64,000 nt of DNA from Takakia lepidozioides (Eukaryota; Plantae; Bryophyta). How positions within the stretch are numbered: the stretch's first letter is position 1; each line of letters starts with the position of its first letter. The notes below the pieces were generated by a model that saw only the letters and a program-made list of their open reading frames with translations, was not told where the DNA came from and searched no databases. Location of the stretch: positions 36,394,001-36,458,000 of the forward strand of contig CM060734.1 of assembly GCA_030704615.1 (NCBI GenBank), read 5' to 3'. Positions 1 through 64,000 of this stretch are shown here, piece after piece. The position numbers and the translations under genes were made by a program.

Positions 1-789
1 TCTGTAGTGAAAAAAGCCATGTCATAGCGACTAGTCTTTAGGACTGCATTTTGCAAGTCATAGCCGTGACTGCGTGCGTGGCACCTGGAGTCATGCATAA
101 GAGAGTGATGTAGTTACAACTCTATGACTTACATATGACTAACTATATGACTACATTGTCTGATGAGCGTTGCCTACATGGAGAGGCTTTAGAGGAACAC
201 GTGCACCACTGCACAAGTGACACGTCACGACACCTGTTGCACTTCAGATGTGACATGTGGCACTTAGACATAATATATGACTAGCATATATGGCAGGGTT
301 TATGCCACGTGTCATCAAGAATGTCTCTGAAAATAATTTAATAGTTATATTTGTAATTTTAAATTCTTAAATTTATATTTTATTTTTGAAAACAGGGGAT
401 AGCAGCTTGGAAAATTTTAAATGGTATTATTGTTTAATTTAATAATATTATACAAATAAAAATAGATTAAATGATTTAAACTCTTCATTACATGGTGAAA
501 TTCTGATATAAAAACAGGATGGACCCCTCTTGCATACCAGCAACCACAAGGACATTCAAAATAGACAAATACAGGGGAATACATACCGTGTAAATTATAT
601 TACAAAAATCCAAATGAGACCAATGTCCCAATGGACACCTCAAAGGCCACAAGGTCCAAAAATCCATGCCTGAAAAGGTTCAGTAAGCAAAAAATAAGCA
701 AGCCCACACATGGGCTGAATTGTTGTAATACTAGTTTGTTCTGGTGCTACTAGAATCAAGGACCCTGTTAAACAGTGCAATACTTACGG

Positions 790-2970
790 CCGATTTGATA
801 AGAGGGAAAAACAGGGTGAAATGTGTTGAAGAAGGTGCCTTGATTAACAGTGCCTGATTTGATCAATTGTGCTGCTGCTGCTGCGGCTTCCAGTTGACCA
901 TCTACCCATGCAGGTTTCTTGTACCTATCCTTCCACATGGAATCATAGGTAATATGGAGCTTGAAATCCGGCCCTCTTGGATGAATCTGGACCCACACAT
1001 CTATCCCTGTTCCTTCAGCTATCCATGCCCCTGCACAAATCATGCATACATCCTCGCCTTGCTGCTAGCAGCTGACAATGACAGCCTAGAATTGCTTGAG
1101 CAAACACCCCAACCCTACTTATCACACTAGTTCCTATGCTGACTTGCGTCTGCTTCCAACAGACATTCACCTTTTGCCTCGATTGTTCCACCATTGACTG
1201 AGGTCGGGATCGTATTCATCCTAGAGCTTCTCCTCGAGTCTCTGTTATATATTTATTGATACTTTCATGTCGACCACATTGGCAGTAACATGTCAAAATC
1301 ACTCCAAAACTACCATAGATCCACCAACGAGCTAACTTGTAGAATTCAACATTAAAATTTAGGGACGACTCTGATAGCAGGGGAAAACAAGGTGAAATAT
1401 GTTGAAGAAGGTACCTTCATTAGCAGCGCCTTGTTTTATGAATTGTGCTGTTGCCGCTGCTGTTTCCAGTTGACCATCTACCCACTTGTAGCCGCTGTGA
1501 GATGTGCGCAAGGTGCGATTCCTAGTCTTCTATGCTCTCCTTGATTTGTGATGCGATGTCTCATGTTTCTCGCAGAAAACTGTATCTGTAATCAAGTGGC
1601 CGGTGTCGCAAATACTTTTCGTGCCTGTCATGGTTTGAATCCTTTGAATCGTAGTGATGAGTTCGGCCGTGCCCCCTTCCCCCATCATTTGATCATAGGT
1701 CTCCATACCATGTCCCTGCTCTGCATACCCTGCAAGCATCGCGTTCCATGACACCACATCTCGTTCAACCATAGTGTTGAAAACTCCCTTCGCATCCTTA
1801 ATGCACCCACATTTCGCATACATGTCCACCAGTGTAGTGTTCAGAATGACATCTGGTTCTCTCTCTCACACCCCCCTCTCTCTCTGTTCTGCTCTACATA
1901 CAAAAGGGTCCATCTCTTGCCTGTAAGCGTCCAGCTCTGACGATGTCACCATGCACCTCTTTGCCCTTTTCCAGGGCTGCCAGGCTTGCACACGCACTGC
2001 AAACGCACACAAACGTGATGTTGTCGGGCTTCATCCCTTCACACATCATTTGCTCATACGTCTCCAAAGCCTCCATCCCACGCCCCTGCTGTGTATACCC
2101 TGCGAGCATCGCACTCCACGACACCACATTTCGTTCAGCCATATTGTTGAACACTCCCTTTGCATCCTCGATGCTCTCTCATTTGGCATACATGTCCACC
2201 AGGGCAATGTTCAGGATCACATCTGGTACGATTCCAGCTCTGACGATGTCACCATGCACCTCTTTGCCCTTGCCCTTTTCCAGGGCTGCCAGGCTTGCAC
2301 GCGCACTGCAAACACACATAAACGTGATGTGGTCGGGCTTCACCCCTTCCCCCATCATTTGCTCATAGGTCTCCAAAGCATTCCTACCACACCCATGCTT
2401 GGTAAATCCTCCCAACATTATATTCCACGTGATCAAAGATCATTGAGGCATTCTGTTGAACACTTGGTGAGCATCCATGATGCTCCCGCACTTAATATAC
2501 ATGTTGACAAGGGTGTTGAGGAGAAAAACATTTGGCGTGAATCCACTTTGGATAATGTGAGTTTGCACCTGCTTTTCAGCTTCCAGGCCTTTCACCTTGA
2601 TGCACTTATGCAAGAGACAGACATACGTATCTGAATCTGCTGAAATGCCTCCTTGGTTTAAAGTCTGTAGAGCCTCTGTCAGTCTGCCTGCCTCACAAAG
2701 CATCTTCACATGCCCATAAGTGCCAGAAGAGACATTATGGACTCCCTCTCTTGATCCGCTTCCAGAAGCTGTGGTCACGGTTCAGGTGCCTGGTTTTATC
2801 AACTGTGTCGCTGCAGCTGCTGCCTTCAGTTGACCATCTACCCATGCAGGTTTCTTGTGGCTATTGATCCACATGGAATCATAGGTAATTTTGTGCTTGA
2901 AATCTGGCCCTCTTGGAAGAATCTGTACCCACTCTCTATCCCTGCTTCTTCAGCTATCCATGTTCTCATA
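790..2970 (-). repeat. Three dispersed copies (about 790-1040, 1378-1485, 2785-2970) of a coding-like module WVDGQLEAAAAAAQLIK...GTFFNTFHPVFP
   Basis: The DNA core CAGTTGACCATCTACCCA occurs in all three copies. A weaker relative lies at about 4435-4525. Confidence 0.85.
1530..2778 (-). pseudogene. PLS-class pentatricopeptide repeat (RNA-editing-factor type) gene fragment
   Basis: Motifs NTLVNMYIKCGSIMDAHQVFNRM, VVSWSAMLAGYTQQGRGMEAL and PDNITFVCVCSACASLAALEKGKEVHG. Broken by stops (about 2440 and 2179) and a roughly 70 bp insertion at about 1858-1930. No E/DYW domain seen. Confidence 0.9.
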
Positions 2971-3364
2971 AGGATAGAGGCCCACCTCTAGGCCATGGTC
3001 AGGACGGGGCTCGTCATTCAATGCCAAAGCATCCATTTGCACCTTCACTGCATCCTCTGCTGTCAGCTGTACATAACCCACTACATCCGTTCAATGTCAG
3101 GAATGGGAGAGGGATGTACTCTTTACTGTCATGCTTGGCCATTACATGGACGTCACAGCCTTGGAAATCCTTCACAGTGGGTGGCCTAAGTAAGGAAGTG
3201 CCATAGATCCTCCACTTTAATAACGCCCCATATAAGAATCAATATTGATACTATATCTAGTTTGATATCCTAATGTGACATGAGGCCAATATGGAGAGAT
3301 TACATCCCTAAGAATGCAGCGAGACACAGACAGAGAGAGACAGAGAGAGTCATGAGACATTAGG

Positions 3365-3396
<32 letters not shown>

Positions 3397-6371
3397 ATGT
3401 ACCATTGGATCAGGCTTCATTAGCGGTCCCGTGGTAGCTGCATCATTTCTTTCTACACTGAATGACGAGTAACCAAGTTACATATCATTGAAGTATGATG
3501 CCAGTAAAAACAACCAGACAAACTAATAAACGATAGCACAGATAGGGCAATGCTTATGATGCCTTGTTGGAGACAAATAGAAAGGCTGTCCGATTAACTC
3601 TTTGGCTTTATGTGGACATATAGTCCGTTCTTCTTCTGTCTCTTCTATCCTGCTTCTTGTAGCAAAGGCACCCACTACGATGCTCAGCTGGTCTTTTAGG
3701 GCCAAAAGCGTAACACTGTCGGGGAAAATTTGATAACTTCTATCTAATTGCCGAAAATTGTAATCTTCTCAAATAGATGGTCCCTACATCCTCGTCGTTT
3801 CTCAAGTTTTTACATCTCAGCTGTCGATCTCCATGCTTCATCCTCAACATCCCTCGCAACCCTCGCTACGCCAAAAAACAATGTCTCACCTGGCACCACT
3901 TGTATTGTCGGAAGCGAACAGCTTGAATCTACTTCTCTTACATTCTGGTACCGCAATCCCATGAGACCAGTCGCGAGTTCCACATAAGAAATTTTCCTTT
4001 TAACAATCCTTGTAGATACTCTTACCCCAGAATGGTACAAGGATGCGGGCTGGGTCATGAGAAATACATGAAACTGGGCCATGGCTACGTACAAACAGAG
4101 AGGTCACTCTAAAACAAGTAATAACTGTAACACTATTCTATACTGAAAGTTCCAGCCTTTGGTTGCCACCATTAAAAACGGCCATGCTAAGATCATTCTG
4201 TTCACTAGAAACCTACTCTGGTGAATTCCTCATGGAACTCTTCGCGAATCATCTCACATCAATCTCGATGAGTCTGAGTTGGTTGGCCATCTTTGAAGCA
4301 AACTTTTGGGACGAGTCTGCATTTTGTGTGTGGCTACAACCCGCCAAGTGTGAAGGGAAGAGTTGGCGAAATCTACCCAACAACCTAACTTACAGAATTC
4401 AATATGCATCTTGCGGCCGAGTATGGCAAACACAGGCTGAAATAGGTTGAAGAAGAAGGTGCCCTACCACATTGTCATTGACCTGTCCTGACCCATGGAG
4501 GATTTGACCGACCATCAACCTAAAAGGACCTCTTGTGTGTGCTGCTTGTGTCTGTAGTCAGGTAATGTCGGATTGGTCTGTGAGATCGAACCACTACGGC
4601 ATAGCTGAGTAGTCAGAGATTGAAACACGCCTGCTAAGACCAAGTTGACTCTCCCAAGAACGGCGAGCTCGCTTCTCCTCGTCTCCTCTCCTCCTCCTCT
4701 TCTCCTTCGTGCATCATTTGCTCAACGCCTCCATCCCACGCCCCTGCATATCCTGCTATCATCGCGTTCCATCCCTCGGCTATGTGGTGTGGCGCAGGAG
4801 ACAAAAAAAAACGCCAAGTCCCAGCCTTCTTTTCTGTTCACGATTACCCTAATGGGCAACCTTATTAGCAACTTTTTAATTTTTTTAAACCTAATGGGCA
4901 ACCTTATTTGCATTATATGTGCCTTCAAAATGACACGTGTAGTGATGTAGTCGTATAAATAGAGCTGTGAAACCATCTTCAGTCATGGAGTCATAAGATT
5001 CCATGAAACGTCGTCCACGTGTAGTCAAACATATCACACTAGTCATATAAACCATCCCTGTCATCATGGTCAACAATGTTTGACCAATGCTCCCTAACTT
5101 TCCGGAGTCATGTAGTGATATCCATTACTACAAAGTCATAAAACTATGACTGCAATGCATTTCAGCGCTCTGTAGTCATCTACCTAGTGCAGTTTTTATG
5201 ACTCCGCCAAAGCCGTAGTCCTAAAAACGCTCATCTCTTGTAGTGGTATGAGCCACCAGCGAGATGGGGATCTGGGACCAGCGAGAGAAAGCTGACCCAA
5301 GACCCAGATTACTGCAAAGTGGCTCACACAAGGGAGAAGACTCGAGGAAGATCAGCGGAGCTCTCGCAAGGTCGAATGCCAGAGACTGATCAGCGGGGGA
5401 AGCACCAACGGGAATGTGGCTGGGGGGATGAATTTAGTAAAGGCGGCAGCTTGGTGGCTGAAGGCAGGGATTGGCAGTGCTCATTACTTGGATGACAGGG
5501 GGTGATTGGACAGAATCGAAGACAAGTGTTTTGGGGAAGTGGCCTGAGAGCATGGCGGCTGTGCTTTAAGGAGAGTTATTAGAGGTGACATTGGGAAAGG
5601 ACCGTCAAGCATGCCGAAGGATGAAAAAGATGTATTCATCTTAACCTTAGCAACAGCTGCTACTTTAGGAAGGAAATCTGTTTCCGAACCAGCGATATGA
5701 GAGCTTAAGGAAGCCCTTATTGCAATGCGATCTGCTTAGTACGAGTGAGTGGAGATTGGCATGATTGGGGGCTCGAAGCAGGCCGAGGCTTAGGGTTGCC
5801 TGGGGAGAAACTACGGAGGATTGCGAAGGAACCGATCCTCTCACCGCAGAACGCGGAGCTCCTCTTCCACCTCCATCCCCACTCATATCTGTCTTTGTCG
5901 TATGGTCAAGATACACAACACTAATAGAATCAAAAGCAAAGCAAGATATATATATATATTCTAGTTACTGAATATCCACAATACAAAGACATCCAAAAGA
6001 TAGCCCAATAATGGGCATATGGTCACTAATGGTTGTGGATTCAAAACAGCATATGTGTGTTGGATGTCATAAAGATGTCCACCTTCCCATTCCTAAAGGG
6101 TCCACTTTCCACCATAAGGTAGCTGTCCTTGGGGGTCAATGGACACCACAACTCTCACGCTTGTTTCTCCGTGATGTATCCACCTTTTTTTTTTTTTTTT
6201 TTTTTTTCTTTTCCACCCTTCCATTTGTAGGCAAGAGCCCTTCCACATATGTGATTAGATGTCATGGAAAAAATCCACCTTCCCACCAGCAGTAACCATT
6301 TGGGGTTACTCACACCATAAGTCACGCTTGTTGCGATAAAAGTCCACATTTATGATATAAAATGCATTTTA

Positions 6372-6700
6372 TTTTTTTACAGAACAGGGGGATTGTAGCC
6401 CTGATTAATTTTATTCTGGAATATTTTGGGTGGGGCAAAAAGCCCTTACAAATTATTTGGGATTATTCGGGGAAAAAATATTAAAAACCTCCTATTTCGC
6501 CATAAGGCACACACACCGTAAACAGTGTTCTACGGGCCATACATCCTTACTCTAAGGATCCCGCCTAAGAAACCAGACGGAGCGCGCAGATTTAATACGA
6601 AAGTGCTAAGATGTCTAATGGTTGGACTTTATAAGACCGCCAAATATTGGGAGGCTCACAGCCTAACAACAAATGCATATTATTACTAGTTTTAATTTTT
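6372..6700 (-). mobile_element. 3' remnant of a poly(A)-tailed non-LTR retroelement
   Basis: Minus strand reads AATAAAATTAAT-CAGGGCTACAATCCCCCTG-TTCTGT-A(n). The same terminus occurs at about 18644-18710 and 42230-42275. The upstream boundary is approximate. Confidence 0.55.
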
Positions 6701-7706
6701 TCCTTGGAAGGAAACATCTAGTCCAACTTCCATGTGGTGGTCCTTTATGCTTATCCAAGTATTGAAACTTGGCCGACGTCGGTGGAGTATCCCCACAAAA
6801 TATAATGGAATGTCACTTATATGTGAGGTAGAGTTGTAAACAGGTCCGCCTTCATGTCAAAGGCTTGGATCCTCTCTGTGAATGTCAACATCTGCCAGTA
6901 GCAGGTCCTAGTGGACCTTCAATACACACATGCAGGTCAGAACATAAATTTGGGGTGCGCTACAAATGCCATGACTCTGCGGCCGGCCGCCCCATACATG
7001 GAAGTGATAAGCACACCAGGCAATTGTTGTCGTTTCCTCCCTTAAACTGTTGGCATGGTACATGGAAGGACTTTCTAAGCTGTCGCTTCGCCTCTCCTCG
7101 CCTGTGCTCAAAGGGACACCAGGCCACGAGAACTAGACAATACAGGATTCGAATCAAGAATCAACTGGGACGTCACACTATCTTAGTGGTACAAGAAAAA
7201 AGATGATCTGAGCATGCACAACAGCTTCTATAAATTAACACAAGGGCGTCCTCAACGTCATGCTTGCGTACTGAAAGAACCGTGGCAGGACGGACTCAGA
7301 ATAATAGAGAAATGATGTTGACAGTTTACAATATAATGCTCGTTGGGTATTTGAAGAGGGGGCGGTAGAAGCAAGATCAGCAGCTCGTCATGTTTTCTGT
7401 TTGCATGGATGTTGTAGTTTGAATGGTTCTTGCCAAGAGAAACAAGCAAGTGCCAAGAACGATAGTGAAGATAGGCAAAGAGAGAAAGTTGTAATGCTAT
7501 AAGCTCAAGTCCGAAGATCCGCAACTGGGTCAAGGGAGGAGGTAGGAAGACCCGCGACGTCAAGTCCGAAGTATCTAACCTCGTAACTTCCGTTTTGAGG
7601 TTATTCGAGTGCTATTAGCTTTTGAAACATCTTACACATCTAGATTTGAAGAGAGCCATTGTTCTCGCCTGCATTACAGAGAGAAAAAAATTGGGCACCA
7701 GAAAGC

Positions 7707-8055
7707 ATGGGTATCACAACAGAGCCCATTTCGAAGCTCCAGGTGATCTTGAAAGACCCAACTGTGGTTGCTCCAGATGTGCCAACCAAAAATAATGTGA
7801 TGTATCTTGCCAACATGGATCAACCCGTGGCTGTTATACAACACACTATTTACTTGTATCATGCCCATCCGACCAAAAACCATGACAATCTAGCAAAAGC
7901 GATAAGAGAGGCGTTTTCCAAGATACTTGTCCCCTATTACCCTCTAGCAGGAAGGCTTCAGATCAGTTTGGAGGGGAAACTCGAAGTCCACTGTAATGGC
8001 AAAGGGGCTGTGTTTGTGGAAGCTGAGGCAGATGCCACCCTATCTGACTTGGTGA
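7707..8055 (+). pseudogene. BAHD/HXXXD acyltransferase N-terminal fragment (omega-hydroxypalmitate feruloyl transferase-like)
   Basis: MYLANMDQ...FSKILVPYYPLAGRL...LEVHCNGKGAVFVEAEAD. Similarity stops after ATLSDL. No HXXXD or DFGWG exon found downstream in the window. Confidence 0.85.
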
Positions 8056-8170
8056 CAATCTCTGACATACAAAACTACCACATGATAATATATTATATAT
8101 ATTATATACAAAACTGCGTTAAAAATTATAGATTACAATTCAATTGAATTGCTGACTCAAACTACATTTT

Positions 8171-9000
8171 TTATGTGTTAACTGGGACTATCATTTCCTC
8201 ATATCCTCCGTTGCGCATCCTCGTGAATATGAAGTTCACTTCAGTGTCGTTTTGCTGAAAGTGCACTATGACCTCTTCGTCCTCCAATTCATCACACCCA
8301 TTATAAAATTAAATCGTCGCTGCAGTGTCAGAGAGATTGGTACAGTTTTTATTAACCCGGATAAATACATCCCTGAATGAAATGACGTCCTCACTGAATC
8401 CCGGTTGTATTGCATGTATATCATATCAACAAACGTCCACTTGCAACACTTCCATTCATTAATAATGCTGTTCGGTACCGATTGAAATCCGTAGATAGTG
8501 GCCAGTTGTAGATGCATATATTGGTACAAATTTCTTTTCAGATCGTTTTTTATCTTAAGGCAGACAGTTTAGGCATTGTAATGCCAAAGCAGGGCAGTTT
8601 GCGAATTATCTGGGAATCGCTGGTAAAGCACGTAGGAACTTAGATCATGTCTGAGACGACCATGGAGAGAAGCTCTGGCGTCAAAATGATCGTAGGAAGC
8701 TGCATTGACAACGAGTTAGGCTGCCAATTCGGTATCAGTAAAGACAACATGCACCTGTTTGAAACAATACAAGACGACTGTTCCAGTCCCGGATTGCGAT
8801 CTCTCTATTCTTCTGCCTTTCAACTCCAGTAGGAGCACGCGGTGAGGAGTCTTGGCAATTGGAGGAAACAATCTGTAATATAGCGATGAAATATCGCGGC
8901 AAAGCAAGTGCTGCATCGGAACAAACGACGGGTGAAGGAGCTTCTCGGTGAAGTTTTGAACTCCTCAGCGATGCAAAGTGTGTAGGAGGGAACTCCAAAA
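8171..9000 (-). pseudogene. Decayed intronless reading frame of unknown origin
   Basis: One frame runs about 190 codons with 3 stops, then shifts to HAIQPGFSEDVISFRDVFIRVNKN...*FYNGCDELEDEEVIVHFQQNDTEVNFIFTRMRNGGYEEMIVPVNT*. Family not recognised. Confidence 0.35.
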
Positions 9001-9004
9001 GATC

Positions 9005-9795
9005 TGTGACCCAATGGCAGGGCCAAAGACCCCGTGGGGAACCACCAGTATTTTAACTGCCAGGATGTCGCGGCCCTTTGCTTTGAGGGCAAGGGGTCGG
9101 GACACAGAAGGGGCTGCCCCTGTGGTGGGGGCAGTAGCAGCGATAGGTACGGGGGCTGAAGCACCCTTGAGTGCCCAAGGCACTCAATGAGGCAGAGGCG
9201 CTCACTAGGCGGAGCCCCGCACACCGGGTTGCGGTGGGGGTGGCTCCACAAGGGGTAGTGGTAGCTTAGCGGGACTTAGTGGGGGTGGAATAGGACTCAC
9301 CATGGGGTGGAGACCTCGTGGTGGGAGTCGTGGGGAGTCTTGGGACTCATCACGGCCCAATGGGGCCGTGGTGAGTGGGCCAAGACTCACCGCGACTCAC
9401 CACCGGGAGTCGAGGGTTTTCGTGGTGGTTCGCCATAAAATGGCATGGCTGGTTGTGAAACCCCCGCGGACAGCTACAAAAGTATATATAAGGGGAGTAG
9501 TGACCCCGAGAACGGTGCAAGCCCGTTGGTGACCAAAAACTAGCGAGTAAGCGAGCGAGCCGGAAAGCGACCAAAGAGTGGGGAGCTGTTCCGGACTGCC
9601 ATCTACCAAAGGGAATTCCACTAGGCCCAAATAGGTGGAGGGTTTAGTGGGGGAGCGAAGGGGGACCGTTATGTCCCGGTGAGCAAGCCAAAGCTCCAAG
9701 TTGGCCCGGCGGCCAGGTTGGGACTCAGGCGCGCGCATCAAAGCGAGTAACTATGACTTGAAGGGGAGCTTACCGAAGTGAGGTGCGCGACACAG
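9005..9795. mobile_element. Possible LTR-retrotransposon remnant (GC-rich block with TATA box)
   Basis: Abrupt GC-rich block, purine tract AAGGGGTAG followed by TG at about 9250-9260, TATATATAAGGGG at 9483, and a CA end at about 9793. No TSD or second LTR found. Confidence 0.3.
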
Positions 9796-11574
9796 GAAGC
9801 GACAGACTGCCTATATGGCGAAACCATGGAAAGGTGTGGTTTTTCTCCCCCGATTCCCTTGAGAATTTACGGGCAGCTACGAGAAATCTAATTATAATTT
9901 TTCACTAAGTTTGGTGATTTTTGGAGGTGACGGAAGACAACATCAATTTATCAAGCCGGAGGCAATTGCGAAGGGCGATTAAATGGAATTCTAGCTCATC
10001 CAATGGATGAAAAATGGAAATTCGACCTGCAAGCTGGAAGGATGAGAAGACAACCTAGCGCCAACTGGTCATCCATTGGATGGATGAAAAACCAGATTTA
10101 TCATTAACACCAAGGTTTTCCATCCATGGTTATTATTTTATGATGTTTTATCATTTTTTAAATTATAGACTCATGTAGGAAATAATAGTTTAAGACTATC
10201 CTTCACTAGTTTAAGAGGCCCCAAAAACACAATAAAAGAAGAGCAAGCTCATCTTGTTCTTCATCTAGTCTCATTTCTTTGCTTTGGCCTCTTGCTTGTG
10301 TAGTTAGTTTTGAGCTTGAGGGAGCTTGAGAGTTGAGCTTGTGGCTCTCTAGTAGTAGAAGCAAGCATAGTGAGAGCGGGATAGTCCTAGCTCAAGGCCT
10401 TGTGGCTATTTGAGGCAAGAAGTAGAAGAAGCGTTCCATAAAGTGAGAGACTTGAGGACGAGTAGGAGGCCGGAGGAGGACCAGATTTGAATACCATTTT
10501 ACCAAACGATTTAGTGCATCCCGAGCACCACTTGTTTCAGAGGGTGACTTACCATATTATCTTGACCTTTGAATTCAATTGTTCCATTTGTTGTTTAAGC
10601 TTGTTCCAATAAGGCCCGATCTTATAGCATTGCTTGCTAGAAATTTATAAAAACTAACCTTTTTTCAAAGAGGATATGTGTGCATCTCTATGTGCATGTG
10701 TGAAGAGCACAAGTGTGAAGCCCCAAGAGACAGGGCCTCAGGAATCTAACCCAATTACGTCATGGAAGTGAGGGTATATGTCCATTATTAAGTTTAAGGA
10801 GTGGGCAAGCTTGCATGAAGTGGTGAAGCTCGTCAAATTTCCATTTCTAGCTTAGTGGCAACGGCCATGTTGCATGAGACGGCGAAGCTATCGCCAACAT
10901 TTGCTTGCATAAATTAAAAAAATTATATTGGAAGTAGGTGGAAGAGACGCAGGAATGGACCCTGGGACCCACTGAATGTTTAATCATTGTTTACACACCA
11001 AGGTGGCAATCGGATGAGAAACTGATAGGCGGCAGATTTCATTAATCCTGGCCCGGTGATTGCTTAATGCATTATTGATTGGTTTGGTATAGGAACTTAG
11101 GGGCGCTCCCAAAGTGGAGAGCGGTTTTCCAATGCTCCCGACATAAAGGGCGTTCCCAGGGCATTCCCCTGGTACCTTGAGGGTAATTTGGTTAGTTCCA
11201 GGATCCTATGAGGGTTCTCTATTTCTACGAATTTCATGCATTTGTAGGAAGGTTTTAATTATTTGTTCTTTATTATTCAGCAGGGTAATTCGCCTTTGAT
11301 AAGGGATTTTATCCGGACCCCCTTAACTTTAAAACATAAGTTTTAATGGATGTATCGCCCTCTTCCACCGAGGATATTTGAAGGCAAATACCCGACCGGG
11401 GGGGGGGGCGGGCCAAGGAACGGCCATTGTTTTATTAGATCTCGGGAATTACCTAGAGGTTTGAATTGCTATCATTCACCCGATGGACTGACCGTTGAGG
11501 TTGAAACTTTGGAATCGCTCTAAGCAGGGGATACTGACTTGGGAAAGCGGATCCGGTCCCTTCCTCGGAGGTAG

Positions 11575-11894
11575 TGCTTGATGCGACGCCCTGGGCGTCG
11601 CACCAAGCACCGACCTCCAATGCGTCGCAGCCCAGCTGCGACGTTTATTTTTTAAATTTTGTCCATTGCGATGTATGAGGCGTCGCAAGCACCCTAGGTG
11701 TCGCACCAGGGGCCGATCCCCAGTGCGTTGCAGCCCAGCTGCAATGTTTTTGGGCTACAACGTTTTTTTTTAAAATTTGTCTATTGCGATGCCCCAACAC
11801 CCTTGCGACGCAAGATGGGGATGCGGCGGGGGCGTCGCATGGGGGAGGCTCCACGGGGGGTATGCGTCATTAATCCCCCCATTTTCCTGTAGTG
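11575..11894. mobile_element. Orphan CACTA right end
   Basis: ATTTTCCTGTAGTG at 11881-11894 (reverse complement CACTACAGGAAAAT), preceded by many GCGTCGCA/TGCGACGC subterminal repeats in both orientations. No partner end found. Confidence 0.75.
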
Positions 11895-13981
11895 TCATAC
11901 GAAGAAGTCAGCAAAGATTGAAAGTGGAATTCTGGTCAGGCGTTTGGTAATTGCAAATCGGCGCCGATTTGTCGCGGCCGGAATCACAAATTCTGGCAAT
12001 GCACTGGGTAGTCATACTTTCCGTCAATGACTGGTAATGCCCGACTATCATCACTTCGCATTTGTGTGTGTCGCTCGTTGCAACCATTATCTTCTTACTG
12101 TCTCAGCTGCACAGTGCACACATTTCATTGTCAGAGACACAGAGGAGCAAGACTATTGCGATTATTTCTTTCTATTGTGACATTTTGCCGTCATGGACAA
12201 GGGCCAGGGTTCCCGTCATGGAGAGAGCGAGCTGCTGAGGGATGAGCTCCTGCCATAGTCGGCGCCGATTCAAGTGCTAGCATTGCCCATTCTTTAGCTG
12301 GTAATACGTCTGGCCGACATTACTTCACCATTCCAGCATATATACTAGAGGATTGCTCTGCAAGACACGAAGCACTCCATGCATCTATAGGCCCGCACAT
12401 CGATGCGTCATCTGATTCCTCGCCCTCGGCCGATTGGAAGAAGGGGTTGAAGTTGACGATGACGTTAACGAGATGGACGTCGACGACTTTGATCCGCATT
12501 GGACTGGTTTGTCATTGGATTTCATTTCCATGGCTTTTCCGGAATGCCCATTCACGCAATTCACAAAAATAAGCAGACAAATTAGTGCAAGATGAAACCA
12601 ACTCACATCAGTCTAGTCATGAGCTGTGAGCCAACAATAAGCACTTGCTGGCAGTGTCACAAACTCGCGAAAGCTATAATATTTAAGAATTTTGTGGGCA
12701 ATTTGGACCTGTCACCCTTTTGACCGGTCATGTGCTACTGTGGGAAACCGTCACAATATCTATCTTAGCTCATCATGTGTACTGTCGACTCAGCCCCTTA
12801 ATCCATATGTGTCTCTAAGATGTCTCTCCACCTATCGAGACAAAGAAAAAGTCCAAAGAGGGGAGTTACCTGTCTGCCCCAGAAAGAAGAGCTTGGGCAG
12901 TCCACTTACCTAGCTTGTTGGCGTTGTTCTTAAGCTCTATGGCGAGAACCTGCATACATAAAGAAAGAAAAATAGATCATATAAAATGCAAATCAAATGA
13001 TGGAGTACACTTAGACCATAAGATGGCAAACTATATTAAGAACGTAAGAATCTTTTCATGCTTCGACAAATTTGCACACCCCACCATGTATGTCTAGATG
13101 GTTGTTGCAAATGTAGGCAGTCTTCAGATTCCCATTTAGTTTTCTTAGTGCCACCAACAGAGTTACAAACTTTCTCAGTCCCAAAAACAATCGTGCATTG
13201 ATGCCATGCAAAAAATAAGCAGTGTTGTGTGTACAGTTGGTTGGAATAGAAGCCGACGACAAATATTCTAGGGCGCATTGTGTACATGGCCACTAAAGTG
13301 GCTCTATCATGTTTGCGTCATCATAACCATCACCAGTCACATAGTACACCATCATGTACCATTAGGAGATGATGATCGGCACACGGCGCATTTGTACTTC
13401 ATGTATGGCTGCTTTAGTTAAGGACCAGCTCCTTCCTAGTTTTTTGTATTCTAACTCGGCGCTATCCCAGTCACCAAGAACCTCACACTTCTCTTGGATG
13501 AAACCTGTGTTTCAAAGTACAATTCCTGAGAGGGCAAATCACATGAACATGAGTCATTATGTAAATCCACACTGTGCATGACTGCTGATAAGTAAACATT
13601 TGCACTTTCTGGATGGCTGGCAATGGAAAACAGGTTGAGCACCCAGTGACAGAGATGATATATTCTGTTGACCTTACTGACAAACAGATTCGGGTGGCCT
13701 TAGGGAAGAGGCTTCAATACACTCAGGTATATGTTGCTTCCAACAAAATGCTTAGGAAGATAGATGCTCCTTTGACTGTAGTGTAGGCACCTGGCCTGAT
13801 CTCAAAACTAGTTATAATCATTTGTGGGCACATAGTTATTAATTGTTGGCAGTGTTGTCTCCTCAGCTGATATGTGTGTGTGATGTAGCACTGATTGTGC
13901 TCCTAACTTTTGATTGGTTTTGTAGGGCGGCTTGCATGACAGTCATCATCGGATTCACTGTCCAGACTCATTGGTTTATTC

Positions 13982-15036
13982 CAGTGTTGGGCGGGTATAT
14001 AAATTACCCTGATATACCCGGCGGGTATATCAGGGTATATTGATATATATATACCCTGGTGTGGCAAGTTTAGGTACCCGGATGTATACCCTTATATCAG
14101 GGTATATTTTTATGATATACCCTTATCCTTATATTTACCCTGCATCAAGACGCTCAATATACCCTACTTTTCTAAATGGTATATGTTAAAATGAAGGGTA
14201 GATCTAATCAGGGTATATAAGGGCCTTTATGTGCCTTCATAGCCTTTGTGTGCTAGGTCTTTTCTCTTTTTGTTGTGTTGTTAGGGAGCCTTGAGCTATA
14301 AGAAATCTCCAATCACAACTAAAACAAATGCTACATATATATCATTCCTAGAATGTCATATAATCCAAACAATACCTCTTCAGATCTCGCCTATATATAT
14401 ATATATATATATAAGGGAACCCGCCCACAATTTAGGTCCTTCAGGAGGGATTTTTTAATTTTTTAATTTTTTTATAGGAAACCTGGGAGCTATAGCCCAC
14501 AATTCAGGCCCTTGAGGAGGGGGAAAGATTAACCCCCTTTCATTTATGGACAATGAGACCTACAGGACGATCAACGCCCAGACGTACCGTTACGAACAAT
14601 CCCACACACGGGGCAAGGCCCGCTACTAGCTGAGCTACCACCCAATGTGTTTTTTTTAGTCTCAAACCTCCTCTGGAAATTAACACCAAAATATTATGCA
14701 ATATCTTATCAATTTTCTCTTTTACTCTAAATTGTTTTTTTTTGTGTTTTGTACATATTGAAGAACATCATATATTCTTTAGAACCATTAAATTATATAT
14801 TAATTGAAATAACTATCCATACCCGGAAACTATTCATACCCTTAGGGTATATTTTGGCATATATATCCATACCCGGGGTTATATAGAAATCTGAAAAGTT
14901 AATTTATCCATTACCCGGAGGGTAAATAATTTTTTGAGATTTCGATTTATCCATACCCGGAGGGTAAATGATTTGACAAAAATAATTTATTTATACCCTA
15001 AGGGTATATTGAAATCAATATACCTGCACAACACTG
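13982..15036. mobile_element. Non-autonomous hAT element
   Basis: 19-bp TIRs CAGTGTTGGGCGGGTATAT / ATATACCTGCACAACACTG (2 mismatches). 8-bp TSD GTTTATTC (13974-13981) versus GTCTATTC (15037-15044). ATACCC/GGGTAT subterminal repeats. Confidence 0.9.
14465..14646 (-). mobile_element. tRNA-derived SINE (family A) nested in the hAT element
   Basis: Minus-strand head GGGTGGTAGCTCAGCTAGTAGCG (A-box-like) and an A-rich tail. The 3' body is shared with 40770-40842 (+) and with a short copy at 14413-14452. Confidence 0.7.
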
Positions 15037-15212
15037 GTCTATTCTGTCCCACCAACTTCTATCTTAGATAAGAAAATGGACTGGGCTACTGAGAGAGAGA
15101 CCATTCCCTTGGGAGACATTCAATGTGCAGTTGTAGATGCACTACTGATCACATGAGGCACAAAACGAAGCACTCTGGCTAGCACAAACGTGAAACATGG
15201 CTGTGAGTGGCA

Positions 15213-15981
15213 GGGTAGTTGTAGGCTACGGTGGACCAAAAACTGCGTAACATGGCAGTTTCTCCTCCATTCATGGTACCTTTGATAGTAAAATCACAAC
15301 TCAATATTTCATACAAGTTTATACAGTCTAAGATTTGTTACTACAGTAGAGACATACTCCAATTTTTTTTATTGTAAAAAAGATCATTTATGAAACAACT
15401 ATGGACTCATAGAGTTGAATCTTATGGACTGCAGTGTTACACATGAAAAACCATATGGACTAAAAAAACATCATATACACCTAAGTAATAGCAAAAAGAA
15501 AAACACATCAGGGTGCCATTTCCTTAAAGCTACCCAAATGAACTTTTATATGGACTAAAAACATCAAGGAATGAGATGTATGGACTAATTTATACTAAAA
15601 CACTGGGCCAAACTGGGCCAATTTTCCTTAATGTACATCATCCTCATTTAGAGGCTTTTGGGATATCATCATTACTAAAAAGGTGTAAAACCCATAATCT
15701 AGAGGTACCAAGCGATATATGGAAAAAATAAAAAAATAAAAAATCTCTAATTATTAGAAATAAAAAATAAGTTTCTATTTTTTAGAATTAAATACTAAAA
15801 TTTCTAATAAAAAAAATTCTAATCTATTTGGGGTGGGAACTTTTATTAAAATTATTAAATATATCATATCTATCATCTAAAATTAAATATTTGGATAAAT
15901 TTCCTCAATTTGAGGTACCTATATGGACTTTCATGGAGGAAAAATCTGCCTCTTTTGGTCCACCGTACCCTGCAACTGCCC
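15213..15981. mobile_element. MITE with GGG termini and an apparent 4-bp TSD
   Basis: TIR GGGTAGTTGTAGGCTACGGTGGACCAAAA versus reverse complement GGGCAGTTGCAGGGTACGGTGGACCAAAA. GGCA flanks both sides (15209-15212, 15982-15985). Internal TATGGACT repeats. Confidence 0.8.
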
Positions 15982-16059
15982 GGCAATGCAGCACGAGGGG
16001 CAACAAACAAACATGCATAATCAAAACTTATAAGTTTGTGGACGGAGGATAACTGGTGA

Positions 16060-16290
16060 AAAAGATAATTATCTGTTGTAAGTCAGTTAAGCTTATTGCA
16101 TACACAAGATAACGTCTGATGGTAGAGGAGTCTCGCTGGATGAGACACAAAGGGATGTGTTCGTTTCAACCAAAACTGCTCACACATGGGTTGCCACAGT
16201 GCATCAGCTATGATCTCAGCTTGCCAGTGTGTACAAACTGCTGCACTTTGTGCCAGGCTGTATGCATCCAACCGCCCCAAGATATGGACT
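16060..16290 (-). pseudogene. F-box protein exon, frameshifted
   Basis: VHILGRLDAYSLAQSAAVCTHWQ...DALWQPMCEQFW is an F-box pattern after a TTGCAAG-type acceptor region. The plausible continuation HIPLCLIQ...YAISLTD lies in a different frame. Confidence 0.55.
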
Positions 16291-18419
16291 TGCAATCAAT
16301 ACACTAAGTACCCCACCAGAAAAGGAACGCATCTAATGTATAGAGAAGACATGCCCATTTATTTACAAAGTAGATTGGTAATTTGAAAGAAATGAGTTAG
16401 ATGTTCCATAAACAGAATGTTTACCCCTCATTTTAACCATTCTAAAGCCAGGAAATCTCTAAATCTTGAACAATAAGTATCTAGTTCTGAGGTCACATCT
16501 CCTACCTCACCACTGCCAGCAAATCAAAACCCTGTCACCTCAGACTGAAAGACTGTCCGAGAGTATGATGTGCTGCATTGCGGACAACAGATCTTTTTAT
16601 ATATCCCATAGTAAGAAGACCTTATACATCCTCCAGTAAATGCACTGAGTTTGAACACACTGACTTATAAGATCAACTAGAGAAGGAAACCTCCAGTAGA
16701 GACATAACCCCATAATGAGCACTCAGCTGAATCAAAAGTGACACTTGCATGCACTTTAAAAGTTGAGATGCGGTGCACACTGCCAGTGAAGAAACGACAT
16801 GTAAAGAAATAGACTATGAACTATGTAGTCAACACACAACAAACAAAAATGAGGAAACTTGGGGCATACTCGCAGATCGCAACTGTCTTGATTACCACGA
16901 GATCATAACGGTCAATGAAGGGCAGAATTATTATATTCCCATCGTAATCTACCTCCCCTTTCAACTGTACATCAATGTCCTTGTTTGCATGCTGAAGTCA
17001 AACACAATATCACATGACATGTTTAAAAGCTGTGAGAGTCAGACTCAGGCCTTGCTAATTTCATGGATCTCAATTACTGCGCTGTCTCACATGTAAATGC
17101 CTGCCTTGCACATGATCTTGTTATCACACAAAGCTTATCACACATTTGATGTACCCTCATCGAAATCATTGTTGCTCTTTGTCCCCCTGGATTGCATTGA
17201 TTACAAGAGCTTCATGGGAAAATGATTGGGTATGGTGTACCCTTGAGGGCATAGTCCTTGCGGATGTACTACTGTTCCCAAGGCTGTGGTATGGTAGGTC
17301 GTTTATCCCACCAGGCGACACAGCTCAGCCATTACTGCCATAGTTCTGAGATGGGAGAGAAAGTAAAAGAGCAGAGGAGGTCCACCACCATCCCAAAAGG
17401 CATGCTCCAGTAATTTCAATAGAATTTGATTCTGGCTTCCAAAATTTTACCAAAACAGTCTGTCCCTAAATCTGTCCAAACTCAGGAGTTAAAGAGAACG
17501 TACTCATTGGACTTTGTTTTCGGTAGCCTTGTTTGTGGCCATAGACCCCACGCCCAGTGATGGAACAGACACTACCTTCGTGAAGTAGTATTCATTGACA
17601 ATGTCCATCTACATCTGCCATCCTTTATCTCAACCAACGGCAAAAAAAAAACCAAATGGAGTCACAGCCATGTATATTAACCATCTCAAACAGCTCCTTA
17701 TCATTTTCTTCAAATGGTAGCTACAGCGAGCTACATGAGACAACAACACAGCACCTCAGGCCATGTTGGGTCTCACTTCATGGTAATAGAACGATGATAT
17801 TTCAGCCTATCAACCAACCTGTAACTGTTGCTGCAAGGATGTAAATAGAAACCACACATGCACGACCAATCACCAATACACAACCCTTAGTCAAGAGTTT
17901 GCAGACTTGGCGCAAGAAACTCCACAAGGTTTCACAAAAACGAGCTTTGCCCCAACGTGTGACCAACGTTGAGATCAAAATGAAATTGATGTGTGTCTTT
18001 GTTGGGCATAGCTAGTCTCCCATGCAGAACCCCACAATGCATCAAGCGGGTCAGAACCCAGATGCACCAATGCAAAGTACAAGGCTGGAAGTTAGAAAAA
18101 CTGCTCACTTGTTACTATGAATTGTTGTCTATAAATATTGCAGTTGCCCAGCCAACAACTGCACTTGTCATTGGACATTCGACATGTGAGTTCCAGGTCT
18201 GCTGCCCTAAGATGCAATGTTTCAGCACGGCTATGATATTTCCACTCTCGCTAACGTACTGCTGAACACGACATGATATAGATGACGAACCGTAGATATC
18301 TCACTGACCTGCTCTATCGTTCTGTCTTCTCACCATCCCTCCTTCCTAGACAAACCATTACTGGAAACAAGAGACCATACATCAAATGAACACACTTAGC
18401 TGGCTAACTAGACTAGGGG

Positions 18420-18710
18420 CGAACGCTCACAAACAAAATTTCCTTTATCCCACAATCATTCTGTAGGTATTTTCAAATGCTGAAAACTTCATGGCACCCA
18501 TTTTTGCACCACAGTTTTACCGAAGGAATGCATGACCCGGGAAGGAGGGGTTCATTTGAGGAAGGTGTTATCTGGGGGAAGGCGTAACAGGGAGTTGACA
18601 TTTTTTTGACACTGATGGATAGTCTCCTCTTTAGGGAGGAACCAATAAAGTTGTCCAAAGGCCTCAGTCCCCTGTTCTTAAAAAAAAAGAAAAAAAGAAA
18701 AAAGAAAAAA
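18420..18710 (+). mobile_element. 3' remnant of a poly(A)-tailed non-LTR retroelement
   Basis: AATAAA at 18644, then ...CAGTCCCCTGTTCTT and an A-tail at 18680-18710. The 5' boundary is approximate. Confidence 0.6.
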
Positions 18711-20849
18711 TATACTTGCAAAACATCATATGGAGGTGCAACTAGCCATAGGTGTCTCTCAAAAACAACCTCCATCTCAAGTCTAAAAACGCTAGTCTCA
18801 CTTTAATATTACCTTATGATCCTATGATTGGTTATGTTTTAGGATATACTCTTATCTTAACTTAAGCTTAATTATGGAGCTTATCTCAAGCTAGCTCAAG
18901 AAAATGTGGTAGCCTTTATGGTGCACTTAACATTATTAAGGGAAAATTAATGAAGAGGGGAGTAAACATTTGTTAACAAATAACACTTAACATTTACTAC
19001 TATGCACAAGTATAAGAGATAAAAAATTTCTTAACCTTTATGGTAGTTTATATAGAGGTAACATTTATCCAGGGCAGACTGCACCAGCTTCCTATTGAAG
19101 TCCTGTGATAGAGGGATAGGTTTTGAAAGAATGCATGGCAGATAAGTACCTAGTGAGTCGAGTGATCAGCCCCGGACCTACTAGTAATGACAGGTAATTT
19201 GTACATTTCTTTTGATAGGCACTTCAATGTTTTATGATTGCCTTTCAAATCTGCTGTCACAGTTGCAATAATCAGCCTTCACTTGTCTGTCCGAGCCTTG
19301 GAAAAGCGGGTCGCAAGCCGCAACACTCACCACCAGTGACCATGCCCAAGTATCCGCCACCTTCGCATCTGAGCGAGGCTCACGCTCTGCAGCCACCCCG
19401 GGCCGTCCCGGTGGGGTCGGTAAGAGTCTACGATAGCAACACGCCTCGGGCTATTTGTAATCTACTCATGCAAGGTCTCCCCTATAGAGCCCTTGGCCAG
19501 GGGACACATTAATGTGGGATCCTTATTAATGGCTCCTTATGTGGCCCAGCATTAAATTCACTCGAGCATCCATGAAGCCCCATGCCATGCTATGGCCGCC
19601 ATAGCATGTCTCCATGCTCCCCATCCGCCATGCATGCACGCCCTATGCTCCATGCCTGCTTCATTCATCCCATGCCCTCATCAACCCAAGGTTAGTTTAG
19701 ATTAATCATGCCTGGTCAAATGCCCGAATTAGCATAACAAGTAGGATTAGCCTTCAACCCTCATTTGTCTTCTTCACTAGCTGGTTTTTTCAATCTCTTC
19801 AGTAGAGGCTTCAACATGTTTTCTTCCTCCATAGTTTCAATTGAAAGGTGGATCTAAAGTAAGATGGAGGAGCCGGCTATGCATGTTCAGAACCCTGTCA
19901 AAAGTCCACTTGATGCAAATGACCTTTTATGGCTGCCACAAGTCATTGTATGTGGACAAGGATATGAATGCAAGAGAGAAGTGGCATGGATTCCCTTGGC
20001 GAGGGTTGATGAGTTTTTACAAGGAGAGAGCAACAATGAGTTTGCACCCACAACATTCAAGATTATAAAGAGTGTTCCATGTTCAATTGGATCAAAGCTT
20101 ACACTTGACAGTCATCTTGGCATCAAATGGTGAGTATATATTACACTACTAGTTATTTTCTGTAGCATGCATATATGTTGATTTCAGCTTTTGAACAACC
20201 CTAATATGTGTAACATCGTTAGGGTTGTTTATCCTTGTTATTTCAATTTCTAAGTGTCATTGTTAGGGTTGCATTGGATATCAATGCATTGCTTCTTTTT
20301 GTTAATTTCAGTTTTTACATATGGATGCTAATGTCTGTGACAGTGTCAGGGTTCCTATGGAACTTGTTGTTTCAGTCTTAATATAACAATCTGTCAATCT
20401 TAATAGTCAACATTGTTAGGGTTCTGTTTGAAATCCAAATTGTAGTTTCTTCTAGTGGGTTTAGCTTAGGCATTACTACCAAGACAGAGTGGCAGATGAA
20501 ACCAAAATACCTATTTACTTTTATGATTCAAATTTCAGGAGTACTTAGGGTCTTACCCCCGACGTCGCAATCATGGTAGCCGAGAACAATGGAGCCTGAC
20601 ACACAGATGTAGCTGCCCCCAGCAGCACACTAGCTGTAGCATTGGCAGCACTAAGTAGTGTGTGCTGCCCGTGTAGCTCTCCCCAATAGCATAGTAACCT
20701 CCGTCTCGGTAACAGTCGGGCGAGAACTAGGTGACATGGATGACGTCGACACTGTCTCCGCCAATGTGAATGATTGAGGAAGCCTGGCCTCACGACTTGC
20801 CTCCCTTCGTTGTGAATCCAACTCCACCTGTGCACCTTGTGACTAAGGA

Positions 20850-21650
20850 ACCACAATCAAGACGTCTAAGTATTCAAGCCTTCAACTCTTCAGATATCCA
20901 AGGTGCGAATTGAAACTTCCGGTAAAGAGAATCGGGATCAAGCATACCGTAACAAACTTGCCCATTGCGGTCAATATGCAATCTTTGATAATACGTCAAT
21001 TCAACCACATCTTGATGGAGAAATAATCTTTTGATAGAGAATTTACATACACATCCTCGTTTTTTGGTTTCTTCATGGGCTTTCCGATTTCGTCTACTTC
21101 CCGGTATTTTTTTTGGGTTTTGAAGTAGTGACGATACTCCGCTGAAGCATATTTGGACGGTCATCTTGTAGGCCCCGAGCGCAATGATACCTACAAATGC
21201 AGTAGATGAAAATCATAAACCATATTTGTTGCAAACATCAATCCCACCGATATAGATAGTCCAAATGAATTGTTGTTGCGTTATGATCTGCACCCAAAAT
21301 GACAGGCTAAACAACCATTTTGATTTCAACCATAGTCCAAATAATAAGCATTAAAATATAACACTATTACCCGATATCTTAGTATGATAGCATAAATCAT
21401 AATTTTGGTTTAGGTGCAACCCTAACAATGACCAAGATTAGGGTCATCGTTTCGAAACTGAAATCATTCAACAAAATATAATTTTGGTTTCAAATGCAAT
21501 CCTAAAAAGTTCACAAATATTAGGTAAAGACTGATAGAATGAGAATATTACAACCCTAACAACCACAACCCTAATGCTCTTATTTAGATAAACACTCCAA
21601 ATTTAGACAAACACTAACACATTCGAATGAAACTACTATTGTTGTTTCAT
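20850..21650 (-). other. Inverted internal segment of the MULE transposase (exon 2 plus part of intron 1)
   Basis: Plus-strand exon 1 ends ...ATCAAATG|GTGAG (phase 2). The minus-strand acceptor TTTGTAG|GTATCATTGC at about 21190 completes W-Y-H-C and continues KRGCVCKFSIKRL...APWISEELK. The plus strand resumes SPRQIFNEHKK at about 21657. Confidence 0.8.
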
Positions 21651-23282
21651 CCTCAATCTCCAAGGCAAATCTTCAATGAGCACAAGAAAAAATTGGCGGA
21701 ACAGAAATGATCTCGGCGAAACGGCGATGAGATATGATTTCTTGAAAAGAAAGATATTAGAAACATAGCTGCGAGATTTGCCGAGGAGTCTTTCAAACGA
21801 GCTTTATGATCCGGCTGAAAGTGTCAGACTTTGGATATTAGAACATCCAGAGTTTGTATTCTTCTATTAAGAACATGATACCACAGGCTCGAATGACGGC
21901 TTACCTTTCACTCTTGGCATCCAAACGCCATATCAGGAAAAAAAATAAAATATTGGAGAGAGGTCATGGAGGTGCTATTTCTTGCGATGCTACGTTTGGA
22001 ACAAATGACCAAAAATTTCAATTATTTACGTTGATTGTTTTTGACAAACATTACAATGGTATTCCTGTTGCTTGGACTATTTCAAGTCAAGCAAAAGGAT
22101 GCGATTTGCAACAATGGATGAATGCACTTCGTGACCAATTGCTTCAAACCAAATCTGATTGATTGCCTTCATCATTCATAGTGGATGACGTCAATGCAGA
22201 AATCAATGCTATCAGGTTATAATATCTCTCTGTCTCTGTCTCCCCCCCCCCCTCCCCTCTCAAATACTTAATAGTACTTACACTACAAGTATGTAATTTC
22301 AAATATATAAACAACAATATTGGTTTTGTGTAAACAAATATATTGGTTTCATATAAACTAACATATTGGTTTCTTGGAAAAAAACAACAAGTTTGGTTTT
22401 AGATCAGTAGCTTAACATTCTTTGTTGCATTAGAAACTGATCAAAATGGTTTCAATAATTATCACAATCATGTACTCTGAAGTTGATGGATTTATCGCAG
22501 GGCTGTTTGGGGTGAGTGCATGCCAATCTTTTTATATCTCTGGCATGTCCGCAAGGCATGGAAAAAAAAATGCAGCAAGTAAGCTTGGGGATCATGACAT
22601 TCGAAGTCAGATATTGGAAGGGTTTGGGAAAGTTACATATCTGTCTTCTAAGATTAATGAAAGCAATTGCGATATTGAGGCACGTGCACTGGAAATGGTC
22701 AATACTTTGTTCAACCAATTCCAAGGGAAAGACAAATTTGAGGACTATTTCCGCAAGATTTGGTTGTAAAAGATAGGTACAATTTAAGTTACATTCAATT
22801 TTCTTTATTCTCATTCTCATTGTAAGTTACAACTGAAGCGTGATTTTTGTTTACATGTTTTCATCTCTGTTTTCATCAATGTAACGTTCATGACTGGAAA
22901 CTTAATTTTGAGTTTCAGTTTGTACTTCTTTTATTTATCAGTAAAAATTATAGATTTCTGTTTATGGTTTCTATTTGTATTTCATTTTATTATCATTATA
23001 AGATGTTCATCTGAAATATGTATTCTGATTTTATCATGTATTCCATGTTGTAATCATTTGCAGGAATGTGGGTGACTGGTGCACAAAAGGTACTGCATAT
23101 AGGTCAAGAGACGAATGTAGCAATTGAAGCATATCATGGCAACTTGAAGACTAGGCTGTCCAAGTAAAAAAAAACTCTTCGAGGTCGAAGAGTGGACTGG
23201 CTTGTCAATGAGCTTGTGGGAGATGTCATCCTACACTACTCATATATGGATAACATGAAAACTTTCGGCTTCATGAACAATC

Positions 23283-24375
23283 CCAAAGCCGAGGGTTTGG
23301 TGGAATCGATGATAGTCCGAGAGTTTGGGTATGCGGTGAGGAGTAGGAGGAGGAGGGGGCTGATGTGACGCAGGGGAGAGTGTCAATGGTATCAATATCC
23401 TCGGCATGAGATGATTTAAGCATTTGTAGAATAGAAGGGGCATGGGCGGTACGAAAAGCAGGGAGTAGATCCTACGGACTGTGGGGGAAAAGAAGACATG
23501 GTAGGTCACATTCAAGGGTACATGAGGCCGATGGGTGGTAAAATAGGGTACGGAGGTGGTTAAGGAATCTGCAGGTTTTGGCAGTGGCTCGTGAGTGTTT
23601 AAGGGTGAATTCTATGGGGGTCAAGAGGCGGTTATTGGTGGCGGTGATGAGCTGGGTGAGGGTCGTGATGTGTCGTCCTTTGAAATATTTGATGATAAGT
23701 ATCTTTTGGCGGGGAAACTTGCGTTCAAATTGGGAGAGGAAATGGCTAGTATGCCAGGCCTATTCGAGGGGAGACATGGATTTGGGGTAATCTGGGAGAT
23801 CGGTTTGCACACTGGTTTTCATCTGGCGGAGTATGAATAAGGAGTGGGTGGTAGGGGAATGGAGACAAGACTGTGAGTGGAGGAAAGGTAGTGAGTGAAG
23901 TCCGTTATACTTAGAGGCAAAGTGTTTAAGTAGCCCACGGTAGATGAGACCTAGACGGCTTGGGTCGTTGAGGGCTTCGAGTAATTGGGGCCAAGAGTGC
24001 GCGAATATGATATTATTAAGGGACTAGTACCGATGCCAAAGCTGTCCGTGGGGTTTTGAGTGAAAGCATTGGGAGTGCTAGTTGGGAGACTGCAAATGCG
24101 CTTAGTGAGTTGGATAATTTGTCTGTCGATTTGGATGATGTCAAGGAGGGAGAATGGAGCCGTATGTAAGGAGTATTGGACTTGTGGTTTTAGGACGGAT
24201 TTTATGAGAGAGAGTTTGGGCCTGATGGCTATAGGGGCTTTGAGGAGAGCCAGACTTTTATTAGTTAGTTTGGTGAGTGTAACGATTTTTTGTACGTGCC
24301 ATGTGAGCGAGGGGACAAGTTGAATACCTAAGTATGTGTAGGGTTCATCGGGGCCTAGGAAGGGCTGCATTTACT
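23283..24375 (-). mobile_element. Non-LTR retrotransposon fragment (RT C-terminal/thumb region) inserted in the MULE
   Basis: EPYTYLGIQL...LIKSVLKPQVQYSL...TKRICSLPTSTPNAF...FGIG, then ALNDPSRLG in a shifted frame. Resembles early-branching non-LTR clades. Confidence 0.8.
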
Positions 24376-25733
24376 ACTTAGATTTAGTGGACTGAATATG
24401 GAGCAAAACCAATCTATTTGTTTCAGTTTTGTGCTTTAGGGTTTGAAAGACTCAAACTGAAAGTTTCAAACCCTAAAAAGAATGAGAGGAAACTTAGAAG
24501 ATGACGTAGAACTTAGAAGATCACACTTTAGGGAATCAAAGCAGAATTGCCATAATCTTTAGGGAACCCTAAACTAAAGTTTCCAACCACAATGCTGTGA
24601 TACAATTCATTATGTCTCTATTCAAAGAGAGCCAAAGCACATGATTCACTTGTCACCTTCATCATATCCACTTGTTTTTACATCATGATGACGGGTTTAA
24701 AGGAAAGAATGAAAGAAGAAGGAGCATAGATCTTACTCACCTTGAAAAAAAGAGGATGTGACGCCTTCTCCTTTGATCTAGCAACTCCAAGCATCACCTC
24801 TCCAAGCACTCCTCCAAGCAGGTAACTATGGCAGCCGTCGCTCGATGGTAGCCGCCATCGCGATGGTAAAACCCTAAAACTCTTTTTTGGTTTCTAATTG
24901 ATTAGGGCATTTGACCATACATGATTAACCTAAACTAACCCCGGGTTGATGAGGGCATGGGATGGATGAAGCAGGCCTGGAGCATAGGGCCTGCATGCAT
25001 GGCGGATGGGGAGTATGGAGCCATGCTATGGCGGCCATAGCATGGCATGGGGCTTCATGGAGGAGTGAATTTAATGCTGGGGCCACATGAGGAGCCATAA
25101 ATGTGGACCCCACATTAATGTGTCCCGTGGCCAAGGGCTTTATCAGGAGTAGATTACAAATAGCCGGAGGCCATAAACACATTTGTTCCATTGTATATCG
25201 ATAGTAATAGGGCGCACCAATTGACGCGGCGCAATTTGTAAAGAATCAACGCAGTCTACTGTGCTATGCATGTTACGCATGGTTTGCAGTACACTGTGCA
25301 TGTAATGTCCGCGCGCCATCTCTGGCATGGGCACGCTGTCTCCATCTTTGCAGCTGCTCAAGTGTCTCTTAGTAACATCGCGACTCCACAATGTCCTTTA
25401 CTGGAACCGTGGCACTCAGCTGGTCAGTGTACAGTGTGGATCTAAGTTATGACCACATTACAGCAGCGCTCCATCGATAGCTAAAGAGGAGAGCCGCAGG
25501 CCTGCGAGGAAGTACCAGCCCACCGCGGCAGAGCCAGCTTGGGACTACACCAAGTGTGTACTGTAGTTTTATAATTGAAGGAACCGACCCTACGGTAGCT
25601 AAGCAGCAAGATTGTAGGTACAATAAGTGAACTATAACCAATGCGAGTGCACGTTTCGTAACCTCCCAAGGAGAGAGAAGACTCCGGCCAGAGACAAAGC
25701 ATCAGTACGATTTCCAGAGTTGGGAGGGAGTCT

Positions 25734-28227
25734 ATGGCGTCTGGAGTAACCGGCAAGCAGCAAGTTGGAGCCCCTGCAACATGGCGGCCTCGAGTCTAAG
25801 AAGTTCACGGTGGACCTGAGCAAGCCGATTGTTTTCCATGTTAGACTTCAAACTTTAATTTTGAGCACCTAATCTCGATGGTTTAAGCCATTGAATCCTC
25901 ACATCTTTGCTGGATTATCTATTGTATTATGATACTTACATCATCCGATTGTTGAATTTGTTGATGTGTGGTGAATCTTACGTTCTGATGGTGCGTTGGA
26001 TCGCTCTTCTGTGTATGTACGTAAAGCTAGCCTTACGAAGAATTTTTTGTTTGTACTTTTCAGGTTGGCCATCTCGGGGAAGAATATGACGACTGGGTCC
26101 ACCAGGCGATACTTCGTAAGACCCCTCAATTTTTTGGAAATAGTATCCTTGAGGTATATTGGAGTGGTTCTAACAAGAACTTTGATTTTGAACACCCCCG
26201 AAAGTAATGGAAATGCCATGCACCTCTAGCGTTTAATTTGCAGCGTTCATCCGTTCTGTACTAGTTCCCGAGAGCCATTTCAGCATGCCATGTCTCTGCC
26301 ATGTGCTTGAGGATTGCTCCGAGACTTCTCAGTCACAGTGTCCGAAGCATTCTCGTGTAGCAGCACAACCTTGGATATTATTAGCCAGTATGTATAACAT
26401 CATGACTGCTGTTTAAATGCATGCTACTGAAACTGCTGTTTCTGATTGATGCAGTTTTTTACTCGTACAAAGTGGTGGGTCATCCCAATGATATGGCTGC
26501 CAGTTATGAAGTGGACACTAGTGAAAGCCTTGGCCGATGGGCTGCCTGCCCCGTTCATTGTACCGTCATTTATGTCAGGGGTTTTCCTGTGGACGTTTTT
26601 TGAGTACTGCATGCACCGTTTTGCTTTCCACGCAAAGGTTTCAAGCTTTTGGTGAGAACTGTTCTTTCAGTCGATGCCAAACTTCTATACGTTGTTTGCT
26701 GAAGATGGTAGAAATTCTCTAGTTCTGCTCTTGGGGTCAGTAACGACCATCGAGAAACCATCAACAGCGTGACTAATAACTTGCATGAGTATAGTACGTG
26801 GGTATATTCACAAAGTGACTTAACGCTATTTGAAACCTGGATATTTAAGAGAGATCTAATTTACGGATGCGTTTCTCCTAGACTCGCCAGATCACGGTCC
26901 GACAGATCGCCCCTCGCCGAGACGTTTGTATATACAGACTTGTACTATCTCTCATGGACCTTGCTTTCTCTGGAACAGGGCAATCACAGTTCATTATCTT
27001 CCCATGGATTCCCCCACAAGCACCCAATGGACGCAGATCGACTTGTATTTCCTCCATTGTTTACCTTCATCTTTGCTTTTCCTGTAAGTATATGAATTCC
27101 GCAATATAACCTCTCAAGCGATGTCGCCAGAATTCTAGCCAGAATTGCAAACTTCCATCCAGGCCGTGCAAGAAATCTAGAGATTATATTCCTAGAAAAA
27201 CGGAGGTAAAGGAAGATTGAGGAGATATCGAACGAGATTTACCAGGGAGACGGAAAGGATTATGCACAAGTGGAGCATGGCGTACATTAACAGTCACCGA
27301 ATGTTCTAAATCACCTCAGAATTAGAGATGATAGTATTGAGATGATAGTAGCACTGGTACGCTAGCTACCACATGATTATGCCGAGATTATGCAGATGGT
27401 TCATTATTAAATCTGTCTCCCCCAATATTATTGTGCAGCTGTGGCATATAGGCAAGCTACTGTTTCCCCGCGGTGTGGCTCCTGCGGTGTCTGGAGGGGT
27501 GGTATTTGGGTACATCGTGTACGACCTTACCCATTTCTTCCTTCATTACGGTGCTGCATTCACGAAGCAGCTGTACGAGATGAAGGTATGGTCCAGTCCT
27601 TCAGTTGGGCCACTAGTCTGCATTTCGAGTAGGCTCGTTGAATGCTTGACAGTTACCATGAGGGTACTAGTTCATTTAATCGGCCAGACGCCACATATCA
27701 GTAACTTATTCATACATGCTTCATATGTTCATTTGACTGTTCTTATCTGTACGTTATGCACCATATCTTTTGACACACCAACCTCCGTGTAGTTGAGAAG
27801 CGTATTGCTGAAAGATTGGCGACAATTCGCCCGTTGGGATAGACCATCTATCTAGCTGAGATCTCGCTCTCCTTGATTCTCAATAGATATTTTGGTGTCT
27901 TGATTATTCGATCCTAGAGTCCTGCAGTTTGCAATTCTGTTCTTGTTACAGAAGTCACGGATTGTAGCACAATGTCAGATGAAATTGAAGGGTTCAAGTT
28001 TCTGCTTCTTGATGCAGAAACTCCACTCTGACCACCATTTCAAGAACAAGATGTACATCTACAGCTTCGGTGTCACAAGTAGTTTTTGGGACAAGGTGTT
28101 TGGTACTCTGCCACCCACCAATCAGGGCTCCAAGAAGCAGAGAGTTCACCAACTATATGCGCCGAAGTGTATGATGAACAACACAACAAGAGCTAAGGAT
28201 GCTGTGGGCAGAATATACCTTTTTTGA
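25734..28227 (+). pseudogene. FAH: Fatty acid 2-hydroxylase (FAH1/FAH2-like), 6 exons, frameshifted
   Basis: Exons 25734-25839, 26064-26153, 26455-26651, 26979-27083, 27439-27585, 28018-28227. Motifs FTVDLSKPIVFHVGHLGEEY, EYCMHRF, HKHPMD..RLVFPP, YDLTHFFLH, HHF...FGVTSSFWDKVFGT. The ATG at 25734 is out of frame with FTVDL, there is a 1-nt deletion after TVHYL (about 27001), and a His-box HH reads PH. Confidence 0.85.
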
Positions 28228-29401
28228 GGCAAATTACGAAGCAGAAGATTGCCGCTCAACGATGCTGGCCCATTATGCCTTCGTAAAAAACCTTCTCAGA
28301 CGGGAAGTTTCATCCTGGCAGGGAGGAGCGTACCTTACCTTCCACCAGGCATAAGAACACCTAGAGAGCCTTTCGAAAATTGGTAAGAGACAATTTTGGA
28401 GGGGCCATGAAGGGGCAAGTTGGTTTTGTTTACAGGTGATAGGGCAGCTGACTCCCCTTCCCTCTTTCACTCTCAAGCATTCTTAAACAGTGGAAGGGCC
28501 TCATCAGCTGGCCTCTATACATAATGGGCAGTTTTTTCATAATTGGCTGTTTCACTTTGAACGGCTCATTATGTCCTGCAGCTAATCACATGCCCCATAA
28601 TCTGCCCCCAAAATCCTTCATGGGAGGGGGCCCATTTTGCCTCCTAGTGAGTCTCTAGGGTGAGAGCTACCCTTGCCTTAGATACTCACTAGGAGGCAGA
28701 ATGCGCCCTAGAGTGCATTCTCTAGTACATACAAGATTATAGTTGAGCTGGTCAAGGCAAGTTAAGAGCTTGTGTGATTGGAGAGTATGGTATAAATCAT
28801 TGCCCACAACTTCTGTCCCCATGTTAGCTTGAAGTTGGGAAGTAGTTGTCAAACAGCTTACAAACGGTAAGCTATTTGACCACAACTTCATTAAAAACAT
28901 GTCAATATATTCCTTGAAAGGTGCTTTCAGACTAAAGCATATGTCTAGACGTTTTCATAGAAAATAACCTAGTCGTTGACAACCTAACTTAGTTGGAGTA
29001 ACCAGGCTAGTTGTTCCCGCATCCCAACAACTATCTTACTCATTTCAGAAATTTATTATATATGTATTTTAATTGTATAGCACTTGAGCGATTGATGTCA
29101 AACCTACGTTGAAAAAAGAAAAGAAAACCTATGTCTCATTGCGCATCCCGTGGGGATGAATAGCCTTGAAACCGAACAATTAGAAGCTTGATTAGTTTAA
29201 AAATGGGTCAAACTTACACTCCGGTTAAATCACTGAGAAACAAACTACATCTACACAATCTCTACGCCTAGGGAAGACTAAGAAGAGGGAGGCCAAGTTA
29301 TCAAGGCATTGGATTGTGGTTGTAGCTAGTTCGCAGACAAGGAGAAGTTTCAAATTGATGGTTGGGTTTCGGTATGTGCAGGCTTTTGAAACGTGCCTGC
29401 A

Positions 29402-32400
29402 TCATAAAGTTGATAGACATGTGGCATTGTTTCCTAAGTTCTTTAATTGATTGGAGCACGCATCATCCAATTTTCCCAAGGCCGGGAGTTCACCTTTCTT
29501 CAGCAACCACAAATTCAATGCCTCTTTTGGGACCTTCAACCTCCCAGAGTTGAACAGCTTTCTAGGCATAACCTCTGCCATCCCTGTCAACCTTTCACCC
29601 AGGTCAGGCAAAATTCCAGTTAAATCCTTGTGACCTGAGGCCTTCTGTGATTCGTGACTAGATGATCCATCATGTCCATTCGAAATAATTTGGTTATGTC
29701 CCTCTCTTTCACAAGCCCGAGCATTGCTGGCCTTTGATAATATTGGGATGGTTTTCTACTTCGCAAGAATGTTGCCAAAGGGTTAAAATTAAATCCTCCC
29801 AAATCTGGCTGTACTGAGGAGGCTCTTGACGAGTGGTTGGGAGACTCATCTGGAGTGGAGGGGACTTCATTGCCCAAACACACAGCTGGAAGCCCGAGCT
29901 CAGTTTGAAGAACTTGCAAAACCGCGTCTCGGATAACTGGCACTCCATGAACCTCACTCCGATGTCCTACCCCAGTAATGATCACAAGGTCATCTTGGAT
30001 TCCATCATCATTACTACAACGCTCTTTGATGATTCGAAGAACAGCTAACACTGCTGTCCGTGCCTCCCCCTTGGAAAGCCCATGCAGATCAATGATAAGG
30101 TTATTCATGTTAGATTGGCTGCGAGCATGTACCGCCACCTTCTGCAGCAAAAGCTCTGTGTACTCTGGGTTGCCCCTTTCCTCATATTCCAACCCACGTC
30201 TTATGTGAGCACGGCCACCGTGGTCCTCAATCACCCCTTCAGCCCACTCTTTAAGCAGTCCATGTAGTAGGAAATCGTTGGGAGCATACCCTGCATCACG
30301 CATTTCATCGTATATGGCCAGAGCACGCTGAACTTCATGGAACTGCCCACATGTTCGCTGAGCTCTTAACAGTGTATTATAGGTCACCACATTAGGCCGT
30401 ACTCCAGCCACCTTCATCTGCTCAAAGAAGCTAAATGCTTTGTCGGCACTACCTGCCTGAACACATGCCTTGATAATTGTTGTGTACAAAATCACATCGG
30501 GAGTCAGACCTGCTTCCTTTACCTCCTCCAAGACGTTTAAACACCCTGGTAGATCCCCTGTGCCACTATACGCATCCATAAGAATTGACCAGCTCTTCAA
30601 GTCAGGCTCAAAACCCCAAGAAACCATCTCTGCCATGAGGGCCCGAGCACTCTGGGGCACTGCACCACAAGCCTTCATCAGAATGTTGTAAGTGACCACA
30701 TTCGGCGTACACAAAGAACTTCTAGCTCCAACTTTTTGAGTAAAAACCTCCTTGGTCTTGTAAATCCTGTCTGTCCCATTAAGGCCAGTTTCATTCCTTT
30801 CAATGTTACTAAAAGCCACTACATCAGCCTTTGATGCTGTTTGATGATTAATTTCAGACTTGCTGTTTGCCTCTCCGTCTTCAACCTCTCCACTAGGCCA
30901 CCCATAGGCTAAACCTTTTGAATCAACCGCTCCAAAGGACTGAATTCGCCCACTTCGTTTCCACTCTTGAAAGAGTCCAAAGGCCCGATCATACTGGCCA
31001 CCCTTAACACATGCATGGATGAGCACGCTATAGCAATTCACATTGGGGCTACAACCTGCCCCCAACATTTCATCAAATGACCGAAATGCTTGCTCCACCT
31101 GGCCGGCATTTGCACATGCTCCAATTACAGATGTCCATGTCACCACATTCGGTATCACTCCAGCTGCCAGCATGTCAGCTTTCACTTTCAAAGCTTCTTC
31201 CCACATCTTAGCTTCTCCAAATACCTGCCCACCAAGTGGTTCAAGTGCTGAGATAAAGAAAAAAAGAGACGAATGAAGAAACTGTACTATCTCCAGACCC
31301 CTGCATACCCTTTTTCAAATGCAAGTCATGTCCTCCAAAAATTGTGTAACATCATTGACTTTGGCACACAGCATTTCCTATCTCGTGGCACAGAATCCAT
31401 GTGGTTCCTGCCAAACTTCCTCCTTGCCCAAGAAGGAAACTCGAACAAGTGTATTCCCTCAATAACAGACACAGCAGTGACTACTGTTATAGAGTTTAGT
31501 AGAAAAATGTCTACATTGATGAGGGTGCTGTAAGTGATAACATCCATTGTCAGATCCCCTCTAAGTTGCAGATCATGATAAAAATTGACCGCCAAGTCAG
31601 TATGGCCACTGGCACCACAGGCCTTGAGAAGAATATTGAAGGTTGTAGTGTCACCTGCCACTCCTGCACCCTGTTTGCCCCCATCAGTTTACCCCTCCTT
31701 CTCTCTTCTATCTGTTTCTCACTCTGTAGCTCCGTCCAAACCCTGCGCAGCCACAAGGCTAAAGAAACAAAGCCTCCGCAACCCTCTCGCTCCACCACAA
31801 TAAAATCAGACCTAGAAGCCCAGTTCAAGAACCATTCCCAACAGTTGTCAACAAATGCAATGTACACAAATACCTGAAACACGTAAAGAGAACAAGGTCC
31901 AAATGGTTACCTGCATGTGATGGTACAAACGGTGGACCTCCTCCATGTTACCAATATTGGCATTGATGATGCTGTTGTAGATATACACATTTGGTAGGAT
32001 TCCTCCCTTGATCATTCCCTGCTCACAGCCCAGCTACTCAAGAACTGCACAAAGTGCAACAGCGACAGAGTGACAGACAAGGAGAAAGTTGTTCACGACT
32101 GTCATACCAAAAACCTGGGGCACAGAAACGTGCTTTAGTTCTCTCTGTCTATCAGCAGAAACCACAAACAAATGTATTTCTAATGAATTGCTGCAAAACA
32201 GATTGACTACTTTCCTTTTAAGAAATACCAACAATCAAAAACAAAAGTTGGTCAAGCTTCCAACCTCAAACACAACTGAGGCTTTGGAAGGCTCTCCACT
32301 TTGGCCACAGGAATCAATCAGTGCACGGTATGTAAAAGTGTCAGGTGATGCGCCCTCTTCTTTCATCAGGTCAAAGACACTGAAAGCAGATGCCAGTTCA

Positions 32401-35400
32401 CCAAGATAGCCAAATTCACGAATTACGAGGTTGTAGTGCCTGACGTTGTGTGAGAGAAGTCGGACATAGCTGCACCAGGCCGTCTCAATGTGAGTTGTAG
32501 TTGTTGACCATTGCCTCTGCTCACTGGCTATAATGTATTCCCGTATAGCAACCTCAGATCCTAATCCTTCCAGAGCTTTGCAGGTTTCACCCAAAAGAGA
32601 GAGAGAGAGAGAAGACTCTGGCGTAACTAAAAAGCCACTTCACCATGCGGCTACTGCCCCTTTTCGGGGGTGGGCTCTATTAGAAAAAAAGTAGTACCGA
32701 GTACCTGCAGCCAAGTTTATGAGGTCAATTGGTTGGTTTCAAGTTCAATTTATTTGTGATGATTGCTGTAAGGGATCTGATGGCGGTGAGGTGGATTTCT
32801 GTAGATCATTTGGATATGCCAGTAAGAGGGAGGAGGAGGTCAAAGTGGATGATCGAATAAGACTGTTGATGTGGATGCCTCCACGCACACCAGTTGTGAT
32901 AACATGGAGTGGGCCGAGGCGCCAGCCTCGGCTCCTGAGAGCGGGGATGAGTGGGGCGTATTTTTCGCGTTTGGTGAGTATGGCTTTGTTTGGTTATCTG
33001 CCATGGCAATGTGTAAATTCTAGTATGTGGATGGTAAAGTCACGGTGTGGGACAGATTGGGGAGATGACATGGGTAGGCCTTTGAATAAGAGGATGTCCG
33101 GGAAAAGGCATACAAGGCAGGAGCAAGAGGGGTGTGCGCAGGTACAGGGAAGTAGCCATGATGGTAGTGTGTGGTTAGGTGGGCGTTTTCACCCCAAATT
33201 GTCGTTGCACTCGCAGAGGGTGGCGTGTGAATGAATGGGTGTTGGTGAAGGGCCTAGATTTTACATCATACTAGAGAGTCCAACTTGAGAATAAGATACT
33301 ATCAGATTCGAATAACCTACTAAAGGAAAGATAGTCGTTCGCATATACCACTAATGTATGCCATTGGGCTGCCAGTGACATGCTAGAAAACACGAAGTTG
33401 ATTCAGCATTGCTCCTCTAGCCCCTTAGTTAGCAAGATTTGTGACAGATTTGGCCATTAAGCAAGAGAGACAAGTTGAAACCACTCCTTTAAAATGCATC
33501 AGCAACCTGTTGCTCTCGTTATAACAAATGAACCACCTCTGGTACCTTAGTTCAAGGACTTTGGAAAGAGGAAAACTCAATTACCTGGAACCAGATTGGC
33601 ATCAGCTGTATCTGATACTACAGCAATGTCAGTCAATGCCAGCACTACAATCAATACTCAAGTACAGTGGGATAGACTTCAATGTGCACGAGCTCCATCG
33701 TAATTTTGGGTTGATTTTGGAACCTGGTTGTTAAAACCCAAGGACTGACTCTCTTAGGGGTTGTCCCATGAGGATTGTGCCGTCAGGATATTTCATGACA
33801 AGGTCAATGACTGACTTCTCTCTCTCTCTCTCTGTGGGCACCATTTCATTTCATTTCTCTGTGGTCAAAAAATTGTCTGATGAAAATGATGTTGGGCAGA
33901 AAACTTCCCTGAACTTGTTTCCAGTCTGTGACATGGGGGAGGACTCATGGATGATCTCAAGGGTCTACCCACTCTCGGCACTAGACTGAAATTTAAACTC
34001 AGGGCAGGAAGCCTACCTTTGAACAGCAGACTTAAGCAGAGAGGAAAGGGAGAGTGCAATTTCCCGTTGTGCGGGCAACCTGAAGACAATATTCATTTTT
34101 TGATTCACTGTCCGGGGTTCTCTCACCAGAGAGACACTCTACTCAAATCTATCAAGGAAATTGTGCCTGTACCTATGTTTACCAACATTGAAAGTCGCGA
34201 GGCTGAGCCAAAAGCCCAGGCCCTTCTGGGGTCTAGTTATTGGGCAAACCACACACAGCAGATTGATGCTTGTGTGAAGGGATTTCTAGAGGATATCTGG
34301 AAAACCCGGATCAATGCTTTATACCAAGGTAAGTCTTACTACCAATGTCAGCCCCTGACAGAGGTAGGTTCTGTCCCTTTGTGTTCTGCTCAAACTGGGC
34401 GCGGGGTCAATGGCCACAAGGCTACGGCAAACAACGTCTTATAAGTACATTCTCTCTCTGTGGGTCTACCCACTCTCGGCACTAGACTGAAATGTAAACT
34501 CAGGGCGGGAGCCTACCTTTGAACAGCAAACAGATGCAGAGACGGAAGGGAGATTGCAAATGCCCGCTGTGTGGATAACCTGAAGACAATATCGACTTTC
34601 TGATTCATTGTCCTGGGTACTCTCACCTGAGAGATGCCCTCTTGAAATCCATCAAGGGATTTGTTCCTGTACCTCTGCTAACCAAATTTGAAAATCTCGA
34701 GGGTGAGCCAAAAGCCCAGGCCCTTTTGGGGCCTAGTTATTGGGCAAATCACACACAGCTGATTGATGCTTGTGTAAAGGGATTTCTAGAGAATATCTGG
34801 AAAACTCAGATGAATTGTCTGTTCCAAGGCAAGTCATACTACAGGAGTCAGCCAGTTTCTGTCCTTTTGTGTTCAGCTCAAACTGGGCACGGGGTCAATG
34901 GCCGCAAGGCTACAGCAAATGTCATCCTATGAGTACATTCTCTCTGAGCCAAAAGCCCAGGCCCTTTTGGGTTCTAGTTATTCGGCAAATCACACACAGC
35001 AGATTGATGTTTGTTTGAAGGGATTTCTGGAGGATATCTGGAAAACTCGGATCAATTGTCTGTTTCAAGGTAAGTCATACTACCAGCATCAGCCCCTGAC
35101 AAAGGTAGTTTGTGTTCCACTCAAACTGGGCACGGGGTCAATAGCCACAAGGCTATGACAAACAAGGTATTATGAGTACATTCTCTCTCTCTCTCTTCCG
35201 CCCACATATCCTAAGTTAATCCAGATATCCTAAGTTAATCGACTCTATATCTTGGAAACAGGACCGCCCTGTCAAACAGGCTAAGTCCTGGCAGAAGAGA
35301 GTAGAAGAGATCCTCAAGGACCTGGACCTGGATCCGCAAGTCTTGACCCTGCTGGATAAATCTGACTTAGAGGCTGTAGTGTCCTCAGCCATGTCTGTTG

Positions 35401-38400
35401 CCATGAGATTGTCTGATGAAAATGAAGTTAGGCAGAAAACTTCCCTGAACTTGTTTCCAGTCTGTGACATGGGGGAGGACATCTTGGATGACCTCAAGGG
35501 TCTACCCACTCTCGGCACTAGACTGAAATTTAAACTCAGGGCAGGAAGCCTACCTTTGAACAGCAAACAGAAGCAGAGAGGAAAGGGAGAGTGCAATTGC
35601 CCGTTGTGTGGGCAATCTGAAGACAGTATTCATTTTCTGATACACTGTCCGGGGTTCTCTCACCAAAGAGACGCTCTCTTCAAATCTATTAAGGGAATTG
35701 TGCCTGTACCCCTGTTTACCAACTTTGAAAGTCTCGAGGCTGAGCCAAAAGCCCAGTCCCTCCTGAGGCCTAGTTTTTGGGCAAATCACACACAGCAGAT
35801 TGATGCTTGTGTGAAGGGATTTCTAGAGGATATCTGGAAAACCCGGATTAATTCTTTATATGGAGGTAAGTCTTACTACCAACGTCAGCCCCTGACAGAG
35901 GTAGGTTCTGTCCCTTTTGTTCCCGCTCAAACTGGGCGCGGGGTCAATGGCCACAAGGCTACGGCAAACGACGTCTTATGAGTACAATCTCTTCCGCCCA
36001 CAGTGGACACAGGGTCTATGGCCACAAGGCTATGGCAAACAGCATCTCATGAGTTCTCTCTCTCTCTAAAATCTCACGAGTACATTCTCTAAACCTCAAC
36101 TAGACCAAAAATTAAACTCAGGGCAGGGAGGCTACTTTTGAACAGTAAACAGATATAGAGAGGAAAGGGAGTTTGTCAATGCCCAATATTGGCGTCCCGA
36201 AGACAGAATCCATTTTCTGATACAATGTCAGAGGTACTCTCATCAGAGAGTGGCCCACTCACACACAGCAGATTGATGCCTGAGCCCCTCACAAAGGTAG
36301 TGTATGTTCCCTTTGGTTCCACCCAAACTGGGCGTGGGGTCTATGGCCACAAGGCTATGGCAAACAACATCTTATTAGTACCTTCTGTGTGTGTGTATGT
36401 GTGTGTGTGTCTCTCTCTCTAAACTCTCTCTTAATAGTGAGGTTAAAAGGACCAAGCTTTGCAACGTTATCAGGCCCTTTTTGGAGTACCCATACTCACT
36501 TTGGTGTCGATAACTCCAACCATGCTAAATCTCTAGAAGCCATTTGATGTGATGAGTTCAAGGTCAGATGGTGAGGTCAGTCTTTGGAAGCAAGACCGTC
36601 CTGTTAAACAGGCTAAATCTTGGCGGAAAAGGGTAGAAGAGATTTTCAAATATCTGAATATTAGCCCAGAAGAAGCGACCCTGCTAGACCCTGCTAGATG
36701 CAGCTGACTTGGAGGTTGCAGTGTCTAATGCCATGTCGGATGCCCGAAGACTGTTCTATGAAAATGAAGTTAGGCATAAAACTTCCCTGAACTTGTTTCT
36801 CGTCTGTGACATGGGCAAGGACCTTAAGGATGATCTCAGACCTACACTCGGCACTAGACTGAACTTTAAACTCAGGTCGGGAAGCCTAACTGTGAACAAA
36901 CAACAGATGCAGACAGGAAAAGGAGATTTTAATTGCCCGATGTGCGGGCAGCCTGAAGGCAATATCCATTTTCTGATACATCGTCTGGGATATCCTCACC
37001 AGACAGCTTGTGCTCTTTTTGCACTGTGCATCTACTAAGGCAACAAGGCCTGCACAATTTGAACACATCTTTCTCTCTCCAGTCTGCGCCCTCATGACAT
37101 ATATGCGACTGAAATCGGCAGATTCAAGGACATGTTGGTATGCTAGGGTCCCGCTTTCTTTGACTGACACGGCTGATCTGTTATATCCCTACTACCTCAT
37201 AATCCACAAGGTCTGGAAATCTCTTCTAAATCTGACTGCAACAACTGATTAGGCAAGAGCTGATGCATCAAGCAGACATGGAAATCACAAGATCCCCTTG
37301 CTTAACCATGCTGCAGTATCATGAGACCTTCATGGTCCTCTGTGATGACATAATCATACAACCCAACTACTTGTTTGCACAGCTTTCTACACCTCTAATA
37401 CAGGCATAGGGAGGGTTCCAGGTGGAATCCCAGTCTGAGTATGGAGATAGGCAGATGGGAGAAACAATAACACAGTGAACACTTATGCCCGCCAGTGCTA
37501 CAGAAGACAGGAAGGAGATTGAGACTGAGGAACATGTCTTCTTTCGCTGTCTGCTCTACTATGAAATCAGGGGCCACTTTACTGTCTCTTCAGAGACAGC
37601 CAATGCTAACAGAGATCTTCCATTATGAGGACCAGATGCCTGGAGGCATAACGTCATGAGTCTCTCAAACTTAGGGAATCTCTCGCTATGACAGTAGTTT
37701 TTGGGCTTGTGTAGGGCCCCACCTGTTTTCCCATGAGCTCTTTGAGCTTCCCACGGATGTTAAACAGTTTTCCATCTTCCTTCCTCTGTCCATTGTGGGT
37801 GTGTTTTGGAAAGTAAAGCCTATTCTGAAGCTTCATACTACTAAGCCTTCACATTACTGCAGAGAGAAGCAATGCGCTTCACCAAAATAATTTTGCAAAG
37901 TCTACTAATCACATGGCTTCATAGACATAACTTGTCATTAAAAAAATGAATAACAGGGCGAATACCTGTGAACCAGGTCAATGCTACGTGTGCGCACACA
38001 ACCCGCAACCACCAGGCTGGGTTCAGCCAGCTTCTTTACAAGGAACCCGCAGTCTGAATGCATAAAGAAACAAATCAATACGATCACCTAGTATGTCAAA
38101 AATATCTCCAACCACATACAGCCTTAGACCCACAGTTGCTGTGGGTCCATAAGCAAATCACAACAAGGTCTTGCTGCCCAACCAATTGGCAAAAGTCACC
38201 TACCTGTGACCCAAGATGAAACTATGCTTTTGCACCAACAGCACAACCCTGAGAATGCACTAGCATGTTTCAAACATAGCTCAACCTCTCTGCCCACGAC
38301 CGGCTGTACAGGACTAAGGCAACAAAGCACCAAAGTCCAGAGGCTCAGAAGGCTCACTAGGATTGACTATGTCTACATTTACGTCTCCGCGGAACAATTG

Positions 38401-40176
38401 AGGTTTGATATGCTGTTTTGATTTCTTTCAGTGGTTACGTTGCATAGACTCCCTCTGGACCTCCTGTAGACAAAATATTTCTTTCTGTGTTCTTTCTTTC
38501 TCTCTCCCCTTTTCTTTCAAACCCTTTCCTGTCCTTATCGTCGTTACCAACACCATCTAAATGACTACAGGATGTAATCACTGCAAGGGACATACTGCCA
38601 AACACGAAGTCAGTCAGTAACACAAGGAGAGGAAAACCTGCAAGACTGTGCAAGACCTGGACACAATATTGTGCCTTCTCTGCTGCCAAAAGCTTCCTGA
38701 ACTCATCTGAAAGCAGAGCAAATGCCCCCCGTCCCACAAACCGCCGTGCTGCATACCCCGCTGTATTCAGCTTCTGCAATATGGTCACGAAGAAGTCGAG
38801 CTGACCTTGTGCCAAAAGCAAGCTTAACCCAGCATCCACTTGATCCAAATCAATTGCCAGAGTAAATATTGTAGTGTTGATGCCCGCATCTGCCAGCATC
38901 TGAGAGCAGTAGGGCTTGTCTTCAGTTGCAGCAGTACCAGGAAATTAAAAGTCAGTGTAACTACATAGGTCTTAGCAACAAGATGCACATTACATAGCAT
39001 AACATACCCAGATAAGTTGAGGTGCCTGCACACAGCTGTACTCTGCATAAATGAAGCCATATCTACTGAGGCTGAGTGAATCTCATGGCGGCATGATGGC
39101 AAACTCAAAGTTTGCCTGCTAATTTGACATGTTTCCTCTACCTCAAGAGTTTCCTGGCATAATTTGCTGCCAGAGTAGCATTATTCCAGAGAAGAGTTCC
39201 GGTCCTGCTGATTTATGCAGAGGGGCTAATATCAAACTAACCCATCTTCAAACAAACTTGTTGGATAGAAGGATGGACCAATACTTCCTAACAAATTCAG
39301 AAGCACCAGCACGGCAACTTCACATATTGTCCGTTCTCCAGATGCCACTGATTGGGCGCCCAGTCGAGAACCCACATTACCCCTTTTGAACCACAGCGTA
39401 CCAAAATCTCAGGGTTTTCCGAGAACCTGAAGTTCATTTTTTGTATTTGCCAATGATCAAAATGGGTAAAGTATCAGAAGCGGGACCTGGAGAAATTCTG
39501 CGAATTCGTTCAACCGACCCTCACCCGCCAGCTGCCCAGCCAATCGTGTGAAGTACTTGAGTCTCCTCTTTCTATTTGATTTAAGCGATAACTTCAGATC
39601 TGAGAAACGCAAAGTCTGGAATTGCAGCAATGGTGTGTCGGAAGGGACTGACGGAGATTGTTCGGAATCCAACATTGCCACCGGTTCTGGGCTTGCTAAA
39701 GTGGGTTCGAGAGTGAAAGAATTGCGTTTACTAACTAGGAATTTACCACTTGTTGAAAATTCTGAGAACGCTTCTGATTGCACTGCTGTTGTGTTTGGAC
39801 TAAGGCCATGTTCCGGGTGGAGTAAAGACCCGATGCGTGTAGCACTGGACTTCGCCTTCCTCATACGAGAGATAATTGGTGAAGCAATTGGTGACTCCAC
39901 AGTTTTTGTGTTCACGATAGAGTAAGAGTCCATAAGAAAGGTGACCGGCCTGAAGAGAAGAGTGAAGGATTCGGAGGCATGGAGGACTTGGGTTCTCAAT
40001 AAAGGAACGGTACCAATAATGTGAGGTGTTACTAGGAGAACATCGCCAGGGATTCGAGGTCTCAATGGAGAAGAACTGGGTAACTGCATACTGGAAGGAA
40101 AACACGTACATGCACCCGGGACCCCAATCTGCCCCGGAGAATACCCATGTCTCAGCCCTGACAGCGCCATAGCCAT
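29402..40176 (-). CDS. Plastid-targeted P-class PPR protein with C-terminal SMR domain (At5g02830-like)
   Basis: Phase-compatible GT-AG exons 39487-40176, 38638-38899, 37966-38053, 32265-32469, 31911-32018, 31515-31670, 29815-31224 and 29402-29755 (last intron predicted). PPR motifs PNVVTWTSVIGACANAG; SMR motif IIDLHGLSKGEAR...LVIITGVG; Ser/Pro-rich N-terminus. Confidence 0.9.
32597..33255 (-). mobile_element. 3' fragment of a non-LTR retrotransposon with a restriction-like endonuclease (RLE)
   Basis: Minus frame LPSWLLPC...FPDILLFKG...IHILEFTHC...KREKYAPLIPALRSRGW...VITTGVRGGIH matches the PD..E...KY..G.RG pattern of RLE elements. One in-frame stop. Ends next to a (TC)n tract on its own strand. 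Confidence 0.75.
33825..37005 (+). mobile_element. Head-to-tail array of about 8 truncated copies of one non-LTR retrotransposon 3' end, separated by (TC)n
   Basis: Repeated RLKFKLRAGSLPL...CPLC...EDxIHFLIHCP (CCHC) ...GVNGHKATAN.VL* followed by GTACATTCTCTCT. Units at about 33863-34450, 34461-34940, 34946-35182, 35207-35987, 36003-36055, 36068-36087, 36095-36382 and 36430-37005 (last one 3'-truncated). Confidence 0.92.
37006..37650 (+). mobile_element. Degenerate LINE 3' fragment of a second family (RTE-like zinc-binding end)
   Basis: Reads ...KEIETEEHVFFRCLLYYEIRGHF..YCLFRD at about 37510-37600; many lesions. Confidence 0.65.
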
Positions 40177-40769
40177 GGCTGGTCTGGCAGCAGTCTATCT
40201 CACTTGAAGCGGGGAGAGAGAGGCTTTCTGGAGTCAGTGATTTTCAAATACACTAGCAACAAAATGGAAGCTCAAATGTGGTTGCAGAGACATCTGGAAG
40301 ATGAGAACACATACTACCGACGCAGAGGTAATATGAGTGACCTGTAAACGAAACAGCAGACTAGCACGACCACCCCATACGCACCGCCTACCAACTTCTC
40401 AAAGCAAGAAACGAAACCATCTTGCATTAACAAAACTTCCAGGCCTCGATCGTTGTACTCGGAGAAACATTTTGTGAAGTCCAGACTCCAGACGCATCAG
40501 GAAAACCAGAGCTGGAGTAATCAACCACAGTGCCTGCAAAGTTGAATGCGTAATCTGGTTCTCCAAGAGTCCTGATGACTGCAAGCTAAGCTTCATGCAT
40601 TTGGCGACGTGAGCTGGGGCCTTTCAACTCTTGATGGAGGGCACCTGACTTTCGAACAAGCGGATGGACAGCAACAGGGATGATATCCAGAGGATAATTT
40701 GCACCCTTTTTTGTTCTTTTATTTTCTCAAATTTGTTCTCTTCAGTCAAATGTGTCATCTATGGCTGGC

Positions 40770-40842
40770 CCTGAAAGGGGGGTTAATTTTTCCCTCTCCT
40801 CAAGGGCTAAATTGTGAGCAGTCGGTCCGGGTTTCCTTTCTA
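40770..40842 (+). mobile_element. 3' fragment of SINE family A
   Basis: AAAGGGGGGTTAATTTTTCCCTCTCCTCAAGGGCTAAATTGTG...GGGTTTCCT matches the reverse complement of 14478-14542. Confidence 0.6.
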
Positions 40843-40916
40843 ATATTTATTGGCTCTCTTGTAGAGAGAGACTTTGTAACATGTTCAAGTCAATGGAGAA
40901 AATGTAGTGAAAGGAC

Positions 40917-41784
40917 CAGTGTTGTGCGGGTTCTGCCTTTTAAAGGAACCCGTCGGGTCCGGGTGTGGGTTTTTTTTCGGAGCCAGGTCCGGGTGTGGGT
41001 TTTTTTTCGGAGCCAAGTCCGGGTCCGGATCCGGGTTTTTGAAATTTGGAAAATCCGGGTCCGGGTTCGGGTCTGGGTTGGTGTACACGGACTCGGGTTA
41101 GGGTCCGGGTAGTTGTTGGGAAATATTAGCGGGTTCACGAGTTCGGATCCGGGTCCTAATTTATTGATTAAATAAATTAGAAAATTAAGATTAATTAGGG
41201 ATAAATTTATTTTTGGCTGGAAAAAACTTTAAATCCTAATAATGAATTGTTTGAGTTCCATTTTCTATTTTTCAATATCAATTCTTTAAAACATGTTAAG
41301 AATAGTAATATGCCTCAAGGGTAGATCAACTATAGCATGGGCGTGTGGGATCTGGCATAATAATAATATACGACGTCTCCTTTGGGAGGTGTAAATTATG
41401 GTCCCGGAGGGCACAACTTTGTGACACCACTCCGGGGATTGAACCCACAACCGCTTTTGAGGTGGTATGTGGGCATTACCACTGGGCTACAACGTGGTGG
41501 GGCTGGCTGCTGCGGATTGCTGCTCGTCCCCACACATATAACAAAACTCCAAATCTAAGGTGGACCCCGCATGCCCCATCTAAACCCTGACCCGCCTCAT
41601 TGGCCCACGGGAAGCGGGTTTAACGGGTTCTGGACCCAGCAGGCAGGTCCGGGTCGGGTTCTGGGTTCATTTTAGAAATGAATCCGGGTTAGGGTCCGGG
41701 TTTTTTGTGATAGCACGGATCCGGGTAACCCGGATCCTAACCCGCCGGGTATCCGCCTTCAAAACCCGGACCCGCACAACACTG
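40917..41784. mobile_element. Non-autonomous hAT element
   Basis: TIR CAGTGTTGTGCGGGT / ACCCGCACAACACTG. 8-bp TSD GAAAGGAC (40909-40916) versus TAAAGGAC (41785-41792). Many CCGGGT/ACCCGG subterminal repeats. Confidence 0.92.
41357..41497 (-). mobile_element. tRNA-derived SINE (family B) nested in the hAT element
   Basis: Minus strand has A-box TAGCCCAGTGG, B-box GGTTCAATCCC and an (ATT)n tail. Homologous to 44346-44501. Confidence 0.8.
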
Positions 41785-42229
41785 TAAAGGACCTTACACC
41801 GTGCCAAGGCTCCGGTTGATGTGTTGTGCTCAGTCATCCCCCTTACTCTCACCTTCCTCTTATGTTTTGCCAAAGCAAGAGAGCCCATCGCCTTTATAGG
41901 CTTGTTAAAAAACACAATCATAAAATTTCGCCTTTGGTTTGTGATTTTTGGGTTAACAGGGTTGGAGCCCTGATTAATTATTTTATATAAAAGTAAAAAT
42001 GTTTCACTCCTTTGAATTATTAATAATATATTTCATGGAGATTTGAATGTTGAAAATTGAATTAATAAATATATATCTATGCGACTAAGGCCTTGCATTA
42101 CTTCACATTACCATGTCAAACTATTAATTGGCTGTCATGGGTGTTTTAGAAACGCTATAAATGTTCGAATTTATTGTAAAGTCTCTAGTGTGGAATCTGT
42201 TTTTATTTATTTATTTAAATAATAAATAA

Positions 42230-43545
42230 AATTTTAAGAACAGGGGATCGTAGCCCTGAGAATTTTATTAATGAGGGGTAAGGAAAAATAACCTTACAAT
42301 GACCATAAGGCTGAAAAGTGAGGTACCACTCCGATCTCTTTTGATGTGATCAGATATACCGTAGTGGAAAGGCAGATTAGGCACAAATTAAATTTTACAA
42401 AAAAGTGCCTAAGCAAATCTGTCATTTTTCAATATTTATGCCTGAAAGGCTGGAAAAATAACATGAAAGTGCCTAATTGAATAATAATAATAATAATCTC
42501 CATAAATATTCAAAAAATATAGGCCAACTACCTAGGTCGACCACACAACCTCCATAGGACCTTCCAATGAGTTCCAAACATCTTGCAAATGTTCACCATT
42601 GAATTCTTGATCGCCATTCAAGTTAGGTGTATCTAAGTCTTGAATGTGCATTGAAAACTATGAGCAAGAGTAGGTGTGCACTCATTACCTTGTGTGGTGT
42701 GTGTGTTTGGGCCAAGGTTTAGTCTGTGGGCTAAAAGTTGCGCCTGACCTTGGCTTGGCCCAGGCTGAGTTCCTCCATTGTTAGCCATCTCCACATCTGC
42801 GTCCATACTGTGTACTGTGCTATCTGACGCCATCTCCATTACCAAAGAGAAAGCACTTTTGCGAAGGGCACTAGGGTTTGTCTTGGGAAAGCCGAAGGAG
42901 GGGATGAAAAGAAGAAAGCAGAGGGAAGGGATGAAAAGAGAGAGTTCCTTAAGATGAAATGTGGCCTAACATGAGAAACATGGATGACATGTGCTTAATG
43001 TATATAAATTCTTTTTGAAAGTGCCTAAAGAGAATATTCCAGATTTAATAATTATTAGGCACTCAAGTGCCTAATCTGCCCTCCACTAGGGTATTGCGAA
43101 TGTTCAGGGTTGTCTCCAAATGAACAGTAAGCCCCACAAGTTTGTGTGGGCTGTCAGGATTAGAGGATGATTCAAGAATTAGAAAAGGAGGGAATGGAAC
43201 GGGCAAAAGGGGCTTTGGGCGAGGAAAGGGGTCGCAAAAAAATAGGAAGGAAACTGTAAGCAAGATTCAATTAAGGATGGGTGGTGGGAACAGCCAATAG
43301 AGAAGGAGATCCGGGGTATGTTTGAGGGATGTGTGCAGGGCCAAGGTTCAAGAACCATCTGGCAGCGTCTCCCCGTGCAGTGCAGCGTGAAGGCTAATGC
43401 CATATAGAGAGGGGGTGAGCCCGCGTGGGCGGGCTTCCAAAACCATCTGCGGCAGCCTCAACCCACAAGCTCGAGTATGTATAGCAGTGGCGGGTGCAGA
43501 TGGTGCAGGTCTCACACCTTGAAGCCCAAGGTGCCTTGGTGAATT
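42230..43545 (-). mobile_element. LINE 3' remnant interrupted by a TA-TSD MITE
   Basis: Terminus AATAAAATTCT-CAGGGCTACGATCCCCTG-TTCTT-A(n) at 42230-42272 (minus). The body appears to continue beyond the MITE; its 5' boundary is approximate. Confidence 0.5.
42359..43091. mobile_element. Tc1/mariner(pogo)-type MITE
   Basis: TIR CCGTAGTGGAAAGGCAGATTAGGCAC versus reverse complement CCCTAGTGGAGGGCAGATTAGGCAC. TA on both flanks. Internal GTGCCTAA repeats. Confidence 0.8.
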
Positions 43546-44345
43546 CCTAAGGGAGTTCCGAGGGCCCTCTAAAAATTAAATTTGGAGGATAAACCATTAG
43601 GCTACTAAGGTCACATCTGAGAGAAATATCCAGCAATACATGGGTCATATGCATCATGTCTTTACTCATGAATGAAAAGTATAAGAAGTGGCTCATTACT
43701 TGCTCTCTTTCTCCTGGGCCTTCTCCTTTCTCCAAATTATGAATCTATGACAACTAATAGACCTATGATCATCTATGATAAACATGAAGACAAAAAGACA
43801 TGAAAAATCATAACAGAAGAGGCGTGGTCAATCCTCCATACTCATATTACACATATGAGAGTCCTGGAAGTGTTGCGAGTCACATTTCAAAACCGGGGTA
43901 TTTGAAGAATGCAAGTCTATCAAGTGGTGGGAACTTGGAACCACCAGATGGACTCCACTAGAATGGGTTTACATGGAAATGATAAGCATCTACATGGAAG
44001 ACCACATTTTCCCTGTGCCTGACAATATAAAAAATGGAGCGCCCTTACACACGCAGTACCAACCACCCTCCAACCATGCAGAGGTACCCTTTTGTCTGGT
44101 TTGCAACGAGAAGAATGTAACTTTGAAGAAGAGTCAAGTATCTCATGAACATGGGCCCTGGCTGTTTATTGCATTTCATTCTGTCTTTAAGAATTTTGTA
44201 CAGAAAGAGAAGAAACCCGTACTTTACATGCACTTTATGTAAAATCTTTGAACTTCAACCATAGGCTGTCAAATTGCCATCATGCTTGCCCTTCAAACAA
44301 AAAGGATGGTGATGGACCCGACCGGGCTCTGAGTAAAACAAAGGT

Positions 44346-44501
44346 GACAACCAAGTTGTAGCGTGGTAATGGGCACATACCAAGAAGTGGTTGTGGGTTC
44401 AACCCACCGATTGGTGTCACAAAGTGTCCACCTTCCTAGCAGAAGGCAGTCGGAGTGAAGAGACACCATACTTTGCGCTTCCTTCGGGAGGCGTCAAATA
44501 T
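44346..44501 (+). mobile_element. tRNA-derived SINE (family B), complete with TSD
   Basis: Degenerate A-box (TAGCGTGG) and B-box GGTTCAACCC. Perfect 12-bp TSD TAAAACAAAGGT at 44334-44345 and 44502-44513. Confidence 0.85.
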
Positions 44502-44572
44502 TAAAACAAAGGTATAATTGGGAAAATAAATTCATTCCATAATTTCCAACCACATAATCCCCCTCATGCGCA

Positions 44573-44608
44573 CCAAAGGAACAAAGGAACAAAGGAACAA
44601 AGGAACAA
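44573..44608 (+). repeat. Tandem 8-mer (CAAAGGAA) x4
   Basis: Direct reading of the sequence. Confidence 0.85.
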
Positions 44609-44899
44609 AATGTCCATTTTGTATAAAGATGACCTAAAGAACCAAAAATTTACATTTCCAAAGATTTGTTATGAAAACCACACACAATCCCAGAACAATA
44701 AAAATCTCAGAGAATGACTTCTAGACCACCATCCAGACAAATTTACCCCATCTCCCCCTGCCAGAGTATCCAAGGATGGAACACGCAGAGAAAATAGATG
44801 ACACTAGTTGGTAAAAGTATCTAGATCAGCTGTGCTCATAATTCCACATCCCGTAGTAATTGTTACTACCCACACAAACCCACACAAACAGCATAGAGA

Positions 44900-45745
44900 T
44901 TGCACTTACTAAACTCCAGTAAACCATCTACTGACCCCCATGTTGTCTCTTTCAATGTTATGTCAGTCATCGGTAATGAACATAGATATATTTGAGAAAG
45001 CACTCAAGTTTTACGGCAATTTCCCTGAAGATGTAGACATTGAATCTTCTACACCTCTGAGGTATGCCCAGATCTCTCTTGGCCAGGTGAAATGGGGCAA
45101 AACCAGATTGCTATTACCTGGTCATCCCCTTGGATATTGGCCAGTCCATTACTTCTATAAGGGTCCAAGCCAAGGGCATGTCTCCTTGGTGCTGCGGTAA
45201 ATCTGAGAAATAAGAAGCAGGAATGTAACATGATAAGAGCGCAACAAGCTCATTGTGACGAAATCAGAAATAAAAAAAAAGGTCCAACAGACAGAAGCAG
45301 GATAAGAGGGAGAAACAAGACAAAGAACGGAAGAGAATCACATGGCAATGCCATCTAACATGCATTCTGACCTCCCCTAAGCCGACAAATGTACCATAGA
45401 ACAGAGCCCAAGTTGCAAGCCTCACAAATAATACCCAGATGTTCCATCCAGGAGCAAGCAATGCAAGACCAATTGCAAGTGGAAGAGAGGTTAACTCCTC
45501 ATACACCCACTCTGCAATGTAGGACATTGGTTGTAAGCCTACCATGTACACTTCTCACTGATCCCCATGTCCATGGAACCCAGATTGACCTTGAGAGAAT
45601 ATGTTGTAGTCCAAGACAGTCACAGGCTGCTGGCGTTTAAAATGCCTAGTAGTAACACACCAAGCCAATCAGCATTCCATAATATGCTTTTATGCCTCTA
45701 CCCTCAATCAGACCAGAGCCCAGAAGGGGGGCCAAAACCCAAGTT
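44900..45745 (-). pseudogene. Possible decayed membrane-protein gene, family unrecognised
   Basis: Hydrophobic stretch IAEWVYEELTSLPLAIGLALLAPGWNIWVLFVRLATWALFYGTFVGLGE ending at a GAG|GTCAGA donor, with a TTCTCAG acceptor at about 45203. Flanking frames contain stops. Confidence 0.3.
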
Positions 45746-47314
45746 TGTGATTTGAGGCACAAAAATAGATTAACTATAGATGTAAACTTATTTTAAGTTA
45801 AGAAAATCAATTAATGATAAAGCATAAGCAGTTGAGATCAGGAAGTAATGCAACTGTGTCAGAAGTGAAATCAAGATCTGTTCCACATTGCTGACTATGG
45901 TGTACCTTTCAGTCTTTTAGGGAGTGTACCCTCCACGCCATAGTCACGAGGTTCAGCCGACAGCTTGATTTATGGGCTGGCATTGACAAAGCCCATAATT
46001 CATGTGCCCTCCTCTATATTGAGAACATGTAACACGGCTGTGGTTGCACTGCAACTCCCGCAGAGTAAATGGCAGGTAAAAGAGATGGAGAGAGACCCAG
46101 GTATGTCACTCATGGAGGCTTCAAAACTTGAAACAGCACCCATAGCAAAGACTTGCTAGAGGAACTGGACAAGGGAGTTGCTTATTGCATGACAAACCCA
46201 AACTCGAAATCCAGATCAAATAGTATAAGACAAACCTACCCAGATCTACACACAGAGTGAAGGAAGTGTCCCAGGTTATAAGATCCACATGGACAAGCTG
46301 AATTGAACAAGCCATCGAGCTCCACATCTACCTTCACACATCCTCCAATCCCCTCACCCCTACAACATGATCAAATATACCTCGTCCCTGTACCAAGGTC
46401 ACAACAATCCAGCCTGTTGGTCTGCTGAGTACACTCAAAATGACCGACTTCAGGTCCCACCTGGAGATGCCATTGCATTTGAAAAACTAGATCTTAAATG
46501 GTGAGTCAAGCCCCTTAGGCATCAGCAACTTTATTCTCAGTCATCCAACCCATGTCCCCCCAGCGCTCCACCAGATCCTCCTTTATCCTCATCCATCAAT
46601 CACCTTGCCACTTAATCTACCTACCTTCATGCTTGCTACACCGTAAGGACCTGGCTGGCTGATGGAAACTTCATCTATATCAGATCTGTGCAACCCTATC
46701 CATATAAGCCACCACAATGAAGACAAATACTAAGACCACCTGTAACAAAAATCTGTGCAAGAATGGCTTGACTCAAACAAAGAAGAAATTGGAATCAACG
46801 TTCAGGAAGCTGCCTATCTTAAGATCCTTGAACTCTGAATGGAGGAGCTGAGTTTCGTCGATGTCTGTTCTTGAGACGATTTGGGGGGTGGAGGAAATGC
46901 ATTATAAACCCAATGCTTGAGATCAAAGAGCTGGGGTACCAAATGGAAAGAAGGGGATGATATGAATCTGGCACGAGAAGCACAAAAACCCCATGTAAAT
47001 GGATTAAATTTCTAGAAAGATCATTGAGAAGGCTTAGTATCTGATAGGAACCAGACAGTGAGCCAAAATGAAACAGACCGCATCAACGGATCTAAACCTG
47101 CCATATCCACCAACTTACCAAGGAATGTTTACCAAGGGAGCTGACTGCTCTAGCTCTGATCTATGAGATCCTCAATGACCAGCAGCTGCTAAGAAGGAAT
47201 AGCACCAAGGGTTCCTCAAACTACAGACCCAGAAACAAGAACCCGTTGACGACCAAAAATGACAGTGACACATTAGGATCAAAACTGATAGGAGACCAGA
47301 TCACGCCCACCTCC

Positions 47315-48517
47315 TTACTCCAGCTTCTTGGGCTCTTCTACAGCAACACCTCCAGTGGTTGGCAACCCAACGAAGACCTTGAAGGCGTCGTAGATACCCC
47401 ATTGTGCACCCGTTAAAGTTCCAATCATAATGATTCGGAGAGGAAGCCCGCGGGTAAAGAGGGCCTTCATACCAATCTTGTTCAAAGCCTCAGATATTGT
47501 TGCTCCCTTGGCATTGTTCAAGTAGGAAACCAGGTTGTCAGCCGGGTGAGATATGATTGCACACGCGATGCCGGCAATGTACCCTGCTGAAAAGCTCACC
47601 CCAAGTTGAGTCAAAGTCGAGCACTCACTCTTGGGGACAGGCACAACATACTTGTATAAAGCCTCAACAGTGCTCTCGAAGGTAGCGAATTTCATCATCG
47701 TGTAAGGAATCTGACGGCCCCAAAGAGGAATCAGGCCCTTGTAGAGTCCGGCAACTCCGTCAGAAGCCACCAGCTTTGGTAAACCATCGCTTAACCCCTT
47801 CGCATATCCAGGGTTGGTTTGCACTCGCACCTTGACAGCCTCAAACGGGCACAATGCAACATCGGCAATGATCTCCGCAGAGGCAGAACCTGCCAAATAG
47901 ATAAAAGTCTTGTACTTCTTAGCATTCTCAGGACCCACCAAATCCGAGTAAGTCTTCTTAAAGTACTCGTAGAACCCGTATTTGCAAGCACCTTGTGCAC
48001 TGTATCCAAGCAGGGTAGGAACCCATCCCCTGAAAAGACCGACGGTCCCTTGCTCTTTCACCAGCAAAGAAAACCCACCAGAGATGCTCTTGTACTTGTC
48101 AGGCGCGATCTGCATGTTACACTTTACGACATCGATGGGTGTAACACCCATGTGTGTTAGGCCACAGCAAAGCATACCGCCAAAAGCGCAGGCAGCATAA
48201 TACTCAGGTGTGAAAAGTTGGATCTTCCCAGACTCTTTAGCTGCCGGAATCATGAAACCAGGAGCACTTCCCACAGAGCCTACAGAGGCCACCGAGGCTG
48301 CCTTTGAAGGCACCAGCGAGGAAGATATCCTGCCATGGAGAGAAGCCGGTGAATGGATCCGAGCTGTGCCCGCCGCCTGCTGGGTGAGCGTGTTGAAGAG
48401 AGAAGGGAGGGATGCCGCCCCTCCGTGGGACGACCTCCGAGCCGCAGCAGCTGTGGACAACTTGTGATTGTACAGATAGTCTGGCAGCATCGTGTTCCTC
48501 CTCTCTGCAAGGTCCAT
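47315..48517 (-). CDS. MPT3: Mitochondrial phosphate carrier (PHT3/MPT family), single coding exon, 400 aa
   Basis: CCGLTHMGVTPIDVVKCNMQ, PTLLGYSAQGACKYGFYEYFKK, ALCPFEAVKVRVQT, WGRQIPYTMMKFA, SHPADN, RIIMIGTLTGAQWGIYDAFK. First in-frame ATG at 48517. Confidence 0.96.
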   Translation of the reverse strand: MDLAERRNTMLPDYLYNHKLSTAAAARRSSHGGAASLPSLFNTLTQQAAGTARIHSPASLHGRISSSLVPSKAASVASVGSVGSAPGFMIPAAKESGKIQLFTPEYYAACAFGGMLCCGLTHMGVTPIDVVKCNMQIAPDKYKSISGGFSLLVKEQGTVGLFRGWVPTLLGYSAQGACKYGFYEYFKKTYSDLVGPENAKKYKTFIYLAGSASAEIIADVALCPFEAVKVRVQTNPGYAKGLSDGLPKLVASDGVAGLYKGLIPLWGRQIPYTMMKFATFESTVEALYKYVVPVPKSECSTLTQLGVSFSAGYIAGIACAIISHPADNLVSYLNNAKGATISEALNKIGMKALFTRGLPLRIIMIGTLTGAQWGIYDAFKVFVGLPTTGGVAVEEPKKLE

Positions 48518-49012
48518 CGCTCCGACTAGCCGCACACTCCCCGATCACAGATCCAGCAATAAAAGGCAAGCACGAGAGTGCGAATCAAAGCTCTTCTTCG
48601 CTGCAAATCAGAAGCAGTTAGAAATGCTTGCGTGACTCCGAGAGACGACAGATCCAATGGCGGCCGGGTTGGTGTTTGTGGAGGGCGGAGAGAAAGAGAA
48701 CCATCTCCCCACTTCCCCGAGCTCCTGCCTTGCAAGCTCCTTGAAACCATCCTCCACCGTCCGCCGGCGTATCTTTGCCGGCAAGCCAGCCTCGTTCTAC
48801 CCCACGTCGGGATTTCCATATCCCTGCCCGCTTTTTCCTTTTTCTTTTCCCCCTCACCGGCACGTTGATCACCAATTACATTATTCCCTAAATTAATAAA
48901 GATAAATGAAGTCGACTCTAAAGACAAGTAGACCTTTTCCCTGTAAAAACAACAATTACTAGTAATAAAATTGGATCCCCGAATCAACGTGCCCCTTAAA
49001 CCCTTAAACCTC

Positions 49013-49064
49013 AAACCCTAACCAACGCCTGAAGATCAACGGTCAGAATCCGTTGATCCGTTAG
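49013..49064. promoter_or_regulatory. Telo-box plus clustered MSA-like (AACGG) elements upstream of the phosphate carrier
   Basis: AAACCCTAA at 49013-49021. Inverted pair GATCAACGG (49034-49042) / CCGTTGATC (49050-49058). A third CCGTT follows immediately. Confidence 0.45.
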
Positions 49065-50585
49065 CGGTCTCTTCACAGACTATTGAACGAACGAACAATG
49101 TCTCGATGGATGATAGTTTACTACCTCCGGTTGACCGTAGCCCGAGTTAGGTGGAGAAGGGGTTTGGAATCCTGACCGTCGGGGTTTGGATCAGTCCAAA
49201 TCCCGGTACGCGGACAGACGTACGTTAGGTTAACCTGGCCGGAAAGAAAAGTGCATGCCCGTCGTAGATACCGGCGAGGCATCTTGTGTGAATATGCGCA
49301 TCGGCCACTGGAGTTGCCGCCTGGGCGCCCCTCGTGCGGCGACTGGCGCGCAGTGCGGTTTCGCTGCCCGTCCTCAATGTCAATCGCTCCCGACCTTCAC
49401 TGTGAAGAGTTGTTGGCCTGCTCGTGTGTTGACATTGATGGCCCGCCATGGCGGCTCCCACACCTCGCGAGTCGCCATCCATCACCGCCACCTTTTTCTT
49501 TTCTGTTTGTGATCGATGCCTCATTGTCTGCGAGGCAGTGATGGATGCAGCAGCAGGCTGGCGGTGGGTAATCGACAGTCATCCCAATGGGATCACATCC
49601 GAGTGTCACAGGCACTCCAGGACCCACCGAGTTAGTTCTGATACATATATGAAGAAGTGCGAAAGCGAGGCCTGTAAAGCTTGATAAGAGACCAACATGA
49701 GGTGACTTGACTGTAGAAGAGTTAACAAGAACCTCTTAGTGGAGAAATAAAACCCCATAAAGAAAGGGAAAATGTATGAAAGATGCTCTGCCCAAGCGTG
49801 CCCAGCTTCCCATGATTAGTTTGTTGCAAAGCCCCGAAACAGGGACACAATCCATTTATATTCTCACTTTCTTAACGACAAAATAAGTGCCAATCCTTAA
49901 GATGATCAGAGTTTTGGAAGGAGAAGGAGATGTAATCAAGGCTGCAAAATCTGGGGTGACAACAAATCAAGCTTGACTGCAAAGGCTGACTGTCATGTGG
50001 AGATCACGGACAGCTATGTCAACCTCCATGTACAGTTCCTCCTTCCACAGCATAGTCCAAAGTGCACTGACCTCTAGAAGCTCTGTAGCTGAATGTGACA
50101 GATATCCCTGTTCTTTTCTAATATAATGTACAGGAAAAATGTAACAGTGTGTGCTGCATTTCAATTTCATGAGAGTTCCTATTTTGAAGTATACAAAACT
50201 GGCATTGTCTCCTGCAAAAGCATTGTTGGTCGTGCATGGCCCCAAACGTTGATTTTCGGGCTTCTGCTGGCCTATGGACACCATCCTCCTCCAGAAGTTC
50301 AGAGTCGTCTGGGACTCATAAGTCTCGGACAAGGAGAGCAGATAACTCCAGAGGTGGGCCCGGGAGATAACACATCACATTGCCTCAAAAAACTCAAAAT
50401 TGATCTGCGACGTGGTTGATGTCAAGTGCCTCATCTCACTGAATAGAACTAGATTTAGATACGCGATCTGGGGCACCCTCTGGGACTGTAGATCTAAGTC
50501 TAGCAATAGAGCACGGGGAGAGGGCATATAGTGATCCTTCAGGGTGAGCGACACTTGAGGAAAATCCAAATAAAGTCATGGGGGC

Positions 50586-53500
50586 TCATCCAAGGTGCTT
50601 AAGAGCTTGTTGAACGTTTCTTGAAATGCGGTCATGCAGCGGCTCCTGCATCATGCCCCAAACTATAAGCACAAGCATCTATATGGATGCACAACCTCGA
50701 ATGTAAAGGACATTGAAAGTGGCCACTCCAAACTACATCACTTAAAAAGCAGATTATTGGCACAATAACTCACCTTACTGTCAGGAAGCCGAATTTTGGT
50801 ACCTGTTATGCCCTCATATAATACAATGTACCTGCTTGTCCACACAGCCCGTTTCAGATACACAATGATCCATACCTCCCTAAATAGACAACCACCTAAA
50901 CAGTAGTGCAAAGTTCAGTCCAGCCATTGGCCAACTTCTTCAAGAGGAAGTAGTTCTGCAACTACACATTTTTATTCACGTCTCATTTGCCAACTACAAA
51001 CGGACAACGTTGACCCACCGCCAAGCAAGTTCAGCCACCAGTTCCTCCGGTGCAGTTGGCAACACCTGCGACATGTGACAACCACAGCAAGCAGATTACA
51101 CATGCGTACATCAATGAGGTTACAATACTTAAACAGGAAAAACGCTGATGATGTGATGCAGCGAATTATGAAGAGAGGTGGGTGCTGTGCAACCTTGTCT
51201 TGGTAAGGGTTGCAGTTGTTTTTGAACCACAGCCGCAGAAACTCCTGCATGCCCCATCTACCAATATCAACCATCATGTAGTAGCAGTACGGGCACCATC
51301 AGTGACAGGGACCCAGAGTAGCAGCAGAATGACAAAAAGCAGAGATCAAAGAAGACCTTGTCAATACTGTCAGGTTCCAACCCTTTACTGTGACGCTCTT
51401 CATAAGAGGCTGCTACCCAATAACGACTTGAATCTGGAGTGTGCACCTGCATTCATCAACCTCCATTTAGTCCCATTCCTACAAATGTACTCATTAGCCT
51501 TGCCATTTGCTACAGCACGAGAGAGGGACAAAAAAGGAAACAAACATAACAGAGTAGTGGTGCTTCTGCAGCTGTTTAGAAATGAGAGTGCACCTCATCA
51601 ATCAAGAGAATTGATCCATCACTGGCCTTGCCAAACTCATATTTTGTGTCCACTAGAAGCAGCCCATGCTGCAATGCCAGCTCCTGTAGTTCATCACATA
51701 AGAATGCCAGGTCCCCTCTTCAAGTGAGGATGCCAGCCCATTTGAGCCAAAACTAAGGGACACCAGTAGCAGTCTTCTTTGCAATCAATTGTCTACTTCA
51801 CTGATACTGCGATCCTCTAGTCGTTACTGAATTGATTGAGCAAGATATAAGCTGCCTATCAGATGCTGCTGCCCTCATGAACATTGTGGAATACTAGACA
51901 GTTCCAAACTGTAAACATCACTGGTGACAGGGAATAACCGCAACTTAATACTAAGTATAGTACTTCAGGTCTGCTGATTTTCTGTCTTCCAACAGTGTTT
52001 GAGGCATTAAAGATGCTTTCCACTCAAAAAAATTCCCAGGTTCCACTACCCATGATCTCAACCCAAAACGCCCACCACAGACCACTTCAGCGTTACGCCA
52101 CCATCATCCCATCCTGTCTCCTGGAAAAGATAAATTGGACCACCATGACTAAACAATATGTAGAGAACCAGTCTTACCTGACCATAGGCAAACAGGGCAA
52201 GGGCCTTGCTGCGTACTTCCTCAAAATCCTCCTTTGACATCAGCCCTTGCTCCACTATCTATGTCTCATGCACCACAAGACCGCAGGCATTGTCAGATGT
52301 GCAGATCTGAGTGGCAGTATCATAATACTTTAAGACAGACCCAGACCCCTTCAGCTGACACCACCCTTTATGGCCAACGGAATTATAGAAGGTACTTTCC
52401 ATGAGCATTACGAAAGAATGGCTTCAGGTTAAGAGAATAGCTTGACAACCTCGTCCCCTGAAATTGGATAGTCATGGTCCACTGCCTTGGTGGTGGGTGT
52501 CAGAATGTTTTCCTCCAACCTCTGATTCTTCTGCATCCCTGCCATTCTTGCACTTCTCAGCAGCAGGGCATTGGACAAGTGTGGTTTCCATCACAGAAAA
52601 GAAGGGTAAAGAAAGAAAGGAGCTTTGTTGCCTCCACATGAAGCCCAAAGAGCTTCCGGGATCGTAACAAAAGAAACTTATTACTGCGGACACGCTCGAC
52701 TGCAAGCTTCACCATTCAGTTCGGCAAGTACTTGCTGAAGGCTCAGTCCAGTTGGGAGACTTACAAAGGGCACACTAGACAAACAAAGAGAGACAGATGG
52801 ATAGATACCAAACAGAAATACCATGGAACATGTACAAGCTACGGTGGCTGTCCCTTTGGTATCAGCAAAGTTCAACTTATGTACAAAATGAGATAATCAC
52901 CATTGGAAAGAGGGTTGCCACAGTAGTTGCGCACCCCTTCCTTGTAGACTGTCCACAGGGAAGTGCTTGTGCTGCCTGTCACATATCCCCTCACTGCACC
53001 AACATAACCCACACTGCACTTGTAAGTCTCAGAAATACACCAAGCAGCACGAGAGGCACAAACATGCAGACACAAAGTCAATCTCTAAACCTATACACGG
53101 ACACTCCAGCATTGCACCAACATCCAGACTGGCTTATCCCGCCAAGATACTGCAAAGAGTTCTTCATACTCTGGATAATGCAAGCAGGTCATACCTACAA
53201 ATTCCACAGGAAAGACTGAGCACTTTTTTGCAATGGTGACATTCGGGTCTGGTGCTGCCACCAGTGCATTGCTGGTAATGTGCCTCGTCTTGTCAAACCA
53301 CCAAACACTAGTCTCATTCAACACCTGCTCTCTCCCCCGTCCACACATCAGTGGCCGAAACTGCCACCAACATCATCCAAAAAATGCTAATAGACCCACC
53401 ACCCACTCTCAGCTTGCAGCTAATCAACCATGTTGTTCAAACTGAACAAGGGATTGATGTAAATGAATGAGCAAGAAACACAGTGAAGGGATCAAGAATA

Positions 53501-55393
53501 CCTGACCCTTGAATGGCACAGATGCCAGCACACGGTCAAATGCGCTCTGGCGATCAGTGGTCACAAGCACCAGATACTCACCCGCATCATATGTGTCCCT
53601 GACCTGCCCACCCAACCCTCCAGACAATCCACAATTAGGTATGTCTCAGCAGCAATGCCATAGACGACTCGTTTGTGCATCAAGTGAAATGAGTTTGTCC
53701 CTGACAGCAACACAGTTCTGGAGTTAATGTCAAAACTGGGTGGACACACATCCAGCCATCTTGTCAAACTGTAACTGAAGAACAGACCCAAGCCACAGTT
53801 CACCATAACCAAATTGATTTTACACATGATGCTCTGAAAACTACATGTGATAGCCAACAACCTGTCTTTAAACAAGGAGGACTAATGAGAGAGGAAAATG
53901 ACTCGACCTCCTACCTTGCCTTGGATCTTGGGCCCCAGGCCAGGAACGGTATCGGACAGAGATGTTTCAGTAAGGCAATTAGAGAGACCCTCCCTTATGG
54001 CATGTAAGACTTGCGGCCGCCGGGAATCGAGGTCTATTGTGGCAAGAGGGCCATTGAACCGTCTGCAGCATCATAATGCAATGAACCGGTAGTCATGATT
54101 AGGCACCACAGCGGTCCCGAGGTTACCAGGAAAATATGAACTCTTAGGTCAGTCAACTGTCTATAAGAGTCTCCACTGGGACTGAGGCAGCTATGTATCC
54201 ACAGGTCTCCACATACCACATAGATTGAACCGACATAAACACAAGTCCAACTAACCTCCCTAATCACCTAAAAGTTGTCCAGCTCTGAGCAACCATTCAG
54301 ATTTACATGGACCTTCTCTGTTCCAGTGAAATTTCACCTACATTTAGTTCCACAACAGCGGCACAAACCTTACCCAGAGTCCTCCATCCAGAAGGTTCAG
54401 CTTCGCACTAGAGCTACAAATAGGCCGGCCGCTCAACTACATGTCCAGGCAGTCACTCGGCTTGGAGCACTGGCCTGTCCATAATGATGTTCACCAAGTG
54501 AAAAAACTTTCTTTCCGTTTCTGGAAACTGATAGAGGGATGTTCAGGTTCATAGCAAAGCAAACTGTATGTAGTCAGCAACAAGAGAGAGAGAGTTTGCA
54601 CCAGCTCAAAGGCAATCCCAACCTTGCGAAGCAACTGATGCAAAGCCAGAAACTTTCTTTCCTGCTTCCAAGGTCACTAATGCAGCAAACAAACAGACTG
54701 ACGAGGAGATTCGCTACAGCTTAAACAATAGAGCCAAAAAGCAGATGCCATTGGTTAAACTCGGTAAATCTTCCACCTCAACAGTGTAAGCACCCAGACC
54801 AGGGCAAAAAGGGAATCCAAAATAGCAGGTCTACAGGGTTGGCCAACTGCTCTATTTGACTTACAACATTTCACGATTACGTAATCTTGTTGAAAAGTGG
54901 AAAATGGCTACACAGGCTTCTGTTTCCAATAATTCAGTACCTTGGCTTGGCGGGCCGCTCACAATCCATCTATCGCTGGGCCTGGGTATGCGAGGGTGTG
55001 GCAGTGGTAAACAAGACCTGGTTTTTCTGTGACCAACAGCCTGCAGCTTGTGCTTGTCAAAATCTCCGCGCATTTTGAGGACGCCGCAGTGCTGGTTTCC
55101 GGGGATGACGCCAGCCTGCGTCACTGCCTTGCACAAGCGGGGCACCACGGAGTCCCCTCGCTCTCCCGCAAACACCTACTCATTTCATGACCTTCTCAAC
55201 CACGTCAATTCCCACATTGCATGGAATAACCAACTCACTAGAATGGTACAATTCGCAAGAGAGGAAGCTTTACCCTGCTGCTGATGGGAAAACTGGATTT
55301 GGAGCAGCGCCCAGCACCAATACTTGCAAGTTCGGTTGAGGCACAAGGTGATAGAGATGCAGAGGCGATAGTGAAGACGATCGCAGACACCAT
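50586..55393 (-). CDS. PUR7: Phosphoribosylaminoimidazole-succinocarboxamide (SAICAR) synthetase with transit peptide
   Basis: Exons give [73 protein letters not shown] and [11 protein letters not shown]. 5' exons 55274-55393 and 54941-55175 are phase-compatible with an acceptor at 54034. The start is predicted. Confidence 0.92.
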
Positions 55394-56199
55394 TGGTTGA
55401 GACTGATTGTAGTCTGAAGAGAAGAATAATACTTGTTAACCCCGAGCCATCACTGCAAACTGTATAACCAACAATTGCGAAGAAAGACCAACAACGCCTC
55501 GTGAACAGGAAGTTATCGAAGTCCACCAAAAAAATGCAAAGGGAGACAACAGAGCCTAGGGTACAGGGTTTAGGGTACAGAGTTTTGGGTTCATCCGTCC
55601 TCATGTATTTCTTGGTCCTTGTAGAGAGGAGCATCTACTTCGTCTCTCTCGACCCGAGGATGACACTACTAGATCTCTCTTTTTAGCCCCTCTTTTCTCT
55701 TTAAAGTCCTTTTTAATATATATTTTGGGCTCCAGCCTGCGATAGAATAGTTAGAGGTCAATGCATAATAGTTTTCACACCTCCATGATTTCTTGCTCCT
55801 TCCAGAGGACTTGAATGGAATCAATTTAAAGGGTTAAAAGTTGCAATGGAACATACTTAATAGGGTTTCAGTACAATCCTTCAGTAGATGCATGGAGACA
55901 GAAAGCTTCGGCCCTTCCCCCAATTTGAGGTGGGCCCCATATGGTTTATTCCAACAATATTTACAAATGTAATGAATTCATCTTGCTCTACCCTCAAATC
56001 AAGTCCAGACTCCTTTTGTATAAGGTCTTCAGTCTACAAGAATCAACTCATGCTGAGAATGTCGCAGCATGAGAATATGCAGCCAACCATCACATGCAAG
56101 TCATGACACAGACACTGAAGGAATGGCATGGTTAGCTACCAAACACACAATGTGTGCGTTTTCTGTCTCCATGCACCAATGGAGAGGGAATATTACAGC

Positions 56200-59100
56200 T
56201 TCTGCAACACTGTGGAATTAAACTTTATTTTTAGAACTCCTTCATGCACTAGATTTGTTATGAATTCTGCCCCAATCAGGGAGCCTTTCTTGATAAACAT
56301 ACATGCTCCCATGTGTCCCCAGGGGGAAAATAAGCTTGCACCCTTGAGTGCCCTTTATTGAGTACAGGGACCACGAGTATCTCACATCCAACCAGGAATT
56401 GCTGGTAAGTGATGCCTATTATGGTCACCAGAACCTAAACCTGGCATGTCTACCAATTTGATCATATCCGCCAAAACTTGGTTCAATCTTGCACCTGCTT
56501 GTCATTTGCATAGTGCAAAAACAGTTACTGGCATCCCCGTTTTGCTGCCTCCTGCAGTTTAGCCATGAATCCATACAGACCACCAGTGAGCATCAAAATG
56601 ACTCTCTTCTGCTAAGCAGAACTTAAGCCCAGCTCTAGCAACCCTTTCACTTGAACTAAAAATTGTAAGATCTGTGAAGTCTGCATCAATGTCTTCCTCC
56701 AGGAAGAGTCTCTTTGATACAATACCATTCTCTATTGAACTGTCATAAAGTGAAAGCATAATTACCTTGACGAGCTGGCGATGGTAAAACTCCCAAGCTT
56801 TGTACATCTTTGCACATCGAGTGAAGTGCATTAAGGTTCTCTCATTTGAGTAGAACTGTTGAGTTGGCGGCTGGCACATTTCCCTGCTCCAAAAGTTTGT
56901 GCAGTGTACCAACATATATACGAGATTAGTGTAAACTGTAACCATACTACAAAGAAATTCATTCGTCTATGGGACCTAGCATTGAAAACAGACAATCATG
57001 GACACACATTCCAAGGTGGCACTGTCTGTGCCAGCGAACAGCAAAAGTCACCATTTACTCTTATAGGTACAGTCTACTAGCTTTGGACTACTTATGCATG
57101 GTGGCCACCCCAGACAGGGGAAGTACCCTAGCTTGCTACAAGGCTACAACAAACAACATCTTATCTCTCTACATGGCCTTCTACAAATTGATTTTTCTGA
57201 TAGTTTGTAGTGGGAAAAGTCACCTCATGAGTTCTAAATATGGTTGTAAAAGCATTCAGCTCCATCCATCGCATCAGAAGCTCCTCGCTCCGACGGTATT
57301 TGAAGAAGGGCAAATCGACAGTGCAGTAGCCACCAATATCACTGTGATCGAAAGAATAGCCACTAAGACCACTAGTCAGCAGCCCTGTCACAGCACTCTT
57401 TATTCCATCATGCCGCTGCCAGCTCACCATCTGGTCACCTGCCCAAAATAACGTGCTGTAGCGTAGGCTTCCCCTGTATCCAGCCGCATGAAGAAAACTA
57501 GCTTGTCCTCATCTTTCTCATCTCCTTGAGATTGGCTTTCTTCCAACTTGCACTGTATTGATGTTAGCTTACTTTTCCTCAGCTCTTCTTGCTCCTTCTC
57601 CCACTCTTCTACAAACTCTCTGTTTAGCTCTGCCCACATCTCAGGGTACTCGTTGTGAGCTGTGGCAGGGTCTTCACCTGCAGGATAACATCTCCACACA
57701 AATTGAGTGATCAGACGATGGATACCTACACATGAAAATCAGATTGTTGATGAAAAGTGGTAAAGGAATTCAATGTTGCACAGCAGAAGGACAAATAATT
57801 TAGTGACGTTGTCGCCGCATCAGATTGTTCAGACAACCACTTTCTGGAAGATATACAATGGCCAAGGGATGAATTTGCACAGTAACAAACATGCAATTAT
57901 GCTTGTTGCGACTTAGTGTAGCATGGTCTGACTTACAAGGTTACTGCTAGAGAGGCACCCTACCTGAGAAGAGCAAGGAGTCAAAAGGCAAGGACTCTCC
58001 AAAGTCAGCCATCCAACCACGGACACCAGTCTGAACCATGTTGTGCATGATATCTTTGAGCCATTTGCGGGCTGCAGGGTTGGTCAGGTCCACCATGGCA
58101 GAATCAAAGCTAGTGTTGGGAATCATATACGGAGCTCCAAAGTTATCTCCAATCAGAAAACTTCCTTTTTTGGCCTCATCAAGAAAAATTCCTTCTTGAA
58201 TTGGGTTTCTCATCTGTCTGTAAACCAAAACAGAAAACTCAGTCCCAGTGCAAATCTCCGTCCTGGCAAGGGCCCCTGCATTTAAATGCAACCTCTTATG
58301 GAACTGTAATGGCATCCAGATTACACTGGTAAGTGCATATTGATAGTAACCCTCAAAATGCGATTTACTGTGAGCGTGGTTCCATTAGCAGCAACCACAA
58401 TGTCGAGATGGTCTGGCCTATGCAAGGGGTTATGTCTCTTTCAAGGTGTATGATTTCTGTTACTGTGGGACAGCACCTGCACCAGGACACAACCAATGAA
58501 GCTCAACATTGCATAGAAGAGGAGTCCAGATTTACCAGCAAGGTGAAGGAAGGACTTGACACTTACAGGTGCGATGAAAGGATTGCAATAAGTCATAGTC
58601 TGAATGCCATGTGAACGTAAATCACGAACAAGTTTTTCCCAATTTGGATAGTGGTCTTCATCCACTTCCCAGTTCCACCATAACTGCCACCCTATGCTTG
58701 TCTTCCTCTGCCCTACCCAGTCCTGAAACAAACAACTCCCAACATAACTTGTTAAAAACCAATCTGATGGTGCTCTTGATGGTAATAGTGAGCTTGTCCT
58801 TACAGAGAGGGATTTTTCTTAGTATTTTTCAGGGCAAGGTGGGGTGTTGGTTGCAGAGAGAGACAGAGGACCTCACAAACAATGCTAGTCCGTTCAACAA
58901 TGTGGAATTAGACAACTGCAAAGAAAGCTTGAAAGCTAGAGTCGTAATGAGAAGTCGAAAGACATACAGCTAGAAACATAATGACACAAGCCTGGAGGTT
59001 TTCTGAAGGAATGTCTTGGGGCGCTTGCATCAATTCAATTTGATTAAATCAGTCACAAATCATCAAACATAATCTTGAGAAGGTCATGGAAGTGCCTGCA

Positions 59101-61452
59101 ATGAGAAAAGTGCATGTCACACTCACTTGGAGCCAGAATGCAGAGACAGGCACATCAAAGTCTTGGAGCTGCTGCCAAACTTTGCGCACAGCATCCAAAC
59201 CCCCTTGCATACCCACAATAGCACCTTTGGTGATCCACTGAGGAAGTTCGCGCATGCAGTATTCGCCCCTGAATGCAACTTGCATGGACCTGGGGCACCC
59301 AATCGGTGTCACTATCATTCTACCATAGCCCTAACCTAAGAATACAGTGTGCCAAGGTGTTTTTCCTTTTGAGAAATGGTTGCTGAGACTGTTATTCATA
59401 TAGTCCATGGGAAGCCAACTATGGTATACACACTCCACCATCACCCTCCTCCAGGAAAATAGAATTCATGCCCCAGAGCAAACCTTGACCCTTTACTCCC
59501 AACATGCAAGTTTGCTTTAAGTATTGCTCAAAATCACACGTGCATGTAACACTTCCGCAATAACCCATCTATCGGGACAATTTCAAGAACATACACGAGA
59601 AAGAGAAGGAAATTACTCACTTGCACTTGGACGCGGTCATGGCGAGTGAGGTCAAAAAGGGCATGCTCGTAGCCCTACAGGTAGAGGGAGTGCATGTCTG
59701 AAGTCATGTAGTATGGAGCGGGTGCATATGTCGTATGCCAATCTCCTCCTGCCCTGTCGCATCCACCAGTTGCGCCAATCCCAGTTCAAGCACATTCCAA
59801 ACATCATCGTCTTCATTCACACTCCCACCTAACTTGCAGCCAAGTGGTCAACTCTAGAGCTCACCAAAGTAGCATAGGTACTGACCAATGTGTTTAATAC
59901 ATCCAAGCTTTGCAAATCAGAGACACCTACCCCACCAGACTGAAATGGTATCATCTTTAGAAAAACATTGACTAAAGGTGTTTCATATTCACTGCGCCAC
60001 CAGTGTCTGGTGTATGCATCCTGGTATAGCAGCGACTTGTGCACCTTTAATGTATTGTATATGTACAACTGAGGTTTCCAAGGTGCAGAAACGTTCTTAC
60101 AAGAGTCTTTACACTTCAAACAGACGACCATTCACGTACCGATTTGGTAAAATTCAGTTTAGCTTGTAACCCGATAATCTCGGTCAAGGTAAATGGAAGC
60201 CCAAGATCACTGCAAATCCACAGTATTGTCTTTACCAGTGGGCTATACGGTTTTAAGGCATGATCAATCACGGCGAAAGGAGTTGATTGCGGTACCTGTG
60301 GGCTACCAGATTGGCAGCAGCAGTGATGGGTTGGTCCCCTCTTCCCAAGCCCTGTTCCTGGACCATGATGGGCACTCTTCTTCCCTTCATGTCTAAGTAG
60401 GAGAACTGTTCACCAAAACCATAGAATCTCCCCTTTGTTTGATAAATAGGTGAGCTGAATTCGGTTGAATTGGGGCAATTGAACGCCGCTTTGATCCCTA
60501 ACAAGCCTCATAATGCTGGAAACTCTGCCCGGACTCCTCAAGTTTTTCAAGCATTTCCGCACTCTCGTTAGACTTGACTGTCCTCCTCTCACTAAACACC
60601 TCTCCTTCATATCCACTATTCCGACCTCGTTCACTGATCTCCTCCATTTCCGCAAATCACTGTAAGTTGTCAATCGAGCAAAAGCGGAAAAGGGTTCATT
60701 CGACCAAAGCCACTGCAGACGTTCAGGAATATCATACATCTGCCGCAATCCCTCGTGCCTTCCACCTTCACCGAAGAAAATGTCAGGATGATTCAGTGAT
60801 TTGTTTCCCCAAAAATGTCGTGTAATATAATGTTCAAGAGTGACGGGTAAATCCAACCATATCTGAAAGCCAAGATGGTGGTCTCTTCCCTCTATAAACA
60901 TTAGACAATAACGCACACCCACGCTTCGCAGATTTTCGGGAGCGCTAAAGAAGCCCGAGTTTTTTGGGCTATACTTTTGTAAAATGGTCCGCTCTCAGAA
61001 CCTATGCCTTAGCTGTGACCAGCTGCGAGTTGCTCTTCGGCTAGCTTGGCATCATTGTATAAGCAACCTTTGACAAGTACAGTGGGTCCATTTGCTGCTG
61101 TGGTGGTACCATCAGCGTCGGTGGAATCGCAAGGCAACAGGTACACTTCCCCGGCTTGAGGACAGCCACTCTTCTCTGAAATTTTTCCGCAACAGTTGCA
61201 GCCGGTTTTTCTTGGGAGGAAGAAACTAACAGATTTGCTCAAGCAACTCATATTCCACTTGATTTCATTGTGTGTTGGGTTGCTGTTTTGTGGCCCCATT
61301 ATTGTGTTGCACTGGTAGATGAGATTCACGACAGTCTGCATGAGAGTCAGCCCATCTAGTCGCACTCTTCCAGCAGGCCTGAATCGATAGTGGTGCTTCC
61401 TACACCTTCGCACTTTGCATGAAGAACTTACGATGTGCAGGAATATACTCAA
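56200..61452 (-). pseudogene. Glycoside hydrolase family 31, YihQ/sulfoquinovosidase-like, multi-exon pseudogene
   Basis: FYGFGEQFS, EQGLGRGDQP, FWLQDWVG, WWNW, WMADFGE (nucleophile), FWAGDQ (acid/base), HSDIGGY, RTHEGN. Lesions: frameshift at about 60428, TAG at 59675-59677, deletion at about 59255 (ILH..MRELP), frameshift at about 57485, further indels at 56300-56880. The 5' limit is approximate. Confidence 0.9.
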
Positions 61453-61967
61453 TCCCCATATATATCTGCAATCTACTTACTTAAGGGGTGTGCACACTTC
61501 CATCTACCTAGAGGGGGTGTGCACTCTTCAAAACTAGTGGTGCGACGCACTTCTCCTCCAATCCTCTCCAAGAGACGGAGAGAGCCTTAGAGGCGATTCA
61601 ACTAAGTTGAAACCGAAAACGAGAAACCGTTTCCCATTTCGCAGATGCAATGCACCTTTTCTGTATCCAAGCGACCACAAAAACAAAAACTAGACAACCA
61701 GATCAGGCAAGAGCTCTAGAGCTGTGGACATCTGTATGTCTAGATAACTCCTGCAGGAAGGAGGCACTCACATGCAATCATATTCATCACCCGCCATTAC
61801 CCTGCTAACATACATTACTGCTCTAATCTGCACTGCCCAGCATTGCACAGGAGTTACGACTGGGTGGCTACTTAGAAAAGGAGAAGGAGATGGAGGCCCT
61901 GAAGTCACAAAGTAGCTTAATGGAGGAGAGAAGAAGCGAGAGAAAAGGATGTATATAGGTTTGGAAA

Positions 61968-62412
61968 TGTTGGAAAACCATCGAGAAACCCCGATCACTA
62001 ATACGAGAGCATGAGATGTTGAGGAACGAAGAAGAAGATATGAAATGATTCTACCCATAGAAATATATACATGAGTCTCGATCCACTTCACAAGGAAGTC
62101 TACTATTTTAATCTCCGCTGATATCTCCGCTGAGATCTCTAGATAGCTACTACCGCTACCACCGTCATGCAGTGATAATGTTGCACCGCTAAACTATTTA
62201 TGTACAGTTGACTAGGAGGAAAGCTGATATCTAACACTCCTCCTCAGATTTCTTGTTGAGTCTCTGGAAGAACATTTAATCGCTCTCTATGAAACTCAAA
62301 ACTAGTCCTAGGCAGCGGCTTTGTAAACATGTCAGCAGCCTTTAGTTGTGTTGGACAATATTCCCACTCTATTTCTCCTTCATCCACCTTCTCTCGGATG
62401 AAGTAGAACTGC
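61968..62412 (-). mobile_element. Ty1/copia 3' end: RNase H C-terminus, PPT and 269-bp LTR
   Basis: Minus frame FYFIREKVDEGEIEWEYCPTQLKAADMFTKPL. PPT GAGGAGGAG abuts the LTR at 61968-62236 (TGTTGG...CTAACA). Interrupted at 62413 by a CACTA end. Confidence 0.88.
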
Positions 62413-64000
62413 CACTAGAAGAAAAACGCAGAATAACCACTCATTTTGAGTGGTAAAAGACACTAAACCACTCTGGCCCCATAGTGATGAAGAACCAGTG
62501 CATTAGGACAAGTGAGTGGTAAAAGACATTACGTGGCACCGGTGGTTAAGGACAGTGGTTCGAACCACTCACGTCCGGGTCCACCTGTTAGCTGAGCACA
62601 GTGGTAAATTAACCACTGTGACATGTCAATGACGTGTCACTGAGGTAAACCAACCACTTATGACGTGTCACAGTGGTAAACTGACGTGTCATAGTGGTAA
62701 AGTAACCACTCTCGTTTTGTAGTGGAGACGTGTAAGCCGGTGGTCCGTGGATGATATTGGAGATTATGTCGACACGTGGCGACACTCTCAGCATGGACAC
62801 ATGTATCAGTGCTACGAAATGGATGGAGTGAAATTCAATGACTTCCGAAACCACTTGTTGAGTGATCACAAAATGACTCATAGAGTCATTCTATGAAAAC
62901 GGAGAATATACAATATCACTCACAGAGTGGTTATGTGAGTGGATGACGTCTCTCAGTAGATCATTGGAATAATTACCCACAGAGTGGTGTGTAAGCTATT
63001 TGAGTCATTCATGGTGTCTCTCTTAGTGGGAACTATGGATTGGAGTGATTACTAACAGAGTGGTGTGTAAGTGATTAGGAATACACTGGAGGAATTCATA
63101 CCACTAGTACAGTAATATATATGTGACTACTTATACCACTATACGAGTGGTAATGTAGGCAATTGTGTGCATTTGGCTACTCCCACAGTTTTAAATTATA
63201 CCACTTTTACAGTGATGTGCAAGTGATTATAAACATGACTAGAGGAACACATACCACTAGTGTAGTGAAAGAAGTACCATTGGGGATTCAAGCTCCACAA
63301 AATAGACTAGAATCCCAGAGAGTTAAGTGTTGGAACATTGTCAACAAAATCCAGCCATGATAAAAGTCTGAGCCTAACTTCTACACGGCGTCTCCACATG
63401 CATGCTAGGAACACTGAACTGCTTTCCTGCCTTCTTCTCACTGCCAGCAATGTCTATGCCCGGGCGAACGAAATCTAAGCCCTCTTCATGTTCTTCTCTG
63501 GCCAAAGACAATTCAGACCGACAACATCCTCCAACATTGTTTGCGGTGGGACCTCTTCCTCGTTAGGGTGAGGCAAGACACAATTGGCAATATAGATATC
63601 ATTCACCTCAACCCGCCACAATCCTTCAGGTATAACACGGTAGTGATATGTGTCTTTGTCAGGCACACCAGTGACAATTCCACTAGCAGCCCTGTGTCGT
63701 GGTAAATGAGGATCATACAGGCTGATTTTGTCCTTCAACTTAAACTGCACACAGCACCCACCATAAAACCCACATTAATCAACCCATGAAGACTTACATG
63801 TATATTGAAAACTAGATAATGAGGACCGTCCAGTATAAGCAATCACTCAAAGTGCAAATACTTTTGGTAGCATAAGAATATCTGTCACTGTGGCAGGGGG
63901 TTGATATTTGGGGGTTGCCTTTGAAGGCGTCATAGTTGGTGCACTGTCGGTGGCAATATCAAGAGTGGCTTTCTCAGCCTACAAACATCACGCCCAACAC
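62413..64000. mobile_element. CACTA element extending beyond the window
   Basis: Terminus CACTAGAAGAAAAA at 62413; dense ACCACT/AGTGGT subterminal repeats to about 63280. Confidence 0.85.
63475..63750 (-). CDS. Last exon of a CACTA TnpA/Tnp1-like protein
   Basis: AASGIV...HYRVIPEGLWRVEV...LPHPNEE...LEDVVGLNCLWP resembles the En/Spm Tnp1-type C-terminal domain. It is preceded by a TGTGCAG acceptor and lies inside a CACTA end. Confidence 0.7.
   Translation of the reverse strand: MQFKLKDKISLYDPHLPRHRAASGIVTGVPDKDTYHYRVIPEGLWRVEVNDIYIANCVLPHPNEEEVPPQTMLEDVVGLNCLWPEKNMKRA

What the first reader, a model, noticed from the sequence alone, without database searches (positions are those of the whole stretch)
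33825..37005. A (TC)n-targeting non-LTR retrotransposon that re-creates its own target and stacks into an intronic array
Seen: about 8 co-oriented, variably 5'-truncated and differently diverged copies of one LINE 3' end. Each complete end is GTACAT(T) or a close variant a few nt after the stop codon, followed by (TC)n. Individual units have their own flanking direct repeats that start in the TC tract: TCTCTCTCTGTGGG (33825-33838 / 34451-34464), TCTCTTCCGCCCACA (35192-35206 / 35988-36002) and TCTCTAAAC (36086-36094 / 36416-36424). Known: target-primed reverse transcription gives 5' truncation plus TSDs, and TC-repeat-specific elements exist among animal Tx1-clade LINEs (Kibi). Inference: these are independent serial insertions, not tandem duplication. 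Each insertion duplicates the TC tract and makes a new landing pad, directing copies into a tolerated site antisense within an intact gene's intron. I do not know of such a family in land plants, but could not search.
Basis: partly seen in the sequence, partly recalled or inferred. Interest (0 to 1): 0.85.

Follow-up and report, generated by a model that had tools for sequence, protein, structure and literature searches.

The report
TC-tailed LINE stacked in a moss-type intron
Eight front-truncated copies of one very abundant plant jumping gene (a LINE ending in a short RNA hairpin and a TC repeat instead of poly(A)) inserted one after another at TC runs inside a single intron; this shows a self-renewing landing site, but not that the element needs a TC microsatellite to insert.

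Summary
Window 33817-37005 holds eight co-oriented copies of one LINE 3' end. They have different 5' truncation points and private indels. Three direct repeats flank single units exactly (14, 15 and 9 nt).

The units are independent insertions, not local duplicates. The closest pair (U1/U4, 92%) is non-adjacent. dN/dS between units is 0.33-0.65. U4 matches the family majority at all but one well-supported position.

The array lies antisense in the 5.5-kb intron 3 of an apparently intact orthologue of the PPR gene At5g02830, in a bryophyte-like land plant. The family is very abundant, roughly 10^4 copy equivalents.

Every definable target duplication starts at the 3' edge of a TC run, so TC runs, including older copies' tails, are reused as landing pads.

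Strict Kibi-like TC targeting is not shown:
- Distant relatives carry the same ORF-end, hairpin and (TC)13-33 terminus, and two others carry (ATT)n, so the repeat is the element's own tail.
- One clear solitary copy in the window, and a second doubtful one, have no TC run on their 5' side.
- Clade membership (Tx1 or other) could not be tested.

A 5-bp hairpin inside the ORF end shows covariation. The same family was flagged by first readers in at least nine other windows of this genome.

The parts
33817..33838 (+). Left-edge (TC)8 run plus TGTGGG. This is host- or target-derived sequence and the upstream copy of U1's 14-nt target duplication (33825-33838).
   Evidence: the sequence upstream is not element-like
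33839..33870 (+). 5' junction filler of U1. It has CATTT-type repeats and a further copy of the 9-mer of the duplication (33857-33865). It may be a second, abortive use of the same site.
   Evidence: read directly; inference
33871..34450 (+). U1: 5'-truncated copy, 92% to U4, one frameshift, stop TAA 34442-34444, terminus GTACAT 34445-34450.
34451..34464 (+). TC tail plus downstream copy of U1's target duplication. Its last GGG is the first bases of U2.
34462..34938 (+). U2: 83% to U4, private 12-nt in-frame deletion, tail 34939-34945.
34946..35181 (+). U3: 82-88% to the other units, private 10-nt deletion. Its tail, the (TC)7 run at 35182-35196, later received U4.
35192..35206 (+). Upstream copy of U4's 15-nt target duplication (end of U3's tail plus first 11 nt of U5).
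   Evidence: (D16)
35207..35220 (+). 14-nt filler at U4's 5' junction, a copy of 35226-35239 (the 19-nt tandem repeat found by TRF).
   Evidence: the family's contigs leave U4 upstream of 35221
35221..35987 (+). U4: youngest unit. Open frame 35220-35978 (253 codons) with the CCHC motif, stop 35979-35981, terminus 35982-35987. It differs from the family majority at one well-supported place (35757).
35948..35961 (+). Conserved RNA hairpin (5-bp stem, 4-nt loop) inside the end of the ORF, about 25 nt before the 3' terminus. The same element is present in U1, U2, U3, U5 and U6.
35988..36002 (+). Downstream copy of U4's target duplication.
   Evidence: D16
35992..36054 (+). U5: last about 60 nt of the element, old (72-78% to the other units), ACAT lost from the terminus. 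Its tail is the TC run 36055-36067.
36071..36085 (+). U5b: only the last about 15 nt of the element, flanked by an 8-nt duplication (36063-36070 / 36086-36093).
   Evidence: (D10)
36095..36383 (+). U6: copy with two large internal deletions. Its tail has become a TG/TC run (36384-36420). A 9-nt duplication lies at 36086-36094 / 36416-36424.
36430..37005 (+). U7: oldest unit (76% to U4). It reaches furthest 5' into the region after the RT domain; its 3' half and tail are lost.
37962..38051 (-). Exon 3 of the host PPR gene (orthologue of At5g02830 / MpPPR_69), the upstream border of the intron that holds the array.
32265..32498 (-). Exon 4 of the host PPR gene, the downstream border of that intron.
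17493..17610 (-). Solitary old copy of the 3' end (about 65% to the array units). It ends GTACGT, then TCTCT, then unrelated sequence, with no TC run on its 5' side.
3372..3403 (-). Possible ultra-short copy: GGTACAT followed by (TC)12, with no TC on the 5' side.
   Evidence: identification uncertain

Best explanation
The array was built by at least eight separate target-primed reverse transcription events of one very abundant, recently active LINE family with an AP-type endonuclease.

The element has no poly(A) tail. Its ORF2 runs to within about 6 nt of the 3' terminus. The last 40 nt carry a small conserved hairpin, and the RNA ends in a UC repeat.

Inferred mechanism:
- The reverse transcriptase binds the hairpin, as in stringent-type LINEs.
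- It starts on the UC tail, which pairs with a GA-ending primer left by a bottom-strand nick in or at the 3' edge of a TC run.
- Slippage can lengthen the tail.

Each insertion leaves the TC run on its 5' side intact and adds a new TC tail on its 3' side, so a site once used stays attractive. In this array U3's tail took U4, U5's tail took U5b and U6, and the left-edge run probably took U3 and U2 (their duplications are pure TC, so this is inferred) and then U1.

Shown here: the insertions are independent, the duplications start at the edge of TC runs, the tail belongs to the element, the hairpin covaries, the family is abundant and the array lies in an intron.

Inferred: the roles of the hairpin and of tail pairing, and whether the endonuclease itself prefers TC.
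For: Independent insertions:
- Eight units have eight different 5' ends and private indels.
- Exact 14-, 15-, 9- and 8-nt duplications flank U1, U4, U6 and U5b. Their unique parts are the 5' ends of the next older unit or the flank.
- The most similar pair, U1/U4 (92%), is separated by U2 and U3 and groups in the tree at 92/96 support.
- dN/dS between units is 0.33-0.65, so much of the divergence arose in active source copies.
- U4 differs from the family majority at one well-supported place only.

Abundance and other arrays:
- Summed word depth is 1.0-1.4 million on U4 against 64 on the flanks.
- Other contigs in that run join a 3' end, a short CT linker and a truncated copy (table 5c).

The tail belongs to the element:
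- Relatives L011, L012, L015 and L016 end with a stop, 2-7 nt, then (TC)13 to (TC)33 or more.
- L013 and L014 end in (ATT)n.

Hairpin: 93% of cells are paired, 3 of 5 pairs show double changes, 0 of 500 shuffles reach the score, and slid controls are far lower.

Element type: relatives have Exo_endo_phos plus RVT_1.

Published parallels:
- Stem-loop plus terminal repeat with slippage in UnaL2 (PMC1636434).
- Correlation between the first base of the duplication and the 3' microsatellite in RTE-type elements (PMC6007223).
Against: - No full-length copy, RT domain or endonuclease of this family itself was seen. Domain content rests on relatives with 24-31% identity in the C-terminal part.
- The TC bases at each 3' junction can be read as tail or as duplicated target, so the exact nick position is ambiguous by 0-9 nt.
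- Genome-wide 5' flanks could not be tabulated.
- The depth ratio is not a copy number.
- The hairpin lies in coding sequence, and only six distant relatives support the covariation.
- No RNA data show that the host gene is expressed and spliced.
Confidence: 0.7

Rival explanations
1. Strict sequence-specific targeting. The endonuclease recognises (TC)n/(GA)n, or its 3' boundary, as in fish Kibi. Essentially all insertions go into pre-existing TC microsatellites, and the TC after each copy is mostly duplicated target rather than tail.
For: - All four duplications that can be read start in a TC run with more TC just upstream.
- Two sites seem to have been used twice at the same position: U5b/U6, and possibly 33829-33865.
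- The left-edge run at 33817-33833 has non-element sequence upstream, so it is target-derived.
- Several first readers noted the same pattern elsewhere in this genome (unchecked).
Against: - The solitary copy at 17.5 kb, and the possible one at 3.4 kb, lack any TC run on the 5' side.
- Relatives with another tail motif, (ATT)n, share the same terminus plan, which fits a template-encoded tail.
- An abundance near 10^4 copy equivalents is high for a family confined to one microsatellite type.
- No endonuclease of the family was available to examine.
Confidence: 0.2
2. Local tandem duplication or unequal crossing-over between TC runs multiplied one or two original insertions.
For: - TC runs between units could support unequal exchange.
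- U1-to-U2 spacing is exactly 500 nt in register.
Against: - There are no shared breakpoints.
- Every unit has its own 5' end and indels.
- Adjacent units are not the most similar.
- Unit-specific duplications contain the neighbour's 5' end.
- dN/dS is well below 1.
- Divergence from the family majority differs widely between units.
Confidence: 0.03
3. One integration event produced a concatemer by end-to-end template jumps of the reverse transcriptase from one RNA to the tail of the next.
For: Head-to-tail order with short TC linkers. Template jumping is known for R2-type enzymes (general knowledge).
Against: - Units differ from 76% to near identity with the family majority.
- Single units are framed by their own duplications.
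Confidence: 0.02

Closest known systems
Kibi (and Koshi), Tx1-clade LINEs of teleost fish that insert into (TC)n and (TTC)n microsatellites (Kojima and Fujiwara 2004, as cited in PMC4494074 and PMC3812793)
   Same: An AP-endonuclease LINE associated with TC repeats. Copies lie in or next to TC runs, and there is no poly(A).
   Different: - Kibi is described from animals only, and the Tx1 clade is described as animal (PMC4494074).
- Here the host is a land plant.
- Clade membership is untested.
- At least one, perhaps two, solitary copies lack TC on the 5' side.
- Relatives show that the repeat is a template-encoded tail whose motif changes between lineages.
Stringent-type LINEs of the L2 group, such as eel UnaL2 and zebrafish ZfL2 (PMC1636434, PMC4176376)
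   Same: A conserved 3' stem-loop close to a short terminal repeat. The published model is reverse transcription that starts on the repeat with template slippage.
   Different: - Here the hairpin lies inside the end of the ORF, with almost no 3' UTR.
- The repeat unit is a dinucleotide.
- Function of the hairpin is inferred from covariation only.
- RT phylogeny was not done.
L1 insertion into A-rich tails of older L1/Alu copies; microsatellites as 'landing pads' for plant and human elements (Kejnovsky et al. 2013, as cited in PMC12477314)
   Same: The tail of an older copy offers the sequence that the next insertion primes on, which gives head-to-tail stacks.
   Different: The tail is TC rather than poly(A). 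The stacking seen here (eight events in 3.2 kb of one intron) is much denser.
Plant L1 and RTE LINEs, the two superfamilies usually listed for land plants (PMC9033089)
   Same: AP-type endonuclease plus RT, 5' truncation and target duplications.
   Different: - Plant L1 ends in (A)n and RTE in (GTT)n. This family ends in (TC)n after a fixed terminus.
- zf-RVT scores only 14 bits against a cut-off of 27.5.
- No RNase H was found in the closest relatives.

Membership tests
AP-endonuclease non-LTR retrotransposon (LINE) | Variable 5' truncation with a constant 3' end, and target-site duplications | tested here: met
AP-endonuclease non-LTR retrotransposon (LINE) | ORF2 with an RT domain and an N-terminal AP-type endonuclease | tested here: inconclusive
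   The window holds only the C-terminal 253 codons plus a decayed stretch after the RT domain (U7). Relatives found with that part have RVT_1 (P0005, P0128, P0134, P0135, P0022), and full-length ones have Exo_endo_phos as well (P0037, P0051, P0148, P0142).
AP-endonuclease non-LTR retrotransposon (LINE) | C-terminal Cys-His (CCHC) motif after the RT domain | tested here: met
   C-x2-C-x7-H-x4-C in U1, U2 and U4, invariant in the alignment with relatives
Kibi / Tx1 clade, (TC)n-specific | RT groups within the Tx1 clade | not testable with these tools
   No labelled reference LINE sequences were available. The PDB search gives only human L1 ORF2p (E 6e-32) ahead of R2, which does not resolve clades.
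Kibi / Tx1 clade, (TC)n-specific | Copies flanked by the target microsatellite on both sides (Kojima's working rule: over 20% of flanks, PMC4494074) | tested here: inconclusive
   - All array units abut TC runs on the 5' side.
- The solitary copy at 17.5 kb, and possibly the one at 3.4 kb, do not.
- 3' flanks in the genome are a mix of long TC runs and TCT followed by unrelated sequence.
- 5' flanks genome-wide could not be read.
Stringent-type LINE (3' stem-loop plus terminal repeat) | Conserved stem-loop near the 3' end, kept by compensatory change | tested here: met
   93% of cells paired, 3 of 5 pairs with double changes, 0/500 shuffles; slid controls 10-48% paired
Stringent-type LINE (3' stem-loop plus terminal repeat) | Short tandem repeat at the very 3' end that belongs to the element | tested here: met
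   A TC run follows the terminus in 7 window copies and 4 relatives; (ATT)n follows in 2 further relatives.
Stringent-type LINE (3' stem-loop plus terminal repeat) | The protein needs its own 3' tail RNA for retrotransposition | not testable with these tools
   Needs a retrotransposition assay.
Plant L1 | Poly(A) or A-rich 3' tail | tested here: not met
   No A run follows any of the 8 ends.
Plant RTE | (GTT)n-type tail and no C-terminal Cys-His domain | tested here: not met
   TC tail; CCHC motif present.

The most novel reading that the evidence does not exclude
A land-plant LINE lineage, unrelated to fish Kibi, whose endonuclease truly recognises the 3' boundary of (TC)n runs. It would be the first microsatellite-specific LINE described in plants, active recently, present at about 10^4 copies, a main source of the genome's TC microsatellites, and a builder of ordered arrays in introns. 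Its 3' recognition hairpin would be encoded inside the end of its own ORF.
Probability: 0.25. Interest if true: 0.7.

Novelty: new variant of a known kind. Interest (0 to 1): 0.55.

Why it matters
- Reviews list only L1 (poly(A)) and RTE ((GTT)n) LINEs for land plants. Microsatellite-associated LINEs are described from animals.
- Here a bryophyte-type genome carries a very abundant, recently active LINE with a TC tail, a covarying 3' hairpin and a habit of stacking at TC runs inside introns.
- It offers a plant system for asking how tail sequence, primer pairing and endonuclease choice together set LINE target preference.
- It also bears on how such elements seed microsatellites and enlarge introns without breaking genes.
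- Practically, the family should be curated. It probably explains many TC microsatellites and many 'arrays' that this scan keeps flagging in this genome.

Tried and rejected
- Pfam on the U4 ORF: only a sub-threshold zf-RVT hit.
- Rfam on 32500-38200: nothing at E 0.1 or better.
- TRF: no tandem array apart from the 19-nt junction repeat.
- RNAalifold on the window's own copies: no compensatory change. Covariation appears only with distant relatives.
- Metagenome DNA scan with the 21-nt 3' motif: five contigs, all one locus that shares 27 nt, an old fragment and no help for targets.
- Closest protein relatives L001-L005: decayed, termini not recognisable.
- P0174: no DNA served.
- Protein Atlas, twice: no clade or taxon information.
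- PDB: no clade resolution.
- The GGTAAGT after codon about 215 looked like a splice donor. I rejected this because it encodes a conserved G/E-K-S and the ORF homology with P0005 and P0128 continues to the stop.
- Presence or absence across accessions and species: runs X5, X10 and X11 do not cover the unique flanks, so this could not be tested.
- The search of earlier findings by sequence was blank.
Exons were mapped one by one with tblastn of orthologues.
- Complex prediction and structure prediction were not used, because no binding or fold claim is made.


Full report
**What is there**

Reading 33400-37500, a repeat search and blastn of the best unit against the whole window show eight co-oriented copies of one sequence between 33871 and 37005, plus one more copy on the minus strand near 17.5 kb.

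A multiple alignment (A1) shows a common 3' end and eight different 5' ends:
- U7 reaches furthest upstream, into a decayed stretch that reads like the region after an RT domain.
- The order of decreasing length after U7 is U4, U1, U2, U6, U3, U5 and U5b. U5b keeps only the last 15 nt or so.

Each unit has private indels: 12 nt in U2, 10 nt in U3, two large deletions in U6, and loss of the 3' half in U7.

U4 holds an open frame of 253 codons (35220-35978) with a C-x2-C-x7-H-x4-C motif. The stop codon lies 6 nt before the end of the element. The end is GTACAT or a one-base variant and is followed directly by a TC run (10 matches to the terminal 14-mer within 2 mismatches, against 1.15 expected). 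No end carries an A run.

**The direct repeats**

- 14 nt around U1
- 15 nt around U4 (family D16)
- 9 nt around U6

U5b has its own 8-nt repeat.

Each repeat starts with 4-9 nt of TC and then runs into unique sequence. That unique sequence is the first bases of the next older unit (U2 for U1, U5 for U4) or the short spacer before U7 (U6 and U5b). So these are target duplications that span the junction between a TC run and an older copy.

In target-primed reverse transcription the first bases of the duplication are the complement of the primer. The primer therefore ended in GA repeats, which can pair with an RNA that ends in UC repeats. This last step is inference from the standard mechanism.

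**Independent insertions, not duplication**

- Pairwise identities are not ordered by position. The closest pair is U1/U4 (92%), separated by U2 and U3. Adjacent pairs are 83-86%.
- A maximum-likelihood tree of the shared 250 nt groups U1 with U4 (92/96 support) and puts U6 and the solitary copy outside.
- dN/dS between units is 0.33-0.65. Local copies decaying in place would give about 1, so much of the divergence arose in functional source elements.
- Logan contigs of the sample the assembly probably came from (run X1) were laid on the region. Among the best-supported differences, many fall in U1, U2, U3, U6 and U7. Only one falls in U4 (35757), although depth there is highest. U4 therefore matches the family majority almost perfectly and is the youngest unit, yet it sits in the middle of the array.

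Tandem duplication and a single-event concatemer are both excluded by these data.

**Abundance**

In run X1 the unique flanks have word depth 64. The summed depth over U4 is 1.0-1.4 million. The tool warns that this is not a copy number, but it points to the order of 10^4 copy equivalents.

- In a tiny skim of the same organism (X5), 197 of 9,888 contigs lie on this stretch.
- Contigs from two other organisms (X10, X11) match U4 with one or two differences. None of these runs covers the unique flanks, so presence or absence of units could not be compared.
- Joints in X1 link a 3' end, a short CT linker and a truncated copy (table 5c), so head-to-tail stacking occurs elsewhere in the genome.

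First readers of this scan have flagged the same pattern in at least nine other windows. Those notes are unchecked and I could not read their DNA.

**Relatives and the nature of the TC run**

A full HMMER pass over 1.84 billion representatives found only 121 hits. The best was 50% identical over 123 residues, and none came from a named plant. Relatives that include more of the protein have RVT_1, and full-length ones also have an AP-type endonuclease. The element is therefore an AP-endonuclease LINE.

The contigs of the four relatives closest along the C-terminal ORF segment (P0005, P0128, P0134, P0135; 24-29% identity) all end the same way:

| Locus | Tail after the stop codon and a 2-7 nt spacer |
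|---|---|
| L011 | at least 28 TC units |
| L012 | 13 TC units |
| L015 | at least 27 TC units |
| L016 | 33 TC units |

Two more distant relatives have the same plan but end in (ATT)n (L013, L014).

A terminal repeat whose motif changes between lineages while the rest of the plan stays is what a template-encoded tail looks like. It is not what a shared target would look like.

**A hairpin in the ORF end**

About 25 nt before the terminus lies a 5-bp stem with a 4-nt loop (U4 35948-35961). Within the window copies it hardly varies.

Across six distant relatives the encoded amino acids differ but pairing is kept (A4):
- 93% of cells are paired.
- Three of five pairs have changes on both sides.
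- No shuffle of 500 reaches the score.
- Sliding the partner drops pairing to 10-48%.

This matches the published logic of stringent-type LINEs. In those, the protein recognises a 3' stem-loop, starts on a short terminal repeat and can slip on it (UnaL2: PMC1636434; ZfL2: PMC4176376). Function here is inferred.

**Is it TC-targeting?**

Within the array the answer is yes, in the sense of preference:
- Every readable duplication starts at the 3' edge of a TC run.
- The run at the left edge (33817-33833) has non-element sequence upstream, so it is target-derived. It probably served for U3 and U2, then U1.
- U3's tail received U4. U5's tail received U5b and U6, at the same position.

TC runs of four or more units make up roughly 0.2% of the window's positions on both strands. 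Four such hits by chance are out of the question. This is my estimate, not a formal test.

Strict specificity is not shown:
- The solitary copy at 17.5 kb ends with TCTCT and has no TC run on its 5' side.
- A possible ultra-short copy at 3.4 kb has (TC)12 on its 3' side only.
- In X1, 92 and 61 contigs leave the reference right after the terminus plus TCT and continue into unrelated sequence. Another 111 continue with long CT runs. The first class fits both a nick at the edge of an upstream TC run and a non-TC site, so it does not decide.

The published correlation between 3' microsatellites and the first base of the duplication in RTE-type elements (PMC6007223) shows that pairing between tail and primer can shape sites without a dedicated target-recognition module.

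**Host context**

The last exon of a PPR-SMR gene lies at 29749-31224 on the minus strand. Its relatives are the orthologues of At5g02830, including MpPPR_69.

tblastn of four orthologues maps collinear exons from residue 1 to 819:
- 39627-39484
- 38902-38636
- 38051-37962
- about 32498-32265
- 32021-31911
- 31670-31512
- 31224-29749
- 29620-29489

The array fills 3.2 kb of the 5.46-kb intron 3 and is antisense to the gene. The gene looks intact by homology.

A single-exon mitochondrial phosphate carrier in the window is 72% identical to that of Physcomitrium patens. The host is therefore a land plant, most likely a bryophyte.

**Comparison with what is known**

- (TC)n-specific LINEs are known only as Kibi in teleosts, within the animal Tx1 clade (PMC4494074, PMC3812793).
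- Reviews of plant elements list L1 with (A)n and RTE with (GTT)n (PMC9033089).
- Microsatellites as landing pads are discussed in general terms (PMC12477314).
- I found no description of a TC-tailed or TC-associated LINE in land plants in the searchable library. That is not proof of absence, and repeat libraries could not be searched.

Whether the family belongs to Tx1, to the L2/CR1 group or elsewhere could not be tested. No labelled reference sequences were at hand, and the solved structures offer only L1 and R2.

**Verdict**

The serial-insertion and self-renewing-pad reading is supported. The Kibi-like strict-targeting reading is unproven and, on balance, less likely than a TC-tailed stringent-type LINE with a strong preference for TC run edges.

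It is a new variant of a known kind, of moderate interest, and worth a proper genome-wide target analysis.

Noticed in passing
window 47318-48535 (-): A single uninterrupted ORF of 406 codons encodes a mitochondrial phosphate carrier, 72% identical to that of Physcomitrium patens. It may be an intronless gene or a retrogene.
   Followed up: partly
window 3372-3403 (-): GGTACAT followed by (TC)12, with nothing element-like and no TC upstream. It is either an ultra-short copy of the LINE's terminus or chance.
   Followed up: partly
window 33829-33865 and 34455-34463: There are three copies of the 9-mer of U1's target duplication. The two upstream copies are separated by 19 nt rich in CATTT repeats. 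This may be an abortive second insertion at the same site. Another first-reader note mentions a (CATTT)n tail in this genome.
   Followed up: no
window 35202-35240: A 19-nt tandem duplication lies exactly at U4's 5' junction (TRF score 71). It is typical untidy 5' joining, in which 14 nt of the element's first bases are repeated.
   Followed up: partly
L006-L010 (JGI metagenome contigs), e.g. L006 1150-1199: One locus, present in two sequence variants, shares 27 identical nt with the hairpin region of the LINE and then a decayed TC-rich stretch. It looks like an old fragment of the same family in another host genome sampled by metagenomes.
   Followed up: partly
L013 3295-3360; L014 6425-6480: More distant relatives keep the hairpin and the stop next to the terminus but end in (ATT)n, so the tail motif switches between lineages.
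   Followed up: partly
L016 2330-2420: After (TC)33 the contig continues with a short spacer and then a GA run, an inverted arrangement of the same dinucleotide repeat.
   Followed up: no
window 32596-32612 (-): A (TC)8 run on the gene's own strand lies just 5' of host exon 4, without any LINE end next to it. It is an unoccupied TC run within 1.2 kb of the array, on the opposite strand.
   Followed up: no
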